Position numbers and translations under genes: made by a program
The notes under the pieces: generated by a model
The model's database searches: none
What the model was told of the DNA's origin: nothing
What the model saw: only the letters and a program-made list of their open reading frames with translations
In this document: one piece after another, positions 1-64,000 of the stretch
Numbering within the stretch: the stretch's first letter is position 1
Layout: every line of letters begins with the position of its first letter
Assembly (NCBI GenBank): GCA_963677495.2
Contig: CAXXOU010000001.1
Span: 64,001 to 128,000, forward strand
Length of the DNA: 64,000 bases
Origin: Candidatus Cloacimonadales bacterium
GTDB taxonomy: Bacteria; Cloacimonadota; Cloacimonadia; Cloacimonadales; JAFGVF01
Reading direction: 5' to 3'

Positions 1-1126
1 GAAGTATAGAAAGATGCCGAAATTAAACGATGACCTATCCATTCTTGGTTTGGGTTGTATGAGGCTACCAATGACTGAAGACAAGAAAATAGATGAAGAG
101 AAAGCTTTTGCAATGATGAAACACTCGATAGAATCAGGTATTAATTACTTCGATACAGCCTGGCCTTATCATCAGGGTGAAAGCGAACCTATTGTAGGGA
201 AGTTCCTGGCTCAAGGCTACCGTGACAAAGTGCTACTTGCAACTAAACTTCCATCCTGGTTAATAAATACTCGTGAAGAAATGGATGAATACTTAGATAA
301 GCAGCTTGAGAGACTACAAACTGATCATATCGACTACTATCTTGTGCATGCTCTTAACAAGAAGTATTGGGATAACCTTACTAAGTTGGGTCTCTTTGAT
401 TTCTTAGAGAAAGCGAAAGCTGCCGGAAAGATTAGAAATATTGGTTTCTCATTTCATGATAAGTATCCGATGTTTAGCAAGATTGTAAAAGCCTATGACT
501 GGGATTTCTGTCAGATACAGCTTAACTTCTTCGACACAACTTACCAAGCAGGTTTAAAAGGAATACGACTTGCTGCTTCCAAGGGAATTGGAGTGATAGT
601 AATGGAACCTCTGCGTGGAGGCAAACTTGTTAATAATGTACCTGATGATGTTACAAAACTATGGGATAAATCATCCTATGACTCTACACCTGCAGAAAGA
701 GCTCTACGCTGGTGTTGGAATCACGCGGAAGTACAAGTTGTACTTAGTGGTATGAGTAGCATGGAACAGCTTCAGCAGAATATCGAGACTACAGATATCT
801 GTGAAGAGAATGAACTTGCACCGAAAGAGATGAGATTATATCAAAAAGCCAGAAAGATATATATTGAGAGAATGGCTGTTGGTTGTACTTCATGTGGTTA
901 CTGCATGCCATGTCCTCATGGAGTAAACATTCCAACCTCACTCGGTCTATACAACAATGGTCATATGTTTGGTGACAAAGAGCAGGCCAAGAAGGAATAC
1001 AACTGGTTTGTTAAAGAGGAGAATCGAGCTGATAAATGTGTTAACTGTGGATTTTGCATCGAGAAATGTCCTCAGCAGATAGATATTCCTACTGAACTTG
1101 GGAAAGTAAAGAATTACTTTGAATAG
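1..1126 (+). CDS. Aldo/keto reductase family oxidoreductase with C-terminal 4Fe-4S dicluster domain; true start probably just left of the window
   Basis: LGLGCMRLP, GINYFDTAWPY and IGFSFHD AKR motifs; C-terminal CTSCGYCMPCP and CVNCGFCIEKCP. The frame is open upstream of the ATG at 14 (KYRK-M), which suggests MKYRKMPK. Confidence 0.9.
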   Translation, partial: KYRKMPKLNDDLSILGLGCMRLPMTEDKKIDEEKAFAMMKHSIESGINYFDTAWPYHQGESEPIVGKFLAQGYRDKVLLATKLPSWLINTREEMDEYLDKQLERLQTDHIDYYLVHALNKKYWDNLTKLGLFDFLEKAKAAGKIRNIGFSFHDKYPMFSKIVKAYDWDFCQIQLNFFDTTYQAGLKGIRLAASKGIGVIVMEPLRGGKLVNNVPDDVTKLWDKSSYDSTPAERALRWCWNHAEVQVVLSGMSSMEQLQQNIETTDICEENELAPKEMRLYQKARKIYIERMAVGCTSCGYCMPCPHGVNIPTSLGLYNNGHMFGDKEQAKKEYNWFVKEENRADKCVNCGFCIEKCPQQIDIPTELGKVKNYFE

Positions 1127-1133
1127 AATTTAA

Positions 1134-1157
1134 AAGGGCAGGTTAAATCCTGCCCTT
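1134..1157. terminator. Intrinsic terminator between convergent genes
   Basis: AAGGGCAGG-ttaaat-CCTGCCCTT inverted repeat. Confidence 0.7.
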
Positions 1158-1176
1158 ACTCAATTTCTTTAAATCA

Positions 1177-1734
1177 TCAATCCATACTCAACAACGAGTA
1201 TTGCAATACATCATAAAAGAACTTCTTATCCTCATGGAATCCACGTTTTCTAAGTAATCCTTCTTTCGTGAAGCCAAGTTTCTCAACTAAGGCAACTGAG
1301 GGAGTATTATCAGGAGAAATCAGGCATTGAACACGATGTAAACCCATCTGTTTAAAAGAGAAGTCAAGTACAGCTTTCATTGCTTCTGTCATAAAGCCTT
1401 TCTTCCAGAACTTACGATTTAAGTCATAACCAAGATCTGCGATTCCCTCTTTTATAAAGTCATGGAGAACCATTGTACCAATCAGGATGCCTGAATCCTT
1501 CTCCTCAATTCCCCATCTGATAGCGGACATACTGTCAAACTGGTTGTTGAAATAATCAATCAACATCTCAGCTGTCTCTTCACTCTCTGGTCCAGTCCAA
1601 TCGAGATACTCAGTCACATCATTATTCTCATATATTTCGAAGAAATCATCAGCATCATCATACTCCATTCGTCTGATTACAAGACGTTCTGTCTCCAGTT
1701 CAGGGAATGAGTTGAAAACATCTCTAAAGCCCAT
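1177..1734 (-). CDS. GNAT N-acetyltransferase, RimJ/RimL family
   Basis: FPELETERLVIR start; LGYDLNRKFWKKGFMTEA; N..S..LVEKLGF..EG motif. Confidence 0.9.
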   Translation of the reverse strand: MGFRDVFNSFPELETERLVIRRMEYDDADDFFEIYENNDVTEYLDWTGPESEETAEMLIDYFNNQFDSMSAIRWGIEEKDSGILIGTMVLHDFIKEGIADLGYDLNRKFWKKGFMTEAMKAVLDFSFKQMGLHRVQCLISPDNTPSVALVEKLGFTKEGLLRKRGFHEDKKFFYDVLQYSLLSMD

Positions 1735-1742
1735 AAACGCTC

Positions 1743-3002
1743 CTATTTATTAAAGTGCTCAAGTAATTCTGATTCAGTTAATGAATCTTGTGTACTCTCA
1801 TCTAAGTTTTTAAGTACATAAGCATTATTGTCAATTTCATTTTCACCAATAATTAACGCATACTTAGCATTAACTTTATTTGCTGTTTTCATCTGAGCCT
1901 TCATTGAAACTTTGATCGGATCATACTCAATCTTCACATCCAAAGCTCTCAGTTTCTGCATAAGTTCTGAGCCTTTTACCAAAGCTTTATCACCTAGGAT
2001 TACAGCATAAACATCAGGACCGGGTTCGTTACCCATAAAGAGCTCTTCCTGTTCAAGAGAAAGAATCAGTCGTTCGAAACCACCTGCAAAACCGATACCC
2101 GGTGATTCTTTGCCACCTATCTGTTGAACAAGACCATTGTAACGTCCACCACCCCCAACGGCATTCTGAGCACCAAGCTTATTATTAAGGAATTCAAAAG
2201 CTGTGTGAGTATAATAATCGAGTCCTCTAACAATACGTGGGTTGATTTTAAACTCAACATCCATCGCTTTCAGGTAAATCTGAACTGCTTCAAAGTGCTC
2301 TTTACATTCATCATCAAGATAATCTATCATCACAGGTGCTACAGCAGCAATCTCTTTACAAGTTGGGACTTTACAATCAAGCAAACGACGAGGGTTCTTT
2401 TCTAATCTAGCGATACAGTCACCACAAATTTCCTCTTTGTGAGGTTCATAAAAATCGCGAAGCGCTTTGTTATATCCCTCAGTCGAAGCTTTGTTTCCGA
2501 GTGAATTTATTTCTAGTACAATACCTTTTAAACCAAGTCTTTTCAAAAATGCATATTGCAGTGCAATCACTTCAGCATCAACATAGGGATGGTTTGAGCC
2601 AATAGCCTCTACCCCATATTGATAAAACTGACGATAACGACCTTTCTGTGGTCGATCATAACGGAACATAGGTCCCATGTAATATAATCTCTGGAGTCCG
2701 CCATTTGCCTGCATATTATTCTCTACATAGCTTCTGACAACCGGTGCAGTACCTTCAGGTCTAAGAGCAAACGTTCTTTGCTTGTTATCTTTGAACTTGT
2801 ACATCTCTTTCTGTATAATATCGGATGTATCACCGACACTTCTTTCAAACAGATCTGCTTTCTCAAAGATCGGTGTTACTATCTCTTTGTAACCAAATTC
2901 CATTGCAGTTTTAGCAAAAACATGTTTTATGTAGTTCCAAATATAGCTTTTTTCAGGTAGGATATCAAAAGTCCCTCGTGGGATAGTATATTTAACAGCC
3001 AT
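1743..3002 (-). CDS. hisS: Histidine--tRNA ligase
   Basis: PRGTFD, LRPEGTA, FRYDRPQKGRYRQF, VRGLDYY and GGGRY motifs. Confidence 0.98.
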   Translation of the reverse strand: MAVKYTIPRGTFDILPEKSYIWNYIKHVFAKTAMEFGYKEIVTPIFEKADLFERSVGDTSDIIQKEMYKFKDNKQRTFALRPEGTAPVVRSYVENNMQANGGLQRLYYMGPMFRYDRPQKGRYRQFYQYGVEAIGSNHPYVDAEVIALQYAFLKRLGLKGIVLEINSLGNKASTEGYNKALRDFYEPHKEEICGDCIARLEKNPRRLLDCKVPTCKEIAAVAPVMIDYLDDECKEHFEAVQIYLKAMDVEFKINPRIVRGLDYYTHTAFEFLNNKLGAQNAVGGGGRYNGLVQQIGGKESPGIGFAGGFERLILSLEQEELFMGNEPGPDVYAVILGDKALVKGSELMQKLRALDVKIEYDPIKVSMKAQMKTANKVNAKYALIIGENEIDNNAYVLKNLDESTQDSLTESELLEHFNK

Positions 3003-3097
3003 TAATTCTCCTTACGTTATCACGCTGTATTAATTGTCTCAAATCTTTAAGTATATTATCATTAGTCAAATGATTATTATCCTGATAATAAATAGAA

Positions 3098-3123
3098 AAG
3101 GGATTCTTGATCAAGAATCCCTT
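3098..3123. terminator. Perfect palindrome, likely terminator downstream of cutC
   Basis: AAGGGATTCTTGA|TCAAGAATCCCTT, with a T-run on the minus strand. Confidence 0.6.
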
Positions 3124-3147
3124 CAAAATTTTATACGTCATCTCAAT

Positions 3148-3780
3148 CTATAATAGTTTACCAACCAGTTTTCTTCCGTGATAATATGGTTGTTGTAATT
3201 TAGCATGAAGACGATTAACATTTCTATCTGTTATGTTTCCTGCAGGAATAATCTCAAGCACATAATCAGCAGCATCGTGCATCTTCTTCAGCATCTCCAA
3301 ACCGGCATCTGCTGTTGCTTCACCACCGGAGGTTAATATGTATTTAACTTGTGAGTATTTCTTCAAAGTTTCCACTGACTGGAGAATGTCATAAGTTTTA
3401 TCAATAGCTTTATGGAAAGTAACAGGAATATCACCGGTAGCTTTAAGGAGTTTCTTAAGAGCAGTCTCGTTGATAGTATCATCTTTCTTAAGAACTCCAA
3501 GTACAAAGCCGGCAACCTTAAGCTCTTTGAACTTCTCAATTGATGCACACATCTCATCAATCTCTGCTTTAGAATAAACAAAGTTACCTTCGCGAGGTCT
3601 AATCATGACCTTTACAGGTATATCAATAGCATTTACAACTATCCGTACCATCTCTATCGGTGGAGTCAAACCATCTTTATCAAGATGCGAGCAAAGCTCT
3701 AATCTATCAGCCTGTAGTTCCCAGGCGTAAAGGGCTTCTGAGAATGACTCTACACAAACTTCTTTCCTAAAATTATTCAT
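3148..3780 (-). CDS. cutC: Copper homeostasis protein CutC family (start revised to MNNFRKEVC)
   Basis: EVCVES, ADRLELC, GLTP, VMIRPREGNFVY, TFHKAID and ILTSGG motifs; GGAG RBS before the ATG at 3780. Confidence 0.9.
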   Translation of the reverse strand: MNNFRKEVCVESFSEALYAWELQADRLELCSHLDKDGLTPPIEMVRIVVNAIDIPVKVMIRPREGNFVYSKAEIDEMCASIEKFKELKVAGFVLGVLKKDDTINETALKKLLKATGDIPVTFHKAIDKTYDILQSVETLKKYSQVKYILTSGGEATADAGLEMLKKMHDAADYVLEIIPAGNITDRNVNRLHAKLQQPYYHGRKLVGKLL

Positions 3781-4093
3781 ACTTTCTCCAAACTTTGTTA
3801 ATCGCAAGTTTGATTCTAAGGAAATATCGTCAATAAAAAAGAATTGTCCAGAGTATGAATACTGATTTCCACTACATGTTTGCAATCATACGTCTGGCTC
3901 GTTCACGTATATACTACATCTTGTTTCGATACAAAGACTCCGCATACTCTTTAAAATGAAATTTATCTAGAAAAACCAAAACTTATTCTTAACAGTTTAA
4001 TCACTTCTTTTCTAACCTTTATTCATAAAGTTTTTTTCCAGCTTCATTGCTTTCTCCCAATGATAATTAACTTAGAATTTCTACATCATCTAA

Positions 4094-4150
4094 ATCCAAT
4101 CTACATCCCATCTGTTGTAACGGGGAGCTAACGAGAAGCTAACGGGAACT
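4094..4150 (+). repeat. Intergenic element with 3 x 11-bp tandem repeat (TAACGGGRAGC-like); second copy near 35201
   Basis: CCCATCTGTTG followed by taacggggagc/taacgagaagc/taacgggaact. Confidence 0.8.
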
Positions 4151-4311
4151 CCATGGGGGTCAATCTGGAAATGTGATAGAGCGATGAATGTTTTATTGAT
4201 AATACTAAGCTTGACTCATTAAATTTAAAGCTTGCATAAAAAATGTATTATTACTAAACTATCACAATAGATTAGCTAATTGTTCACCTGTAAAGAAGCG
4301 AGGAGGTTGGA

Positions 4312-4974
4312 ATGAACAGTAATTATGACGTCAGTATTGAAGCAAATTTCGATATCTATTTTGATAATCTTATTAAAGGCAATAGAAGAAACTGCTTAGA
4401 GATAGTGAAAGAACTTAAAACTATTGATGTATCTATTGAAGAGCTATACGAGCATTTGTTCAAACGAGCTCTATATAAAGTTGGAGATTTATGGGAAAAC
4501 AATGTTATATCAGTAGCAAAAGAACATATGGCTACAGCTATTACTGAAGGTATCATGAACACAATCTATGCTGATCTGGATCCCAGATATGAATCTAAAG
4601 GAGTTGTAATTGTTACTACAACCACGGGGGAAAAGCATCAAGTTGGTGCAAAAATGGTTGCTGATATCTTCGAATTGTTTGGTTGGGAATGCTACTTTCT
4701 TGGGGCAGAAACTCCGGTATCTGAACTGATCAAACTTGCTAAAGAGGTGAAACCTGATATTATTGCGATCTCCCTAACTGTTTACACGCATCTGCATGAT
4801 CTATATGCAATGATTCGTGAAATAAAGATTGAGATGTTAGATGTAGAGTTTCTAATTGGTGGTCAGGCATTCAATAAGGGAAGCAGCAGGATTGAGTCTG
4901 ATTTCACAAACTTAAAGCTTGTAAGTAATATTATTGATTTGGAACAATTTCTTGTAGAGAGGAGTGAACGATGA
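4312..4974 (+). CDS. Stand-alone cobalamin-binding protein (four-helix cap plus Rossmann B12-binding domain)
   Basis: W-x9-EH (WENNVISVAKEH) and ExHxxG (GEKHQVG) motifs; LGAETP; IGGQAF. Confidence 0.88.
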   Translation: MNSNYDVSIEANFDIYFDNLIKGNRRNCLEIVKELKTIDVSIEELYEHLFKRALYKVGDLWENNVISVAKEHMATAITEGIMNTIYADLDPRYESKGVVIVTTTTGEKHQVGAKMVADIFELFGWECYFLGAETPVSELIKLAKEVKPDIIAISLTVYTHLHDLYAMIREIKIEMLDVEFLIGGQAFNKGSSRIESDFTNLKLVSNIIDLEQFLVERSER

Positions 4975-5357
4975 GTAAAGATATAAATAAAGCTTCTGAT
5001 ACAACTATCCTAGAGATGGAAAAGGCTAAGCAAGAGGCAGTAATAGCATTAAATAACTATTTCATTGAAACAGTTGACTCGAGCGTATATGGTGATGATG
5101 AAGTAACACTAAAGAATAATCATAACAATCATTTTGATTTTGTGGTCTCATTTCTAGAAAATCCTGATATGGAAGTACTTTCTGAAACAGTTGGTTGGGT
5201 TGTGAAATCATATGAAGCTCATGGATTTCTGAAAGAGTATTTTTTAAGAGCTATACCTAAATGGAAAAAAGAACTGAAGAGACTTCTGTCCGATAAGGCC
5301 TATACTGAAGTTGCTCCACTATATGACTGGTTTACAAAGTATTTCGAGAATGAGTAA
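4971..5357 (+). CDS. Small helical, probably globin/phycocyanin-like protein coupled to the B12-binding gene
   Basis: ATGA overlap with the upstream gene; NHFDFV..FL and GWVVKSYEAHGF resemble globin-like domains found with B12-binding proteins (recognised by eye). Confidence 0.55.
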   Translation: MSKDINKASDTTILEMEKAKQEAVIALNNYFIETVDSSVYGDDEVTLKNNHNNHFDFVVSFLENPDMEVLSETVGWVVKSYEAHGFLKEYFLRAIPKWKKELKRLLSDKAYTEVAPLYDWFTKYFENE

Positions 5358-5360
5358 GAA

Positions 5361-6473
5361 TTGATGCCTACAAACCTTCTAGCAGATATCTTGATGAGTA
5401 GTAAATCACATTGTGTTGCGGTTTACTATATCGAATCCGGTAAATTCAAACTAAACAAGGGGTTTAGTAATCTGATTGGAAAAACACTACTTTCTGAAGC
5501 AGTTATGAACCCCAAATGGGACAAAGTGCTTAGTTTTCCTAGCTCAACAGAAGATTATGTGTTTAACGGTATAATAACTGCCGGTGTCAATGAGAATAGT
5601 GCCCAGAGCTTGAATGGGAAGATTTTCAAGAATGAAGATTTTATTGTTATATCACTTGAATATCAGGTAGATGAGTTAGTTAGTTTTACTGCCAAAGTCA
5701 GTGATTTCAACAGAGAGATTATGAACTTACAACGCGATTTGATTAAGGAAAAGAAGCAGCTCAAGCAAACACTAAAGAAGTTAAAAATTGCGAATGAACA
5801 GAAGAATGAACTTCTTGGAATCGCAGCACATGACTTACGTAACCCTATTGGAGCAATAAAATCATTTAGTGATTTACTGCTATATGATGATTTAGATGTG
5901 AATCAGATGGAGATTATCCAAATGATAAACAAATCCAGTGATTATATGTTGTACTTAATAACAAATCTACTTGATATGAGTGCTTTTGAGGCTGGAAAAC
6001 TGAATATCAAGATGTCTGAGCATTCATATAATGATGTTATTAAGGAGATTATATCTATTAATCATCATTACGCAACGAGTAAGGATATAACTCTGAATAT
6101 GCAGTATCTTGCTACACACGATATTTTCAATTTTGATAACAATAAAATAATGCAGGTTCTAAATAACTTAGTAGGAAATGCGATTAAATACTCCCCTCCC
6201 AAGACACATGTGGAAGTAATTGTCACAGATCAGGGAGACTTCATTAAAACAGAGATTAAAGACCAAGGTGTTGGTATTAAAGAGGAAGAACTTTCATTGC
6301 TTTTTAAAGCATTTTCCAGAACATCTTCAACCCCAACAGGAGATGAGACAAGTACCGGGCTGGGACTAGCTATTACGAAGAAAATAGTAGATGGTCATAA
6401 TGGAGAAGTAGGAGTCGAAAGCATAGTTGGTGTCGGATCAGATTTCTGGTTTACAATCCCAATATCGATTTAA
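5361..6473 (+). CDS. Cytoplasmic sensor histidine kinase (HisKA + HATPase_c)
   Basis: H-box AAHDLRNP, N-box NLVGNAIKYS, DQGVGI, GLGLAI; coiled-coil linker; no obvious transmembrane segment. Confidence 0.93.
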   Translation: MMPTNLLADILMSSKSHCVAVYYIESGKFKLNKGFSNLIGKTLLSEAVMNPKWDKVLSFPSSTEDYVFNGIITAGVNENSAQSLNGKIFKNEDFIVISLEYQVDELVSFTAKVSDFNREIMNLQRDLIKEKKQLKQTLKKLKIANEQKNELLGIAAHDLRNPIGAIKSFSDLLLYDDLDVNQMEIIQMINKSSDYMLYLITNLLDMSAFEAGKLNIKMSEHSYNDVIKEIISINHHYATSKDITLNMQYLATHDIFNFDNNKIMQVLNNLVGNAIKYSPPKTHVEVIVTDQGDFIKTEIKDQGVGIKEEELSLLFKAFSRTSSTPTGDETSTGLGLAITKKIVDGHNGEVGVESIVGVGSDFWFTIPISI

Positions 6474-6788
6474 ACTAATTATATTAAAATAAGGCCACTG
6501 AAACAATCAGGGGCTTTTTTGTAATATCCTGTTACATAACCTATATAAAAGTAACAGCACATGCTTCTCTTGCCACAACTGTTTAACCTGCTTTGCTTTA
6601 GCATCAGAAGCATATTCTCTGAAAGATCTTTTCGTAACGCTATGTTACAATCTGAATCTTGGTTCAGATGAACTCTACATCATTGATCTACATAGAGATA
6701 CGCCAATTATTAAAAAGTGGTTCCAATCTGGCATTAGTAAAAGCCAGATATGGAATGATATATAATTGTCATACCGGAAGGAGTAAAA

Positions 6789-8861
6789 ATGAGAATAGGA
6801 CTAATATTCGTATTTTGTTTTGTTATAGCATTACTATCTGGTTTACAGATTAATGGGGACATTAATCAATCCAGTACTTGGTCAGAGGATGTTTATATAA
6901 ATAGTGATGTACTGATTTCAGGGACTGCGGTCATCACTATAGATCCGGGAGTGAATGTAATTTTTACAGGTGGGTATCATATAGAGATAAATGATGAGGT
7001 ACGGATTCTGGCTGGTGGCGAGGGGGCTCCAGTCAGATTCACTGCCGATTGGGACAATGATAATGTGTTCGGAGAAGAGGGTCTGGACAATGAACATTGG
7101 CAAGGATTACGTGTCCAGTATATGGATAATGCAGCAGATTCATCACATTTTGAGAACTGTATATTCGAATATAGTCACAAAGATGGAAGTGAAAACGGAT
7201 ACTCGAACAGGTATGGTGGAGCTATCTTTATAGACCATCATAACAAAGTTGAGTTTAAGAACTGTGAGTTCAGAAATAATTCAATAGAAGGGCCTAGTCA
7301 AGCAAAAGGTGGAGCTGTATATCTGATTTGGTCATCCCCGATCTTTAAAGATTGTTACTTCAATAACAACTCAACTAATGTAACAAATCCATTCCAAGCG
7401 AATGGTGGAGCTGTTTATGGAGAAAGGGCATATTTCGATATGATAAACTGCAGATTTACTAATAATCTTGCTGAAGATGAGGGTGGCGCATTATATCTAA
7501 AACAATCAGATTGGGCTACATTCAACAACGTTATATTAGATAGCAATAATGCTAATGAGGGTGGAGCTGTTTACCTTTATGACGCAGATGTAATAATGGT
7601 GAACTGTACAATTACTGGCAATACAAGTGTTTATGCTGGGGCAATATATAACAAATATAGTGATCCGATGATTGGTAATACAATAATTTGGGGGAACACA
7701 GCAAGTTTTCGAGGTGACCAAATTTATAATGAAATGAGCGAACCTGAGTTTAATAGTTGTTTGGTTGAAGGCAATGATAGTGCTTTTTATAATGATGATA
7801 GTGACGGTTATGTGTATGATGCAGGCTGTATTGATGTTGACCCACAATTTGATAACTCAAACCCTAATACTCCATATATGCTCAGTGTAGATTCACCGGC
7901 TATTGACAGTGGAGCAGACCTATGGTATGCCTACTTATGTGACTATGATTATCTACACAATGCAAGAGTTGTAAATGGTGCTGTGGATATGGGTGTATAT
8001 GAGATTCGGGGAAGTGTAGCCCTACAGCAGACAGTCATGCATTTTGGCGATGTTGTAGTGGATGAACCGGAGACATTGGGATGCTACTTAATTAATGATG
8101 GAAATAATGTAGTTGTAATAAATAGTTTTAGCTCTGATAATGATGTATTTACTACACTTAACAATGATATAGAGATACCTGCTGAGGATAGTATTTTTGT
8201 TGAAGTATCTTTTAATCCTGAAGGGATGAATTCTTATGTTGGAGAACTAACCATCAGTACAGATGCAGGTGACTTCCGTATAACAATGGATGGAGCAGGA
8301 TTGCAAAGAATCATTCAAAACAGCATGGGAATGGTAAATTTTAACTGCCTACTCGGTGAAGAGCGAGTAATTGATCTCAGAATCTCAAATGATGGTAATA
8401 CACCACTAGAGATAACTGAAATGAACATTAACAGTCCCAACTTCACAATCATGGATAACTTACCAATAACAATAGACGCAGGTGGTTTTGTAGAGGTGAA
8501 TTGCCTTTACATACCACAGAATCTTGGTAATGAGCAAGTAACAGTCACAGTTGTTTCCAATGCTCATAATCATCCAAGCTTTGATATGAATATTTCAGGA
8601 ATAGGCGATAAACTTCTTACTCCTGGGAACGTGACAATAACAACCAATGAAGATGTAATTGAGCTAAACTGGGATGAAGTTGAATTTACACAGTACGGAT
8701 ATTCAATAGATAACATCACATATCTGATTGATATCAGTGCAACCCCATCATTCGACCAATACGAACGAATAAATAGTAATAATAACTCTCACCAATACAT
8801 CCCCGGGGTAGATGTAAAAAAAGCTTGGTTCCGAGTAATAGCTCAACACATTAGTAATTAA
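6789..8861 (+). CDS. Secreted right-handed beta-helix (Pmp-like GGAI/GGAV repeats) protein with C-terminal Ig-like domains
   Basis: Signal peptide; repeated GGA[IVL][FY] with FxNN; SPAIDSG...VDMGVYE; two N.G...L.I Ig-like repeats. Confidence 0.8.
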   Translation: MRIGLIFVFCFVIALLSGLQINGDINQSSTWSEDVYINSDVLISGTAVITIDPGVNVIFTGGYHIEINDEVRILAGGEGAPVRFTADWDNDNVFGEEGLDNEHWQGLRVQYMDNAADSSHFENCIFEYSHKDGSENGYSNRYGGAIFIDHHNKVEFKNCEFRNNSIEGPSQAKGGAVYLIWSSPIFKDCYFNNNSTNVTNPFQANGGAVYGERAYFDMINCRFTNNLAEDEGGALYLKQSDWATFNNVILDSNNANEGGAVYLYDADVIMVNCTITGNTSVYAGAIYNKYSDPMIGNTIIWGNTASFRGDQIYNEMSEPEFNSCLVEGNDSAFYNDDSDGYVYDAGCIDVDPQFDNSNPNTPYMLSVDSPAIDSGADLWYAYLCDYDYLHNARVVNGAVDMGVYEIRGSVALQQTVMHFGDVVVDEPETLGCYLINDGNNVVVINSFSSDNDVFTTLNNDIEIPAEDSIFVEVSFNPEGMNSYVGELTISTDAGDFRITMDGAGLQRIIQNSMGMVNFNCLLGEERVIDLRISNDGNTPLEITEMNINSPNFTIMDNLPITIDAGGFVEVNCLYIPQNLGNEQVTVTVVSNAHNHPSFDMNISGIGDKLLTPGNVTITTNEDVIELNWDEVEFTQYGYSIDNITYLIDISATPSFDQYERINSNNNSHQYIPGVDVKKAWFRVIAQHISN

Positions 8862-8873
8862 TTCTCAAACCAA

Positions 8874-8903
8874 AAAAGGGGTAGCGAAGTTGCTACCCCT
8901 TTT
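8874..8903. terminator. Bidirectional intrinsic terminator
   Basis: AAAAGGGGTAGC-gaagtt-GCTACCCCTTTT between convergent genes. Confidence 0.85.
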
Positions 8904-8914
8904 AAAATATGAAA

Positions 8915-10063
8915 CTATTTCAGCAAGCTATCGTAAAGCCTTTCAATATCTTTTACCAACCGTTCAGATGAAAACATCTCATAAGCTCTTTTAGAAGCTC
9001 TCTCTCCAATTTCAGCGTATGTAGATCCATTGTTAAGCCAATTCATAATTGCATCAACAAAACCGGACACGTCACCTTGATTGAAATAGAATCCATTCTT
9101 ACCGTTCTCAACAAAGTCTGAGACTCCTCCAACGTTAGTAGAAAACACTATCTTTTGCTTAGACATAGCTTCAATCAAAGCAACCGGTGTACCTTCATTA
9201 ATTGATGTCAAGATAACTGCATCAGTTGCAGAATAAACTAATCCCATATCTTGTACCATACCGGTAAAAATGATTCTTTCATTATTACTAATCTTTGAAG
9301 CCTTTGATTTAATCTCATCGAGAAGGTCACCATTGCCTACTACCATGAAGTAAACATTATCATCTAGTTTTAAGACTTGCTCAGCAATCTTTAAGAACAG
9401 AGCATGATTCTTGATGTGAGTAACACGACCTATTATTGAAACTACTTTTGCAGAATCGGGAATATTGTACTGCTCTCTAAGTAGTTTAGCTTTGTTAGTA
9501 TTTGTCTGAATTCTTTCAAAGTCAAATCCCAAAGGTATTACGTCTATCTTCTCAGTCGGAGCTATTGAATAATTGACTAGTTCCTCTTTTTGCAGATGAC
9601 TGATTGCAATAATTCTATCAGATAATCTTGCAAAAAATCTATCAATTGCTTTAAAAACACTTGTCTTAGTTTTTGAGAAGTAACCGTTAAAGATATTACC
9701 ATGATATGTGTGTACAATTATTGGTACTCTGCAAAACCAAGCAGCAATACGTCCAAGAATAGCCGCTTTAGATAGGTGAGTATGTACGATATCAGGTTTT
9801 TCTTTACGAATGAGTTTTATGAGTTCCATTAAGGCTTTGAAGTCATGTGTTAAAGAGATTTCCCTGCTCATATGTTCAATATCGATAGGCTCAACCCCAT
9901 AATTAGTTGCAACATATGACATGTCAGATTCATGAGGTTCTATTTGTCCAACAGCTAGCATTGTACTGAACCTTTCTTTATCTAACTTAGCAGAAAGCAG
10001 TGAAACATGAATTGTTGGGCCACCGACACATAGTCTTGTAGCTATACGTAGTACTTTGTACAT
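8915..10063 (-). CDS. Glycosyltransferase family 4
   Basis: PDIVHTHLSKA, HTYHG and SINEGTPVALIEAM motifs. Confidence 0.93.
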   Translation of the reverse strand: MYKVLRIATRLCVGGPTIHVSLLSAKLDKERFSTMLAVGQIEPHESDMSYVATNYGVEPIDIEHMSREISLTHDFKALMELIKLIRKEKPDIVHTHLSKAAILGRIAAWFCRVPIIVHTYHGNIFNGYFSKTKTSVFKAIDRFFARLSDRIIAISHLQKEELVNYSIAPTEKIDVIPLGFDFERIQTNTNKAKLLREQYNIPDSAKVVSIIGRVTHIKNHALFLKIAEQVLKLDDNVYFMVVGNGDLLDEIKSKASKISNNERIIFTGMVQDMGLVYSATDAVILTSINEGTPVALIEAMSKQKIVFSTNVGGVSDFVENGKNGFYFNQGDVSGFVDAIMNWLNNGSTYAEIGERASKRAYEMFSSERLVKDIERLYDSLLK

Positions 10064-11133
10064 TATTTCTCCAGTAAAGTCGAGACAGATTTTGCAACAT
10101 TTTCGACAGATATTGAGTTAATACATTTGTAATTATAAGGACAGTTCGTTTGGTCACAAGGACAGCATTGTTCTTTATTGAAATGAACAATGTTTTTATC
10201 ACCAAGAGGACCGGAAATAGAGGGAAGATTGGGGCCCATTAATGCAATAGTCCTCACACCACTAACCCAAGCAATATGCATTGGTCCACTATCATTACCA
10301 ATAAACAGTTTTGATTTTGAGATTAGTTCTTGAGTCTCCTTAAGATTCATTTTACCTGCTAAGTCTTTGACATTATACCGGCAGTATTTAAGAATCTCTT
10401 GGTTCAATTGCTTGTCCTGAGGTCCACCAATAAGTTTAATCTGATTAGGAATCATGCCAAGTTCTGAAATGAGATTATCAATAAATAGTGAGAAATTCTT
10501 TGTTGGCCATCTTCTACCTTCGAAATCAGCACCTGCATGAATGATTATTGAGTTGTCAGTTTCACCTCTTTGGATATAATCAATACTTATTGGTTCTAAG
10601 CCCAATGAATCAAGTATAACATCACTTCTTCGAGCTAGGTGCAAATCCTTCATATCCAGTACTTGGGGATCGATCTTCAACCCAACAGCTTGGTATTTAA
10701 ATGAAGGAATATATGAAGTAGCAAAAGATGTAATATAGCCAAGTATCCTTCTACAACTCAATAATGCAACAATAGAGTGTCTTAAAGCCCAACCGGGAAT
10801 AATTATTAAGTCAAAGCTTTCTTTTCTGATAGCTTTGATTGTATGTAAGTAACTTGAATGTCCAATTATACCATCAATTGCAACCATATTAGCCATCAAA
10901 TCTTTGTAACTATAAGGGAAACAACCCCAAACCTCGAATCGTTCACTCTCTTTCAATCTATTTAGGAATGGGGTAAGACAAACCACGTCTCCAATGCCCA
11001 TTAGGTCAATTACAAGGATCTTACGAATCGATTGTTCCTTGCAGTTACTTGTTAAAGTCTGCTTAATAAAATATAGTATGGAGAAGGCAAACATTATTAT
11101 CTGTTTAGCAAGTTGTCTCGATATCTGTTTCAT
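10063..11133 (-). CDS. Glycosyltransferase family 9 (heptosyltransferase-like)
   Basis: GIGDVV, IHAGA...RRWP and FIGNDSGPMHIA motifs; C-terminal CxPC..C..C. Confidence 0.92.
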   Translation of the reverse strand: MKQISRQLAKQIIMFAFSILYFIKQTLTSNCKEQSIRKILVIDLMGIGDVVCLTPFLNRLKESERFEVWGCFPYSYKDLMANMVAIDGIIGHSSYLHTIKAIRKESFDLIIIPGWALRHSIVALLSCRRILGYITSFATSYIPSFKYQAVGLKIDPQVLDMKDLHLARRSDVILDSLGLEPISIDYIQRGETDNSIIIHAGADFEGRRWPTKNFSLFIDNLISELGMIPNQIKLIGGPQDKQLNQEILKYCRYNVKDLAGKMNLKETQELISKSKLFIGNDSGPMHIAWVSGVRTIALMGPNLPSISGPLGDKNIVHFNKEQCCPCDQTNCPYNYKCINSISVENVAKSVSTLLEK

Positions 11134-12392
11134 TATGATTCTATTATCTCAGCTAATTGATTGGCTTGGAATTCTCTAGAAAACTGGTATGAGTTTATCG
11201 TTTCCTCTTCTAGAGTAAATTTAACTATTTTTTGGATTGCCTCTTCCATTAGCTTTTTATTATCTGAAGGGACAGCAAAACCTAAATTGTAATCTTGTAT
11301 CAGTTTTTCTAGAATCCCACCTGAAGGGCACATAGCCAATATTGGTTTATTCAATCTAATGTACTCAAAGATTTTACCAGTGATTACACCTTTAGATTTT
11401 TCATCATTATTAACAATAATGACTAATACATCAGCTCCTGAAGCCATTTCCAACGCTTCATGATGATCTTTATATCCTAAAAAGCTAAAGAAATCATATT
11501 TACTTTTAATCGTTTCATGCATTTGTGAAGGAATAGTACCGATACTAATGAACTGAAAATCAAAAGGAAGTGTTAAATTGTCTAAAACCTCCATCAAAGG
11601 TAATGGAGATCTTTTAAAATCATATATCTTTCCCATATAAAAGAAAGTGAATTTATTGTATTTCATGGGTTTCAGATTCTTAAAATCATCTTCATCGTAA
11701 CCGTTTAGAATTAGTTTACTCTTTTGTTTCAGTGGTGGAACAAGTTCTATATACTCATCAAGAATTTGTTTAGTAGTGACTGTAAAATAATCACAACTTT
11801 TAAGAATATGTGTATCTAGCTTTTTAATTCTTTTCAAGCGAGCTAAGTTAACATTTTCCTCAAGTTTTGGTTCAAATTGCCATGAGTCTCTATAATCTGC
11901 AATATAGAATATGCGATCCCCAAGCTTTCTTTTCAACTTTAACCCAATAAGTTGTGCTGAGAAAGGAAAGGACGTGATAAAAACTGTCTTTATTTTCTCT
12001 TTTTTTATTACTTCTAATGCTTTTGCTGTTGCAAATGGAACCCACCCAATCTGCTTGTCATATGGGAAAATCATGTCATTAATGCTCTTAAAAACTTTCC
12101 AAGCAAATGCTTTTAGAAAATTCTTTTTTGCATTACTCACTGTTTCTTTAGTCTTAGCTATATAATCTCTTCCACTTCCTTTCAAACCAAAACTGGCTGT
12201 GTAATGAATCACAACATCCTCTGGAACATCATCACATAATGAGTAATCTAAGACAGTCTTGACAGGTTTTTTGGGAGTAATGACATGTACTTTATGCCCA
12301 GCTCTGGATAAATACTTTACAAATTTTAAGGCTCGCTGAACCCCACTTTCCCCTGTAGGAGGAAACTCATTAATTATCATTAATATTTTCAT
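11133..12392 (-). CDS. Glycosyltransferase family 4-like
   Basis: FPPTGESGVQR, ADYRDSW, NGYDEDDF and TGKIFEY motifs. Confidence 0.88.
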   Translation of the reverse strand: MKILMIINEFPPTGESGVQRALKFVKYLSRAGHKVHVITPKKPVKTVLDYSLCDDVPEDVVIHYTASFGLKGSGRDYIAKTKETVSNAKKNFLKAFAWKVFKSINDMIFPYDKQIGWVPFATAKALEVIKKEKIKTVFITSFPFSAQLIGLKLKRKLGDRIFYIADYRDSWQFEPKLEENVNLARLKRIKKLDTHILKSCDYFTVTTKQILDEYIELVPPLKQKSKLILNGYDEDDFKNLKPMKYNKFTFFYMGKIYDFKRSPLPLMEVLDNLTLPFDFQFISIGTIPSQMHETIKSKYDFFSFLGYKDHHEALEMASGADVLVIIVNNDEKSKGVITGKIFEYIRLNKPILAMCPSGGILEKLIQDYNLGFAVPSDNKKLMEEAIQKIVKFTLEEETINSYQFSREFQANQLAEIIES

Positions 12393-13719
12393 ATAATACC
12401 TTATCGGATTTTAAATGAGTAATAGAATCACTTTTAGAAAGATTTGCCGTGTGATTAACCAGATACAGAATCAACCAGAAGAAAACATTGTTACCAACAT
12501 GACCACTTAGATTGGTATTCACAAATGAAGCAGCTAGAAGTCCAATTAACAAAAGGTTATCTAAATTGCGTAAATTTATTCTTTTTATATTCTTCACAGT
12601 GATTGTAATCATTATAATCAGAGCAAGCAATCCTAGTAACCCCATCTCTGAAGTTATTTCAGTAAAAAGGTTATGAGGATATTTTAGGAAATACTTATCA
12701 AAAGAGCCAAAACCTCCTCCAAATATCACATTTTGTCTGAATAGTTCGTAAGCCTGATATTGTGCTACTACTCTAGATAATGAACTCTTTTTACTACTTT
12801 GAGAACCTGAAAATCTTTCAAGAAAATCGGCTTCTGAAATTGAAATAACAAAACCTACAATAAGAATAAATACCATAGCAATGATGAGTAATTTCTTAAT
12901 ATTAAATCTGGTTTTATATACTATGATTATCATAATTGAAACAATAAATCCCAACAAAGGAGCTCTTGACCCGGTAGCTAGCATGAAAATGAATTGTGCT
13001 ATGCTTACAAAAGAGAGGTAAACTATACTTAAAACTTTATTTCTATAAGTGTATAGCAGAAACAGATTTGAGATTATTGAATATGAAAGATAACGTGCAA
13101 CCCAAATAGGATTAATCCCTAAAGTACTAAATCTGCCAAAATAAAACTTACCTATATGCATTCTTGGACTAAAAAGAGAAACGAAGCAAAGTGATAATAG
13201 AATTACTCCAAAAATATGTATAGCATAGAAAAGTTTCTTAACATCTTTTCTTTCATTTACTACTAGGTTAAGTACAAAGCAACCAATCAAAGTAAATGTA
13301 TAGTAAAGAAGTTTCTCAAAACCATAGTTTTTAGAAGTTGAAAAGGCTACAGTAGAGAAAAGCATCATTAAAAAGAACAGCACAATGGATAAGTTAAAGG
13401 GATGCAAATAAACCTTAACTTGCTTTTTCTTAATAATTGAGAAAAGAAACAATACAAAAAATGGGAACAAATAAAAGGAAACTACATGGAGGATGTTTGG
13501 GCTTGAATTTGTAATAACCTCAAATCCTCTAAGTAGAAAAATATTGCATAGGAATGCAAGTATTGCTCCTATTCCAGTGCTGAATTTGATTGTAACCAAA
13601 ATGCCCAATAGAGATACAATAAAAACGGACTCCATTGGGTAAATAATAATAGAACTAATAACTATTAAGATTGATATAATCGGGGGAAAATAATCTTTCT
13701 TTTCTATAAGAGTTTTCAT
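12370..13719 (-). CDS. O-antigen ligase/polymerase (Wzy_C) family membrane protein
   Basis: About 12 hydrophobic segments; TGSRAP, SSLSR and GGGFGSF...YPHNLF.EI..E.GLLG motifs. Confidence 0.85.
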   Translation of the reverse strand: MKTLIEKKDYFPPIISILIVISSIIIYPMESVFIVSLLGILVTIKFSTGIGAILAFLCNIFLLRGFEVITNSSPNILHVVSFYLFPFFVLFLFSIIKKKQVKVYLHPFNLSIVLFFLMMLFSTVAFSTSKNYGFEKLLYYTFTLIGCFVLNLVVNERKDVKKLFYAIHIFGVILLSLCFVSLFSPRMHIGKFYFGRFSTLGINPIWVARYLSYSIISNLFLLYTYRNKVLSIVYLSFVSIAQFIFMLATGSRAPLLGFIVSIMIIIVYKTRFNIKKLLIIAMVFILIVGFVISISEADFLERFSGSQSSKKSSLSRVVAQYQAYELFRQNVIFGGGFGSFDKYFLKYPHNLFTEITSEMGLLGLLALIIMITITVKNIKRINLRNLDNLLLIGLLAASFVNTNLSGHVGNNVFFWLILYLVNHTANLSKSDSITHLKSDKVLYENINDN

Positions 13720-15134
13720 TTCGCTAAACCATTTTTAAGTTGAAATATATACTTAAGTATTCTCTCTTTATCCCACAAGAACAGAATAGTTGCGAAAATG
13801 GACCATGATAGGAAATAGCAAACGAATTTGTTTAACCCAATATGAAACAATACGACACAAGTAATAATAGCTGAGATAGAAAGAAGAATTGGCTTTAGTG
13901 TATTCTTCATTAGTGATTTCATTTTATAGCTTACAATACTCAAATCAACCTTTAAGCGGATCATTCTAGTTAGCGTATCGCATAATGTAAACGCCACGAT
14001 AGCACCCAAAAAACCATAGAATTGAAAACCAAATATCAATGACAATAATCTCACTGATAGTAAAGAGAATGCATACACAAATCCAATTTCCGGTTTATTC
14101 TTTAATAGTGCTAAACCTGATAAAGGACTTTGTAGCATGTTTACCACCATAAATATGGGGAAATATTTCAAAGCTATATAAGCATTTTCCCAATCAGGAT
14201 TGAACATAAAACCTGAAATTTCATGAGAAAAGAAACTGATCCCAAAATAGATGGGCATGCCTAAAATTATAAAAATGTAATGAAGATTGTTTATTACTTC
14301 ATGTATAATTTTGTTATCACGATTATTAGATAAATATGGTAACATAACACTGGCTACTGATTTCATTATCATAACTGCAGGGACCGCGGTTAAGACAAGT
14401 GGCATTTGAAACTCAACTGCTAAATCTTTTCCCATAATAGTTAAGACAATAATGTTGGGAAGTTGCAACGCAAGATTAACTAAGAGGGCTTCACCACCAG
14501 AAAGAAGCATAAACTTCTTTGCTTTTTTATCGAAGATAGTGTTTTGCTTAATTGGTTTTACAAGCAATCTACCTGATTTATTACAGAAATAGCTTAACAT
14601 TGCCACTTCAATAATCTCAGAGATTAGTAAAGCTCCAATTAAAATTGGTAGTATACTTTTGATGAAAGCAAAACTTATTAAAACCACATTTAGTACTGTT
14701 TGACGTGATATCATTGCAATTGTTATCTGCTTGAATTTTATATCCCCCATCAGTCTAGTAATGAGAAATACTTTATAGACCTCGATGCATGCAATAATTG
14801 CAAATACAACGCCTCCCAGTGGTACACCAGCAAAGAATCTGTCTTTTAAAAAATAAAGTACACCTAGAAACACTGCTCCAAAAAATGAAGTGGTAAATAC
14901 TAATAAGTTCCAATATTTACCTCTAACAGATTTCTCTTCCGCTAAATACAATAGATTGATTCCCATCGGGATAATAGCAAATACTAGCAGAAGTACAGAT
15001 TGGAGAGATTTATATATGGCGATATCACCCTTAGAATAGTAATTGGCTAAAAAAGGTATGGTAATAAAACTTAGAACTCTTGCAAAAACATTACCAAATA
15101 GGTTCCAGAAACTAGATTTTATGAAGTCAGACAT
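13716..15134 (-). CDS. Oligosaccharide flippase (Wzx family)
   Basis: Polytopic membrane protein; start SSFWNLFGNVFARVLSFITIPFLANYY; polysaccharide cluster context. Confidence 0.82.
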   Translation of the reverse strand: MSDFIKSSFWNLFGNVFARVLSFITIPFLANYYSKGDIAIYKSLQSVLLLVFAIIPMGINLLYLAEEKSVRGKYWNLLVFTTSFFGAVFLGVLYFLKDRFFAGVPLGGVVFAIIACIEVYKVFLITRLMGDIKFKQITIAMISRQTVLNVVLISFAFIKSILPILIGALLISEIIEVAMLSYFCNKSGRLLVKPIKQNTIFDKKAKKFMLLSGGEALLVNLALQLPNIIVLTIMGKDLAVEFQMPLVLTAVPAVMIMKSVASVMLPYLSNNRDNKIIHEVINNLHYIFIILGMPIYFGISFFSHEISGFMFNPDWENAYIALKYFPIFMVVNMLQSPLSGLALLKNKPEIGFVYAFSLLSVRLLSLIFGFQFYGFLGAIVAFTLCDTLTRMIRLKVDLSIVSYKMKSLMKNTLKPILLSISAIITCVVLFHIGLNKFVCYFLSWSIFATILFLWDKERILKYIFQLKNGLAK

Positions 15135-16279
15135 TAGTTCTTATTTAATACTCCATGTTTTCTCAAAGAATCAAGAACTGATGTATACACTATTATTAAC
15201 ACTAGTGACATTGTAGAAACAAACACAATTAGCAAAGCTCTTTTAGGCTTGGATCTAAGTCCTGCTAACCTTGGTGAATCTATAATCTCCATACTATGAA
15301 CTGATTTTAACTCGTTTATTCTTGCAGTTTCATATATTGGAACCAGATGTTCATACATTAGTTCCTGTAATTTTTGATTTCTAATAAGCTTCTTATATGT
15401 ATATGTATATGTAGGAATTTTCGATAGATTTTTATGTAGCCCGTTTTCCTTATTACTTGATTCTATTTCCTTGATATGTTCAGTTATGAGTGAGTCTTTT
15501 AAAGCTAATTGTTTAACTATTGGAGAATCATGACCAAGAACATGAGATTTTAAGTTATAATCTAGTTCTAGCTTGTATTTTTCAAGAATTATCTGACTAT
15601 AATTATCTAATGCTGTATCTATCTGCTGATTGATTTGATAAGCACTATTATCTGATTGAAATCTCTTTATTGCTAAATCAGCAAGATGCAATTCTTCTTT
15701 AACTTCCTCAACTCTTTTCTCTAAAAACACTCTCACTTCTCTTTGCTTCTTAATATGTTCATTATTATAGTATTTATCAAGAAGTTGAAGTTGGTAATCA
15801 ACAAGATTAAGTGAAAGTTCTTTATCCTGAGTTGTCATAGACACTCTTATCAGTTCTGAAATTTCATCATATGAAACCTTAATAACTTTCTTTGAATAGT
15901 TTTTTAGGGCAATATCCATGGCTTTCAGAGAATCAGGTTCAACGATATCAAAATATTTCATTAAATCAAAATTATTAATTGTATCTTCAGCAAATCTTCT
16001 TGATTTCAGAAGTTCAAAGCAATAAATATTGCTTCTCTCTGGGCTATTAGGATCAGTGAATAGATAGTTTAAGTTTGTTGCCGCACTACTGTTAATTCCA
16101 AGCTTGATATTCTCTGGTTTTAATGATCTAAAGACTGCCGATGAGGTAAATTGTTCCGGGACCAAAAATGCGTATAGAAAAGCAGCTATCGTGCAAACAA
16201 AAAAGCATAAAGAAATCATAACACGATATCTTTTTAAATGAGCGAAGAACCTAAAAGTGTCTAATGTGATTTCAAGCAT
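15134..16279 (-). CDS. Wzz/polysaccharide co-polymerase family protein (start revised to MLEITLD)
   Basis: N- and C-terminal transmembrane helices around a coiled-coil; IIDSPRLAGLRSKPKRA motif. Confidence 0.85.
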   Translation of the reverse strand: MLEITLDTFRFFAHLKRYRVMISLCFFVCTIAAFLYAFLVPEQFTSSAVFRSLKPENIKLGINSSAATNLNYLFTDPNSPERSNIYCFELLKSRRFAEDTINNFDLMKYFDIVEPDSLKAMDIALKNYSKKVIKVSYDEISELIRVSMTTQDKELSLNLVDYQLQLLDKYYNNEHIKKQREVRVFLEKRVEEVKEELHLADLAIKRFQSDNSAYQINQQIDTALDNYSQIILEKYKLELDYNLKSHVLGHDSPIVKQLALKDSLITEHIKEIESSNKENGLHKNLSKIPTYTYTYKKLIRNQKLQELMYEHLVPIYETARINELKSVHSMEIIDSPRLAGLRSKPKRALLIVFVSTMSLVLIIVYTSVLDSLRKHGVLNKN

Positions 16280-16280
16280 A

Positions 16281-17486
16281 TTAACGTAGTACCAACATTT
16301 GTTTCCAGACTTGTTTCCATTTTGCTCTATCTTCTGCATTTATCGAACTGATAACCAATACAATTATAGATACGAAAATGAATGACAAAAAAGTAGCAAT
16401 CACTACGAACTTCGCTCTTTTAGGTTTAGAACGCATTCCCGCTAATCTTGGATAATCTATAATACTAATATATTCTTTTTCTTTTAAGTATTCAAACCTG
16501 GATGCTTCTAACATTGGGTATAATGAAGTCGTTACTTTTTCTAAAATCCTAGTTCTAATATATAATCTAGCATATTGTTCTGTTATAGAAGGGATATTAC
16601 TTAAACCGAATACATACTTTGAATTAGATAACCCCTTATGTGATTCAAAATCTTGTATCTGTTTTTCCAAAAATTCATCTTCCATTAACAATCTTTTATA
16701 TTCAGGTGATTCCTTTGAATAATTCTCTTCAATAATCATTAACTCTAAATCATTTTCCATACCTGTTGCAACCATTTCGCTATAAGCTTGTAGTAAGATT
16801 TGCTGTTGACTATTTAAACTGATAAGATTGTTTTCCTTCTGAAAATCTTTCATTTGGATAAGAAGGTCATCATATTGCTTATTATATTCGATGAATCTCT
16901 GATTTAAGAAATTATACTCAGATTGTTTTTGTTCTTTATCTATAGCTGTTAACTTTTCTATAGACTTTACTCGATAGAAATTGCAGATATCAACAGATAA
17001 TTGCTTATCTTGTGTTTCCGAACGAACACTTATCACACCTGTTTCCTCAGACAAGTTAACTGAAACTATTTTTTTTAGCTTTAATAGAGCTATATCTAAT
17101 GCTTTTAAGTTGTCTTCTTCTTTTATTTTGAAGTAATTGGTCAGTTCAAATTCATTAATTACTTCCTCTTTAAAACTTCTAGAAGACATTATATTTATCA
17201 GTTTTTGGCCATCTCCTGACGAAGTCAAGGAACCTAACATACTATTTCCAATCATCGAAGTAATATTGTCAGGTATAGCTGATCCGATTGAATCGTTATC
17301 TCTTATCGAAAATGATGTTTTAGAAACCCAGTATTTGGGTAGTAATAGTGCAATTACTACTGATATTATGGCAAATACTGATGTCCATAAGACAATATTC
17401 CATTTCTTATTTACTAATATTAGCAAGTAATCTACTAGCTTTTTATTATCCATTCTGCTTTTCTTAACTCCTATAATAAGGTTCAT
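16281..17486 (-). CDS. Wzz/polysaccharide co-polymerase family protein, paralog of the adjacent gene (start may be the ATG at 17453)
   Basis: LLLPKYW after TM1; IIDYPRLAGMRSKPKRA before TM2. Confidence 0.85.
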   Translation of the reverse strand: MNLIIGVKKSRMDNKKLVDYLLILVNKKWNIVLWTSVFAIISVVIALLLPKYWVSKTSFSIRDNDSIGSAIPDNITSMIGNSMLGSLTSSGDGQKLINIMSSRSFKEEVINEFELTNYFKIKEEDNLKALDIALLKLKKIVSVNLSEETGVISVRSETQDKQLSVDICNFYRVKSIEKLTAIDKEQKQSEYNFLNQRFIEYNKQYDDLLIQMKDFQKENNLISLNSQQQILLQAYSEMVATGMENDLELMIIEENYSKESPEYKRLLMEDEFLEKQIQDFESHKGLSNSKYVFGLSNIPSITEQYARLYIRTRILEKVTTSLYPMLEASRFEYLKEKEYISIIDYPRLAGMRSKPKRAKFVVIATFLSFIFVSIIVLVISSINAEDRAKWKQVWKQMLVLR

Positions 17487-17571
17487 TGTAGAATTTTGTT
17501 TCGCGTTAATTAGTCAAGAAAAACATATAGAGGTTTAAGTCTCAACAATGCAATCGATTTCTAAAAATTAA

Positions 17572-19743
17572 TTATTTTATCATAACTAGTTTTTTGACTT
17601 CACTATCTCCACAATTCTGAATTCTGCAAAAATATGTTCCTGAAGCTAAACATCGATTTTTAGTATCTTTGCCGTTCCAAGTGAACTTGTTTCTTCCAAC
17701 GGAATAATTCTGCTTATGAGAGAAAACCAATTCTCCTCTTATGTTGTAAAAACTAATATTTGTCTCATCATTACTTAAGACATTGAAGCTAATAGTAGTT
17801 GTAGGATTAAATGGGTTTGGATAGTTATTTAAACTAAGTCTGTTATCTAGACTCGGTTGAGAACTTTCATCTAAACTAACTATATCAGCAAGTAGAATAT
17901 GGGGGTAGCCATCGTTAACCTCAGAATCGATACTCCAATAATCATCGTCTCCGTTGATTGTCTCATCTAGCATGTCCCAACCTGCACCCACATATGTCGA
18001 AAAGTCTTTCATGTCATTTGTTGTAAGCCCAATTGCACCATAATTTGACCCGCTCATACCAGTTACTTCCATATCCCAAAATGAAGAGTTGAATGATCTT
18101 TGAGAAATACCGGCTATTGCATATGTGTTTTCATCACCGTATACCAATGTTGTACTATATATGAAGCTTATGTATCCATTAGCACTTCCAAAAACTCCAC
18201 CTACATAGTTTGAACCTGTAACTTCACCTCTAGTATAACAATTATTACAGCTACCATATGTAGTAAGTTTACCGACCAATCCTCCAACATACTCACTTGC
18301 AGCAACTGTACCGGTAAAGGATGAATAATCAATATTGCTATCAATACTGAACCCGACTAAACCACCACAATTACTAGCACCATAAACTTGACCTGAAGTT
18401 TTACAATTATAGATTGCACTATTAACATCAAATCCTGTTAATATGGCACAATCCCATCTACCGTTAACATACCCATCATTTATAATAAGATTCTCAATTC
18501 TTGCATGTTTCGATAGGCCAAAAAATCCCACTCTGTTGTATCCACTGTAATGTAATGAAAAAGATTCTACTGCAAAACCTGCACCATCAAACCTTCCATC
18601 GAAATAAGGGAAAAATAATTCATGAATACTAGATAGGTTCAAATCATTAGTTAACTTGAAAGCGTAATTATCTATCTGTGCGAATACAATTGCAGTTCGA
18701 AGATCTCCAGGTGTCGAGATTAAGTAATAGTCTCCATCATTTAGAAAAGAACTTGCTATATCAAGAGTTAAATCATTTAACATCCACTCACTATAGATTT
18801 CTGATGACATAGCTCCCAAAAGCCACTTGGCTGAGTTGTTTATCGTTGAGTCATTATAGTCATAAAAGCTATTTCTTACTTCAGATTCATGTAATTCAAT
18901 TATTGCACATAATATACCCAATTTTGTTTCACCACTAATAGATGCGCTAGTATAACTGTTAGATATCTGGCTGTGTTCAACCCTTGCAACAAGTCCTGCA
19001 AGTGTATGTGTACCAGATATTGATACTGAACTGTTACAGTTTTCTATTAAACTATCATCTGCCCTTCCGGCTAACCCGCCTAGATCATTTGAACCTTGTA
19101 TTACTACAGAGCTTGTGCAACCTCTTAGGATTGATTCATTGCGCATGTATCCTACAAAACCACCCCCAAGATTGTTACAGACGATTTCACAGTCCACAAC
19201 ACAGTTCTCGATTGTCGTTTCACTACAGGCCCCAATCAATCCTCCAACATGTATAGTGGCATCTAGAGTTCCTGATACAGAGCAGTTATTAATATAAGAG
19301 GTGTCACTTAAACCAACTAATATTCCGGTTTCCCATCCTCTGGATAGAACAGTTGCATCATTTAGGTGAACATTTTGGATAGTTGCTGAGAAAATATAAC
19401 CAAAGAATCCTAGATTACAAACAAAATTTAATTCTGAAGCATCCAAGTTTGATATAACATAATCATTACCATTATAAGAACCAGTAAACATTGTATCATC
19501 ATTACCGATAGGACTAAATCCTGCATAGTCATTCCAGCTTTCAGTATCAGATGCATCAATATCAGCAGTTTGAATAAAATGACTACTCCATGAACTATCA
19601 TTTGTACTAAACCATAGAAGATTATCTAATGTAGCAATTTGGTAAGGATCATTTTCTGTACCGGTTCCAATAGGTTGAACACCATCCGCAATAAGTGAAA
19701 ACACACAAAATGTAAGTAAAAGAGATAGAACAAACTTATACAT
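17572..19743 (-). CDS. Secreted GLUG-repeat protein with C-terminal FlgD-Ig/T9SS-like domain (start MYKF)
   Basis: Signal peptide; GTGTENDPYQIAT; repeated VGGLVG; NYPNPFNPTTTISF...WNGKD...ASGTYF. Confidence 0.85.
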   Translation of the reverse strand: MYKFVLSLLLTFCVFSLIADGVQPIGTGTENDPYQIATLDNLLWFSTNDSSWSSHFIQTADIDASDTESWNDYAGFSPIGNDDTMFTGSYNGNDYVISNLDASELNFVCNLGFFGYIFSATIQNVHLNDATVLSRGWETGILVGLSDTSYINNCSVSGTLDATIHVGGLIGACSETTIENCVVDCEIVCNNLGGGFVGYMRNESILRGCTSSVVIQGSNDLGGLAGRADDSLIENCNSSVSISGTHTLAGLVARVEHSQISNSYTSASISGETKLGILCAIIELHESEVRNSFYDYNDSTINNSAKWLLGAMSSEIYSEWMLNDLTLDIASSFLNDGDYYLISTPGDLRTAIVFAQIDNYAFKLTNDLNLSSIHELFFPYFDGRFDGAGFAVESFSLHYSGYNRVGFFGLSKHARIENLIINDGYVNGRWDCAILTGFDVNSAIYNCKTSGQVYGASNCGGLVGFSIDSNIDYSSFTGTVAASEYVGGLVGKLTTYGSCNNCYTRGEVTGSNYVGGVFGSANGYISFIYSTTLVYGDENTYAIAGISQRSFNSSFWDMEVTGMSGSNYGAIGLTTNDMKDFSTYVGAGWDMLDETINGDDDYWSIDSEVNDGYPHILLADIVSLDESSQPSLDNRLSLNNYPNPFNPTTTISFNVLSNDETNISFYNIRGELVFSHKQNYSVGRNKFTWNGKDTKNRCLASGTYFCRIQNCGDSEVKKLVMIK

Positions 19744-19822
19744 AATTCCTCCCAAGCTAAGTTCTTAGGTAAGATTGTATAAGTAAAAGTTTTGCTGTCA
19801 ATAGAAATAATTTTGATAAAGA

Positions 19823-19900
19823 TGGTCGGGATGACAGGATTCGAACCTGCGACCACTTGAACCCCATTCAAGTGCGCTACCCGGGCTGCGCTACATCCCG
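19823..19900 (-). tRNA. tRNA-Pro(GGG)
   Basis: Reverse complement CGGGATG...CTTGA-ATGGGGT-TCAAG...GGTTCGAATCC...CATCCCG-A-CCA; cloverleaf with encoded CCA. Confidence 0.96.
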
Positions 19901-20113
19901 ACTCATAAATCTACTTTTTAAGTACTATTTTTGTTGGCAAGGAAAAAGTGCTAAAACACTGTTAAGTATTCTCTAACAGATTTATTCTCATGTTTTTATT
20001 GATATCTTGTAACAATCAAGTATGTCAGGGCATAATAATTGCATGTGATTCTAATTAGGTTTTAACATAAAACTGATTATAATAGAGAAAAAGATATACA
20101 TAATGGAGGTATC

Positions 20114-21130
20114 ATGAAGAAGATTGGCTTAATGCTAGCTGTACTTACTATGTTTGGATTACTGGCAGCTCAAAATGTCCTTCTTTGGGATAACGATAAT
20201 TACTCGAGTTTCCAGGAGCCGGGTGGGGAAGATTATTTCGGTTGTGAAGTATCGCTCGGTAGAGCTCTGCTTAGCAATGGAATAAATTACACAGAAACTA
20301 ACATCCTACCGGGCAACCTTTCGCAGTACGACGCTGTCTTTGTGACGTTAGGCGTCTACTGCGTATCCTGAGGAGTCACTCCTCCGGGATCAATAGGCTC
20401 GGTCGAGCTAAATATATTAGTTAACTATTTGAACCAAGGTGGTGCCTTGTACGTTGAAGGAGTTGATTTTGTGAACGACTACTCCGATACACCACTCATG
20501 CCATATTTTGGAGTTACAATTGGTTTCAACGGCTTCCCTAATGGTATTAATCACCTCGAAGGTGTTCCAGGATCTATAGCTGATGGGCTTGATTTTAATT
20601 ACCTGTTTGGTGCTTATCCGGATTATATGGTTGATGAAATCTCCCTTGAAGGTGCAGATGCTGTACTTGTATCTCCGGATAATAATAACCGTGTAACTTC
20701 ATACGCGACACGTGAGTCTCGTACTATTGCTTCATCTATCGTTATAGGTGGAATCTATGATAGTGATGAGCATACAAAAGCGGAACTCATGAATAGATAC
20801 ATTCAATTCTTATTACCAACAACTTCAAACGACGAAAACAGTCAGCCGGTAGCAACTGCTGAACTTCATTCCGCATACCCTAATCCATTTAATCCGACTA
20901 CAACAATTAGTTTTTCACTGAAGGAAAAACAACAGTTCTCTCTTGATATCTATGATATTAAGGGTAGACATGTTACTACCCTAGCCGAAGGACTTGGTGA
21001 CAAAGGTCTTAATAGTGTTATTTGGAAAGGTATTGATTCCAACGGAAAGAGTGTCAATAGCGGGGTTTACTTCTGTAGACTTAAAACTACCGACTCTTCC
21101 TTAACGACGAAGTTAACACTTTTGAAATAA
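20114..21130 (+). CDS. Putative secreted selenoprotein (338 aa) with CxxU motif and C-terminal FlgD-Ig/T9SS-like domain; joins ORFs 20114-20371 and 20429-21130
   Basis: Both ORFs are in the same frame, separated only by TGA 20369-20371 (GVYCVS-U-GVTPPG...NYLNQGGALYVEG); SECIS-like hairpin 20394-20410; signal peptide only in the first part and YPNPFNP domain only in the second. Confidence 0.75.
20394..20410 (+). promoter_or_regulatory. Candidate bacterial SECIS element
   Basis: TA(G)GCTC-GGTC-GAGCTA hairpin; GGUC loop begins 30 nt after the UGA. Confidence 0.6.
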
Positions 21131-21150
21131 TAGTTATAGTTCATAAGACT

Positions 21151-21181
21151 AAAGAGTGGGACAGATGCCCACTCTTTTTTT
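21151..21181 (+). terminator. Intrinsic terminator
   Basis: AAAGAGTGGG-acagatg-CCCACTCTTT followed by a T-run. Confidence 0.85.
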
Positions 21182-21277
21182 ATCTTTAATGCATTAGCGA
21201 TAGACACATTGATAATTGTATAGCAATACTTCTTGACAATCAAGTATGAATCACTCAAAATATAATATAGAGGAAGA

Positions 21278-22114
21278 ATGAAGCGATTAATCATAATTTT
21301 TTTAATGTTATTTTTACTTGTAAATCTTTGTTCACAAGATTTACAAGAGATAGTTGATAAAGGAGAACTCATCCAGTTAGGAATGAGGTTTGCCAACTTT
21401 AACACAGCCAACTCCGGCGGTTTTTGCTATGAGTTTATTGACTTATTTTGTCAAGAATTGGGAGTTGAACATCGTTTCATTGAATCTGACTGGGATAGAA
21501 TTATCCCAGAGCTTAGAGGTGACAAGAGAAAAGAACCTATGGGTGATTTAATCTCCACCGGTATGACAATATTACCTTGGCGACAAAAGCTGGTAAACTT
21601 TTCTGAACCGGTTTTCCCAACTCAGGTATGGGTTATTGCCTCAGCTGAGTCAAAGATGCAACCTGTTAAAGCTTCAACATTTGAGAATGAGTTTGCCCAA
21701 ACAGTTTCACAATTTAAAGACCAAAGAATCGCATGTATAAAAGGAACTTCACTAGATTTATTAGAGTATGGTATTGAAGAACAAGGATTTAAGATTATAT
21801 CTTTTGACGGATCTGTGGATGATATCGCTCCTGCTATAGTACAAGGCAAAGCTGATGCCGGTCTTGTTGATATTGCAGATGCCTTAATCGCTCTTCATCG
21901 ATGGCCGGGAAAACTCAAAATCATCGGTCCAATTAATGAAACTCAAGAGTTGGCTGTTGCTTTTAGAAAGAACTCCCCAAAACTCTTAGCGAGATTTAAT
22001 GAGTTTTTGAAAAATAAACAAGAAGATGGAACTTACATTGAGCTTGTAAATAAGTACTACCCCTTTATTATTGATTATTATCCGGAGTTTTTTGAGCCAT
22101 GGCAAAAAAAGTAA
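21278..22114 (+). CDS. Periplasmic substrate-binding protein family 3 (amino-acid-binding type)
   Basis: Signal peptide; LQEIVDKGEL, WDRIIPEL, GMTILPWRQKLVNFSEP and AVAFRKNSPKL motifs. Confidence 0.88.
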   Translation: MKRLIIIFLMLFLLVNLCSQDLQEIVDKGELIQLGMRFANFNTANSGGFCYEFIDLFCQELGVEHRFIESDWDRIIPELRGDKRKEPMGDLISTGMTILPWRQKLVNFSEPVFPTQVWVIASAESKMQPVKASTFENEFAQTVSQFKDQRIACIKGTSLDLLEYGIEEQGFKIISFDGSVDDIAPAIVQGKADAGLVDIADALIALHRWPGKLKIIGPINETQELAVAFRKNSPKLLARFNEFLKNKQEDGTYIELVNKYYPFIIDYYPEFFEPWQKK

Positions 22115-24357
22115 TCACAACGATTGTCCCAATAATCCTAGCTGTAACTATGCTGTTGGGTGTTATTTATATTCTGACAAGGATATCAATGAAAGATAGT
22201 AAAAGACTCGAGTTAGCTGCTATGGAGAACTATCTTAAAGATAGGACAATAGAAGTTAACAGATCTTCTGAACTTCTTAGATTGCTCAGAAATGACATGC
22301 AAAGGCTCTCGCTTAACCAAACACTCTTGACATATTTTACAAATGTGGACTTAGGAATGTCTGAAAAATATGGGCTCGGTTATAGCAAATACCAGATTAA
22401 AGAACTATTCCAACAATACCTTGATTACCAGATTATTGATAATGAGTTCTTCTATAGACAGATACTGCTAGTTGACAATGATGGGAATACCATTATCTCT
22501 AAATCAAAATCTGAAATATTAATTGAGAACAGTACAAATCCTCATATAAAGCAATTACTAAAATCGAATTATGCTAAAGGTGAGATAGTTGGTTTAATTG
22601 ATGACCAAACATATAGTATAATGTATATTCAACCAATCATACATAGAGGAGAATCTCGCGGTAAGCTGATTACTGTTATCAACAACTACATCTACTTTCC
22701 TCTCAATCATATGCATGAGTCTAAGCAATTGACTATACTGACGATTCCAGGATTTGAGGAACAATTATATAATGCTGGTATCAGTATTGCTTTTAATATT
22801 GATTCCTTGCCTTCATACTATGATTTGATTCGCGGAACTTATTACAAACTAAATGTTCAAGATATTTATAAAATTCCAAGAACAATAATTCTTTCACGAA
22901 TGAAAATTCCGGATACGAGCTTAGAGATAATAAACATAAAACCTTTTGAGCAAGTCTTCATGAAACCTGATCATAAGGCTTATACATGGACAGTGGTTAT
23001 CTTAAGCGTTATGCTGTTAATTGTTTTACTTGTGCTAGAAAGAACCCATCTAAAGAATCACTCTCTTCAAGTTAAAATTGATGCAAAGGCAGAGCAAAAC
23101 TCTAGAATTTGGCATAAGAACAAAGAACTTAACTTTGAAATTGAGAAACGTAAGTTAATTGAAGAAGAGTTGCATGAAAGTAGAATTAAAGCTGAATTCT
23201 TAGCTAAAGAGGCTCAACAGGCAAATCGGACAAAAAGCCTTTTCCTTGCAAACATGAGTCACGATATCAGAACTCCCATGAACTCAATAATCGGGTTCAC
23301 AGATATCTTACTAGAGAAAATTAAAGATAAACAGAACAGTGAGTTTCTTGGTCATATCAAAAGATCTGCTGATTATCTGCTTAATATTATTAATGATGTC
23401 TTAGATATTTCTAAAATTGAATCCGGATCTATGGAAGCAATTATCTCAGGCGTTTCTACTCATGAATTTTTTGATGATCTAAATGGGATATTTACACCTG
23501 AGTGCAATTCAAAGAATATTCAATTTGAGATCAATATTGCAGACAACACTCCTCAATTCATTGCAACAGACCACCAAAAGTTGAAACAGGTATTAGTAAA
23601 TCTGTTAAATAATGCTGTAAAGTTTACAGATAAAGGTCATGTTAAATGCCATGTTTCATTTGAAGAGGAGATGCTTTCAATCATTGTTGAGGACACAGGA
23701 CTGGGAATTCCAAAAGCATTCTTCCCATATATGTTTGAGCCATTTAAACAAGTAAAAGGTCAAAATCATAATAAGTATGGTGGAACAGGACTTGGACTAG
23801 CTATTTCAAAAAGAATCATTGACCTGATGGGCGGAGAGATTGCTTACAGATCCAAAGTTGGTGAAGGCACAACATTTGAATTGTTCCTGCCGGTTCAAAT
23901 CACAAGTAACATCAATCAAGAGGAGAATTCAACTCTATCATCAACTAAAACTATTGCCAACAAATTCAATATTCTTATTGCCGAAGATAACTATGTTAAT
24001 CAACGCTTGATAGGTTTCCTCATCAAAAGTCTGAATCACCGATTTGACATTGTAGACAATGGTGAAAAAGTTTTAGAAAAACTACATTCTAATGAGAAGT
24101 ACGACCTTCTGTTGCTTGATATTCAAATGCCAATCATGAACGGTTATGAAGCCTTGGAGTTAATTAGAAAAGATAGTAGATTTAATGATCTATTCATAAT
24201 AGCACTGACTGCACAAGCTATGTCAGGTGATAAAGAAAGAATACTTGAAAAGGGTGCTAATGACTATGTATCCAAACCGATTGATAAGAAGAAATTGATT
24301 GAAAGTATAAATAAATACGCTTCTCACCGGGCAAAGACCGACAAGAAGCATACATAA
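22099..24357 (+). CDS. Membrane hybrid sensor histidine kinase/response regulator
   Basis: Two transmembrane helices; FLANMSHDIRTPMN; NAVKFT; GGTGLGLAI; receiver domain AEDNYVN...LLDIQMP...DYVSKP. Confidence 0.95.
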   Translation: MAKKVITTIVPIILAVTMLLGVIYILTRISMKDSKRLELAAMENYLKDRTIEVNRSSELLRLLRNDMQRLSLNQTLLTYFTNVDLGMSEKYGLGYSKYQIKELFQQYLDYQIIDNEFFYRQILLVDNDGNTIISKSKSEILIENSTNPHIKQLLKSNYAKGEIVGLIDDQTYSIMYIQPIIHRGESRGKLITVINNYIYFPLNHMHESKQLTILTIPGFEEQLYNAGISIAFNIDSLPSYYDLIRGTYYKLNVQDIYKIPRTIILSRMKIPDTSLEIINIKPFEQVFMKPDHKAYTWTVVILSVMLLIVLLVLERTHLKNHSLQVKIDAKAEQNSRIWHKNKELNFEIEKRKLIEEELHESRIKAEFLAKEAQQANRTKSLFLANMSHDIRTPMNSIIGFTDILLEKIKDKQNSEFLGHIKRSADYLLNIINDVLDISKIESGSMEAIISGVSTHEFFDDLNGIFTPECNSKNIQFEINIADNTPQFIATDHQKLKQVLVNLLNNAVKFTDKGHVKCHVSFEEEMLSIIVEDTGLGIPKAFFPYMFEPFKQVKGQNHNKYGGTGLGLAISKRIIDLMGGEIAYRSKVGEGTTFELFLPVQITSNINQEENSTLSSTKTIANKFNILIAEDNYVNQRLIGFLIKSLNHRFDIVDNGEKVLEKLHSNEKYDLLLLDIQMPIMNGYEALELIRKDSRFNDLFIIALTAQAMSGDKERILEKGANDYVSKPIDKKKLIESINKYASHRAKTDKKHT

Positions 24358-24359
24358 TC

Positions 24360-25433
24360 TTAGATAACTGCATCTACTTCCGGAGCTTCCTCATGGAACT
24401 TCTCCTCTATTTCCTTAATCTCTTCAAGTGCTTTGTTCAATAATTTCACTCTCTCTTTGTAGTGAATAAATGCACTCTTGTATCCATTAATAATCACATT
24501 TTTCACATCCTGATAACTAAAGCCAAGCTTCTCAACTGCTACCATGTATTCATCTGTTAAGGTTGTGTTCGAAACGATTCTGTTATCAGTATTCAATGTT
24601 ACTCTTAAACCATAAGACAAATAGAATGAAGCAGGATGCTCTTTCAAAGAATGCACTGCTTTCGTATGTAAATTTGAGACCAGGCACACTTCCAATGGGA
24701 TTCTATGGTCATTCACATAGTTAAGTAAATCACCATCTTCAAACAAGCGAGTTCCATGACCGATTCTGTGAGTTCCGCAATAATGCAGAGCCTGATGAAT
24801 ACTGTCCGGACCGTAAGCTTCACCCGCATGAATTGTAATATTAAGATTGTTCTTAAGTGCCAACTTGAAAGAGTCCTCATGCACAACAGCCGGGTTATTG
24901 TATTCAGCACCGGCAAGGTCAAAACCTACTACTCCCCTATTCTTATACATTATAGCAAGTCTTGCCAGTATCTCTGATGTCTCGGGATCCATGTTTCTAA
25001 TGCCACAGATAATCACACCTGTCTTGATGTTGAAATCCTTCTCAGCTTGTGCTAGTCCTTCAATCACTGCATCAGAGATGTCTGTAAGCTTCATCCCTTT
25101 CTGCGTATGCAAGATTGGAGAGTATCGTACTTCCATATATCTGATATTCTCTTTAGACGCATCTTCAGCAAGCTCATAAGCAGCTCTGTATAAAGAGTCT
25201 CTATCCTGCAAAACCATATTAATAATATGGAATCCTTGTAAATATTCCTCCAAACTCGCTGTGTTTTCATCACATGAAACAAGTTTCATAAGTTTATCAG
25301 GATCAGTTTCAGGAAGCTTAATTCCCCTTTCATCTGCCATCTCTAGCAATGAATCTATTCTTACTGAACCATCAAGATGGACATGCAAGTCAGTTTTAGG
25401 TAATGCGTGTATTAACTCTCTTGTAATTTTCAT
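24360..25433 (-). CDS. add: Adenosine deaminase
   Basis: LPKTDLHVHLDGS, TIHAGE, RIGHG and NTDN motifs. Confidence 0.93.
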   Translation of the reverse strand: MKITRELIHALPKTDLHVHLDGSVRIDSLLEMADERGIKLPETDPDKLMKLVSCDENTASLEEYLQGFHIINMVLQDRDSLYRAAYELAEDASKENIRYMEVRYSPILHTQKGMKLTDISDAVIEGLAQAEKDFNIKTGVIICGIRNMDPETSEILARLAIMYKNRGVVGFDLAGAEYNNPAVVHEDSFKLALKNNLNITIHAGEAYGPDSIHQALHYCGTHRIGHGTRLFEDGDLLNYVNDHRIPLEVCLVSNLHTKAVHSLKEHPASFYLSYGLRVTLNTDNRIVSNTTLTDEYMVAVEKLGFSYQDVKNVIINGYKSAFIHYKERVKLLNKALEEIKEIEEKFHEEAPEVDAVI

Positions 25434-25442
25434 AAAATCCTC

Positions 25443-26000
25443 CTATTTCCATTCTTCATATTTAACTGTTTTATCTAAACTGAGCCTGTTCTTACTACCG
25501 GCAAACTTCTTTAAAGCTTTACTATATAACTTATCCTTTTCGGCCGGATAACCAAACGGGCTTATCCCTACTACCCTGAATGTATCAGGTAGCTTTAAGT
25601 GTTTCTTCACAGACTCTTCATTGAACGCAGCAAGCCAGCAAGAACCTATCCCTAAGTCCCATGCTGCAAGCATCATCATCTGGAAAGAGATAGCAACATC
25701 AACAAGGTAGTATTCCTGCGAGTTTAGCTTAACACTCTTCTTTGTTTCAGCACATGCAACTATCACACACGGTGCATTCCTGATAAAGAGATTACTCAGC
25801 CCTATCAAACCTGAGTGTGTGCTGAGAGCTTTAATCTTCTCCTTATCTCTAAGCACAAGATACCGCCACTCCTGCCTGTTCTGTGCTGAGGGTGCGGATT
25901 GCCCCGCTTCCAGTATCTGCTGGAGAAACTCATCCGGGATAGGATCAGGCTTGAAGTCTCTTATACTATGCCTTGTTCTTACTACATCTATAAATTCCAT
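25443..26000 (-). CDS. Nitroreductase family protein (start revised to MEFIDV)
   Basis: RHSIRDF, APSAQNRQEW and LGIGSCW motifs. Confidence 0.92.
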   Translation of the reverse strand: MEFIDVVRTRHSIRDFKPDPIPDEFLQQILEAGQSAPSAQNRQEWRYLVLRDKEKIKALSTHSGLIGLSNLFIRNAPCVIVACAETKKSVKLNSQEYYLVDVAISFQMMMLAAWDLGIGSCWLAAFNEESVKKHLKLPDTFRVVGISPFGYPAEKDKLYSKALKKFAGSKNRLSLDKTVKYEEWK

Positions 26001-26236
26001 ATTATAACCTCTTACGTTTAACCGACAATTATGCAAGACGCAATTATTCCTGTCGAGAGATTTATCTATATTAACACATAAATTTATTGGTTATACTCTT
26101 AATAATTCCCTAAAAAGATGTGATTCGCTACAATATCACGCTATCCTAACTTTTGATTTTCTTGCATCTTCCAAAATGAGCCTACTACCTCCCTGACACA
26201 ACCCTGATTATGACAAGTATTCCATAAATAATCAAG

Positions 26237-26257
26237 TTATCCACATGATGTGGATAA
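26237..26257. promoter_or_regulatory. Inverted pair of perfect DnaA boxes
   Basis: TTATCCACA (26237-26245), tga, TGTGGATAA (26249-26257). Confidence 0.6.
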
Positions 26258-26711
26258 ATCGTGGCGTTCCACGAGAGGGTCACGAGAGGGTCACCTGTGG
26301 ATTACCTTTGAAACACCTTTCTTAGTCGGGGAACTAGAAGGGATCAAGAAGGGCAAATTCAAAATGGTAAAGGGCAATTTCTGTGATGAAACAGATTGAT
26401 TTGATGAATTAGTACCGAAAAAATGGACTTAAGTGAACATATTGGACAAAGTGGACGAAGTGAAATGGCTAAGAAATAGTTTTCATACTAAGTTCACTAT
26501 GTCCTCTTTAATACTCGACAACAACATTTTTTTCATGTAAATTGAAGGTTATATTGCCATTTTAAGAAGTGCTTTTTCGCTCATTGCTCTGAAGAACTCC
26601 TTGGAAATTAAAACAGACTCAGGCAACCAAGTTGCATCATTATTAACAATTTCCTTGACTGATAAGCTATTAGAGTTAGAAAAATGGAAATCATAATTAT
26701 GGAGAGATACT

Positions 26712-27989
26712 ATGAGAAAATTGCTTCTTTTATTTTTAGCTTTAGCGATAATGGGTTCTTTGTTTTCAGTACATAATTTCACAATAAACGGACAGGACGA
26801 GATTACTGTTGCTGTTGGTGATCCTATGCTTTACGACTTCGACTTTGAGTCTGTTATGGGAAATGCAGGATATAGAATATCTATTGACATACCTGTATTA
26901 GAGATACCTGCAATTGAAATACCTTTTAGCCTTTTCCAAGACGGTTTAGGTTATGATGAGACCGGGTTTGATGGACACTTCACAGCTAACCTTGAGTGCG
27001 AAATGAGCTTTCCTTCATCCGTTCCTGTTACAATCGTATTAGAAGACGGTGGAGTAGCTGATAGTGTACTTGTTCACTATACTCAATTGAATTCAAACTT
27101 CTCAGTTTCAGGGGCTGTTCAACAAGAAAGTGGTTGGATGGATTTACCTGTCCCAAGTCCGCTTGTATACGTTAACTACAACTCTGATGACTTCTCTAAT
27201 GTTGAGCTTATGACTTGTATTGCAAACTTCTTCGACCCAATGCCGGAAGGTGAATACCTTGTTATGGAGTTCGGTAGTATGCTCGGTTCTTATCAGGTTT
27301 ATGTTCCTGACACTATACCTAACGTTGACTGTGCTGTGAATGTCTATAGCTATTTGGATGTGGAAGGAGAAGGGACTCAAACACCACCTCAGCAAGTAGT
27401 GAATGTCAATGGGCATGAGTCTAATGTCAATTTCTTGTATCTTAATTTAGATGGTGGAATCGAAGGTACAGTAGTAGATAATATGAATGCACCTGTCGGC
27501 TATGCTGCATTCTACATCACAATGGATTCTAATCCTGACTTCGAAGACTATTTCCTTACAGGAGAAGATGGTTCATTTAACCGTGGTTTGGAAGATGGGA
27601 CTTATAATATAACTATCGTAGCAATGGGTTATGATACTTATGAGGAGCAGGTTACAGTTAATGGCTCATTTGTTACAATGAACATAGCTCTCGTACCAAC
27701 TGCTAATGATGACAATGTTGCAACTGCACCAACAATGCAAGTTAGTGCTTATCCAAATCCTTTTAGCTCTAACTCATCTTTAGATATAGACACTGCTAAA
27801 TCAGAAAATGTTAATATTAACATCTACGACATCAGAGGAAGACTTGTTAAACATATCTATGATGGTAGGTTAAATAAAGGATTTAACAGCTTCACTTGGA
27901 ATTCTAAGAATAACTCGAACGGAATCTATTTCTGGAGAGTTAAATCAAATGACACTACATTTACAAAGAGAATCACTTTAATCAAATAG
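26712..27989 (+). CDS. Secreted protein with carboxypeptidase-regulatory-like domain and C-terminal T9SS-like domain
   Basis: Signal peptide; GGIEGTVVD...GTYNITIVAMGY; AYPNPFS...NGIYFWRV. Confidence 0.8.
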   Translation: MRKLLLLFLALAIMGSLFSVHNFTINGQDEITVAVGDPMLYDFDFESVMGNAGYRISIDIPVLEIPAIEIPFSLFQDGLGYDETGFDGHFTANLECEMSFPSSVPVTIVLEDGGVADSVLVHYTQLNSNFSVSGAVQQESGWMDLPVPSPLVYVNYNSDDFSNVELMTCIANFFDPMPEGEYLVMEFGSMLGSYQVYVPDTIPNVDCAVNVYSYLDVEGEGTQTPPQQVVNVNGHESNVNFLYLNLDGGIEGTVVDNMNAPVGYAAFYITMDSNPDFEDYFLTGEDGSFNRGLEDGTYNITIVAMGYDTYEEQVTVNGSFVTMNIALVPTANDDNVATAPTMQVSAYPNPFSSNSSLDIDTAKSENVNINIYDIRGRLVKHIYDGRLNKGFNSFTWNSKNNSNGIYFWRVKSNDTTFTKRITLIK

Positions 27990-27994
27990 AGCTT

Positions 27995-28019
27995 AAGGCC
28001 CCATCCGGGGCTTTCTTTT
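27995..28019 (+). terminator. Intrinsic terminator
   Basis: AAGGCCCC-atcc-GGGGCTTT followed by T-rich sequence. Confidence 0.65.
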
Positions 28020-28035
28020 AAATAAAGGAGACCTT

Positions 28036-28257
28036 ATGCAAGATCAAGTTTATAGTCGCAGAAGTTGGTTAGCAACCCTATTACTCTGTATATTTTTAGG
28101 TGAGTTCGGTATTCACAGATTTTACAATGGAAAAGTTTTGACCGGTATTTTGATGGTAATCACTGCAGGTGGTTTCGGAATCTGGTGGCTTTATGATATT
28201 ATTATGATTGCAACTAAGAACTTTCGTGATAGCGAAGGTTACGTTGTAATGGACTAA
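28036..28257 (+). CDS. TM2 domain membrane protein
   Basis: LLLCIFLGEFGIHRFYNGK...GGFGIWWLYD; AAGGAG RBS. Confidence 0.92.
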   Translation: MQDQVYSRRSWLATLLLCIFLGEFGIHRFYNGKVLTGILMVITAGGFGIWWLYDIIMIATKNFRDSEGYVVMD

Positions 28258-29760
28258 CTATTTAAGAAACAGGCTTTTAATTATATCGGTTGGAGTAATC
28301 GCATTTGTCTCTTTTCCTTGATTGAGATTCTCTGCTGTTACTCCAAGTAGATAGGAACCTGCTATAGCTGCCTTTCCTAACTGTATTTTCTGACCAATAA
28401 ACGACGTGATAATCCCTGAAAGGACATCACCAGACCCTCCAGTTGCAAGTCCATCATTACCTCTTGTATTAATGAAAGTGCTGTCCATATCAGAATATAT
28501 ACTGATACTATCTTTTAAAAGAACTTTTGCTTTGTAGTTATTGGTAAAACTCTTCAGCACTTCAAGTCTATTCTTTTTAATCTCATTTATTGATACCTTT
28601 GCTAATCTGCTGAACTCTCCAACATGAGGAGTTAGAAGCACATCCTTAAAAGCAATTTGAGTTAAAAGGTGTGGGTTTGCTGAAATAAGATTCAATCCAT
28701 CTGCATCTATAACTATCGGTTTCTCTATCTTTAGTAACAATTCTTCAAGAATCATAAGAGTGTAATCCGATACTCCGATTCCTGGGCCAAAGAGAATAAC
28801 GTCATAATTTTTCAGAATAGAGATAAACTCATAAACATCAGGTTCTCCATCAACTTCCGGGATAGCTTTTGTCATAACTTCAGTAAGTTTCAACTCAAAT
28901 ATGGTTGAAAGCTCTTTTCTATGAAATAATGTAATCAAGCCGGAACCACTTCTTAATGCCGACTGACATGCCATGATTGCTGCACCGGTATATCCTTCAG
29001 AACCGGCAATAACAGCAACTCGACCATAGCTACCTTTATGAGTGTGCCTTGTTCTATCAGGTAATGTGACATTTTCTTTTTCAATAAGTAAAGCAGGATT
29101 TTCTTTCCCAAAATAGCTATCAGGTATACCAATGGGAACTACTTCAGTCTCCCCACAGACACATCTTCCCTTTCCTAACACATGTCCAATTTTCAGGGAT
29201 GCCATTGTAAGAGTGACGTCAGCTTTAACGCATAGGCTACTATTTCCTGTTAACGCATTTAGACCACTTGGGATATCTACACTGATAACTGTACCTTTAG
29301 TCCTGTTTATAGATTCAACCACTACTTTCATTAAGCCTTTAAGTTCACCCTTAAAACCTATTCCAAAGATACTATCTACAACTATATCAGCTGTAAGAAG
29401 AGCCAACCTTTTCTGTTTCCAAACATCTTCCTCATCTATTTCATGAATCTTTAATCCAAGTTTCTCAATAAGATCATAGTTTGCTCTTGTTTCTGCTGAG
29501 AACTTCTCTTTAGTACCAACAAGATAGACCGTACAGTCAAACCCATACTTATCTAACCATCTGGCTATAACGAATCCATCTCCCCCATTATTACCTGAAG
29601 AGCAGACAAGCGCGACTTCGTTAGTGCTAGCATAGTTCTCTTTGATATAGTCAGCACACCCCTTACCGGCTGTTTCCATTAAAACACGTGAAGGAATACC
29701 GAAATCATCCATAGTTCTTTTATCTAATCTATACATCTGCTCAGGTGTTAACAGTGTCAT
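28258..29760 (-). CDS. nnr: Bifunctional NAD(P)H-hydrate epimerase/dehydratase (YjeF N and C domains)
   Basis: LMETAG, GNNGGDG, SVDIPSG, HKGSYG, VIDADGL, LTPHVGEF and LATGGSGDVLSG motifs. Confidence 0.95.
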   Translation of the reverse strand: MTLLTPEQMYRLDKRTMDDFGIPSRVLMETAGKGCADYIKENYASTNEVALVCSSGNNGGDGFVIARWLDKYGFDCTVYLVGTKEKFSAETRANYDLIEKLGLKIHEIDEEDVWKQKRLALLTADIVVDSIFGIGFKGELKGLMKVVVESINRTKGTVISVDIPSGLNALTGNSSLCVKADVTLTMASLKIGHVLGKGRCVCGETEVVPIGIPDSYFGKENPALLIEKENVTLPDRTRHTHKGSYGRVAVIAGSEGYTGAAIMACQSALRSGSGLITLFHRKELSTIFELKLTEVMTKAIPEVDGEPDVYEFISILKNYDVILFGPGIGVSDYTLMILEELLLKIEKPIVIDADGLNLISANPHLLTQIAFKDVLLTPHVGEFSRLAKVSINEIKKNRLEVLKSFTNNYKAKVLLKDSISIYSDMDSTFINTRGNDGLATGGSGDVLSGIITSFIGQKIQLGKAAIAGSYLLGVTAENLNQGKETNAITPTDIIKSLFLK

Positions 29761-31298
29761 GCTATATGCTCCTTAAGTTGTATCTCGAATGTAGTACCTT
29801 CCGGTGAAGTCTCCAAAACCTTTATCTTACCTTCATGGTACTCTTCGACAATCCTCTTAACTAAACTAAGTCCTAATCCCCAACCTCTGGTTTTGGTAGT
29901 AAAACCCGGTTCGAATATTTTCTTAGTCATATTTTTGGGGATACCTTTGCCTTGGTCTTTTAGATGTAGATGGATGTTATTCTTCTCCTTAGCAATGGAA
30001 ATAGTTATCATTCCACCCTTTGCAGTCATAGCATCAATGCTATTCTTAACCAAATTCTCCAAGGTCCATTGGAATAATTCTTTATCCATAGAAGCTATTA
30101 GATCAGTATCTCTACAAATTAAATCAATATCAATTTTGGCACTGAAATGAGGTAAACGGGTATCAAAATAGGCTACAGTTTCCTTTACAGTTTCATAGAC
30201 ATTCAATGGTTTCAGCTTAATATTAGAACCTACTTTTCCAAAACGTGATGCTATCTTTTGCAGATGCTTTACATCCTCTGAGATATTATCTAACATAGGA
30301 TTAACTTCTATTGCTTCGGGACTGTCCTCAAAATGGAGTTTAAGATATTCAGTCCAACCTTGTAGCGAAGTAATAGGAGTCCCAAACTGGTGAGCTGTTT
30401 CTTTTGCTAATCCTACCCATAGTGTATCCTTCTCTGAGTTCTTAATCATCAGGAAGCCATAGCTACCGAAAGCTAAGAATAGTACTATCAACAGAATCTC
30501 AACATACACAAGAGAACGAATCTTCTTTAAGGAGTCTGATTCCTCAAAGTAAACGAATCCAACTCTCTTACCATTTGCTTCCAAGGGAAACTCAACCATT
30601 TTGTTCATTCTTCCGTTAATAAACTCTTTATTCGGTTCATTAAGCTCATCATACTTTATATTTTCAAGTATCCCCATATTACGCCAATAACGTGGTTTTC
30701 TAAACTCATCTGTCACAATAAGTGAGTACTGCACATCCTGAACAAAGTCTTCAAATCCTGACTGGCTTCTATAGAAAACATATCCAACTACTTTGTCCCC
30801 ATATTTAAGGGGGATAAGCTCCATTTCACGCTTAATCTTGTCGATATGTTCTTTGTAAACATGGCTCAAATCTTTGTATTGAACAGCTTCAGGGACATCC
30901 AGATTTCTCCAATAGAGGGGCTTCTTCTCATTATCAGCAATAATCACCGGCATTGCAATATTGGTAACAAACTCATCTCGAATATACTCAACTAATATCT
31001 CTTCATAATTATCTTCTGTCAGGGAGTTTATATATTTTGCAAACAACTCCGATATTAGCTTAGAATTGCTTTCTGCTTCCAGCATTTGTGATTCTATATA
31101 TACAATATAGTTAGCAAAACTTCTTGGGATGAACTCAGAATCTTGCTTAGCTTTCTTAAGAAGAATGTTCGTGTAGGTGATATAGAACCCAATTAGGACT
31201 ATACTACCAATAATAAAATAAAGCTGTAAAAAATTACTATTTTTCTGTGCGTTTAACCTGGTCCCAAACCCGGTCAAGTTCTTCAAGAGTCGCATCAT
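29757..31298 (-). CDS. Membrane sensor histidine kinase with duplicated periplasmic domain (start uncertain)
   Basis: WVGLAKETAHQFGTP H-box, ENLVKNSIDA, DQGKGI, FTTKTRGWGLGLS; two transmembrane helices. Confidence 0.9.
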   Translation of the reverse strand: MMRLLKNLTGFGTRLNAQKNSNFLQLYFIIGSIVLIGFYITYTNILLKKAKQDSEFIPRSFANYIVYIESQMLEAESNSKLISELFAKYINSLTEDNYEEILVEYIRDEFVTNIAMPVIIADNEKKPLYWRNLDVPEAVQYKDLSHVYKEHIDKIKREMELIPLKYGDKVVGYVFYRSQSGFEDFVQDVQYSLIVTDEFRKPRYWRNMGILENIKYDELNEPNKEFINGRMNKMVEFPLEANGKRVGFVYFEESDSLKKIRSLVYVEILLIVLFLAFGSYGFLMIKNSEKDTLWVGLAKETAHQFGTPITSLQGWTEYLKLHFEDSPEAIEVNPMLDNISEDVKHLQKIASRFGKVGSNIKLKPLNVYETVKETVAYFDTRLPHFSAKIDIDLICRDTDLIASMDKELFQWTLENLVKNSIDAMTAKGGMITISIAKEKNNIHLHLKDQGKGIPKNMTKKIFEPGFTTKTRGWGLGLSLVKRIVEEYHEGKIKVLETSPEGTTFEIQLKEHIA

Positions 31299-32013
31299 AC
31301 ATCTTTTCTCCGTTATCAGAGTAGATTTTCTCAACTTGTTTAAACCTTCTGACAAACTTGTTTATAGTGATTCGTAAAGCAATTTCAGAATCTACGTGTA
31401 GTTTTCTGGCAAGATTCACCACTGAGAATAATAGGTCCCCGACTTCCTCTTCAACTTTACTTTGGTCACCCGATTCTATAGCTTCTCTAATTTCGTCCTG
31501 CTCCTCATCTATCTTTCCAAAGATAGGTTCAATAGAATCCCAATCAAAGCCAATGGAAGCAGCTTTTTCCTGTAGCCTATGAGCAACAATAAGAGCAGGC
31601 ATAGAAAGTGGAGTTCCATCAAGGATAGATTCCCTTTCCTTTTTCTTCTCCTCCTGCTTCATCCTCTCCCAATTGATCTTTACCTCATCAGCATCATTCT
31701 CTTTCTTTTCTCCAAAGATATGAGGATGTCTTCTTATAAGTTTTTCTGAGATACCGTTCAATGAATCTGCTACCGTAAACTCTTTATTCTCCTCTGCAAT
31801 TCTACATTGCATGAGCAGATGTAGCATCAAGTCACCAAGCTCCTCTTTGAGAGCTTTCGGGTCATTATCCTCTATCGCTTCAACTGTTTCATAGAGCTCT
31901 TCTATGAAGTTAGGAACAAGTGATTTATGCGTTTGCTTAAGATCCCACGGACAACCATCCAGAGGATCTCTAAGTTTGGCAATGATCTCAACTAATCTAT
32001 CAAATTCTTTCAT
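31237..32013 (-). CDS. mazG: Nucleoside triphosphate pyrophosphohydrolase MazG
   Basis: LRDPLDGCPWD, EELGDL, KLIRRHPHIFG and EEEVGDLLFS motifs. Confidence 0.96.
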   Translation of the reverse strand: MKEFDRLVEIIAKLRDPLDGCPWDLKQTHKSLVPNFIEELYETVEAIEDNDPKALKEELGDLMLHLLMQCRIAEENKEFTVADSLNGISEKLIRRHPHIFGEKKENDADEVKINWERMKQEEKKKERESILDGTPLSMPALIVAHRLQEKAASIGFDWDSIEPIFGKIDEEQDEIREAIESGDQSKVEEEVGDLLFSVVNLARKLHVDSEIALRITINKFVRRFKQVEKIYSDNGEKMYDATLEELDRVWDQVKRTEK

Positions 32014-32041
32014 CTATATTATCTATCCTTTTGCGTTATCA

Positions 32042-34753
32042 TTAATGAGCTTCATACCAGTTGTCACCTTCTCCAATGTCAACTGTTAATGGAATAATGC
32101 CCTTATACTCATCAGGAAGTGCTTTTTCCATCTCCTCTTTGATCAGCTTCTTAGCTCTATCAATCTCAAAAGTGTCTACTTCAAAAATTAGCTCATCATG
32201 TACCTGAATTATCATCTTAATATATTCATCATCTTTCAATCGCTGTTGCACATTATTCATTGCTACTTTGATTATATCTGCTGCACTTCCTTGAATTGGC
32301 ATATTTACTGCGACTCGCTCTGAGTCTGAAGCAAATCTGTTCTCTTTATTTATGTTTGGCAAATAAAGCCTTCTTCCCAACATTGTTTCACAATACTCAT
32401 TCTGCTTTGCAAATTTAACCTGTTCATCCATCCAGTTTTTGATTGTAGGGAAAGTTTTGAAGTAGTTTTCTATGAACTGTTTCGCTTCTTTTCTACTAAT
32501 GTTTAGTGTCTGAGAGAGTTTTACTGATCCCATCCCATAGATAATTCCAAAGTTAATAGTTTTTGCTTGAGAACGCTGCTCTTTCGAGACCTGCTCTTCC
32601 GGTATATCAAAGATAAGAGCTGCTGTTCTAGTGTGTATGTCTATCCCTTCACTAAAAGCCTTTATCATCTCTTTATCTTTAGAGAGAATTGCTAAAAGCC
32701 TTAACTCAATCTGAGAGTAATCCGCTGATATTATCATGTTTGATGCTTCTTCAGCATGGAAAGCTTTCCTAATCTCTCTTCCCATCTCAGTTCGAATAGG
32801 GATATTCTGCAGGTTGGGGTTTGTTGACGATAATCTACCTGTAGAAGCAATTGTCTGATTAAATGATGAATGAATCCTACCACTCTTACTGTTAATCAGC
32901 TTAGGTAGAGCTGTTACGTAGGTAGAGAGCAATTTAGTTAGCTGACGATAATCACTAATATGTCTTGCTATCTCATGCTCATGTGCAAGTTTTTCAAGAA
33001 CCGTAGTATCAGTGGAATAACCGGTCTTAGTCTTCTTCACAGGTGGGATTCCCATATCTTCAAACAGAAGTTTACCAAGCTGTTTTGTAGAGTTTAAGTT
33101 TAACTCATAACCTGCAATCTCATAGATATTATTCTCTAGTTCCTCTCTTAGTTTCTCTATACGTTCTTCCAATCCACTTAAGAAATCAGTATCACAGAAC
33201 ACACCATTTTGTTCCATCACTAGAAGTGTAGAGATTAAAGGCATCTCCATTTCAAAGAAGAGCTTATCCAAATTGTTATTCTCAAGTCGTTCACAGTACA
33301 TCTTGTGAAGCAAGTATGTCACATAAGCATCTTCTGCAGAGTATTTACATGCTGTTTGCAAAGGAACTCTATCGAATGTAAGTTGATTCTTGCCTTTACC
33401 TATCAACTCAGAGATAGGCATCATTTCATAATCTAACTCAATCTCAGCACATTTATCCAGTGAGTAACCTCCACGACCTGCATCAAGCAGATAAGCAGCT
33501 ACCATGGTATCAAACAGCTTGTTCCTTAAGTCATAGCCCTCATAGTGCAATACATGTAGATCATACTTGATGTTATGACCAATCAAGATCTTGTTCTTGA
33601 GTGCTTTCACAAGTTTAGGCAAATACTTATCAATGTCTAAGTTATCAGCTTCCAAGTGCCTAAAAGGTATGTAGCAACCTTGTCCATCTTCAAAAGCAAT
33701 CGCAACACCAACAAGATCACAATCATGAGCATCAATTCCTGTAGTTTCAGTATCAAAAGCGATAAATTCATGCTTAACCATCTTATCTATCATCTCAAGA
33801 AATGACTTTTCTGTATTTACTAAGATTGGTTTGAACTCAACTTCTGATTCCTCTTTTATCTGATCCTCTTTCACAAAATCTTCAAGTTTCTCTCCAAAAA
33901 CTGTTGCCAGTTTCTTCTTCAAACTAGCTATCTCATAGAAATCAAGAAAATCACTTACCTTCTGGAAATCAGTCGGAGCAAAAAGAAACTCCTTTTCATC
34001 AGTTTCAATTGGTACATCCAAAACAATCTTTGCTAGTTTCCTTGAAGTGAAAGCATCCTCTTTGAACTCAATCAGTTTCTTCTGCTTTGAACCCTTAATC
34101 TCATCAACATGTTCATAAATTCCTTCAAGAGTGTCATACTCCTGTAACAATGCTGAAGCTGTTTTAGGTCCTATCCCCTTTACTCCGGGAATATTATCAG
34201 CTGAGTCACCCATCAATGCAAGATAATCCACAAACTGGTCAGGTCTAACACCATATTTCTCATATACCTTTTCAGGATTAAGGAACTGCTCTTTCTTTGG
34301 GTCGAAAATACCAACATTCTCACTTACAACTTGAGCATAATCTTTGTCACCGGTTACAAGCACAACATTGAATTTATCCTTGTATCGGTCAGCCATTGTG
34401 CAAAGCACATCATCAGCTTCATATCCCGGTAGTGAATACTCATCCATCCCAAGCAAACTGAAGAACTGACGTATAGGTTCCAATTGCGAAACAAGCTCAT
34501 TTGGCATAGGGGGTCTATTGGCTTTATAATCAGAGCTAATCTCAACTCTGAATGTTGGCTCTTTCCTATCAAAACCGATTGCAAAATACTTACCCTCTGA
34601 GACATCCAGTAATCTCAAAAATGAGTTTATTGTACCAAACAAGGCACTCGTATGTTGTCCTTTCGAGTTAATGAGTGGGTTCTTTATGAATGCGAAATAT
34701 GCTCTGTATAAAATTGCTGTTCCATCTATCAAATATAGCGTATCTTTTGCCAT
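32042..34753 (-). CDS. polA: DNA polymerase I
   Basis: 5'-3' exonuclease (LIDG, EADD, GDSADNIPGVKGIGPKTA), 3'-5' exonuclease FDTETT, polymerase SADYSQIELR, KTINFGIIYG, QVHDEL. Confidence 0.98.
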   Translation of the reverse strand: MAKDTLYLIDGTAILYRAYFAFIKNPLINSKGQHTSALFGTINSFLRLLDVSEGKYFAIGFDRKEPTFRVEISSDYKANRPPMPNELVSQLEPIRQFFSLLGMDEYSLPGYEADDVLCTMADRYKDKFNVVLVTGDKDYAQVVSENVGIFDPKKEQFLNPEKVYEKYGVRPDQFVDYLALMGDSADNIPGVKGIGPKTASALLQEYDTLEGIYEHVDEIKGSKQKKLIEFKEDAFTSRKLAKIVLDVPIETDEKEFLFAPTDFQKVSDFLDFYEIASLKKKLATVFGEKLEDFVKEDQIKEESEVEFKPILVNTEKSFLEMIDKMVKHEFIAFDTETTGIDAHDCDLVGVAIAFEDGQGCYIPFRHLEADNLDIDKYLPKLVKALKNKILIGHNIKYDLHVLHYEGYDLRNKLFDTMVAAYLLDAGRGGYSLDKCAEIELDYEMMPISELIGKGKNQLTFDRVPLQTACKYSAEDAYVTYLLHKMYCERLENNNLDKLFFEMEMPLISTLLVMEQNGVFCDTDFLSGLEERIEKLREELENNIYEIAGYELNLNSTKQLGKLLFEDMGIPPVKKTKTGYSTDTTVLEKLAHEHEIARHISDYRQLTKLLSTYVTALPKLINSKSGRIHSSFNQTIASTGRLSSTNPNLQNIPIRTEMGREIRKAFHAEEASNMIISADYSQIELRLLAILSKDKEMIKAFSEGIDIHTRTAALIFDIPEEQVSKEQRSQAKTINFGIIYGMGSVKLSQTLNISRKEAKQFIENYFKTFPTIKNWMDEQVKFAKQNEYCETMLGRRLYLPNINKENRFASDSERVAVNMPIQGSAADIIKVAMNNVQQRLKDDEYIKMIIQVHDELIFEVDTFEIDRAKKLIKEEMEKALPDEYKGIIPLTVDIGEGDNWYEAH

Positions 34754-35200
34754 AGTAATTCCTTAAGATTTTTGTGAAAAGTAAACTGTGTCTTAATGGT
34801 GTCAAGGAAAATGCAGAACATCTACCTTCGAAATGGTACTCTTGTCCATTCTCCTCTCGGAAAAGAGTTCCAGTATCTCTGAGTATCTTCACTTCAAGCT
34901 TAACGTTTCTTTCGCCTATCATCAGCCTATCTTAATACAGGTTTAATATCTATCTTTTTCTGCCTGCTTTCCGGACAGTCTCTTATCCTCCAGCCCCAGG
35001 GAGCCCCAAGAGACTCCCTGGAATCGGACAGTTTTCTCTGCTTTATTATGATAGGGCAAAGAGAGGATGATTATACTATTATCATTGTCCTCTACTTTTC
35101 TATATTCGTTCCGGTTTAGCTGATTTGTGGGTACAATGGACGTAATACTTGATTGCTCTATCTTAATAGAAAATGAGCTTGTATCTTTGGGCCATCTGAC

Positions 35201-35267
35201 TCCAATCCAATTCCCATCTGTTGTAACGGGAAGCTAACGGGGATCTAACGGGAAGCTAACGGGGAGC
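35201..35267 (+). repeat. Intergenic element with 4 x 11-bp tandem repeat, homologous to 4094-4150
   Basis: CCCATCTGTTG followed by taacgggaagc/taacggggatc/taacgggaagc/taacggggagc. Confidence 0.8.
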
Positions 35268-35387
35268 GAATTGGTAGTAAGAAGATGAAATTGGGGTTAG
35301 AATCATGGACAAGATTGGGGCCAAGGCATCCCTGTTCGGATTTGAAAACCGTATTCTTCTGCTTTTTAAGAGGGCAGAAAATATAAC

Positions 35388-35726
35388 TAAGTTACTGTGT
35401 AAGGCACTATGTAGATATTTCAGTAGCTGTCGCAATAGCGACCGAAGGAAGATGGGCGAATAGAGAAAATAGCGAAAGTACATCACTATGAGTCCAACTC
35501 TCTTCGATCACTATGACTCAAATGATGTAAGTTATTGCAAATTGCACTGTGTATGTTTGCTTTCAGATGACGATTTTAAGGTTCATTTCAGGAAGTCCGT
35601 TCTCCTTATCAGTCTGACAAACTCCCTGAAATGCAGCAAGTTGTTTGTTTGCACTGAACTCATCGCGAAAGTGTGCAAAAATTAGATACATGACAAGACG
35701 CACCAACGCAGATGGTGCACTCCATA
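35388..35726 (-). repeat. Inverted, expanded copy of the REP-like 141-bp repeat at 49121-49410
   Basis: 35691-35726 is the exact reverse complement of 49133-49168; 35401-35470 matches the reverse complement of about 49186-49256. Confidence 0.85.
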
Positions 35727-35764
35727 TTTTCGCAAGTTTCTATGAACGCTAGTTAGGTTGTAGA

Positions 35765-36070
35765 TTATTTCAACTTATCAGCTAAATCCCAACGTCTTCT
35801 TTGAATGAGGATTTCTGACAAAACTTCAAGATATAGGGATTCATTTATGATTTCATCTTCATCACTATAATATAGTTCAACATGTCCTTCAGGAATTGCT
35901 CCTTCGGTTTCAATATCATACTCATCAAGTTCTTCCGGGTAGATAATCCCCAGCGTAGTTTCAACACCATAGCCTTCACGATTAATAGCTTTCTCAACTA
36001 CCTCGTCAAGTGAGAGATGAGCCCTCTGAATCAACATCTCAACAATCTCTTTAACATCATTTTTATTCAT
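35765..36070 (-). CDS. Small acidic protein resembling CdiI-type toxin immunity proteins
   Basis: EGYGVE...YPEELDEYD...EG.VE.....DEII...YLEVL pattern recalled from CdiI-like families; no toxin gene nearby. Confidence 0.45.
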   Translation of the reverse strand: MNKNDVKEIVEMLIQRAHLSLDEVVEKAINREGYGVETTLGIIYPEELDEYDIETEGAIPEGHVELYYSDEDEIINESLYLEVLSEILIQRRRWDLADKLK

Positions 36071-36212
36071 ATATCTTTGCTAACCGGGGGAAAAAAACAG
36101 TCAAGAGAATTGATGGAAAAATAAGTAGTTAGGGATTTATATTGACAGAGTTTTGAAATACTAAAAATTGTTTGTAAAATACGCTAAATAAAACTATATA
36201 CGGAGGTTTTTG

Positions 36213-37274
36213 ATGAGAACATGTGGAAATCGTTACGGCACACATAGAGTTGTTGAGCCACAAGGTGTTTTACCACAGCCTGCAAGAGTAGTTAACAATG
36301 ATATGACAGAGATCTGGGACAATGAAATGTTAATCGACGTAATTCGTCTTAATGTGGACTCAGCATCTTTCCATCAGATTAAAGAAAAACTTATTGCTCA
36401 GGGTCACGAGAATGATCTTGAACAGGCTTTTGCTGATCATGTTATTGATCTTACTGACAGAACAGGAAAACATAAAAATGAAGATACAGGTTCAGGCGGA
36501 ATGCTTATTGGTCGCGTATCTGCAATCGGACCTAACTTCGAAATGAAAGAGGAAGTTAAAGTTGGCGATAAAATCGCTACACTCGTATCACTTTCACTTA
36601 CTCCTCTGAAAGTAAACAAAGTAAACAAAGTTCATTTAAATAAAGATCAAGTTGATGTTGAAGGACAAGCAATTCTTTTCAGCTCAGGTATCTATGCTAA
36701 ATTACCTGAAGATATGGATGAGAACCTTGCACTTTCTATTCTTGATGTAGCCGGTGCTCCTGCACAGGTTGAAAGACTTGCAAAACCGGGTGACACAGTA
36801 GTTATCCTTGGTTCAGGTGGAAAATCAGGTATTCTTTGTAATGCAATTGCTAAAGAGAGAGTTGGTGTATCCGGTAAAGTTATTGGACTTGTACATCATG
36901 AAAACCATAAAAATGACTGCTACATTACCGGTTGTGACCATGTTGCTATTGGTGATGCAACTAATGCAGTTCAGGTTGAAGAAATTGTGCACAAAGCTAC
37001 TGATGGTAAGATGGCTGACCTTGTTGTAAACGTTGTGAACGTTGATAACACAGAGATGGCTTCAATCATGGCTTGTAAAGATAGAGGAGTGGTTTACTTC
37101 TTCTCAATGGCAACATCTTTCACAAAGGCTGCTCTTGGTGCAGAAGGTATTGGAGCTGATGTTGATATGATCCTTGGTAATGGTTATGCTCATAATCACG
37201 CAATGATCTCTATCGACCTTCTCAAGAGAAATGAAACTCTTATGAAGTTATTCAAAGAGAGATATACAGACTAA
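36213..37274 (+). CDS. kdd: L-erythro-3,5-diaminohexanoate dehydrogenase
   Basis: YGTHRVVEP.GVLPQPA, LNVDSASF, TGSGGMLIG, LDVAGAPAQ and FFSMATSFTKAALGAEG motifs; adjacent to kamA. Confidence 0.93.
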   Translation: MRTCGNRYGTHRVVEPQGVLPQPARVVNNDMTEIWDNEMLIDVIRLNVDSASFHQIKEKLIAQGHENDLEQAFADHVIDLTDRTGKHKNEDTGSGGMLIGRVSAIGPNFEMKEEVKVGDKIATLVSLSLTPLKVNKVNKVHLNKDQVDVEGQAILFSSGIYAKLPEDMDENLALSILDVAGAPAQVERLAKPGDTVVILGSGGKSGILCNAIAKERVGVSGKVIGLVHHENHKNDCYITGCDHVAIGDATNAVQVEEIVHKATDGKMADLVVNVVNVDNTEMASIMACKDRGVVYFFSMATSFTKAALGAEGIGADVDMILGNGYAHNHAMISIDLLKRNETLMKLFKERYTD

Positions 37275-37292
37275 ATATTATTAGATAGACAT

Positions 37293-37318
37293 AAAAGCTC
37301 AGGAAACTGAGCTTTTTC
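37293..37318 (+). terminator. Terminator-like hairpin between kdd and kamA
   Basis: AAAAGCTCAG-gaaa-CTGAGCTTTTT. Confidence 0.75.
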
Positions 37319-37340
37319 TATCTTTCAAAGAGGTATTAAA

Positions 37341-38609
37341 ATGATTACAGATATAAAATCAACCGCAACTGAACAGGAGTGGAACGACTGGCATTGGCAG
37401 TTGAGAAATAGAATCTCAACAGTCGAAGAGTTAAAAAAATATATCGTTCTTACTGAAGAAGAAGAAGCACTTTTTGCTGATGAAGATTTCTCATTCAGAA
37501 TGGCCATTACTCCTTACTACCTTTCACTTATCGATCATTATGATCCTAATGACCCTATCAGAAAACAGGCTATTCCTGCTATTATGGAAAGCTTCCTATC
37601 TAAAAATGATATGGCTGACCCATTGCATGAGGATGTTGATTCTCCTGCAAAAGGTCTCACACATAGATATCCGGATCGTACACTTCTCTTAGTTACAGAT
37701 CAGTGTTCAATGTATTGTCGTCACTGTACTCGCCGTCGTAAAGCCGGTGAGAATGATATGGCAATGCCTATGTCTGAAATTAATAAAGGAATTGAATATA
37801 TTAGACAGCATAAAGAAGTGCGTGATGTAATCATCAGTGGTGGCGACCCACTTACATTAGGAGAGAAGAGACTTGAAGAGATTATCTCTCAGCTTTATGA
37901 AATAGAGCATGTTGACATAATCAGAATCGGTTCCAGAACTCCTGTTGTTCAGCCACAAAGAATCACAGATGAGCTTTGTGCGATGTTTAAGAAGTATCCA
38001 CCAATTTGGTTCAATACACATTTTAATCACCCTAATGAGATTACTCCTGAGTCAAAAGAAGCTCTAAGAAAGCTCGCAGAATCAGGTGTGGTTCTTGGTA
38101 ATCAGACAGTTCTACTTAAAGGTGTAAATGATCATGTTGAGGTTATGAAAAAACTCATGCACCTTCTTGTTAAGAACCGTGTTAGACCTTATTATATTTA
38201 CCAATGTGACCTTTCTGAAGGTATTTCTCACTTCAGAACTCCAATTTCAAAAGGTATTGAGATTATTGAGTCATTGAGAGGACATACATCAGGTTTATGT
38301 GTTCCTACTTTTGTTGTAGACGCACCGGGTGGTGGTGGAAAGATTCCAGTACAGCCAAACTACATCTTATCACAGATGCCTGGAAGAGTTATTCTTCGCA
38401 ACTATGAAGGCTTCATTACAACATACACAGAACCTCAGTATCAGATACAGAAACGCGAAGATTATCGTGGATTAGTTGAAGAGGTAAGACGTTCTGATGA
38501 TGGTGTTATGAATCTTCTCTATGGTAATAATCTTTCATTTGGTCCTGAAGATACCAAACGTAATGTTCGTCAGGAACAGATTAAAGCTTTTAAAGCTAAA
38601 CAAGACTAG
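37341..38609 (+). CDS. kamA: Lysine 2,3-aminomutase (radical SAM, PLP)
   Basis: WNDWHWQ, LTHRYPDR, CSMYCRHCTRRR, RGHTSG and DAPGGGGKIP motifs. Confidence 0.96.
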   Translation: MITDIKSTATEQEWNDWHWQLRNRISTVEELKKYIVLTEEEEALFADEDFSFRMAITPYYLSLIDHYDPNDPIRKQAIPAIMESFLSKNDMADPLHEDVDSPAKGLTHRYPDRTLLLVTDQCSMYCRHCTRRRKAGENDMAMPMSEINKGIEYIRQHKEVRDVIISGGDPLTLGEKRLEEIISQLYEIEHVDIIRIGSRTPVVQPQRITDELCAMFKKYPPIWFNTHFNHPNEITPESKEALRKLAESGVVLGNQTVLLKGVNDHVEVMKKLMHLLVKNRVRPYYIYQCDLSEGISHFRTPISKGIEIIESLRGHTSGLCVPTFVVDAPGGGGKIPVQPNYILSQMPGRVILRNYEGFITTYTEPQYQIQKREDYRGLVEEVRRSDDGVMNLLYGNNLSFGPEDTKRNVRQEQIKAFKAKQD

Positions 38610-38616
38610 TTTCAAT

Positions 38617-38644
38617 GCCCCCTTTCATAGGGGGCTTTACTTCT
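38617..38644 (+). terminator. Terminator-like hairpin after kamA
   Basis: GCCCCCT-ttcat-AGGGGGC-TTT. Confidence 0.65.
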
Positions 38645-38645
38645 T

Positions 38646-39650
38646 ATGACAGCATACGATCAAATAAAACACTCTCTTTTTCCCAATGAAAGAATGGTAA
38701 TTGCAATTACCGGGCTTTCTAAGAATGCAGGGAAAACTTCTCTCCTAAATTGGTTGTTAAAGCATTTTCCACAGTATGAATATGGTTTAACAACTACCGG
38801 TAGAGATGGAGAGGAGAAGGACTTGGTTTTTGGAACCGAAAAACCAAAAGTAATCGTTTCTAAAGGAACAATAATTACGACTTTTGCTACTGAAATACAA
38901 CGTAACGCTCATTGTTATGAAGTACTTGAGAAAACAAGATTTCAGGCTGGAGGGAAGGATATTTGGATAGTACGGACAATCGCTGATTCCGAAGCTGAGA
39001 TTGTAGGCCCTGCCAGTGTAAGTGAACAACAAGAGATAATCAAAAGGCTACGCATTCTTGGAGCTAGTACCATAGTTATAGATGGTTCTTTAGATAGAAA
39101 AGCAGTTCTGTTAAATGAAAAGGTTCAAGCCATGATTATTGCTGCTGGTGCTAATTATGGTAATAGTGACTCCATTATCAAAGAACTTCGAAGATTGCAT
39201 ATTCTAAGAAATATTCCGATTGAGAGTGATGTACTAGCCAATCTGGACAATATTGCCATTTTCAAAGCTGGATGGATTCAAACAGAGTTACAGTCGTTAC
39301 TTGGAAATGAAAAGCAATTCCTTGAATTATGTCATGATCAGTATCCAGATAAGATATACATTCCAGGTGCGATTACAGGAGCAAATTGGCATAAACTTGG
39401 TAGTTTCTTTCTATCATTCCATGGGCGAGTTATAATCAGACATCCTTTTAATCTGCAGTTGAATCTAGTGAATGTCGAATTAATCTCAGAAGAGTTAGAT
39501 ATTACGACAGTCTATCCATTTATAATGAATGCAATAGCTGTGAATAGTGGGGCAATCAATGGTAATCACATAGATAGCGAGGCATTGTTAGCGGAAGTTA
39601 GAGAGTATATCCCAGAGTTACCTGTAATTGACATTATGGGCATCGAATAA
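38646..39650 (+). CDS. P-loop protein resembling the KamB-like accessory proteins of lysine fermentation clusters
   Basis: GLSKNAGKT, TTGRDGE..D and IDGSLDR motifs; lies directly after kamA. Confidence 0.65.
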   Translation: MTAYDQIKHSLFPNERMVIAITGLSKNAGKTSLLNWLLKHFPQYEYGLTTTGRDGEEKDLVFGTEKPKVIVSKGTIITTFATEIQRNAHCYEVLEKTRFQAGGKDIWIVRTIADSEAEIVGPASVSEQQEIIKRLRILGASTIVIDGSLDRKAVLLNEKVQAMIIAAGANYGNSDSIIKELRRLHILRNIPIESDVLANLDNIAIFKAGWIQTELQSLLGNEKQFLELCHDQYPDKIYIPGAITGANWHKLGSFFLSFHGRVIIRHPFNLQLNLVNVELISEELDITTVYPFIMNAIAVNSGAINGNHIDSEALLAEVREYIPELPVIDIMGIE

Positions 39651-39720
39651 ATATTTCATTTTTTTTATTGCCAAATTTACTCGAAACTGATTAACCTTCA
39701 TTCAATAAGGGGGTTGTCAG

Positions 39721-40701
39721 ATGAAAAACTCGGCAGTTGTAGTTACAATTACCGATAAGGGTTATATAATACCAACCTTTATCTTGATTCTGTCACTAAA
39801 ATATTTCAAAGTACAAGCACATGTAAATGTACTTTGTGTTGGATTATCTGAAGCAGAGAAGAAGCTATTCTCTCAATTTGAGGATGTGAATACTTTTGAT
39901 GCTGATTTGGATAACCATCGCAATCCAACCACTCGAAAAGCAGAAGCTATATTAACAGCTAAAGATGGTGGTTATGAGATGATAAGCTTATTTGACGGAG
40001 ACTGTATAGTAACAGGAGACATAACTCCATTCTTCAGACAAGATGAGCCGTCCTTATCTGCTAGATTCAAATCACCCAAAGAGGATGGTTGGGTGTTCTC
40101 AAAGTATTATCAACCCGATGATATATATGGATACATACCCAAAGTTATACTTGAGCAATGGAAGATGGATGTTGGAGAATCTGAAACACCACGAAGGAAG
40201 AACACAGTTGCTGGAGGTAATCTATCAATTCATAAAGACTACTTATGGTTTATCGATAAGTGGCATACACAAATGATGAAAGTACTTCCTAATTACAACA
40301 CGGGTGTTGCATATGATTACTCACTAACAGCTTATTCTCAACTGGATGAATCAGTGCTAAACTCACTTCTTACTTTTGCTGATAAAGTACCCCCATTAAC
40401 AGCAGGTAAATTTGATACTGATCCAAACATTTATTTAGCTCATCTAGGTCCTGGACGACCTAGATACTGGAAGCGATTCCCTAAAAGAAAACTTGTCTAT
40501 CTTGACTCAATACTTACTTTTATTAAATGGGGAAGAGAGAAAGGATATAGCTTCCCAATACTTTCTTGGCCTTTAAACCCGAAGTTGCGACTGTTTACAA
40601 AGGCTATTGCATATCTTTTCGAGACTAAAGAACTTGCCAAAAAGATAGTAAAAAAGATTTTGATTATCCTACATTTAAGAAAATATCAGGAGGAGATTTG
40701 A
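39721..40701 (+). CDS. Glycosyltransferase family 8-like protein
   Basis: VVTITDKGY, DxD motif (FDGDCIV), DESVLN. Confidence 0.55.
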   Translation: MKNSAVVVTITDKGYIIPTFILILSLKYFKVQAHVNVLCVGLSEAEKKLFSQFEDVNTFDADLDNHRNPTTRKAEAILTAKDGGYEMISLFDGDCIVTGDITPFFRQDEPSLSARFKSPKEDGWVFSKYYQPDDIYGYIPKVILEQWKMDVGESETPRRKNTVAGGNLSIHKDYLWFIDKWHTQMMKVLPNYNTGVAYDYSLTAYSQLDESVLNSLLTFADKVPPLTAGKFDTDPNIYLAHLGPGRPRYWKRFPKRKLVYLDSILTFIKWGREKGYSFPILSWPLNPKLRLFTKAIAYLFETKELAKKIVKKILIILHLRKYQEEI

Positions 40702-40709
40702 TAGAAGAA

Positions 40710-41357
40710 ATGAAAAGAGTAATCATCTTTTTTTTCATGATTATGGGTGGATCGATTTTATTTAGTGCTGGTAGCCATTCATGTTGAGGACCTCCACCTA
40801 AATATGTCGAGTTCGACAATGGAGTTAAGGTTCTTACCAGTGAGTTGTCAAAATACGAAAAAGCTTTTACAGGATGGGAACTAGAGAATGGAGAGTTAAC
40901 AGGTAAAAAGATTAAGTTCATTCAAGTAGCAACAAGTGCTAATGGAAAACACCTGTTTGTTGAACATAGCAAGCTAGATCATTTTTCACGTTATAGTGGA
41001 ATCAAACTTAAAGCGAAGAGATATTTTAAAGCCTTGTTAAAGGGAAAAATAGAAGCTAGGTCCATAAGTACATCCCTTAGGAAATTTGACAACTATGGTT
41101 TTGTATCAAGAGAAGTAAAACTCGCTGATGGTGTTAACTTGTTTGTTTTTTCTAATGAATCCAAAAAAGGTTTAGCTATTCAGGGTCCTAATTCACTCTA
41201 CTTTGATTTCTTTCCCGCTAATAACAGTGAGTTGATAAATAAGATAACCGATATGTTGATTGAATCTAATTTAACTGTTGCGAAAGAACCTCAGAACAAC
41301 TATATTAGTTTACGAGATATAGGAATATCAAAAAAATTTAAGGAAAACTTACAATGA
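40710..41357 (+). CDS. Putative exported selenoprotein, paralog A (215 aa; UGA at codon 26, C-U motif)
   Basis: MKRVIIFFFMIMGGSILFSAGSHSC-TGA(40785-40787)-GPPPKYVEF... in frame with ORF 40845-41357; hairpin TGTCG-AGTT-CGACA. Confidence 0.75.
40792..40824 (+). promoter_or_regulatory. Candidate SECIS element A
   Basis: Upper stem TGTCG-AGTT-CGACA (40805-40818), lower stem CTCCA/TGGAG; loop starts at +23 after the UGA. Confidence 0.65.
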
Positions 41358-41971
41358 AGAGAACTATCATTTTATCTATTCTAATAGCATATGCTATTAG
41401 CTTATTTGGAGCCGGTTGAGCTCCACCATCGTTTATTACCGGGTCCGGTAATGACCAGAAACATATCGTTTCAGAATTTGAAATGGTACAACACTCAGTG
41501 ACAAAAGACCCCACTGCCCCGGGTGGTATGAAAGAAGAAGTAACAGTAATCGTTAATCTAACAAAGGATGAAAAGACATTAATTTTCCCACATGATAAGC
41601 TTACTAAAAGGACAAAACTGGTTGGTAGTAAAGGGAAAGCATTGAATCTTCTGAACTCAGTCAAAAAGCAGACAAAGATTTGGTCTACTTGTGAATCCAT
41701 AAGAACAATAAGTGCCATCGGGACTGTGAATAAAGAGATTATCATGAATGATAATACAGAAATTCTTCTAATAGATAAAGAGAATAAGCCTTATGGATTA
41801 GCTATCAAGAAAGCTGATGGACTAGCGTTTGATTTCTTTGCACTAGAGTCAGATTATGGTGATATACTAAAAGCAGTTTATAAAAAACTCAATGACTATT
41901 CTCCTGCAGATTGTGGTTCATGTCGGAGAGAAACGATTGACTTTAGAGGATTAGGAACCAGCATCAAGTGA
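41354..41971 (+). CDS. Putative exported selenoprotein, paralog B (205 aa; UGA at codon 22)
   Basis: ATGA overlap with A; MKRTIILSILIAYAISLFGAG-TGA(41417-41419)-APPSFITGSGND... in frame with ORF 41483-41971; 9-bp hairpin with GGTC loop. Confidence 0.8.
41433..41454 (+). promoter_or_regulatory. Candidate SECIS element B
   Basis: TTATTACCG-GGTC-CGGTAATGA; loop starts at +23 after the UGA. Confidence 0.75.
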
Positions 41972-42579
41972 TTGCTTTAGTGACACTCTTAATCTTGTGG
42001 TCAGTTTCTACTTCAGTTTTTGGTAGTAATTGAATGCCTTCGTCTTCTATTATCGGTTTCGGTAATAGCGAATATGAATTTATCAAATCAGATTTTGAGG
42101 ATATAGAATACAAAGAGATTACTGTAACCGGTGCCAGTACCTATGTTAAAGAGAAGGTAACAGTATACGTTAACCCGACTACAAATGGAAAGACACTGAT
42201 TCACGGACATAAGAAGTTAAAAAAGAAAACGCAGTTATATGGATCAAAACTGAGAGCAGTATCTCTGCTTAGTGAGATTGCAAAAAGTAGATCAGTACAA
42301 ACCTATTTTGAATCAAAACGTGTAATTGATGATTATGGAATAGTCTACAAGGAAGTGACGATGAATGATTCAACAATGGTACTTCTATTTGAACCCAAGG
42401 AAGAATCTGTTAGCATTGCATTGAAACCTAAAGATGGAAAAGTCTTTAACTATTTTTCATCAGCTAAGGACTATAAAGGATTGATTGAAAGAGTGTATAA
42501 TAGATTGAATCTCATGGGTCCGAATGAGATGACCACAAAGCAAAAAATGGCTATTGATTTTAGAGGATTAGGAGAATAA
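41968..42579 (+). CDS. Putative exported selenoprotein, paralog C (203 aa; UGA at codon 22)
   Basis: GTGA overlap with B; MIALVTLLILWSVSTSVFGSN-TGA(42031-42033)-MPSSSIIGFGN... in frame with ORF 42034-42579; 9-bp hairpin. Confidence 0.72.
42047..42068 (+). promoter_or_regulatory. Candidate SECIS element C
   Basis: CTATTATCG-GTTT-CGGTAATAG; loop starts at +23 after the UGA. Confidence 0.7.
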
Positions 42580-43593
42580 CTAATCCTCTTTTTTTAATGT
42601 TCTTGTCATTAAAGATTTTATTGCTTCTAACGGATTCTTTTCATTAAAAAGTACTTCGTGCACCTGCTCTGTGATTGGCATCTCGACATCATACTTCTTA
42701 CTAAGAGCATAAACTGAAATAGTAGAATCTACTCCCTCTGCAACCATCTTCATAGTTTCCAGGATTTGGTTAAGAGTCTTACCACTTCCTATCTCAAAAC
42801 CTACATATCTATTACGACTGTGTTTGCTCATTGCTGTCGTTATGAGGTCTCCTATGCCAGATAAACCTAAAAAGGTTTCCGGGTTTGCTCCCATTACTTT
42901 ACCTAGACGCTTAACTTCAGCAACACCTCTTGTTAATAAAGCTCCCATAGTATTGTCACCTAACCCAAGACCTTCTGTGATTCCTGCAGCGATAGCAATA
43001 ATATTCTTAACAGCACCACCAAGCTCTACTCCCATTAGATCATTGGAGCTATATACTCTGAAGTAGTTATTACTGAAGGTATTTTGTACAAGCTTCTGGT
43101 TATCTTTTGTTGATCCGGCAATCACAACAGCAGTTGATACTTCTTTAGCTACTTCTTCTGCATGACTTGGACCCGAAAGTGTCATTATTTTCTCACTACT
43201 AAGTACAGTTAAGGACTCACTTAGAACTTCAGACATTCGTTTTAATGATTGCTTTTCAACCCCTTTAGCTACATTGATAACAGCTTCAATTCCATTGGAT
43301 TTTAAGAGTAGTGGATTCACTTGTTCAGCAACTTTCCTTAGAACCTGTGAAGGAACAGCAAAAAGAAGGATGTCGAACTCTCCGGTAACAACATCATCAA
43401 GGTTATTACTAAAACAGATAGTCTCATCGAGATGGATACCGGGAAGAAAAACGGTATTAGTGTGTGTGTGTATGAGCTCATCGGCTCTTTCTTTATCAAA
43501 TTCCCAAACCTTCACTTCATGTCCATTAACAGCTAAAAGGTTAGCTAATGCCAAACCCCAGCTACCACCACCGATTACTCTAACTCTTTGCAT
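42580..43593 (-). CDS. gpsA: NAD(P)H-dependent glycerol-3-phosphate dehydrogenase
   Basis: GGGSWG, LSGPSHAEEV, GVELGGAVKNIIAIAAG and GIGDLITT...SRNR motifs. Confidence 0.97.
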   Translation of the reverse strand: MQRVRVIGGGSWGLALANLLAVNGHEVKVWEFDKERADELIHTHTNTVFLPGIHLDETICFSNNLDDVVTGEFDILLFAVPSQVLRKVAEQVNPLLLKSNGIEAVINVAKGVEKQSLKRMSEVLSESLTVLSSEKIMTLSGPSHAEEVAKEVSTAVVIAGSTKDNQKLVQNTFSNNYFRVYSSNDLMGVELGGAVKNIIAIAAGITEGLGLGDNTMGALLTRGVAEVKRLGKVMGANPETFLGLSGIGDLITTAMSKHSRNRYVGFEIGSGKTLNQILETMKMVAEGVDSTISVYALSKKYDVEMPITEQVHEVLFNEKNPLEAIKSLMTRTLKKED

Positions 43594-43603
43594 ATATACT
43601 CCT

Positions 43604-43628
43604 AAAGAAAAAGCCGGATAACTCCGGC
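43604..43628 (-). terminator. Terminator-like hairpin just upstream of the gpsA RBS
   Basis: Minus strand GCCGGA-gtta-TCCGGC-TTTTTCTTT. Confidence 0.6.
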
Positions 43629-43656
43629 ATAAAAAATCTCAATCTCATACTAATGA

Positions 43657-43932
43657 CTAAAAGTCATCATCGTCATCATCATCATCCCAGTCATCCTCAC
43701 CGTTTACCCAGTCAGGACAGAACAAGGCATCTTCTTCGAAATCCCATCCATCCACGTTTTCTAAGCCGAAACGATTGAGAATATCCTCTTCCCACAACGA
43801 ATATTGAACTGTTCCGTCAGTTACCTGCCAGACCAGTATAGGCTTAGAATACTTTCGCAATTCGATAGTTGGATTCTCTGTCATTTGCAGAAATTCGACT
43901 ATCTTCTCTCTGCGAGATTCCTTTTGCATCAT
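43657..43932 (-). CDS. Small hypothetical protein with poly-Asp tail
   Basis: ORF with AGGAG RBS, co-oriented in the operon; ends in WDDDDDDDDF. Confidence 0.7.
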   Translation of the reverse strand: MMQKESRREKIVEFLQMTENPTIELRKYSKPILVWQVTDGTVQYSLWEEDILNRFGLENVDGWDFEEDALFCPDWVNGEDDWDDDDDDDDF

Positions 43933-43944
43933 GATTGACACTCC

Positions 43945-44997
43945 TTACTCAAATAAGTCAAACTTATAACCAAAACCTAAACTGAGAGTATTATCTAAAT
44001 ACTCTTTATATTTAGGTACTGAGTTATATGGAGATTCAACCGTACGATTACAATAAGAATAGTCAAGATGAATATCTATTGCCTTACCAAGATAGAATAC
44101 AAGTGATGGTGAGACAGTTGTTTTTGTATCTTCTCTTTTATAGTGATAATCGTCGCTACCTTGATAGTAACGCTTCTCTAGATCAAAGTCGACGGTAAAC
44201 CTGTATTTTACATCATCCCATGATGTGTCTATCTTCTTGAGTGTAATACCAAACTCATAGATGTCACTTTCATAAGATGAGTCAGATGGGATGGTATCCC
44301 AATCAATATCGTCAGTATAAAGCGCTTGAATATCATCTTCTGTAACAAACTCTTTGAATGAATAAGCAAAGTTTAGATATACACCGGGGAATGAACCTCT
44401 CCAGCCGGCTTTATATGTTGTAGCAACTCCATCATATTCAGTGAAGTACTCATTATGAAAGAGCTCTTCCATTTTACCTTCTGCAAAGAATCGATGTTTC
44501 TTGAGAGCTTGCCAAGACAACTTAACTCTATATTGGTTTTTATCATATTCAAACATCTCATACTCACCTGTTCCATTATAAAGGTGATTTTTATCATCTT
44601 TATAATCTCTCAAATAGTTACCGGGATTAAAACCATATTCTACAGTTAAGTAAAATGGTTTATACATAGCGTTAATTCCCGATAGAATACTGCTTTTTGT
44701 TTTGTCTGAGTTTGATGTATAGTAGTTATAACTAAGCTTAACGAATGGATCTATTGATACATGTTTTTTAAGCTTGAAAGAGGTTTTAGCTCGTACTGAA
44801 GATTTAACAACCAGGTCATCAATTGTCTCAACGAAAGGTAATGAATCACTACCCTCTTCAGCTCTTTCTATATCATAATCGGAAAGGTGCCAAATATTCT
44901 CACTATACTCTGTCTCAAGAGAATAATCAATATTCAAAGGAACTGCAAACAGAGATACAGTTGCTAATAGAAGACTGAAAACTACTAACTTACGCAT
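43945..44997 (-). CDS. Putative outer-membrane beta-barrel protein
   Basis: Signal peptide; alternating Tyr/Phe-rich strands; C-terminal LSLGFGYKFDLFE. Confidence 0.65.
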   Translation of the reverse strand: MRKLVVFSLLLATVSLFAVPLNIDYSLETEYSENIWHLSDYDIERAEEGSDSLPFVETIDDLVVKSSVRAKTSFKLKKHVSIDPFVKLSYNYYTSNSDKTKSSILSGINAMYKPFYLTVEYGFNPGNYLRDYKDDKNHLYNGTGEYEMFEYDKNQYRVKLSWQALKKHRFFAEGKMEELFHNEYFTEYDGVATTYKAGWRGSFPGVYLNFAYSFKEFVTEDDIQALYTDDIDWDTIPSDSSYESDIYEFGITLKKIDTSWDDVKYRFTVDFDLEKRYYQGSDDYHYKREDTKTTVSPSLVFYLGKAIDIHLDYSYCNRTVESPYNSVPKYKEYLDNTLSLGFGYKFDLFE

Positions 44998-45818
44998 TAG
45001 TTTACCTTCTTTCTTATTTTCATTACACGTACAAGAATTGGATTAGGGTTTTGCGGAACAATCTTAAAGGTATTATTCCCGGCAATAGTATTAAGCTCAA
45101 TTCTTTTACCAATACTAAGACACTCATATCCATCGCAACTGAACTTACCTGATCTTTTTAAATCTATACTGACAGTTTTTATCAACTCACCATTCTGGTA
45201 GATATCAAAGGCAGGTTTCACGTTCTCTTCAATTGCTGATCTTACGAAGAAATACGCATCAAATCTTCCATCAACAGAGAACACAATCTCATTCCCTTCA
45301 TCTGCCATATAGTAATCGCTAGAAGCCTTACTGCTTTTAACAACTACTTTCTTCAAACTTTTGGTAGGTTTTACTGCAATAGGATCCTCTGAAAGGTGAA
45401 GCACAGCTTTTTTGAAGAATCTAAAATAGGCATTCCTATTCATTGTTCTAATTCTTACTTCATCTACTCCTCTTGGAATGTTTAACTTATACTCATTAAA
45501 GAATGTATATTTGTTGTTGAAACCAAGCTGTGTGAGATGTACTGGAGTTGGAGTTCCGTCAATTATCACATCTAAATCTAGTGATAAGTCTTGAGCTTTT
45601 GAAACTGATTTAAGAGTGTATTCACCTGATGCAGGCTTTCTTAAAACCAAATCTTCTCCACGTACAGAGCGATAATAAAAGACTTTTCTTCCTTTTACTT
45701 CTACAAGTCTACGAGTTCCATGACTACTAAAATCTTTAGCTCTGTAGATAACTTTATCATAAGCAAACAAAGGAAGAAGAACAGTAATAAGTAAGCTTAA
45801 AATTATTAACTTTTTCAT
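44997..45818 (-). CDS. Basic exported hypothetical protein (start revised to MKKLIILS)
   Basis: Signal peptide MKKLIILSLLITVLLPLFA; Lys/Arg-rich, beta-rich. Confidence 0.7.
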   Translation of the reverse strand: MKKLIILSLLITVLLPLFAYDKVIYRAKDFSSHGTRRLVEVKGRKVFYYRSVRGEDLVLRKPASGEYTLKSVSKAQDLSLDLDVIIDGTPTPVHLTQLGFNNKYTFFNEYKLNIPRGVDEVRIRTMNRNAYFRFFKKAVLHLSEDPIAVKPTKSLKKVVVKSSKASSDYYMADEGNEIVFSVDGRFDAYFFVRSAIEENVKPAFDIYQNGELIKTVSIDLKRSGKFSCDGYECLSIGKRIELNTIAGNNTFKIVPQNPNPILVRVMKIRKKVN

Positions 45819-45828
45819 AAGACCTTCT

Positions 45829-46962
45829 TTAGTCCTCATGTGCTACAATGTTTTTCGCAAACTTTCTATCATGTCTGTCAAAAGCGACTACTGCGATAAT
45901 AGAGACTAAAAGGATAACAAAGCATATAGCGATAACAAACGGGTTGTTTACTACTGATCTGAAAATCATACCTTCACCGGGAGTCTGCAATTCAAAAGGT
46001 TTCTCAGATTTACTTACAGCAACAGGCATCTCATACTTTTCAGCTAATGGTTGAGCTCTGTAAGTATGAATAACCGGTATTCCCTTTTTAGCGAAACTGA
46101 ACATAACACCAGGGTTACTAAACTCTTTTTCAGCAAGCTTTCTATTAACTCCACTCTTTACAAGCTTAGCATTAACAGCGCTACCTACGTTTGCAAGACC
46201 TGAACCAATATTGACAAAAGCTTTAAATCTTTTGCCTTCTGGTATCGAGTTCTGATAAGCTTCTTCCCTAAGTTTTATGCTTTCTCTAAGGTTTTTTCCA
46301 TTAATCAGTTTTACATTATTTCGCACAATTGAGTTTGCTAGGTTCTCAAGACCAACTTCCGATAACCCTTTTCCTTTATCCTCATTACCACCAAATGATG
46401 CATAACTACTCTTGAAATCAATTAAACCTTTCTCATTGAGGAAGCGCTCGATATCAAGCCAGGTAAAGTTTTCTCGGTTTGCTCCATACATAGCTGAACC
46501 ATTTGCTGTGATGATAACCGGTTTTGCCCCAATCACCTTAATAGCAGCAAAAAGTGCTATGTTAGAAGCCGGTGTTGAACCTGTTAACCCGATAGCTATA
46601 TAGTCACCTTTTTTAACACGAGCTTGTTTTAGCTGTTCAACATATATAGCAGCAAAATTAGGATTTATAGCTGTTTGCTTATCGTAAAGCAAACCTCTAC
46701 TTGTTGTGATAGTTGTTACTTTTCTGCCAATTAATCCAGTCTTATTAGGGTCATCGAGAACATTGTAGTTAAGCTCTTCACTCTCATAAGCTGTCTTCAC
46801 AACATCCATCATGGACTGCATTTCATTAGCAGCTTTAACTTTCAAGTCATAATGACTCGCTTTTATTGTCTTTTTACTTGTCTGGGCAAAATAGAATAAA
46901 ACTAAACTTAGGATTGCCAAGGTTGCAAGGCTCCAATTTGATCTTAATGAAGGTCTATACAT
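45829..46962 (-). CDS. pgsW: Poly-gamma-glutamate system protein (PgsW family; start revised to MYRPSL)
   Basis: DPNKTGLIG...ITTSRG, KQTAINPNFAA, GSAMYGAN and FVNIGSG motifs; directly after pgsC. Confidence 0.85.
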   Translation of the reverse strand: MYRPSLRSNWSLATLAILSLVLFYFAQTSKKTIKASHYDLKVKAANEMQSMMDVVKTAYESEELNYNVLDDPNKTGLIGRKVTTITTSRGLLYDKQTAINPNFAAIYVEQLKQARVKKGDYIAIGLTGSTPASNIALFAAIKVIGAKPVIITANGSAMYGANRENFTWLDIERFLNEKGLIDFKSSYASFGGNEDKGKGLSEVGLENLANSIVRNNVKLINGKNLRESIKLREEAYQNSIPEGKRFKAFVNIGSGLANVGSAVNAKLVKSGVNRKLAEKEFSNPGVMFSFAKKGIPVIHTYRAQPLAEKYEMPVAVSKSEKPFELQTPGEGMIFRSVVNNPFVIAICFVILLVSIIAVVAFDRHDRKFAKNIVAHED

Positions 46963-47410
46963 TGAACACCACCTCGCCACCTGAAATTAACATGATTAAA
47001 AGTCTTACAAATACAGCAGCAATAATCATAGTTGAGATAGTTTTAACAACTCCCTGTCTTTCCATCCAGTTTGCAATTAAACCTGGAACAATGTAACCGA
47101 TTGACTGCATCTCTAAGTCATAGATAGACATGTTGTGGAACACAAGGTGCCTTGAGGCCCAACCAACAATAAAGCCAAGAAGAATAGCTAACACCATTCT
47201 ACGTCTTCCGAATAATAAAGTTACTTGTGAGATTAATCTAATCAATCCCCATGTCACGAGACTAACAAGTAATGTTCCAATAATCTGCATCGGACGATCC
47301 AAATACATTGCAATATAACCCGGTACAACAATACCACCTGCTGATGCACCTAAAAGTTCTGCAAAGATTAAACTGATTATGACGCCAATACCAACTGCGG
47401 CTTCAACCAC
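46955..47410 (-). CDS. pgsC: Poly-gamma-glutamate biosynthesis protein PgsC/CapC
   Basis: GGIVVPGYIA, LFGRRR and IGYIVPGLIANW.ERQG motifs. Confidence 0.95.
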   Translation of the reverse strand: MVEAAVGIGVIISLIFAELLGASAGGIVVPGYIAMYLDRPMQIIGTLLVSLVTWGLIRLISQVTLLFGRRRMVLAILLGFIVGWASRHLVFHNMSIYDLEMQSIGYIVPGLIANWMERQGVVKTISTMIIAAVFVRLLIMLISGGEVVFNV

Positions 47411-47419
47411 TGTTTCCTC

Positions 47420-48610
47420 CTATTTATTTGCCTTTTTATTTTTTCTTGATTTATGCTTGAAATGAGCAACAATAGTCGCACCATACTTTCTTTCACCTGC
47501 AATGTTACCAACTCCGATAACATGTGCTTCGGATTCAGTTCTTTTAAATATCTCTTCATATATTCTTTCGGGAAGCACTTCACCCATTGTAATAAGCTTA
47601 TCTTTCTGTACACCATGGCTAAGAGCAAAACCTTCAACTTTCTCAGGAACTTCACCGGTAAGAATCATATAATCGTAATCCTGATTCTTCATAGCTTCTA
47701 TAAGCTGCTGTGAACGGAAATAACGATCTGCTCTACTGTTTACAACAAGAAACTTATGAGCATCCGGACTTAACTTCTTAGATATAAGATTCCAAATGAA
47801 GTTAGAGGAATCAGCATCATTTGCAGCAAAAACATTATAGAAAGTAATCTCTTTACCTTTCTCTTTAACAGTGTATTTTGTCAAAGCACCCGGGTCTGGA
47901 TGTGAAGCCCACATACCTTCTAGAGCTTTTTGTCTGTCAACACCGAGTTTCAGACAAACTTCTAAAGCTAACTGTACATTCTCCTCATGCTCAATGTATG
48001 AGAACTTATGCATCTCTTCAGGTGTTACATCGTAAGGACGTACTTTGTGAATCGTGCATGATCGCTTGTCAGCAACTTTCTTCATTATTGGGAACATCTT
48101 TTCTTCTGCAGTATAGCACTCACCATGTTTTGGAATTGTATTACACAAACACTTTGTTACAGATTCAACAGTTTCACCCATTAAATCTGTGTGATCGAGT
48201 CTACTGTTTGTGATAACAGAGTGAGTTGCTTTTACGAAATGCTTTTCAGTAATCCATTGGTAAACAGGGTTAACAGCCATACATTCAATAACGAATGCTT
48301 TGGGCTGCATATCTGCAGCATAGCGGAACATATACTTCTGTTCGAGTATGTTTGCCCCGGCTAAACGAATAATTGCAGCTTCTTCTCCACCTTTCATAAT
48401 AAAGCGTGGGAGTGTCCCTGTGATCTTAGCCACAGTTGGTATCCCACCATTTCTTAAACCGGCAGTGATTAATCTTGTTACACTAGATTTTCCTCTCGTT
48501 CCATTTACATGAATACGAATAGGGATATTACTGACATTCTTCTGATGGCGGATATATTCATATACCCAATACAACACCAATACTGCTGTTGCAATTATTA
48601 AAACTATCAT
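47420..48610 (-). CDS. pgsB: Poly-gamma-glutamate synthase PgsB/CapB
   Basis: IRIHVNGTRGKSSVTRLI, ANILEQ, ECMAVNP, DPGAL and FAAND motifs. Confidence 0.96.
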   Translation of the reverse strand: MIVLIIATAVLVLYWVYEYIRHQKNVSNIPIRIHVNGTRGKSSVTRLITAGLRNGGIPTVAKITGTLPRFIMKGGEEAAIIRLAGANILEQKYMFRYAADMQPKAFVIECMAVNPVYQWITEKHFVKATHSVITNSRLDHTDLMGETVESVTKCLCNTIPKHGECYTAEEKMFPIMKKVADKRSCTIHKVRPYDVTPEEMHKFSYIEHEENVQLALEVCLKLGVDRQKALEGMWASHPDPGALTKYTVKEKGKEITFYNVFAANDADSSNFIWNLISKKLSPDAHKFLVVNSRADRYFRSQQLIEAMKNQDYDYMILTGEVPEKVEGFALSHGVQKDKLITMGEVLPERIYEEIFKRTESEAHVIGVGNIAGERKYGATIVAHFKHKSRKNKKANK

Positions 48611-48745
48611 CTAAACCTCATCATAACGGTAAAACTAAATATTTTGAAATATTATTGCAATAAATATTCCATTTTGCCTGTGTCAAACAATATTTATCTA
48701 TCTATTTTAACATGAGCCAACTGCTCATTAAAATATATATGTTTA

Positions 48746-49054
48746 TCAGTGGGAGATCTTAGGGAAGCACGTGTTTGCTTTTCTCAAATTGTTGAGTCTG
48801 GAATTTATGTCTTTGAAGAAATCTTCCTCCGGAATTGAAGGATTCTTCGTCTCTTTTAACCAAATGTCACACGGTCTGTTAGAACACTCACCACATGACT
48901 TGAAACCCTTCTTTTCAACACATGTGTATATCGGGCAAATCTCTTTCCCAATTTCGGGTGCCCAGCTAACTTTGCCTTTTAACTGGTTACAACCTTTGCA
49001 ATTTTCCCCGAAAGCAGAACAATCTGTCTCACACACAACTCCGCATACTGTCAT
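48746..49054 (-). CDS. Cys-rich DUF3795-like protein
   Basis: CGVVC..DC, CKGC and CPIYTC...K....CGEC...PC patterns. Confidence 0.8.
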   Translation of the reverse strand: MTVCGVVCETDCSAFGENCKGCNQLKGKVSWAPEIGKEICPIYTCVEKKGFKSCGECSNRPCDIWLKETKNPSIPEEDFFKDINSRLNNLRKANTCFPKISH

Positions 49055-49120
49055 AACTTTCTCCTTGCACGGAGATTTGAACCAAAGTGATATTTGTCAA
49101 CTCTTTTGACACAATTACGG

Positions 49121-49410
49121 ACTTATAACATTTATGGAGTGCACCATCTGCGTTGGTGCGTCTTGTCACGAATTTGATTATAGCCAATTTTCGCTATTCC
49201 CCCATCTCCCTTCGGTCGCTATTGCGACAGCTTTAGAAATACATACACAGTGCCTTTTGCAATCACTTACAACTATGGAGTGCACCATCTGCGTTGGTGC
49301 GTCTTGTCACGAATTTGATTATAGCCAATTTTCGCAATTCGCCCATCTCCCTTCGGTCACTATTGCGATAGCTTTAGAAATACATATACAGTGCAGTTTT
49401 CAATGACTTA
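49121..49410 (+). repeat. Tandem direct repeat, 2 x 141 bp, carrying a REP-like hairpin
   Basis: TATGGAGTGCACCATCTGCGTTGGTGCGTCTTGTCACGAATTTGATTATAGCC at 49133 and 49274; hairpin GCACCA-tctgcgt-TGGTGC. Confidence 0.92.
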
Positions 49411-49459
49411 GATATATTTATTACCCTTTTTACTCTCTTTTACTGCTCTATTCACCATC

Positions 49460-49553
49460 GCACTGTGTACGCACTGTGTCCCCACTGTGAAGGCACTGCT
49501 AACCCACTGTTTCACTGGGTGCACAGTGCGTGCACAGTGGGAAAACAGTGGGA
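49460..49553. repeat. 11-bp periodic CACTGT repeats followed by inverted ACAGTG repeats
   Basis: gcactgtgtac/gcactgtgtcc/ccactgtgaag/gcactgctaac/ccactgtttca, then gcacagtgcgt/gcacagtggga/aaacagtggga. Confidence 0.8.
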
Positions 49554-49759
49554 TGACTGCGTTTTGGTGAAGAGTTTATTAAAAGTTTGCAATATCGCAA
49601 AAGAAGTGCAAGATGATTCAGAGTAATGTCTAAGATTCGAAGTACTTAAATTATTCCCTTGACATAAGAAATAGTAATGTTCTATTTAACATGTAATGTA
49701 GATACGACTTCTATACTATAGGAGTCATACCTACATTTCAGAAATGAAATGGAGGAATC

Positions 49760-52033
49760 ATGAAGAAAATTCTATTCCTGATAGCCATAGTGCTATCTCT
49801 TTCACCTATCCTTGCTGATGGTATTGCTCCATCCGGCACCGGGACACCAACTGACCCATACCTAATCGAATCACTTGATAACCTACTTTGGTTAAGTACT
49901 ACAGACTCTGTATGGGATGATAATGCATACTTCCAACAAACTTGTGATATTGATGCTTATGAGACGAGATACTGGAATGATGGTGCTGGTTTTAGGCCTA
50001 TTGGTCTACCTTTTTATCCAAATACTCATGATAGCTTTCATGGGAATTATAATGGTGATAATAATGCTATTGAAAATCTTTATATCAACAGACCTACAAC
50101 TGATGAAGTTGGTTTTTTCTCTCATACCACAAGGTCTGTTAAGAACATTAAACTCACGAATTGCAATGTTAAAGGAAACCAATTTGTAGGAGGAGTCACT
50201 GGAATTTTAGAATGCAATGTTGAAAATATTTATGTTTCGGGGGAAGTATATGGATATACAGGAGTTGGTGGAGTATTTGGAGCGCACTTATTCAATTGTA
50301 TTAATATAGAAAGCATAGTTTTCGTGGGAAATGTAATTGGGCATGATCATGTTGGCGGTATTATTGGTGCTCAAGGGCATCCAGCCAATAGAATGACGAA
50401 TCTAAGAAGCTCAGGATTTATTCATGGTGAAGAATATATCGGTGGAATAGCCGGTATGTGCAATGGAAATATAATGAAAGATATGGAGTCTATGTGTACT
50501 ATTGAAGGTTCTAAGGCTATTGGTGGATTGTTTGGGAGATTGAAAGCAAATGCAATAAATAATTGTTATTACAATTATGATAACATTTTGGTTAATGGTT
50601 CTCCACATTACAGCTTTGGTGCTTTACCTAATGATATATATCAAACCTGGATTCAAAATAATCGTCAATTGGATATTGATGACTACTTAAGCTTTGATGG
50701 ACAGGATTATTTGATTAATAATGCGGAAGATATTCGGTATATGGCCATGTTTGGAGCTAATATCAAATCATATAAAGTATGTAACAATATTGATTTATCG
50801 CAAGAGGAGAACCTATTTATACCCTACTTTAATGGAATAATTAAAGGACAAGGTATGACAATAACAGGGCTGAATGTTTCTAATCCTTATGGTTATAGTA
50901 CTGGTTTTATTGGCAAAGCAAGTCAAGTGGTTATTCTTGATCTGAACATTGAAAATGCAAGCATTGAGGGTGGTGATTACGTTGGTATTATGATTGGGGT
51001 ATCAAGTTTTGGATGGTTACAGAACATCAAATGTTCAGGAACTGTTAGTGGTGCTGAAAACGTTGGAGGTATATGCGGATTCTTTAGCAGAACAATGCAT
51101 AATTGTGAAGTTTCAGGTATAGTTGCAGGAGAGAAAAACGTTGGTGGAATGATTGGTTATAGCTTTTTCCCACATATTGATAAATGTCAAAGTTTATGCG
51201 ATGTTGCCGGTGAAAAAAACATAGGTGGTTTTGTTGGATATGTGAATCAAACTAACCGGTTTGAATATTGTTGTGCAGTTGGAAATATTACAGGAGTAGA
51301 TAATGTAGGAGGGTTTGTAGGGCAATGTGACGGATGGGTTGCAAATAGTTACTTTGTAGGAGATGTGATTGGGGATAACTGTGTTGGAGGTTTCGTAGGT
51401 GAAGCAATACATGGTGTTTATGATAGCTACTCTTCTGGATCAGTTTCTGGACAACTCAATGTGGGTGCTTTTGCAGGAAAAGCTTATAGGCTTAGAAATT
51501 GTGTTTGGAATAGTGATGAAGCAAATTGTGATGTTGGAATTGGTTCCGAATATCTAGGTAACTTAGTTGGTTTGAATAATCAGGAATTTAGAGATATTGC
51601 AAGCTTTGAAGCCATTAGATGGAATATAACTGAAGATGAGGGGAACATAGATCCCGGCATTTGGACAATAGATGCATCTGTAAATGATGGCTTCCCATAT
51701 CTTTCCTGGCAGGATTTCTCGACCACTGGATTAGATGAGTCAGACGAAGACGTATACAAACTGCAGACAAGTCTTGGTAGGGCTTACCCAAATCCATTTA
51801 ACCCAAGAACAAGCATAGGATTTCATATTAAACAGGGAGAAGTAGGTGAGATGATTATATACAATGTTAGAGGAGAGCTGGTTACTAAGTTTAAAGATTT
51901 GAAACCCGGGAAGCAATCAATTGAGTGGAATGGAGAAGATAGGAATGGTAAGCGAGTAGCATCAGGAGTATACTTCTATAACTTAAAAACTGAATCAGTA
52001 AATGTATCAGGAAAGATGATTTTATTGAAATAG
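49760..52033 (+). CDS. Secreted GLUG-repeat protein with C-terminal FlgD-Ig/T9SS-like domain; paralog of 17572-19743
   Basis: ADGIAPSGTGTPTDPYLIESLDNLLWLST; many VGGFVG repeats; AYPNPFNP...WNGED...VASGVYFY. Confidence 0.85.
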   Translation: MKKILFLIAIVLSLSPILADGIAPSGTGTPTDPYLIESLDNLLWLSTTDSVWDDNAYFQQTCDIDAYETRYWNDGAGFRPIGLPFYPNTHDSFHGNYNGDNNAIENLYINRPTTDEVGFFSHTTRSVKNIKLTNCNVKGNQFVGGVTGILECNVENIYVSGEVYGYTGVGGVFGAHLFNCINIESIVFVGNVIGHDHVGGIIGAQGHPANRMTNLRSSGFIHGEEYIGGIAGMCNGNIMKDMESMCTIEGSKAIGGLFGRLKANAINNCYYNYDNILVNGSPHYSFGALPNDIYQTWIQNNRQLDIDDYLSFDGQDYLINNAEDIRYMAMFGANIKSYKVCNNIDLSQEENLFIPYFNGIIKGQGMTITGLNVSNPYGYSTGFIGKASQVVILDLNIENASIEGGDYVGIMIGVSSFGWLQNIKCSGTVSGAENVGGICGFFSRTMHNCEVSGIVAGEKNVGGMIGYSFFPHIDKCQSLCDVAGEKNIGGFVGYVNQTNRFEYCCAVGNITGVDNVGGFVGQCDGWVANSYFVGDVIGDNCVGGFVGEAIHGVYDSYSSGSVSGQLNVGAFAGKAYRLRNCVWNSDEANCDVGIGSEYLGNLVGLNNQEFRDIASFEAIRWNITEDEGNIDPGIWTIDASVNDGFPYLSWQDFSTTGLDESDEDVYKLQTSLGRAYPNPFNPRTSIGFHIKQGEVGEMIIYNVRGELVTKFKDLKPGKQSIEWNGEDRNGKRVASGVYFYNLKTESVNVSGKMILLK

Positions 52034-52036
52034 AGA

Positions 52037-52059
52037 AAGGCTACCACAAAGGTAGCCTT
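52037..52059. terminator. Terminator between convergent genes
   Basis: AAGGCTACC-acaaa-GGTAGCCTT. Confidence 0.7.
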
Positions 52060-52084
52060 CAATAACAATGTATCGGGTAAGAAA

Positions 52085-52435
52085 CTACTCAGTCTCTTCG
52101 AGATATTCCTCTTCATCTTCTTCGTTTAAGACTTGTTCGAAAGTATCCACAACTTTCTTGAACTCATCTTCATCAGTGATATTGTCGAGTTGAATTGAAT
52201 CATCTTGTTCTTCATACTGGTAAACCCAGAAAGTTTCACTTTCTTCTGGAAGAACAGCAATATAATCCTTTCCTTCAATCTCAATTGTGCCTAAGACTTC
52301 ACAACTAACTGTAGAACCGTCTTCGAGTTCCATATCGATGAATAAACTATCATCCATCACATCTTCGTGTTTGTGGTCATGGTCATGTCCACAATCACCA
52401 CCGCATTGGCAATCATGCTTCTTATCTTCAGTCAT
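52085..52435 (-). CDS. DUF1292 family acidic protein with N-terminal Cys/His-rich tail (start revised to MTEDKK)
   Basis: CQCGGDCGHDHDHKH; LEDG...CEVLGTIEIEGKDYIAVLP...LDNITDEDEF; GGAGG RBS. Confidence 0.82.
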   Translation of the reverse strand: MTEDKKHDCQCGGDCGHDHDHKHEDVMDDSLFIDMELEDGSTVSCEVLGTIEIEGKDYIAVLPEESETFWVYQYEEQDDSIQLDNITDEDEFKKVVDTFEQVLNEEDEEEYLEETE

Positions 52436-52531
52436 ATTGACCTCCAAAATAGTAATAAAGGCAGGATAAATCATATCAGTGAGAAGGCAAGCAAATAATT
52501 AAGAAAAGATTACCTTTCTGCAACAAAAAGT

Positions 52532-52560
52532 TTGACACCCTATATATACTCCTATAGAAT
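52532..52560 (+). promoter_or_regulatory. Sigma70-type promoter
   Basis: TTGACA-17 bp-TAGAAT, 20 nt upstream of the ATG at 52581. Confidence 0.65.
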
Positions 52561-52580
52561 CAGTATGATTAGGAGCGTAA

Positions 52581-53369
52581 ATGAAAAGAGCAGACAAACA
52601 TTGGGAAACGTATGGAAAGGAAGATCCATATTACTGGGTTACTACACAAGAGAAGTTTAAAGGTGATATAAGTGAATCGGAAAAACTTGATACATTCTTC
52701 AACGAAGCTGATCAGTATAGAGAGAAACTTTTTCAGATAATCAGAAATCGACTAGATAAGAATTTTAATCCAAAGAGGGTTTTGGATTATGGGTGTGGTG
52801 TTGGTAGAATTCTAATACCTATGGCAAAGCACTGTGAAGAAGCTGTTGGAACTGACATATCGCAACCAATGCTGGACAAGGCAGAGTTACATGCTGAAGA
52901 GCTTGGATATAAACACGTTAAACTTGCTCTGAGTGATGATTCTCTATCAAGAATTGAAGGTAAGTTTGATTTCATTCATTCGATCTATGTTTTCCAGCAT
53001 ATACCGATTCAGCGAGGGATGATTATTTTAGAAAGATTGTTAAGAAGATTGAATCCTGGTGGGGTGGCGATGATTCAGATGACATATTCAAATGACATGA
53101 GTAAACATAGACAGTTTCTTGACTGGATGAAGATGAACTTTCCACTTTTTCTTGAGCTCAACAACTTAATTCATTTGAGGAAGCCGGATACTCCCATTAT
53201 GGAAATGCATAATTATCCTATGAATAGGGTTGAAGAGTTACTGCATAAAATGGATATTGCTCATAAATATACCAGATATACTAAGGATGGACCTTTTAGG
53301 GGAGTTATGTTGTTTATACAGGTTTCAAGTAATGAGGAACAATATGTTACTCTGCCGGAGATTCCTTAA
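52581..53369 (+). CDS. Class I SAM-dependent methyltransferase
   Basis: VLDYGCGVGR, GTDIS..ML, FDFIHSIYVFQHIP and LNPGG motifs. Confidence 0.92.
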   Translation: MKRADKHWETYGKEDPYYWVTTQEKFKGDISESEKLDTFFNEADQYREKLFQIIRNRLDKNFNPKRVLDYGCGVGRILIPMAKHCEEAVGTDISQPMLDKAELHAEELGYKHVKLALSDDSLSRIEGKFDFIHSIYVFQHIPIQRGMIILERLLRRLNPGGVAMIQMTYSNDMSKHRQFLDWMKMNFPLFLELNNLIHLRKPDTPIMEMHNYPMNRVEELLHKMDIAHKYTRYTKDGPFRGVMLFIQVSSNEEQYVTLPEIP

Positions 53370-53808
53370 TTGATTTAACTTGGTTCAAAGTATTAATGTA
53401 GTGAGTACCTTTCCAGTAGTACTTACCGCAATGACGGCAATACTTATACTCATCATAGTTCTCAAGAACTTTAGAAGGTAGTTTAATAGCAATCCTCTCT
53501 TTTGAGATTGAGTAGAGATTATGATTACACTCTGAGCAGATTGTGAATGCGTTGTCAGCATTAAGATTAAGTTGTTTTACAATAGACATAAACTGCTCTT
53601 GAGGATCTGAGCTGTGAATGAGAATTCTCTCAAATTGACGCTTATCATTGAACAACTTTTTACTTCTAGTTAGAGCAATTCGATGCTCTTTTATTGCAAC
53701 TCTAACTAAAGTATGTGAACTCAAACTCCGGTTAACGGTAGAGTTATAACCGATAAACCGGAGCTTTTTGGCCAATTTATTGAGTTCTGAGGTGAGGATA
53801 AATTTCAT
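53347..53808 (-). CDS. Mut7-C RNase (PIN-like) domain protein with zinc ribbon
   Basis: LAKKLRFIGY, RIALTRSKKL, CSECN and C..CGKYYWKGTH motifs. Confidence 0.88.
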   Translation of the reverse strand: MKFILTSELNKLAKKLRFIGYNSTVNRSLSSHTLVRVAIKEHRIALTRSKKLFNDKRQFERILIHSSDPQEQFMSIVKQLNLNADNAFTICSECNHNLYSISKERIAIKLPSKVLENYDEYKYCRHCGKYYWKGTHYINTLNQVKSIKESPAE

Positions 53809-54491
53809 TAATTCCTGTTTCCACGCAGGATAATCAATCTGATAAGTTGTACAAGAGCCATAAGAGTCGATGCTACATAAGTGAGTGCAGCAGAATTAAG
53901 AATCTTACGTGCTCCCGGCATCTCATCAGGTTCGATGATTTTACCATACTCCAGTTCAGCATAAGCTCGTTTTGATGCATTGAATTCCACAGGTAGCGTC
54001 ACAAGATGAAAAAGTAGAGCTGCTGCAAATAGTACAATTCCAATATCCATTAATGGTCCAATACTAAAAAGAAAACCAGCTAGGAAAAGCGGAAAAGCTC
54101 CTTTTGAGCCTATGTTTGCTATCGGCAATATCTGTGCTCGAATAGTAAGAGGAGCATAATTGTCTGCATGTTGAAGAGCATGTCCACATTCATGTGCAGC
54201 AATAGTAATAGCTGAGACAGAGGGTTGCGAATAGTTATGCTCAGAGAGTCTCACTGTTTGGGTACGAGGGTCATAATGATCAGTTAGTTCACCTTTTACA
54301 GCTTCTATCTGAACATCATTTAATCCATTATCGTCAAGAATTTTACGAGCAGCTTCTGCTCCTGTTAACCCGTTATAATTTCTAACTTTTGCAAACTTTC
54401 TATAGTTGGATACAACCTGGCGCTGGACTACCATAGCCAAGATGAAAACCGGTATAATCAGCATAAATGTAGGATCACCGAATAGATACAT
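53808..54491 (-). CDS. Membrane zinc metallopeptidase (YugP/Zn_peptidase_2 family)
   Basis: LTDHYDP, AAHECGHALQ, TLPVEFNASKRA and AALTYVA motifs. Confidence 0.93.
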   Translation of the reverse strand: MYLFGDPTFMLIIPVFILAMVVQRQVVSNYRKFAKVRNYNGLTGAEAARKILDDNGLNDVQIEAVKGELTDHYDPRTQTVRLSEHNYSQPSVSAITIAAHECGHALQHADNYAPLTIRAQILPIANIGSKGAFPLFLAGFLFSIGPLMDIGIVLFAAALLFHLVTLPVEFNASKRAYAELEYGKIIEPDEMPGARKILNSAALTYVASTLMALVQLIRLIILRGNRN

Positions 54492-54563
54492 ATACGACTC
54501 CTTTTATTAATTTACAACTGATATAATCCGCTTATTCTGTAAAGTTACAAAAGGTGTTATCTG

Positions 54564-55016
54564 TTATTTAACAAGTTCAGAACCGAAATTTCTGCACTTT
54601 TCCAGATCCCCTCTTGTTACGGGATACCCTTTCCAAATAGATAGAAAACCTCCGGCTTGCATTACAGGGCCATGAACAAAATCAACACACCCTTTTTCCA
54701 TTGAGAGAAACTCAACTTCTTTGACTGCCTTATGTCCACCTGAACCACCCATAACAGCAAAGGATGCACACATTTTATCGCTTAGATCCTTATCTTGAAT
54801 CTTGTGAATAAAAGATTTAATAGGTCCGCAAGCTCCACCAAACCAAGTTGGTGTTCCAAAAATTATTATCTCGAAATCCTTTAGTTTTGAATGATTACAT
54901 TCTTTAACAGGAACTACTTCAATTGCGTGCCCTGCATATCGAACACCTTCTTCGATAGCTTTGGCTGCTTCAAGGGTATGTCCTGATTTTGTATGGTAAA
55001 CAAGCAGGACTTTCAT
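54564..55016 (-). CDS. Flavodoxin-domain protein
   Basis: VYHTKSGHT and IIFGTPTWFG motifs. Confidence 0.85.
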   Translation of the reverse strand: MKVLLVYHTKSGHTLEAAKAIEEGVRYAGHAIEVVPVKECNHSKLKDFEIIIFGTPTWFGGACGPIKSFIHKIQDKDLSDKMCASFAVMGGSGGHKAVKEVEFLSMEKGCVDFVHGPVMQAGGFLSIWKGYPVTRGDLEKCRNFGSELVK

Positions 55017-55030
55017 AGATACTCCTTTAC

Positions 55031-55906
55031 TTAAATAAGATTTAACCTCTTAAGGCAGTTTTGGAGAATAACCCTGTTTGACTTTTGAAGTGGATACATA
55101 GGAAGTCTAAATTCCAAGTCGATCATACCCATCATGACAAGAGCTTCTTTTACAGGGATTGGATTAGTTTCGATAAACATTCTTCTGTTTATCTCCATTA
55201 ATTCCTCATGGAGATTCTTTGCTTTTGAATACTCCCCTTTCAATGAAAGAGAGACTAATTGATGAACTTTCGCAGGTAATATATTTGCTGTTACTGAGAT
55301 GCAACCCTTACCACCTATTGCCATTGTAGGCATCACTAATGGATCTTCACCAGACATAAGTGAGAAACCTTCCGGGGCATCACGTATAATCTCAGTTGCT
55401 TGAATCAAATCACCTGAAGCTTCTTTAATACCAACTATATTTTCGCAATCCCGAGCTAAAGCAACTGTGGTTGCTGAACTGATGTTTACACCTGTTCTAC
55501 CGGGAACATTATATATAACTATAGAACCTTTAACCTGCTCTGAAACAGCTTTAAAGAACTCATACATTCCTTGCTGAGTTGGTTTTATATAGTATGGTGT
55601 TATAACTAAAGCATAGTCAGCACCTAGATCAAAAGCTTTTCTTGTATTGGATATTGTCTGTTTTAAGTTATAGCTTCCTGTGCCTACCATGATTGGCACT
55701 TTACCTTTAAGTCTTTGAATTGCAAAACGTAGTAAGCTTTCCTTTTCATCACTTGCTAAAGCTGTAGCCTCTCCGGTTGTTCCAAGAAGAAGTATTCCGT
55801 CTGTCTGATTGTCTAAATGAAACTGTAGAAGTCTTTCCAGACTATTGTAATCTATCTCACCATTTTTAAATGGAGTTACGAGCGCAACATACGAACCTTG
55901 TAGCAT
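55031..55906 (-). CDS. dapA: 4-hydroxy-tetrahydrodipicolinate synthase
   Basis: ALVTPF, GTTGE, YNVPGRTG, GIKEASG and ETNPIPVK motifs. Confidence 0.96.
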   Translation of the reverse strand: MLQGSYVALVTPFKNGEIDYNSLERLLQFHLDNQTDGILLLGTTGEATALASDEKESLLRFAIQRLKGKVPIMVGTGSYNLKQTISNTRKAFDLGADYALVITPYYIKPTQQGMYEFFKAVSEQVKGSIVIYNVPGRTGVNISSATTVALARDCENIVGIKEASGDLIQATEIIRDAPEGFSLMSGEDPLVMPTMAIGGKGCISVTANILPAKVHQLVSLSLKGEYSKAKNLHEELMEINRRMFIETNPIPVKEALVMMGMIDLEFRLPMYPLQKSNRVILQNCLKRLNLI

Positions 55907-55924
55907 TTCTAAATCCCTTATTAT

Positions 55925-57850
55925 TTAGTTTACTTTTCGCTCCTCTGCTTTCACTAGAAGCATTTCAATTATGAAAAGAATTAAAACTATGACAAGTAAT
56001 ATTTTCCATAACTCAAATCCATACCGGGCACGGAAGATAGTTTTCTTCCAATTGCTTCCCACTACTTCACTTCCTGATATTGTTGAAAAATCTCCTTGTT
56101 TATAGCTACTCTCCAAGTTTTCTAAGTTCACGGCGTAGATACTTTTAGAACCTTTATTATCGACATGATAGATCCCAGGTTTAGGGGGTGTAAAGTTTCT
56201 ATTTGATGGAGTAATAACATTATTATCCGGCAATATTATCTGTTCAGCATAAAAACCTGAACCCAGCGTTAGGTTGAAGTTCTTAATGTCCTTATTCGAG
56301 AGGTCTGTTAATAATTTATACATTATTACAGGCCAGTTGCTATCTAGAAAAAAATTGTTTCGCATACTGGTCAAATCAAGATTGAGAACCCAATTAGGTC
56401 TGGGATTAACCAATATGGGTGAATCATCAACTGAGATTACTGACGAATTATCATTAGTACTACTGGATCTCCAAAAATCTCTCATTCTTAAATCTTTTAA
56501 AGCTCTTTCAGCAGAGAGATTAAGTAGTTGATGATGCTTGTTAAAATAACTAATTCTATGTTCTTCATCAGAATATTCTTGAATACTCATTCCTAAGTAG
56601 CTATGATAGAACTCTTTTATCTCGTTAGGAATCTCTTTTCCGGCACAAAACAAAATACCTTTTCCTAACTCATTATACTTCCTAAACACAGTTTCTAATC
56701 GTGTATCAATACTCATTAAGCCATATACAACTAGAAAGTCATATTTGCTAACAATATCAAAGTTGAGGTTTTTCGAGTTTAGATACTTAAGATTAGTAGC
56801 GTCTGAAGTATACAGTTCTAACACAGATTTGAGCACTATAGGGATATCCTGCTCTTCAGAAATAATAGCAACTTCAGGTTTGGTGTTATATGGGAAGCTG
56901 AAGTATTTTCTGTTATCAATCGTAAGTAGTTCATCTTGAACTTCAACATAACCATTATACCAGCCACTTTTACCAAGCTCAAGTCTAAAGAAATCAGAAT
57001 TAGTCTCATGAGGTTTCAAATCAATGAATTTTTCTGCTGTAAGTTTATCATTCAAAACAAGTCGACAAAGTACATCTTTACGCTCTATCGCTGAATGGTT
57101 CTTAACTTTGAAATCTATTGTTCTCTCAAATTCTCGATTAATAATCCTAGCATCAATATTTGCAGAGACACAGCTAATATTGAGCCAAGAATCAATCTTT
57201 ATCGGAACAATTTGCAACGGAAATTTTGATTCAATTGGCAATTCTTGTTCCTGCATGTCTGTTATAAGGTAAACCTCTCTATTAGAAAGTTGGGCTTCCT
57301 TAAGTAGTTGTTCAGATATTTCAAAAGCTTCTTTCAAAGCAATTGGTGTTTCTGAGATATCAAGTGAAGAAATCAGTTCCTCATTTATTTCAGATTGGTT
57401 TACTGCATACAGGTTATTCCATTCTCTAGAAAGTGAGACAACTGATACTATATCTCTACTATTCAACATAGAGTTGATTTCACTAAGTATTTCAGTTGCT
57501 TTATTAAGGGATGATGTTTGCTCTGATAGATACTGCATACTCCAAGAAGTATCAATAATAATCGATATGGCAGTTGGAGGATGCTTCGTAGTATTTGATA
57601 GACCTTGAATCTTGAGGAATGGTCTTGAGATAGCCAGAATCGTTAGTAGTATGATAAGAATCCTAATAATCAGTAGAAGTATATTCTTAATATTAAGTTT
57701 CTTCTTCTGACTATCGTTACTCTGCTGGATAAACCTAATAGAAGAGAATACTACCTTTTTAGGTCGTTTCTTAGCAAACAAATAGATAAGCAGGGGTAGA
57801 ACCCCTGCTGCAAGAAATATTAATATACCTGTATTTAGGAATGAAAACAT
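55925..57850 (-). CDS. BatA N-terminal domain / vWA domain membrane protein
   Basis: MFSFLN...PLLIYLF.K...F.SIRF...LLL..RIL...ISRP; IDTSWSM MIDAS-like motif; C-terminal ELW..LL transmembrane helix. Confidence 0.85.
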   Translation of the reverse strand: MFSFLNTGILIFLAAGVLPLLIYLFAKKRPKKVVFSSIRFIQQSNDSQKKKLNIKNILLLIIRILIILLTILAISRPFLKIQGLSNTTKHPPTAISIIIDTSWSMQYLSEQTSSLNKATEILSEINSMLNSRDIVSVVSLSREWNNLYAVNQSEINEELISSLDISETPIALKEAFEISEQLLKEAQLSNREVYLITDMQEQELPIESKFPLQIVPIKIDSWLNISCVSANIDARIINREFERTIDFKVKNHSAIERKDVLCRLVLNDKLTAEKFIDLKPHETNSDFFRLELGKSGWYNGYVEVQDELLTIDNRKYFSFPYNTKPEVAIISEEQDIPIVLKSVLELYTSDATNLKYLNSKNLNFDIVSKYDFLVVYGLMSIDTRLETVFRKYNELGKGILFCAGKEIPNEIKEFYHSYLGMSIQEYSDEEHRISYFNKHHQLLNLSAERALKDLRMRDFWRSSSTNDNSSVISVDDSPILVNPRPNWVLNLDLTSMRNNFFLDSNWPVIMYKLLTDLSNKDIKNFNLTLGSGFYAEQIILPDNNVITPSNRNFTPPKPGIYHVDNKGSKSIYAVNLENLESSYKQGDFSTISGSEVVGSNWKKTIFRARYGFELWKILLVIVLILFIIEMLLVKAEERKVN

Positions 57851-57853
57851 GCT

Positions 57854-58936
57854 TTAGAAGCCAAGTGTTAGTGATACCAGATAGTCGTTACTTTCCCATT
57901 CAAATTCAGGACTTACAAGACCAAAATCTATCTTGATCCCACTCATATTATAACCAATACCCATTGTATAGTTAACAAGTTTTTCCTCTTCTCCCTCTGC
58001 ATTTACAACGTATTCCCAGAAGGTACCTACTCTCAATCCCATTGACTGTGGATTCTCTTCAGTTCCGGAAGTATAAGGAGTGAAATTCATTCCCATATGA
58101 TTTGTAAGTTTTACTTCCTCTTCAATTCTTCCCTTTAAAGTGTACATTAATTGGAGTTTCTGTAAGTCATATTGAGTTCCAACCGCCCAATTTCTAACAA
58201 GACGCTCATTATCGTAATGTTCCCAATAGAGCTCAGAGTATACATCGAGTAAACTTGCAGCCATAGTAATGCGACCAACTTTGTATATACCTCCAACATC
58301 TACAGAGAAACCCTTCACTTTCGAGTCTAGGAATGTGTTTTTATCTGTAGAATTGGGCTCATTATAAGTAATTTTATGCACAAGTCTACCAAAGAGATAT
58401 TTGACACCAAATCCCAAAGAACCGTTAGGTACTTTCTTATCAAGAAGCGCAAAAGATGTTTGGAATGCATCTAACTTGTAATCATAATATTCCTGCTTCC
58501 CTATAGATGTATTCTTATCAACAAAGTGAGATTCAGCCAAGATTTGATAACTGAAAGAGAATGTCTTTGCAGCTAAACCAACATAGCTCAATCTTGTTTC
58601 ATTTAAAAGATTACTGTATTCTATCATATCTTGAAAGTTCATTACTCTTTCAGAACTGCTTCGACCGGATACAGCGAGATACATCTTCTCATTCTTAAAG
58701 AGGAGAGCAGGGTTATCATAACCACCAAAGATGTCACTTCCGTTTGTAATATTGATTCCACCAAGTGACATAGCTACGGGTGAGACATGTGCATAAGGGG
58801 TATGATAATCAAATTCTTTAATAGGAAGCTTTGATGGTGTTGAGTGATAATTAGTAAATTGTGCGAATACTGTATTGCCAATAATAAGTAGCAATAATAA
58901 CATTAAATACGTTTTTTTCATATCTGTTTCCTTCAT
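57854..58936 (-). CDS. Outer-membrane beta-barrel of PorV/FadL-like type
   Basis: Signal peptide; AMSLGG...YDNPALL; ends in LVSLTLGF. Confidence 0.65.
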   Translation of the reverse strand: MKETDMKKTYLMLLLLLIIGNTVFAQFTNYHSTPSKLPIKEFDYHTPYAHVSPVAMSLGGINITNGSDIFGGYDNPALLFKNEKMYLAVSGRSSSERVMNFQDMIEYSNLLNETRLSYVGLAAKTFSFSYQILAESHFVDKNTSIGKQEYYDYKLDAFQTSFALLDKKVPNGSLGFGVKYLFGRLVHKITYNEPNSTDKNTFLDSKVKGFSVDVGGIYKVGRITMAASLLDVYSELYWEHYDNERLVRNWAVGTQYDLQKLQLMYTLKGRIEEEVKLTNHMGMNFTPYTSGTEENPQSMGLRVGTFWEYVVNAEGEEEKLVNYTMGIGYNMSGIKIDFGLVSPEFEWESNDYLVSLTLGF

Positions 58937-58950
58937 GGGTTTCCCATTCT

Positions 58951-59883
58951 TTATGCAAAGTCTGTTCTTTTCTTAGAATAAAATCTCAAAGCTAAGAAAT
59001 ATCCAAAGTAAGCTAATATTATACCGCCTATTACGTCAATAAGATAGTGATAATGGCAATATACTGTTGATAGGCAAAGCAGGACTACGATTGGGGCAAC
59101 TATCCTTCTCATCTTAGGTAGATATCGATTTATTGCAAGAGCAATTGATATTGCAACTGCTACATGTGAGCTTGGAAATGCTCCACCTGCATGTGGGCTT
59201 TGAATATATATATAAGCCATGATTCGCGTGAACGGTCCATATCTATAAAGTGTAGTTAATTCAGCTGTGTTGATACTTAGTGGATTTAATGCTGCACCTG
59301 ATGCAATTTCCGGGAAACGAGATATAAACTCCTGCCCAAATGCTCTTGCTCCAATTACAGGTAACCACGAGAATATAAAGAAGCAGAGGTAGAACACTGT
59401 AGAGGTTGTAAACACAAATTCACCTAAGTTCTCTCTCTGTTTAAAGTATAGGTATATTGGAGTAATCACAACTAATGGATAGTAAGCAAAGTAAGCAAAG
59501 TGCATCAGTTCCTGTAACCAAAAGTAATCGAAATTTACTCCCCAAGAAATACTTGGTTGAGAGCCAAATACCCATTGCTCCAAAGCTTGGAACGAGGGAT
59601 CTATATATCCTTTAAAGAAAACCCGATTTGTCACCATGGTAATCTCAAAGAAGTAAGCTGTTAACATCAGAGGATATATGTTACGGATTAAATTAATCAC
59701 CGGATTCTTAAACTTGTTATCAAGTAAAATTACAGTAAATACACCAAACGTTATAAGCCCAAGATTCAGAAGATGATGATACGGATCTTCTACAGTTTTA
59801 ATCCCCCAAAGAATCATGAATATTATCCAAACGATATACCCCAAAGCTACTACATCAATCTCTTTAAAACCCTTCAATTTCAT
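58951..59883 (-). CDS. PAP2-superfamily membrane protein (AUR1/inositol-phosphorylceramide-synthase-like PAP2_3 type)
   Basis: AFPSSHV and STVYCHYHYLIDVIGG motifs; P..G.R segment; about 8 transmembrane helices. Confidence 0.8.
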   Translation of the reverse strand: MKLKGFKEIDVVALGYIVWIIFMILWGIKTVEDPYHHLLNLGLITFGVFTVILLDNKFKNPVINLIRNIYPLMLTAYFFEITMVTNRVFFKGYIDPSFQALEQWVFGSQPSISWGVNFDYFWLQELMHFAYFAYYPLVVITPIYLYFKQRENLGEFVFTTSTVFYLCFFIFSWLPVIGARAFGQEFISRFPEIASGAALNPLSINTAELTTLYRYGPFTRIMAYIYIQSPHAGGAFPSSHVAVAISIALAINRYLPKMRRIVAPIVVLLCLSTVYCHYHYLIDVIGGIILAYFGYFLALRFYSKKRTDFA

Positions 59884-59884
59884 A

Positions 59885-61006
59885 TCAAATATTCATCTCC
59901 AATATCTGGTAAGTCTTATATGCCTCAGCCCCTAAACTCTTAGCTAGCCTATTCATCATAACATTGTTTTCAAGAACCCATGAGAATTCTGCTTCTGTCC
60001 AACCTTCAGGTAATCCATATTCGTAAAACTTATAATGGAACATGGCATCTACACCAAGGTTTCTATAACCATCAAGTATTCCCATAATCATCACCCTAAC
60101 AGAACGAATCTTTCCCTTAGCTTTTAAGGCTTTCATGATAGTAATAGGATTAATCTTTCCGTTCATTGCTTTGAAAACATGGTTATAATTTGGAATACCC
60201 ACAGAGAAACCAATTGGTTTGCCATCTTTTCTCGCAATCATAACGAAGTTAGGGTTAACAATAGGTATTAGTTCATCCTTAAGCCTATCGAACTCTCTTT
60301 TGCTCATAGGGACATATCCCCAATTATCTTTCCATGCCTCTCTATATATTTCGAAGATAATATCAATATCCTCTTTCCTATCAGCTTTACTTTTACGCAG
60401 TGTGTGGAAGGTGATATTCTCTTTTTCTAGTTTCTTCGTTATAATCTTTGCAACTCTAGCTAGTTTAGGTGGTATCTCTTCAGTAACTGTGTGATATGAA
60501 AACATACCCATTGCTTTAGTTAAACCATAATCATTGAGAAGCTCTTCAAAATAAGGTTTGTTATGTGTCAGCATAATGAATGGAGGAGTATCAAAGCCAT
60601 CTACTAATAGACCACACATATCATTAATTGTGAAGTTAAAAGGACCTGATAATACATCTTTACCATGCCTTTTGTTCCATTCAACAGCTTTATCTAAAAG
60701 AGCTTTAGAAACTTCTCTATCATTGATGCAATCAAAGAAGCCAAAGAATCCTTTCTTATCACTATAATGCTTATTATGAAGTTCATTTGTATGTGCGGAT
60801 ATTCTACCTACAACCACTCCATCTTTCAAGGCAAGAAAATAGTCAGCTTTAGAGTGCTCAAAATGTGGGTTCTTAGATCTATCAAAGAATTTCATCTCCT
60901 CACTGATTAGAGGGGGTACCCAATTGGGATCATCTTTATACAGCTCAAATGGAAACATCACAAACTGTTTTAACTGTTTCTTATTCTCTACCTTGATTAT
61001 TTGCAT
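59885..61006 (-). CDS. YghO-like tandem GNAT N-acyltransferase (family that includes bacterial ceramide synthases)
   Basis: FVMFPFELYKDDPNWVPPL, VGRISA, FGFFDC, GLLVDGF, AWKDNWGYVP and AEFSWVLENN..M motifs. Confidence 0.8.
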   Translation of the reverse strand: MQIIKVENKKQLKQFVMFPFELYKDDPNWVPPLISEEMKFFDRSKNPHFEHSKADYFLALKDGVVVGRISAHTNELHNKHYSDKKGFFGFFDCINDREVSKALLDKAVEWNKRHGKDVLSGPFNFTINDMCGLLVDGFDTPPFIMLTHNKPYFEELLNDYGLTKAMGMFSYHTVTEEIPPKLARVAKIITKKLEKENITFHTLRKSKADRKEDIDIIFEIYREAWKDNWGYVPMSKREFDRLKDELIPIVNPNFVMIARKDGKPIGFSVGIPNYNHVFKAMNGKINPITIMKALKAKGKIRSVRVMIMGILDGYRNLGVDAMFHYKFYEYGLPEGWTEAEFSWVLENNVMMNRLAKSLGAEAYKTYQILEMNI

Positions 61007-61632
61007 TATATCTCTCCTAATCTCTTTGAAACTACTAGGTTAATTATACCCATAAGTGCAGCAACCCCACCTAGTTTAACGATATCAGCTGAGGTGAAGG
61101 TACCTATGAATCCCGGAATTGCAATATTAAGTATTTGTGCAATCACAACCGGTAGAATTACAATTGTATACTGACCAAATCGCATCTGTTTGAAAAAGAT
61201 GATAAAGATCAAAGCTAATCCAGTGGCGATGGCAGTTGGTAAAAATGCGAAATATCCAATGTAACCAATATACGTAAGAATTCCTCTACCACCTTTAAAC
61301 TTATGAGTTAAAGGTAAACAGTGTCCAACTAGCATAAACAAACCATAAAGCATTAACCAGTTTTCGTTTGTAAATGGAATTCCCGTCTCAAAACCGGACA
61401 ACAACCATTTTAACAGTGATAGAAAGAAATAAGCCTTACTAATATCCACAGCTGCACTTAATACACCAAGTGGTTTACTCACATTTGAGTAAATATTCTC
61501 TGTATCAGGATGTCCTGTACCAACTTTATATATGTTCAAATGTCTAAATGTTTTAGCTATAAGTCTTGCTGTTGAAAAACAACCAAAGAAGTAAGATATG
61601 ACAAGGGCTCCGATTGGGATTATAAAGCTCAT
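61006..61632 (-). CDS. plsY: Glycerol-3-phosphate acyltransferase PlsY-like
   Basis: SYFFG, VGTGHPDTEN (variant of GSGNxGxTN), DISK and VGHC.P...KFKGGRG motifs. Confidence 0.7.
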   Translation of the reverse strand: MSFIIPIGALVISYFFGCFSTARLIAKTFRHLNIYKVGTGHPDTENIYSNVSKPLGVLSAAVDISKAYFFLSLLKWLLSGFETGIPFTNENWLMLYGLFMLVGHCLPLTHKFKGGRGILTYIGYIGYFAFLPTAIATGLALIFIIFFKQMRFGQYTIVILPVVIAQILNIAIPGFIGTFTSADIVKLGGVAALMGIINLVVSKRLGEI

Positions 61633-62333
61633 TGTTGCTCCTTATTGTAGTTTCTTCTTCCGAAGATTGCACTACCTACCCTAATTAAGTTTGCTCCCTC
61701 TTCTATTGCTATCATGTAATCATCTGACATACCCATTGATAAATAATCAAGATTCACGTTAGGTATATCTAACTGCTTTAGTTGCTCCCTAAGCTGATAA
61801 AGTGCTTTAAAATATTTCCTATTATTCTCCGGATCTGCACTTAGCATTCCGATTGTCATCAATCCTCGAACCTGGATATTGGGAAGCTTGGCAATCTCTC
61901 TAACCAGTTCAATTGCTTCAGTCTCATTAATACCAGATTTCTGACCTTCGTCCGTTGTGTTAATCTGAATAAGGACATCTTGCTTCAGCTCGTTCTTAAC
62001 AAGGTATCCACTCAACTTTTCAGCAGTTGAGAGTTTATCTAATGAGTGAATAAGTGCCGGTTTTAATGGGATAAGTTTCTTAATTTTATTAGATTGCAAG
62101 TGTCCTATAAAATGAAATTCCGGTCTCCTTGAGAGTTCCGGTAACTTTCTTTCAGCTTCTTGAATCTTGTTTTCACCTACCAGATCCACTCCTAAAGCCA
62201 AAACCTCTTCAAGTATCTCAACAGGATGTGTCTTAGTCACTGCTATCAGCTTTACTTCACTGATATCACGTCCGGTTTTCTTACAAGCCTTTTCTATATT
62301 CTCTTTTACATTACGCAAATTATCTGCTATCAT
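61629..62333 (-). CDS. yggS: PLP homeostasis protein YggS/PLPBP
   Basis: LIAVTKTH, GENKIQE, HFIGHLQSNK and LSMGMSDDY..AIEEGA..IRVGSAIFG motifs. Confidence 0.96.
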   Translation of the reverse strand: MIADNLRNVKENIEKACKKTGRDISEVKLIAVTKTHPVEILEEVLALGVDLVGENKIQEAERKLPELSRRPEFHFIGHLQSNKIKKLIPLKPALIHSLDKLSTAEKLSGYLVKNELKQDVLIQINTTDEGQKSGINETEAIELVREIAKLPNIQVRGLMTIGMLSADPENNRKYFKALYQLREQLKQLDIPNVNLDYLSMGMSDDYMIAIEEGANLIRVGSAIFGRRNYNKEQQ

Positions 62334-62464
62334 TCATTCCTCCATGGAGTAAACATTCAAATTCAGAGAAAAGCACTCTTTGTCAAGTTGTAAATGGAAT
62401 GTTAAACACCCCTCTCCATTGAAATCATAGCGAGTTTCAACTCATAAGGGGAGTTTGCCGGAGA

Positions 62465-64000
62465 TGTCAATGGCAGTGAGAAATGGTACACGATGGCAGT
62501 GAAAAGTGGTACAAAACTGCCAACCTTTAAAAATGACTACTTCAAGACAGTTTGGAGTAGGTATGATTGGAGTAGAAGTGTATCATTCAATAAAAACTAT
62601 GCATAAGCAAGGGCATAGTCAGCGTAAGATCGCAGAGGAGTTGTCTCTATCAAAGACAACAGTAGGTAAATACATAAATATGACACTTGATGAGTTCATG
62701 GAACTAATAAACAATAGCATTCGTGAAAGCAGTTTTGCCATATGTGAGCAATATGTCCGCGAAAGGCTTAGCAAATATCCACGATTAAGAGCTAGTGTAC
62801 TATATTTAGAAGTTAAGAAAAAGTTCCCTGAGATAAAAGCAAAAGACAGAGCTTTCCGAGATTTTGTTCGTAAGCTAAAGCAGACTTATCCTGTCGATAA
62901 ATACCGTAATTATGCAGTTATCGAGACGGCTCCCGGTGTTCAGGTTCAAGTTGATCCAGGTGAGATGAAAGTAGTTTTGGGTAATAAACGTCAAAGAGTT
63001 TATTTTATAGTTTTTGTGCTTTCCACTCGCGTCAAAGCTATGTCCATTGGAGCACAACACCATATAACACATCAAGGTTTATTGAAGCTCATCGTGAAGC
63101 TTTTATCTATTTTGAAGGTATCCCTTCAGAGTGTGTTTACGACCAGACAAAGCTTGTAGTAATACAGGAACGCTATCGGGAAGTAATCTTAAATAATCAG
63201 TTCCATCAGTTTGCAGCAAAAACGGGCTTTCATCCTCATGTATGCGAAGGCTATGATCCACAAAGCAAGGGTAAAGTAGAGCGTAATGTCTCAGAAGTAA
63301 AGCATGGCTTTATGTATGGCAAAGAGTTCAAAGACCTGGCAGACCTGCGTTCACGCGGACTTGAGTGGCTTTTACACTTTAACGGCAGAACCCATGGCAC
63401 AACCCGTAAAGTACCATCAGAAGTATGGCAAGAAGAGAGGTTAAAGCTAAAAGATATTCCAGAGTTTATCTTCACTTTAGAAGTTCGTAATGCAGATAAA
63501 ACAGGCTTAATCTCGTATGAGGGTAATAAGTACTCTGTTCCATTAGAGTATCAGCGAAAACAGGTATATGTGCAAAAAGAAAAAGAGCACTTTAGTGGTG
63601 ATGGATATTTATACAAGAAAGGAAATCTGCCAACATGAGCTATGCACAGAAAAAAGGCAAAATCATCAAAAACACTAATCATTATCGGGATTTTACGGTA
63701 GTGCTACAAGAGCTTATTGAGCGAGTAAAGGATGAGATGAGTGAATATATCCAAGGAGAAGAACTAATCCAGAGGCTTGTTAATGATAACCCTAAAATAG
63801 CAAGGGATCAGTTGAGAGCCTTAAGCAAGTTTAAGCGTAACTATGAAACAGATGTATGGGAGTCAGTGCTTCCTGAGGTAATGACTCTTTCGCATGTAAA
63901 GGCAACAGCCATAGAGAAGCTTCTGAATGCAAAAGTAAGACAAATGAAGCTAAATGAATTATCAGAATCAGAACCACAACAAGACTCAGAGAGTTCATTA
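62465..64000 (+). mobile_element. IS21-family insertion sequence, left end; truncated by the window edge
   Basis: Starts TGTCA with a repeated subterminal motif ATGGCAGTGAGAAATGGTACA / ATGGCAGTGAAAAGTGGTACA, followed by istA. Confidence 0.88.
62563..64000 (+). pseudogene. istA: IS21 transposase IstA with three apparent single-base frameshifts
   Basis: HTH (GHSQRKIAEEL), ETAPG.QVQVD, then in a shifted frame GIPSECVYDQTK, PQSKGKVE, HGTT.KVP and GNKYSVP; frame breaks near 63025, 63592 and 63655. Confidence 0.85.

What the first reader, a model, noticed from the sequence alone, without database searches (positions are those of the whole stretch)
20114..21130. Secreted CxxU selenoprotein hidden as two ORFs, carrying a T9SS/FlgD-type C-terminal domain
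Seen: the signal-peptide ORF 20114-20371 ends YCVS-TGA. The same frame continues for 19 sense codons (GVTPPGSIGSVELNILVNY) into ORF 20429-21130, giving one 338-aa protein with an N-terminal export signal and a C-terminal YPNPFNP domain. Neither half is complete alone. A GCTC-GGTC-GAGC hairpin has its loop 30 nt after the UGA, with the same GGUC loop as paralog B at 41442. Established: CxxU is the classic redox motif of selenoproteins. Inference: a surface or secreted redox-active selenoprotein in an alpha/beta domain (YDAVFVTLG...YLNQGGALYVEG, reminiscent of GATase-like folds) rather than a thioredoxin fold. It independently supports Sec decoding in this genome.
Basis: partly seen in the sequence, partly recalled or inferred. 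Interest (0 to 1): 0.82.

Follow-up and report, generated by a model that had tools for sequence, protein, structure and literature searches.

The report
Surface-exported selenoprotein hidden by stop codon
What looks like two broken genes is one exported protein whose internal stop codon encodes selenocysteine; it belongs to a widespread family, missing from the selenoprotein lists checked, that puts a reactive sulfur-selenium pair on the surface of anaerobic bacteria.

Summary
Confirmed. 20114-21130 is one 338-aa gene with TGA at codon 86 in C-V-S-U, an export signal and a T9SS-type C-terminal domain. The genome has selA, selB, selD and tRNA-Sec. Homologs keep TGA or TGC at this column: 77 TGA, 5 TGC, 1 other of 83 columns, across Cloacimonadota, Bacteroidales and Zixibacteria. 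In Bacteroidales, 14 of 14 carriers have selA and 13 have the gene beside it. The domain folds like class I glutamine amidotransferases (Z 17; 44); the CxxU loop is an insertion absent from distant relatives. No Pfam or NCBIfam model covers the domain; it is not among 119 families in a 2026 review. Selenocysteine reading ~0.97; function inferred only, best guess a cell-surface thiol/selenol redox protein (~0.55). One database homolog has Trp there, unexplained. The scan noted what appears to be this family before, on another genome (e1-966885).

The parts
20105..20109 (+). Shine-Dalgarno GGAGG, 4 nt before the ATG
   Evidence: sequence
20114..21130 (+). Whole gene, 338 aa, one in-frame TGA read as Sec86
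20114..20170 (+). Signal-peptide-like N-terminus (MKK, hydrophobic run, LAA|Q); read from sequence, no predictor run
   Evidence: same pattern in homolog N-termini
20171..20827 (+). Class I glutamine-amidotransferase-like alpha/beta domain (about residues 20-238), no Pfam/NCBIfam model
   Evidence: no hits; models; fold
20243..20245 (+). Cys44 (GCE), third cysteine; present in 41 of 79 members, replaced by a Cys at position 81 in most Bacteroidales
20360..20389 (+). C83-V-S-U86-G-V-T-P-P-G loop after strand 3; inserted relative to distant homologs; TGA at 20369-20371
20387..20401 (+). Position of the family-wide SECIS hairpin; decayed here (3 of 5 pairs, loop AAUAG without the leading G)
20396..20409 (+). 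Replacement SECIS candidate GGCUC-GGUC-GAGCU, loop 20401-20404, 29 nt after UGA; built of rare codons, identical core in 4 of 4 genus members
20456..20458 (+). Glu115 (YxEG), invariant in the Sec subfamily and 98% in distant members
20633..20635 (+). Asp174, 99% / 97% conserved in Sec and distant members
20876..21127 (+). T9SS type A C-terminal sorting domain (YPNPFNP...KLTLLK)
   Evidence: PF18962 and TIGR04183 over cut-off; matches PorU C-terminal region 6za2, Z 12.6, rmsd 2.0, 92 residues
21151..21187 (+). Intrinsic-terminator-like hairpin and T run; the gene looks monocistronic

Best explanation
One gene. SelB and tRNA-Sec read the UGA at codon 86 as selenocysteine, guided by the GGUC hairpin (shown by comparison, not by experiment). 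The signal peptide takes the chain into the periplasm and the C-terminal domain sends it through a T9SS-type translocon to the cell surface (inferred from the domain and from SprA and PorV-family genes in the genome). The body is a non-catalytic GATase-like scaffold, common as an accessory module in secreted hydrolases, onto which a Cys-x-x-Sec loop has been grafted at the strand-3 edge. Most likely the loop cycles between selenol/thiol and a Se-S bond, helped by a third cysteine, and works as a surface thiol-disulfide reductant or antioxidant: it keeps the many exported cysteine peptidases reduced, or opens disulfides in protein food. Probabilities: Sec reading about 0.97, export beyond the outer membrane about 0.8, redox catalysis as the job about 0.55.
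For: Sec machinery: selA, selB, selD (itself with one TGA) over cut-off and an Rfam tRNA-Sec. Column state: 26 TGA + 4 TGC of the 30 best phylum loci; 77 TGA, 5 TGC, 1 CGT (a distant paralog) of 83 columns in 78 loci (overlaps); Cys83 in 79 of 79. Co-occurrence: 69 of 74 Cloacimonadota genomes with the TGA form have a selA hit; 4 of the other 5 have tRNA-Sec over the gathering score and 3 have selB over cut-off, the fifth is 59% complete; family f3 (98 genomes) has no selA over cut-off and only distant motif-less hits. Bacteroidales sample: 14 of 351 genomes carry the TGA form, all 14 among the 44 with selA, 13 within 2.7 kb of it; order gene-selC-selA-selB-(TusA-domain gene-selD). SECIS: covarying hairpin in the family (75% paired, 26 two-sided changes, 0/500 shuffles, best slid control 49%) and perfect swap to the GGUC hairpin where its G is lost. 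Export: CTD-like tail in 77 of 77 complete members by a loose pattern; SprA, 5 PorV-family and at least 150 CTD matches in the genome. Substrate pool: 18 C25 peptidases and two DsbD-type matches in the genome; 9 of 13 distant homologs with a recognised catalytic domain, among 34 scanned, are cysteine-dependent (6 C25, 1 C1, 2 PAD) and the genome's own distant paralog is a C10 peptidase.
Against: No activity, proteomics or transcript across the UGA: the one RNA contig covers 20610-20819 only. P0009, a database protein near the Cys forms in the tree, has Trp at the Sec column and its codon could not be seen; P0016 has lost the motif. Six selA-positive genomes use Cys instead, so Sec is dispensable. 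The third Cys is missing in 16 of 79 members. Cysteine-peptidase neighbours occur in only about 6 of 50 non-Bacteroidota loci, which T9SS gene clustering could explain. DsbD feeds the periplasm; no electron route to the outer surface was found. The hairpin alone is not significant and is weaker than the -7.5 kcal/mol of the consensus model (PMC13188914, Fig 2 legend).
Confidence: 0.55

Rival explanations
1. A selenoprotein whose C83, U86 and third Cys form a three-ligand site that captures selenium or a soft metal/metalloid at the cell surface and hands it to uptake; the link to the sel genes reflects a role in selenium supply.
For: A third Cys is kept at one of two places almost exclusively (40 at 44 only, 22 at 81 only, 1 both). 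The gene adjoins Sec genes in three arrangements: selC-selA-selB in Bacteroidales, a NifS-SelD fusion in 5 Cloacimonadota loci, and tRNA-Sec/selB in L070.
Against: 30 of 44 selA-positive Bacteroidales lack the gene with this query; in 2 of 20 such loci formate dehydrogenase sits by the sel genes instead, the usual client-gene pattern (PMC1794560, passages). In G000 the gene is 58 kb from selAB. The Cys swap is essentially one event between two clades. Spending Sec to collect selenium is costly.
Confidence: 0.22
2. A selenoprotein in which the Se-S bond is structural or a redox switch on a ligand-binding adhesin: the conserved acidic site (D28, E115, D118, D174) binds a glycan or cation and the loop gates it.
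For: Best fold matches are the GATase-like domains of glycosidases and uncharacterised proteins, not enzymes with a thiol. E115 and D174 are kept in both Sec and motif-less members. Many members add MAM, CARDB, NIDO and Ig-like modules.
Against: Sec is kept in most members over two phyla, which is unusual for a merely structural bond (established knowledge: Sec is mostly catalytic). The loop is the least ordered part of the domain model (pLDDT 75-84).
Confidence: 0.18
3. UGA is not Sec: it is a stop (two genes or a pseudogene), a sequencing error, or is read as Cys or Trp by a changed code.
For: P0009 has Trp at the column. Gene callers list the two halves as separate proteins. Cys forms exist.
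Against: The same TGA stands in 74 genomes of one phylum and in Bacteroidales at 30-45% protein identity; it splits one folded domain; TGA ends 69 of 895 long ORFs, so it is a normal stop; the only UCA tRNA is tRNA-Sec; carriers track selA.
Confidence: 0.03

Closest known systems
Bacterial CxxU selenoproteins (SelW-like, AhpD/CMD-like, GrdA, TonB-dependent receptor FCYXU type, UshA-like family 2; Table 1 of PMC13188914)
   Same: In-frame UGA, in-gene SECIS 16-37 nt downstream, Cys-x-x-Sec motif, Cys-containing homologs.
   Different: No sequence match to any NCBIfam or Pfam model for the domain; GATase-like fold; signal peptide plus T9SS-type sorting domain. The review has no occurrence of 'T9SS', 'FlgD' or 'signal peptide'.
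[quoted passage not shown]
   Same: The one listed selenoprotein named as a glutamine amidotransferase, so presumably the same broad fold.
   Different: Its motif GxUxG is the nucleophile-elbow pattern (recalled); here the elbow region reads YVEGVD with no Cys or Sec, and Sec is in the loop after strand 3. No hmmscan hit to NF004836. Ours is exported.
Class I GATase-like non-catalytic domains: GH42 middle domain (5xb7), STM3548 (2gk3), 3rht, ThuA-like, IFT52N
   Same: Fold: Z 17.4, rmsd 2.9, 184 aligned (5xb7); Z 17.2, rmsd 3.4, 189 aligned (2gk3); Z 16.4 (3rht); same top hits for the domain alone.
   Different: 10-18% identity; none is described with a CxxU loop; a shared fold shows no function.
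T9SS type A cargo proteins (gingipain-type CTD)
   Same: Signal peptide, Q after the cleavage site, CTD over TIGR04183 cut-off, structural match to PorU C-terminal region.
   Different: T9SS is only proposed for Cloacimonadota (PMC11285876, passage); no T9SS cargo selenoprotein was found in the papers searched.
fdhA next to selA-selB-selC in Proteobacteria (PMC1794560)
   Same: A selenoprotein gene lies beside the Sec machinery, as this gene does in 13 of 14 Bacteroidales carriers.
   Different: The client is a surface protein, in a phylum where that 2006 survey found no Sec decoding.

Membership tests
Bacterial selenoprotein (SelB/SECIS decoded) | In-frame UGA aligned with Cys in homologs | tested here: met
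   77 TGA, 5 TGC of 83 columns; 26 and 4 of 30
Bacterial selenoprotein (SelB/SECIS decoded) | selA, selB, selC, selD in the genome | tested here: met
Bacterial selenoprotein (SelB/SECIS decoded) | Hairpin with G in the first two loop positions, loop 16-37 nt after UGA, stem 4-16 bp | tested here: met
   GGUC loop at 29 nt, 5-bp stem; conserved in genus; family covariation
Bacterial selenoprotein (SelB/SECIS decoded) | SECIS free energy at most -7.5 kcal/mol | tested here: inconclusive
   -6.4 for the isolated 17-mer; -14.1 for the 60-nt stretch that holds a second hairpin
Bacterial selenoprotein (SelB/SECIS decoded) | Selenium in the protein | not testable with these tools
   needs MS or 75Se labelling
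Any catalogued selenoprotein family (119 in PMC13188914; NCBIfam 20.0) | Match to the family's profile or description | tested here: not met
   0 families for the domain at E 0.01-0.1; no matching row in Table 1
T9SS type A cargo | C-terminal sorting domain over cut-off | tested here: met
   TIGR04183 39.6 bits v 23; PF18962 38.8 v 27
T9SS type A cargo | N-terminal signal peptide | tested here: inconclusive
   pattern read from sequence in this gene and homologs; no predictor available
T9SS type A cargo | Translocon genes in the genome | tested here: inconclusive
   SprA and PorV-family found; PorK/L/M/N and PorU were not searched
Class I glutamine amidotransferase-like fold | Structural match over the whole domain | tested here: met
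   Z up to 17.4, 184-189 residues aligned; Foldseek E 3e-9
Catalytic class I glutamine amidotransferase | Cys at the nucleophile elbow, Cys-His-Glu triad | tested here: not met
   No Cys after strand 4 (YVEGVD) and no conserved His in 79 members; not hit by PF00117 in the genome search. Register of the elbow is from recalled topology; hhalign supports only strand 3, weakly
Thioredoxin-fold CxxU oxidoreductase | Thioredoxin fold with the motif at the start of a helix | tested here: inconclusive
   No thioredoxin among listed fold matches, which are all GATase-like; absence from a list is not exclusion, but the model's topology is GATase-like

The most novel reading that the evidence does not exclude
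The founding member of a class of selenoenzymes delivered by the type IX system to the outside of the cell, where anaerobic FCB bacteria run selenium-based redox chemistry on their surface (this genome has at least three more TGA-containing T9SS cargo genes of other folds); and the gene travelled with selC-selA-selB into a Bacteroidales lineage as the client that helps keep Sec decoding there.
Probability: 0.35. Interest if true: 0.82.

Novelty: new variant of a known kind. Interest (0 to 1): 0.66.

Why it matters
It adds a large selenoprotein family that annotation splits in two: 75 of 109 selA-bearing Cloacimonadota genomes searched carry it, so it may be one of the commonest selenoproteins of that phylum. 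It places selenocysteine on a new scaffold (a grafted loop on a GATase-like domain) and in a new compartment (type IX cargo). It shows Sec decoding with a surface-protein client in Bacteroidales. The SECIS shift by three codons in two lineages is a natural experiment on what SelB needs. Cys forms and a small well-folded domain make the function directly testable.

Tried and rejected
Word-index protein search found only the downstream half and one relative: split annotation hides the family. Metagenome scan with P0009 to see the codon behind its Trp returned only CTD matches: unresolved. Sequence search of the PDB gave one weak hit (E 0.011): ignored. ESM Atlas with a natural Cys homolog gave unnamed clusters, DUF4960 and MJECL34 at 0.92-0.94: leads only. 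hhalign against two of the genome's own GATases was not significant (probability 0.3%). My first genome-wide TGA scan missed this gene itself, so it was redone with a hairpin filter, which in turn missed the hairpin of one candidate; neither is a complete selenoproteome. The mixture-model tree did not finish; the FastTree tree (98 rows, Sec column masked) has weak deep nodes and only a midpoint root, so direction of Sec/Cys change and of transfer is not shown. Enrichment of cysteine-peptidase neighbours was not tested against a baseline. The small-share RNA run does not cover the UGA and shows nothing about expression. ARAGORN's tRNA-Cys(ACA) has no Rfam match and is not used. Promoter matches are at chance level. 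Haft and Tolstoy 2025 was not held; its families were seen only through the review table. BSepDB's supplement is cut before its family list, which may bear on novelty.

Full report
Observation. The frame from ATG 20114 runs to TAA 21130 with one TGA, at 20369-20371, in TLGVYCVS-U-GVTPPG; read through it gives 338 aa. A GGAGG site precedes the ATG and a terminator-like hairpin follows the stop. Residues 255-334 match the T9SS sorting domain and FlgD_ig over their cut-offs; nothing matches residues 20-240 in Pfam or NCBIfam. The closest titled relatives (68-77% identity) are labelled Ca. Zophobacter franzmannii, Cloacimonadales and Cloacimonadota.

Sec machinery. The genome holds selA, selB and selD over cut-off, selD with its own TGA, and a tRNA-Sec at 57.1 bits against a gathering score of 47. 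Its 7-bp acceptor stem fits the 'Cloacimonetes type' tRNA-Sec mentioned in PMC5330540 (passage). TGA ends 69 of 895 long ORFs, so the code is standard.

Family. A six-frame search of 232 genomes of the phylum hit 105; by my count of the table, 95 of the 105 matches with E at most 3.2e-23 have one TGA inside. In the 30 best loci the Sec column is TGA 26 times and TGC 4 times. A scan of species genomes kept the best 80 of 108 relatives as 78 loci; of 83 columns 77 are TGA, 5 TGC and 1 CGT in a distant paralog, in records titled Cloacimonadota, Bacteroidota, Zixibacteria and others. These sets overlap. Cys83 is present in 79 of 79. 74 Cloacimonadota genomes carry the TGA form and 69 have a selA hit; four of the other five have tRNA-Sec and three selB; six selA-positive genomes carry a form without TGA. 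The 98 genomes of family f3 have no selA over cut-off and only weak, motif-less hits. Kin are not independent, so these counts are descriptive. Exceptions: database protein P0009 has Trp at the column and P0016 has lost the motif; the codon of P0009 could not be found.

Neighbourhood. In G000 the gene stands alone between tRNA-Pro and a terminator. Of 28 loci titled Bacteroidota or Chlorobiota, 20 have selA and 19 tRNA-Sec within the 3-kb flank, in the order gene-selC-selA-selB, often followed by a TusA-domain gene and selD. In an even draw of 351 genomes from that order, centred on one carrier and including 7 found earlier, 44 have selA, 14 have the TGA form, all 14 are selA-positive and 13 have a copy within 2.7 kb of selA. 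Thirty selA-positive genomes lack it with this query; in 20 of them examined, two have formate dehydrogenase by the sel genes and one a remnant of this gene. So the gene behaves as a client of the machinery, as fdhA does in Proteobacteria (PMC1794560, passages; that 2006 survey found no Sec decoding in Bacteroidetes). Five Cloacimonadota loci have a NifS-SelD fusion directly upstream.

SECIS. Across 30 members a hairpin pairing +19-23 with +29-33 covaries (75% of cells paired, 26 two-sided changes, 0/500 shuffles, slid controls 27-49%). But the window's gene has lost the loop G of the family hairpin. Among 47 non-Bacteroidota TGA members, 5 of 5 without that G have a perfect GG-loop hairpin 9 nt downstream and 0 of 42 with it do; the five fall in two lineages. 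In the four genus members 8 of 11 shared residues just after U use identical codons against 19 of 106 elsewhere (Fisher p 3e-4, region chosen after looking), among them codons used 4-9% of the time. GGUC loops also follow three other candidate Sec codons in the genome. Bacteroidales use a third, longer hairpin (87% paired, 0/500). I read the GGUC hairpin as a relocated SECIS.

Structure. AlphaFold2 gives pLDDT 94.6 for the mature protein (92 sequences) and 92.8, pTM 0.92, for the domain. The domain matches class I GATase-like folds: GH42 middle domain Z 17.4 (rmsd 2.9, 184 aligned), STM3548 Z 17.2, 3rht Z 16.4, true amidotransferases Z 12-14.5; the tail matches PorU at Z 12.6. CxxU lies in the loop after strand 3, the least confident part of the domain. 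Against 59 distant members the U-G-x-T-P segment is an insertion and only 4 have any Cys in that loop, while E115 and D174 are kept in 97-100% of both groups. There is no Cys after strand 4, where amidotransferases have their nucleophile (recalled topology). A third Cys sits at 44 in most Cloacimonadota and at 81 in most Bacteroidales.

Export and partners. The genome has SprA, five PorV-family genes over cut-off and at least 150 sorting domains; T9SS is proposed for Cloacimonadota in PMC11285876 (passage). Members add MAM, CARDB, NIDO and Ig-like modules and 77 of 77 complete ones end in a CTD-like tail by a loose pattern. Motif-less homologs are accessory domains of secreted hydrolases: of 34 scanned, 6 C25, 3 S8, 2 PAD, 1 C1, 1 M4; the genome's own is on a C10 peptidase, and it has 18 C25 genes and two DsbD-type matches.

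History. In a FastTree tree of 98 rows with the Sec column masked, Cys forms need two changes among TGA forms and keep the hairpin, and the Bacteroidota members form one clade (99) inside a Cloacimonadota group of the same architecture. This suggests Sec-to-Cys reversions and a transfer, but the root is not known.

Mechanism. Shown by comparison: one gene, Sec at 86, GATase-like fold, sorting domain. Inferred: surface delivery and a Cys-Sec redox loop acting as reductant or antioxidant for exported thiol enzymes or protein substrates (0.55); rivals are selenium or metal capture (0.22) and a redox-gated binding module (0.18).

Literature. Ten full-text searches found no description. PMC13188914: I read part 2 of the text and section 7 parts 1-2 with all of Table 1 (119 families); none fits, and the one amidotransferase entry has GxUxG. 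PMC13326102: passages and section 11; its supplement is cut before the family list. PMC12013277, PMC5029168, PMC8542988: passages only. Haft and Tolstoy 2025: not held. An earlier AI note of this scan (e1-966885) describes a CLG-U T9SS cargo gene by a sel cluster in another genome, apparently this family; it is a repeat, not independent support.

Verdict. A real selenoprotein of an apparently uncatalogued, widespread family: known decoding, new scaffold and compartment, function open. New variant of a known kind; interest 0.66.

Noticed in passing
window 40710-41354, 41354-41968, about 41970-42579 (+): Three tandem signal-peptide genes with an early in-frame TGA (40785, 41417, 42031) and a hairpin loop 22 nt later (AGUU, GGUC, GUUU); no Pfam hit for the two scanned. 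Unrelated to this gene; covered by note e1-8133733.
   Followed up: partly
L261:847-3732 (-) and L262:764-2626 (-) (G000:C4): Two T9SS cargo genes with U-G-[FY]-C-P (UxxC) right after the signal peptide and a GGUC hairpin; thioredoxin/Omp28-like by motif only.
   Followed up: partly
L263:619-2685 (-) (G000:C3): 689-aa T9SS beta-helix protein with C-D-Y-G-U and a GUU hairpin; matches note e1-7943269.
   Followed up: partly
G000:C1:301677-302390 (-): Peroxiredoxin-like gene with TFV-U and an AGUU hairpin, a known selenoprotein type.
   Followed up: no
L260 (G000:C4:243769-243864): ARAGORN calls a 96-nt tRNA-Cys(ACA) with poor pairing and no CCA; no Rfam match; probably false.
   Followed up: partly
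G handles: 44 of 351 sampled genomes of a Bacteroidales-centred order have selA over cut-off, usually as selC-selA-selB with a TusA-domain gene and a Cys-type selD; most show no selenoprotein gene beside it on the same strand.
   Followed up: partly
L117:11126-12400 (+): After selD, a signal-peptide ORF ending FIDLFFTT-TGA continues into a PKD + T9SS ORF: another candidate secreted selenoprotein.
   Followed up: no
L175:4649-5020 (+): Remnant of the N-terminal part of this family's long form directly before tRNA-Sec and selA, apparently a decayed copy.
   Followed up: no
L045, L052, L056, L058, L060: NifS-like aminotransferase fused to SelD (746 aa) directly upstream of the family gene.
   Followed up: no
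window 19823-19900 (-): tRNA-Pro(GGG) upstream of the gene, also in L036 and L037.
   Followed up: no
L264:1538-4279 (-) (G000:C4): C10 peptidase with a motif-less copy of the same GATase-like domain; this accessory domain itself has no Pfam model.
   Followed up: partly

What the first reader, a model, noticed from the sequence alone, without database searches (positions are those of the whole stretch)
40710..42579. Tandem trio of paralogous exported proteins, each with an in-frame UGA and a position-conserved SECIS-like hairpin: candidate new selenoprotein family
Seen in sequence: the three 'hypothetical' ORFs (40845, 41483, 42034) each extend upstream in frame through a single TGA into a hydrophobic signal peptide. 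The junctions are A ...LFSAGSHSC-U-GPPPKYVEFDN (TGA 40785), B ...LFGAG-U-APPSFITGSGN (TGA 41417) and C ...VFGSN-U-MPSSSIIGFGN (TGA 42031). The bodies are homologous (KEEVTVIVN/KEKVTVYVN, KTLIFPH/KTLIHGH/KHLFVEH, IDFRGLG/IDFRGLG/ISLRDIG), and similarity extends right up to the aligned TGA. In all three, a hairpin with a GU-containing tetraloop (AGTT, GGTC, GTTT) has its loop starting exactly 23 nt after the TGA. The B and C stems differ by pairing-preserving changes (U-A to C-G, U-G to U-A, C-G to U-G). Established: bacterial Sec insertion needs a SelB-bound hairpin just 3' of UGA, and the E. coli fdhF SECIS loop contains GGUC. Inference: three independent nonsense mutations at the same aligned codon are implausible. 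These are likely periplasmic or secreted selenoproteins with Sec about 3-7 residues into the mature chain, in a fold I cannot assign to known selenoprotein families. Standard gene callers would miss them.
Basis: partly seen in the sequence, partly recalled or inferred. Interest (0 to 1): 0.93.

Follow-up and report, generated by a model that had tools for sequence, protein, structure and literature searches.

The report
Three tandem exported selenoprotein genes
Three neighbouring genes of an uncultured Cloacimonadales bacterium, annotated as short hypothetical proteins, are most likely full-length exported proteins in which an apparent stop codon just after the export signal is read as selenocysteine, and they form a small protein family that matches no known one.

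Summary
Genes A (40710-41357), B (41354-41971) and C (41968-42579) each read: start codon, 21-25 hydrophobic codons, one in-frame TGA, then a roughly 180-residue body. The TGAs align. A hairpin with its tetraloop at nt 26-29 (U of UGA = 1) follows each.

The selenocysteine (Sec) reading is well supported:
- The genome has selA, selB, selD and tRNA-Sec. tRNA-Sec is its only UCA-anticodon tRNA.
- The loops GGUC (B) and AGUU (A) are the loops found after the in-frame TGAs of the genome's peroxiredoxin and of three T9SS-tailed proteins.
- Two sister species keep signal peptide, TGA and hairpin at the syntenic site.
- In one of them no start codon follows the TGA for 77 conserved codons, so the body cannot be made without read-through.
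- Where a copy lost its TGA by fusion, the hairpin is gone too.

Weak points:
- Only 5 TGA-bearing copies exist, in 3 related species.
- No Cys-form homologue was found.
- One ortholog is internally deleted and its hairpin barely folds.
- Copy C has no K/R in its signal and an ATG directly after the TGA.
- There is no RNA or protein evidence.

Fold and function remain unassigned. The mechanism is the ordinary bacterial one; the family is new. Earlier unchecked notes of this scan describe the same layout (TGA right after a signal peptide) in other phyla.

The parts
39721..40701 (+). GT8-like glycosyltransferase paralog directly upstream. Its stop lies 8 nt before the ATG of A. It co-occurs with the family.
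   Evidence: No Pfam hit itself. It is 36% identical to a second genomic copy (C3:333252) that matches PF01501 Glyco_transf_8 at 27.2 bits (cut-off 24.3) and lies in a Wzy_C/GT4 cluster. The AF2 model has pLDDT 85.9. Foldseek finds glycogenin, WbbM, LgtC and GlyE with E from 1.4e-7. The close copy (79% and 71% identity) occurs only in G113 and G111, the two other genomes that carry the family.
40710..41357 (+). Gene A, 215 codons plus stop, read through one UGA
   Evidence: Profile match of 298 bits with 1 TGA inside.
40710..40784 (+). Signal peptide of A (25 codons), ending in SHSC just before the Sec codon
   Evidence: 2 K/R in the first 5 residues, no D/E, mean Kyte-Doolittle 2.61 over residues 4-17.
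40785..40787 (+). UGA (Sec) codon 26 of A. It forms a C-U-G motif with Cys25.
40805..40818 (+). SECIS-like hairpin core of A: 5 bp, loop AGUU at 40810-40813. An extended structure spans 40785-40836.
   Evidence: -5.3 kcal/mol for the core; -17.1 over 60 nt. The Sec-peroxiredoxin gene of the same genome uses the same loop.
41354..41971 (+). Gene B, 205 codons plus stop, read through one UGA. It has a CxxC motif near the C-terminus (ADCGSC) and a Cys in the motif STCES.
41354..41416 (+). Signal peptide of B (21 codons)
   Evidence: 2 K/R in the first 5 residues, no D/E, mean Kyte-Doolittle 2.42.
41417..41419 (+). UGA (Sec) codon 22 of B
   Evidence: The G113 and G111 orthologs have TGA at the aligned codon.
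41433..41454 (+). SECIS-like hairpin of B: 9 bp, loop GGUC at 41442-41445
   Evidence: -8.9 kcal/mol. Longest stem among the 12 ORF-context sites. Rank 2 of 41.
41968..42579 (+). Gene C, 203 codons plus stop, GTG start, read through one UGA. It has no Cys.
41968..42030 (+). Hydrophobic N-terminus of C (21 codons), without K/R
   Evidence: 0 K/R, mean Kyte-Doolittle 1.97. This is the weakest of the five signal peptides.
42031..42033 (+). UGA (Sec) codon 22 of C, directly followed by an ATG
42047..42068 (+). SECIS-like hairpin of C: 9 bp, loop GUUU at 42056-42059
   Evidence: -7.9 kcal/mol; 0 of 200 shuffles fold as well. Rank 3 of 41.

Best explanation
A, B and C are three paralogous genes for exported selenoproteins. 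Each is a single reading frame: start codon, signal peptide of 21-25 residues, UGA, then a roughly 180-residue beta-rich domain of unassigned fold.

Proposed mechanism:
1. During translation the hairpin 13-35 nt downstream of the UGA, with its G/U-containing tetraloop at nt 26-29, recruits SelB-GTP-Sec-tRNASec, which inserts selenocysteine instead of terminating. This is inferred from the anatomy, the machinery and conservation; it is not shown directly.
2. The preprotein leaves the cytoplasm through the Sec translocon, and signal peptidase cuts just before the Sec. The selenol then sits about 1-7 residues from the new N-terminus, on a disordered arm that begins U-x-P-P in A and B and their orthologs, and U-M-P-S in C. 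This is inferred.
3. I take that arm to be the working part, a mobile selenol for redox or metal(loid) chemistry outside the cytoplasm. In A it is paired with a vicinal Cys (C-U-G). In the B type a conserved C-terminal CxxC is available as partner. This step is inference only, with odds of about 0.3.

The TGAs that end A and B have no such hairpin downstream and act as ordinary stops. The module (a GT8-like glycosyltransferase paralog plus these genes) was found in one genus only, inserted between lysine-fermentation genes and gpsA.
For: Machinery: tRNA-Sec scores 57.1 bits, over the Rfam cut-off, and ARAGORN calls it tRNA-SeC(tca). It is the only tRNA with anticodon UCA among the 50 that ARAGORN found. 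selA scores 534.8 bits and the SelB wing domain 36.3 bits in a 649-aa frame next to selA. selD scores 381.3 bits and itself carries 1 in-frame TGA. selB and tRNA-Sec are present in 3 of 3 other genomes of the genus.

Conservation: in a profile search of 232 genomes of the phylum, 3 have the family, all in one genus. All 5 copies that keep the N-terminal segment (A, B, C, G113, G111) have TGA in the same column, preceded in frame by a start codon and a hydrophobic peptide of 20-25 codons without D/E. The lengths differ only by whole codons.

Need for read-through: in G113 the first in-frame ATG/GTG/TTG lies 77 codons after the TGA, yet those codons encode conserved domain sequence. AGGAG-type Shine-Dalgarno sequences sit 6 nt before the signal-peptide ATG in G113 and G111.

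Coding just after the TGA: B of G000 and G111 differ in 6 of the 11 codons that follow the TGA, 4 changes synonymous and 2 not.

Hairpin: A, B, C and G113 meet the published bSECIS constraints (loop 3-9 nt, stem 4-16 bp, G in the first two loop positions, 16-37 nt spacing, MFE at most -7.5; PMC13188914 Fig. 2 legend, read; folds). 4 of 9 pairs show a change on both sides; 9 of 500 shuffles reach that. Codons with unchanged amino acids are identical in 18 of 21 cases inside the hairpin against 140 of 290 elsewhere, summed over four pairwise comparisons that are not independent.

Same loops as the other in-frame-TGA genes of this genome: genome-wide, only 12 TGAs have ORF context plus an [AG]GU[CU] tetraloop on a stem of 5 bp or more at nt 20-34. 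They include the Sec-peroxiredoxin (AGUU), two T9SS-tailed proteins with a U-G-x-C-P motif (GGUC), a T9SS-tailed C-V-S-U protein (GGUC), and A and B.

Co-loss: the C-like domain fused behind B in G113 has lost signal peptide, TGA and hairpin together.

Sequence reliability: contigs of 4 runs from one sample hold the stretch at a word share of 1.00.
Against: - No Cys-containing homologue exists among 1.84 billion cluster representatives (6 hits, all the family itself) or in the word-indexed search (1 hit, self). The review read says nearly all selenoproteins have such homologues.
- The sample is tiny and related: 5 TGA copies in 3 species of one genus.
- The G111 ortholog lacks about 60 residues of the domain. 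Its hairpin has a C-A mismatch and barely folds (-2.7 kcal/mol, z +0.43; the 60-nt MFE structure of -5.5 does not contain it).
- Copy C starts with GTG, has no K/R in its n-region and has an ATG directly after the TGA, so for C alone a small upstream ORF followed by re-initiation is possible.
- The Shine-Dalgarno sequence of A lies about 16 nt from its ATG.
- The G113 C-like domain shows the fold can exist without Sec.
- No Rfam family matched the region.
- No signal-peptide predictor was available. The judgement rests on charge and hydrophobicity.
Confidence: 0.8

Rival explanations
1. Small upstream ORFs. Each hydrophobic 21-25-codon frame would be a separate mini-gene (a leader or membrane peptide) that really ends at the TGA. 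The body would be translated separately from a downstream start, and the hairpin would serve coupling or mRNA stability.
For: In C an ATG follows the TGA directly (TGAATG), a common coupling arrangement. Gene callers chose the downstream starts. The genes are otherwise coupled by ATGA/GTGA overlaps.
Against: G113 has no start codon for 77 codons after the TGA, although that stretch is conserved domain. The 11 codons after the TGA evolve like coding sequence (4 synonymous and 2 non-synonymous differences between G000 and G111) and lie upstream of any start in A and B. All 5 copies keep the peptide in frame with the body despite length changes. There is no Shine-Dalgarno-like sequence before the downstream starts of A and B.
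Confidence: 0.08
2. The UGA is read through, but not as selenocysteine. Near-cognate decoding would give for example Trp or Cys, or the site is leaky termination stimulated by the hairpin.
For: Read-through is needed, but no tool here can tell which residue is inserted. No Cys-form homologues anchor the Sec reading.
Against: The only tRNA with anticodon UCA is tRNA-Sec. The hairpin has the geometry and the very loops (GGUC, AGUU) found after the in-frame TGAs of the peroxiredoxin and the T9SS-tailed genes of this genome. A complete, selenoprotein-containing Sec system is present. TGA works as a true stop for A and B a few hundred bases away.
Confidence: 0.06
3. Decaying genes. The TGAs would be inherited nonsense mutations in a fast-evolving, dispensable gene cluster, and only truncated or no products would be made.
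For: The family is confined to one genus and varies in copy number (3, 2 fused, 1). G111 has an internal deletion and a weakened hairpin.
Against: The same codon is TGA in paralogs only 23-39% identical and in three species. Both flanks stay open, in frame and signal-peptide-like. No other stops or frameshifts occur in any copy.
Confidence: 0.04

Closest known systems
Canonical bacterial selenoprotein genes with an intragenic SECIS read by SelB (E. coli fdhF paradigm; consensus model of Zhang and Gladyshev as summarised in PMC13188914)
   Same: In-frame UGA. A hairpin immediately downstream with a small apical loop that has G in its first two positions. Loop 22 nt from the UGA, within the 16-37 nt range. 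selA/selB/selC/selD present.
   Different: The protein is an orphan. Sec lies only 21-25 codons from the start, at the signal-peptide junction. No Cys-form relatives were found.
In-frame-TGA genes of the same genome: Sec-peroxiredoxin (C1:302147), two T9SS-tailed proteins with a U-G-x-C-P motif (C4:348629, C4:1359026), and the T9SS-tailed C-V-S-U protein in this window (20114-21127)
   Same: The same tetraloops (AGUU, GGUC) on 5-7 bp stems, 21-33 nt from the UGA. UGA followed by G in all four of these genes and in 4 of the 5 family copies. Three of the four also have N-terminal signal-like peptides.
   Different: Only the peroxiredoxin matches a Pfam family that carries the Sec position (AhpC-TSA). 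The other three match Pfam only in their C-terminal tail and Ig-like domains. Their motifs (U-G-x-C-P, C-x-x-U) look like thiol-oxidoreductase motifs, which is my reading and not a Pfam result. In all of them Sec lies inside the chain, not at its N-terminal tip, and none is homologous to A/B/C.
CU-dipeptide and exported selenoproteins of the SAO system (SaoB, SaoC, SaoL) and HgcA (Haft, bioRxiv 10.1101/2022.07.06.499078; passages read)
   Same: They are typically seen truncated in databases at the UGA. SaoB and SaoC carry signal sequences, and SaoC is a roughly 158-aa protein with no family model or solved structure. They carry vicinal C-U or C-C motifs proposed to bind metals or organometals; copy A has C-U.
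   Different: There is no sequence relationship (NCBIfam gives no significant hit). B and C lack the vicinal Cys. Sec sits at the mature N-terminus, not internally or at the C-terminus. There is no ABC-transporter or MerB-like context. That paper asked for at least ten examples per family; here there are five.
Gly-Cys-Sec-Gly redox tail of mammalian thioredoxin reductase (recalled, not read here)
   Same: A vicinal Cys-Sec on a flexible terminal arm (copy A: S-C-U-G).
   Different: An N-terminal arm instead of a C-terminal one, with no flavoprotein domain. This is an analogy only.

Membership tests
SelB/SECIS-dependent bacterial selenoprotein gene | The genome encodes tRNA-Sec, SelA, SelB and SelD | tested here: met
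   selB and tRNA-Sec are also present in G113, G111 and G112.
SelB/SECIS-dependent bacterial selenoprotein gene | In-frame UGA kept at the same aligned codon in homologs, with both flanks open and coding | tested here: met
   5 of 5 copies that retain the segment. The sixth domain (G113 C-like) has lost the whole segment.
SelB/SECIS-dependent bacterial selenoprotein gene | bSECIS consensus: 3-9 nt loop, 4-16 bp upper stem, G in the first two loop positions, 16-37 nt from the UGA, MFE at most -7.5 kcal/mol (PMC13188914) | tested here: met
   Met for B (-8.9), C (-7.9) and G113 (-9.0). Met for A only with its extended stem (-17.1 over 60 nt; core -5.3). Not met for G111 (-2.7; 60-nt MFE -5.5 with another structure).
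SelB/SECIS-dependent bacterial selenoprotein gene | Cys-containing homologs aligned with the UGA (typical of the class, not strictly defining) | tested here: not met
   No homolog outside the family in 1.84 billion representatives, in 5.8 billion clusters by word search, or in 232 phylum genomes.
SelB/SECIS-dependent bacterial selenoprotein gene | Selenium demonstrably incorporated at the UGA | not testable with these tools
   Needs 75Se labelling or mass spectrometry.
Sec-translocon substrate with a cleavable type I signal peptide | Positive n-region, hydrophobic h-region of about 10-15 residues, small residues near the cleavage site | tested here: inconclusive
   A, B, G113 and G111 have 1-2 K/R in the first 5 residues, no D/E, and mean Kyte-Doolittle 2.4-2.9. 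C has no K/R. No SignalP-type predictor was available. The cleavage sites are my reading.
Bacterial lipoprotein (lipobox with Cys at +1) | L-[AS]-[GA]-C type lipobox with an invariant Cys (pattern recalled) | tested here: not met
   No Cys occupies the position; a UGA does. The residues before it fit the recalled pattern in 2 of 5 copies (FGAG, FASG) and do not in 3 (FAQ, GSN, HSC).
Any curated protein family or solved fold (Pfam, NCBIfam, PHROGs, PDB) | Significant sequence or structure match | tested here: inconclusive
   Pfam gives 0 families at E up to 1. The best NCBIfam hit has E 0.057, 13 bits against a cut-off of 335. The best PHROGs hit has E 0.0031, of unknown function. A PDB profile search gives 0. 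Foldseek gives no match with E at or below 1e-3. VIA-align gives a best Z of 3.8. The model has pLDDT 75.3 from only 6 sequences.

The most novel reading that the evidence does not exclude
This would be an obligate-Sec family, with no Cys form anywhere, whose only conserved chalcogen is placed by the signal-peptidase cut at the very tip of an exported protein. The result is a proline-stiffened N-terminal selenol arm working outside the cytoplasm of a strict anaerobe. It could capture metals, metalloids or organometals, or form Se-S or Se-Se links between the three paralogs or to the envelope. The genus-specific GT8-like glycosyltransferase encoded in the same module might assist or modify it. 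Together with the unchecked notes of this scan from other phyla (a TGA directly behind a signal peptide), it would point to a general, overlooked class of exported proteins tipped with selenocysteine.
Probability: 0.25. Interest if true: 0.75.

Novelty: new member of a known kind. Interest (0 to 1): 0.6.

Why it matters
Selenoprotein catalogues are built mainly from Sec/Cys pairs and curated models (review read). A family with no Cys form, no model and a UGA 21-25 codons from the start escapes both routes, and databases hold it as N-terminally truncated proteins of 162-181 residues.

This organism matters for a second reason. GrdA, GrdB and FdhA gave no full match. Apart from SelD and a peroxiredoxin, every in-frame-TGA gene I recognised in this genome carries a signal-like N-terminus. 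That raises the question of what selenium does outside the cytoplasm of anaerobic fermenters.

The three paralogs offer a natural series for experiment: a lone Sec (C), a vicinal Cys-Sec (A), and Sec plus a distal CxxC (B).

The practical gain is corrected annotation for these MAGs. The mechanism of recoding itself is the textbook one.

Tried and rejected
- Rfam scan of 40600-42700 at E up to 10: only chance hits (miRNA, lncRNA), no SECIS family.
- Pfam, NCBIfam and PHROGs on A, B and C: nothing significant.
- PDB profile search: 0 hits. Foldseek against PDB: no match with E at or below 1e-3, with weak polo-box rows at E about 0.09. VIA-align over 48,161 chains: best Z 3.8. I therefore assign no fold.
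- ESM Atlas with the table-11 ORF of B: best score 0.81 with unnamed clusters, no lead.
- Wider homolog hunts. The word-indexed search found only B itself. The exhaustive HMMER search found 6 representatives, all the family; one of them, P0008 (166 aa, B-like), is from an unknown source and I could not obtain its upstream DNA. Two scans of metagenome contigs found no relative. The genome-contig scan found only G113. A first try with the 7-sequence alignment was too diverse for the tool.
- Complex prediction on B and C, prompted by their fusion in G113: no verdict (score 0.00, controls not run).
- Sequencing runs: 4 holders, all from one sample and one study, kept as contigs; no RNA holder listed. 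I did not lay reads.
- Lipoprotein reading (Sec in place of the lipobox Cys): considered and set aside, because the residues before the UGA fit the recalled lipobox in only 2 of 5 copies.
- Genome-wide recoding of TGA as a sense codon: rejected, because A and B themselves end in TGA, tRNA-Trp has anticodon CCA, and no UCA tRNA other than tRNA-Sec exists.
- Absence of the family from G112: not usable, because the contig ends inside the kamB-like gene just upstream of where the module would lie.
Full report
**What is there**

The window is C1:64001-128000 of a 3.4-Mb, 4-contig genome that is 99.46% complete. A sister species of the same genus is deposited as a 'Candidatus Cloacimonadales bacterium' MAG.

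On the + strand between 40710 and 42579 lie three head-to-tail genes. Under table 11 only their 3' parts are ORFs, starting at TTG 40845, ATG 41483 and ATG 42034. Each frame stays open upstream through a single TGA (40785, 41417, 42031) into a start codon (ATG 40710, ATG 41354, GTG 41968) followed by a hydrophobic peptide.

The stop of A (TGA 41355-57) overlaps the ATG of B. The stop of B (TGA 41969-71) overlaps the GTG of C. TGA is therefore also the working terminator in this very operon.

The three read-through proteins are paralogs: 23-28% identity to A and 39% between B and C. The TGA falls in one alignment column.

**The hairpins**

Counting the U of UGA as 1, nt 17-25 pair with nt 30-38 around a tetraloop at 26-29.
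- B: 9 bp, loop GGUC, -8.9 kcal/mol.
- C: 9 bp, loop GUUU, -7.9 kcal/mol; 0 of 200 shuffles fold as well.
- A: only the inner 5 bp, loop AGUU, -5.3 kcal/mol. It lies within a longer irregular stem that reaches back to the UGA (-17.1 kcal/mol over 60 nt).

Perfect tetraloop hairpins of 9 bp or more occur 0.30 times per kb in this genome. The 60-nt folds have only modest z-scores (-2.0, -1.6, -1.2).

**Can this organism make selenoproteins?**

Yes. tRNA-Sec scores 57.1 bits and ARAGORN calls it SeC, anticodon tca. selA scores 534.8 bits. A 649-aa frame next to selA carries the SelB wing domain. selD scores 381.3 bits and itself has one in-frame TGA.

Among the 50 tRNAs ARAGORN finds, tRNA-Sec is the only one with anticodon UCA, and tRNA-Trp has CCA. 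The three other genomes of the genus also have selB and tRNA-Sec.

**Relatives**

A profile of A, B and C searched six-frame over 232 genomes of the phylum hits 3 genomes, all in one genus.

- G113. At the syntenic place (kamB-like gene, 326-aa gene, family, convergent gpsA) there is one 373-codon frame. It holds a B-like gene with signal peptide, TGA at codon 21 and a 9-bp GGUC hairpin. This is fused directly to a C-like domain that has lost signal peptide, TGA and hairpin together.
- G111. There is one B-like gene of 143 codons, with signal peptide, TGA at codon 21 and the GGUC loop. It has an internal deletion of about 60 residues, and its hairpin is weakened by a C-A mismatch: -2.7 kcal/mol, z +0.43, and the hairpin is absent from the 60-nt MFE structure.
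- G112. The genome is 72% complete and gives no answer. Its contig ends inside the kamB-like gene.
- G103, another genus. A different gene follows kamB.

Beyond the phylum, an exhaustive HMMER profile search of 1.84 billion representatives finds 6 proteins. All are the family itself, in its truncated table-11 forms. One further B-like sequence, P0008, has a source I could not reach. The word-indexed search finds only B. Two metagenome scans find nothing. No Cys-form homologue is therefore on record.

**Why I read the UGA as decoded**

1. All 5 copies that keep the segment have the start codon and the hydrophobic peptide in frame with the body. Their peptide lengths differ (25, 21, 21, 20, 20 codons) and their DNA has diverged strongly.
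2. In G113 the first in-frame ATG/GTG/TTG comes 77 codons after the TGA, yet those codons encode conserved strands of the domain. Without read-through they could not be translated.
3. AGGAG sits 6 nt before the signal-peptide ATG in G113 and G111. No such sequence precedes the downstream starts of A and B.
4. In the 11 codons after the TGA, B of G000 and G111 differ at 6 codons, 4 of them synonymously.

**Why I read it as Sec**

The hairpin meets every constraint of the published bacterial SECIS consensus as given in the Fig. 2 legend of PMC13188914 (passages read). This holds for B, C and G113, and for A with its extended stem. It does not hold for G111.

On the five sequences, 86.7% of cells pair. 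4 of 9 pairs carry a change on both sides, a value that 9 of 500 shuffles reach. All slid controls fall to 0-1 such pairs. RNAalifold finds the same helix.

Codons whose amino acid is unchanged are nucleotide-identical in 18 of 21 cases inside the hairpin and in 140 of 290 cases outside it. This is the sum of four pairwise comparisons that are not independent.

Most telling is a genome-wide count. I looked for TGAs with a start-bearing open frame upstream, an open frame downstream, and a stem of 5 bp or more with an [AG]GU[CU] tetraloop starting at nt 20-34. The scan returns 12 sites. Six of them are:
- the Sec-peroxiredoxin (loop AGUU at nt 21; Pfam AhpC-TSA 132.6 bits);
- two signal-peptide-bearing T9SS-tailed proteins with a U-G-x-C-P motif (GGUC at nt 28);
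- a T9SS-tailed C-V-S-U protein inside this window (GGUC at nt 33);
- A and B.

The other six look like noise. In a looser scan (41 sites) B and C rank second and third. The base rate of such a hairpin after any TGA is 2.2 per 1000, no higher than after control triplets.

**What speaks against**

- The family is tiny and its members are related.
- There is no Cys form.
- G111 looks degenerate.
- C has a GTG start, no K/R in its n-region, and an ATG directly after the TGA.
- The Shine-Dalgarno sequence of A is far from its ATG.
- The G113 C-like domain exists without Sec.
- Rfam has no match.
- I had no signal-peptide predictor.
- There is no RNA or protein evidence. Only contigs of one sample hold the stretch, at a word share of 1.00 in 4 runs. 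That at least argues against assembly error.

**The protein**

An AF2 model of B from 6 sequences has pLDDT 75.3 and pTM 0.72. Residues 1-36 are below 50. The rest is a beta-rich domain with two long helices. Foldseek finds no match with E at or below 1e-3, VIA-align over 48,161 chains gives a best Z of 3.8, and profile searches of Pfam, NCBIfam, PHROGs and PDB give nothing usable. The fold is unassigned, which does not show that it is new.

Conserved features:
- U-x-P-P directly after the signal in A and B and their orthologs.
- A C-terminal motif [IL]-[DS]-[FL]-R-[GD]-[LMI]-G in all seven sequences.
- In the B type only, a Cys in STCES and a CxxC near the C-terminus.
- A has a Cys directly before the Sec (C-U-G) and no other Cys. 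C has no Cys at all.

By analogy I propose a mobile selenol arm for redox or metal(loid) chemistry outside the cytoplasm. The analogies are the vicinal C-U motifs discussed by Haft (bioRxiv 10.1101/2022.07.06.499078, passages read) and the recalled GCUG tail of thioredoxin reductase. This step is inference.

**Context**

Upstream lie lysine-fermentation genes: kdd, lysine 2,3-aminomutase and a kamB-like reactivase subunit.

The gene directly upstream (39721-40701) is a GT-A glycosyltransferase of the GT8 type. Its model has pLDDT 85.9, and Foldseek finds glycogenin, WbbM, LgtC and GlyE with E from 1.4e-7. It is a genus-specific paralog (79% and 71% identity in G113 and G111) of a gene that all 12 genomes of the family carry in a polysaccharide cluster. 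The close paralog and the selenoprotein genes co-occur in 3 of 3 genomes where the region is assembled. Whether they work together is open.

**Comparison and novelty**

The recoding mechanism is the known bacterial one. The protein family matches no curated model, and I found no paper on it. 'Cloacimonas' with 'selenoprotein' gave 0 papers. 'Cloacamonas' or 'Cloacimon' with 'selenocysteine' gave 1 paper each, both about tRNAs. The 2026 review of prokaryotic selenoproteomes has 0 occurrences of Cloacimon, secreted or periplasm. I could not see the supplementary tables of the selenoproteome surveys, which might list it.

Earlier notes of this scan, which I did not check, describe a TGA right behind a signal peptide in Dehalococcoidales, Acidobacteria and others. 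The layout may therefore be recurrent rather than unique.

**Verdict**

The finding is a new member of a known kind. Confidence that these are selenoproteins is about 0.8. Interest is 0.6.

Noticed in passing
window 20114-21127 (+), TGA at 20369-20371: A second unannotated candidate selenoprotein lies in the same window. It has a signal-like N-terminus, a Y-C-V-S-U-G (CxxU) motif, a GGUC-loop hairpin 33 nt from the UGA, and a T9SS Por_Secre_tail (PF18962, 38.8 bits). Homologs of its N-terminal domain carry exactly 1 in-frame TGA in 12 of 12 genomes of the taxonomic family.
   Followed up: partly
L023 47-2932 (-) = G000 C4:~345.8-348.7 kb; L024 64-1926 (-) = C4:~1357.3-1359.1 kb: Two large T9SS-tailed proteins (962 and 621 aa) have a signal-like N-terminus. 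Soon after it comes a U-G-x-C-P motif with UGA where a thioredoxin-type motif has its first Cys (my reading). Their hairpins have GGUC loops at nt 28.
   Followed up: partly
L022 78-791 (-) and L011 (selD, C1:618556-619476): The peroxiredoxin (F-T-F-V-U-A-T-E, loop AGUU at nt 21) and SelD (A-G-U-G-A-K) each carry an in-frame TGA. GrdA (PF04723), GrdB (PF07355) and FdhA (TIGR01591) gave no full match in the genome.
   Followed up: partly
L016 982-2103 (-) (G113): In the sister species the B-like and C-like genes are fused into one 373-codon frame with a single signal peptide and a single UGA. This natural fusion hints that B and C act together.
   Followed up: partly
window 39721-40701 and G000 C3:333252-334067 (L039): A GT8-like glycosyltransferase has been duplicated in this genus only. 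The divergent copy sits directly in front of the selenoprotein genes, and the conserved copy sits in a Wzy_C/GT4 polysaccharide cluster.
   Followed up: partly
window 36210-39650 (+): A lysine-fermentation gene row: 3,5-diaminohexanoate dehydrogenase (239 bits), lysine 2,3-aminomutase (583 bits) and a kamB-like reactivase subunit (186 bits, under its cut-off of 210).
   Followed up: no
G000 C3, TGA near 85856 (- strand): Another ORF-context TGA (227 codons upstream, 465 downstream; context L-Y-C-D-Y-G-U-F-E-P-Y-P-W) is followed by a GC-rich bulged hairpin with a GUU/GGUUC loop about 25 nt downstream. It may be one more selenoprotein or two adjacent genes.
   Followed up: no
G000, six places (C4:986365, 198490, 699208, 357065, 54390; C3:342997; strand-wise positions): Six copies of an identical 511-codon ORF share the same upstream in-frame TGA context. 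This is probably an insertion-sequence transposase family.
   Followed up: no
G000 whole genome: ARAGORN calls one tRNA-Cys with anticodon ACA beside the usual GCA. This is unusual for bacteria and may be a miscall.
   Followed up: no
C-termini of A, B and C (window ~41300-41320, 41944-41965, 42556-42576): All seven family sequences end with the motif [IL]-[DS]-[FL]-R-[GD]-[LMI]-G a few residues before the stop. It could be a sorting or assembly signal.
   Followed up: no
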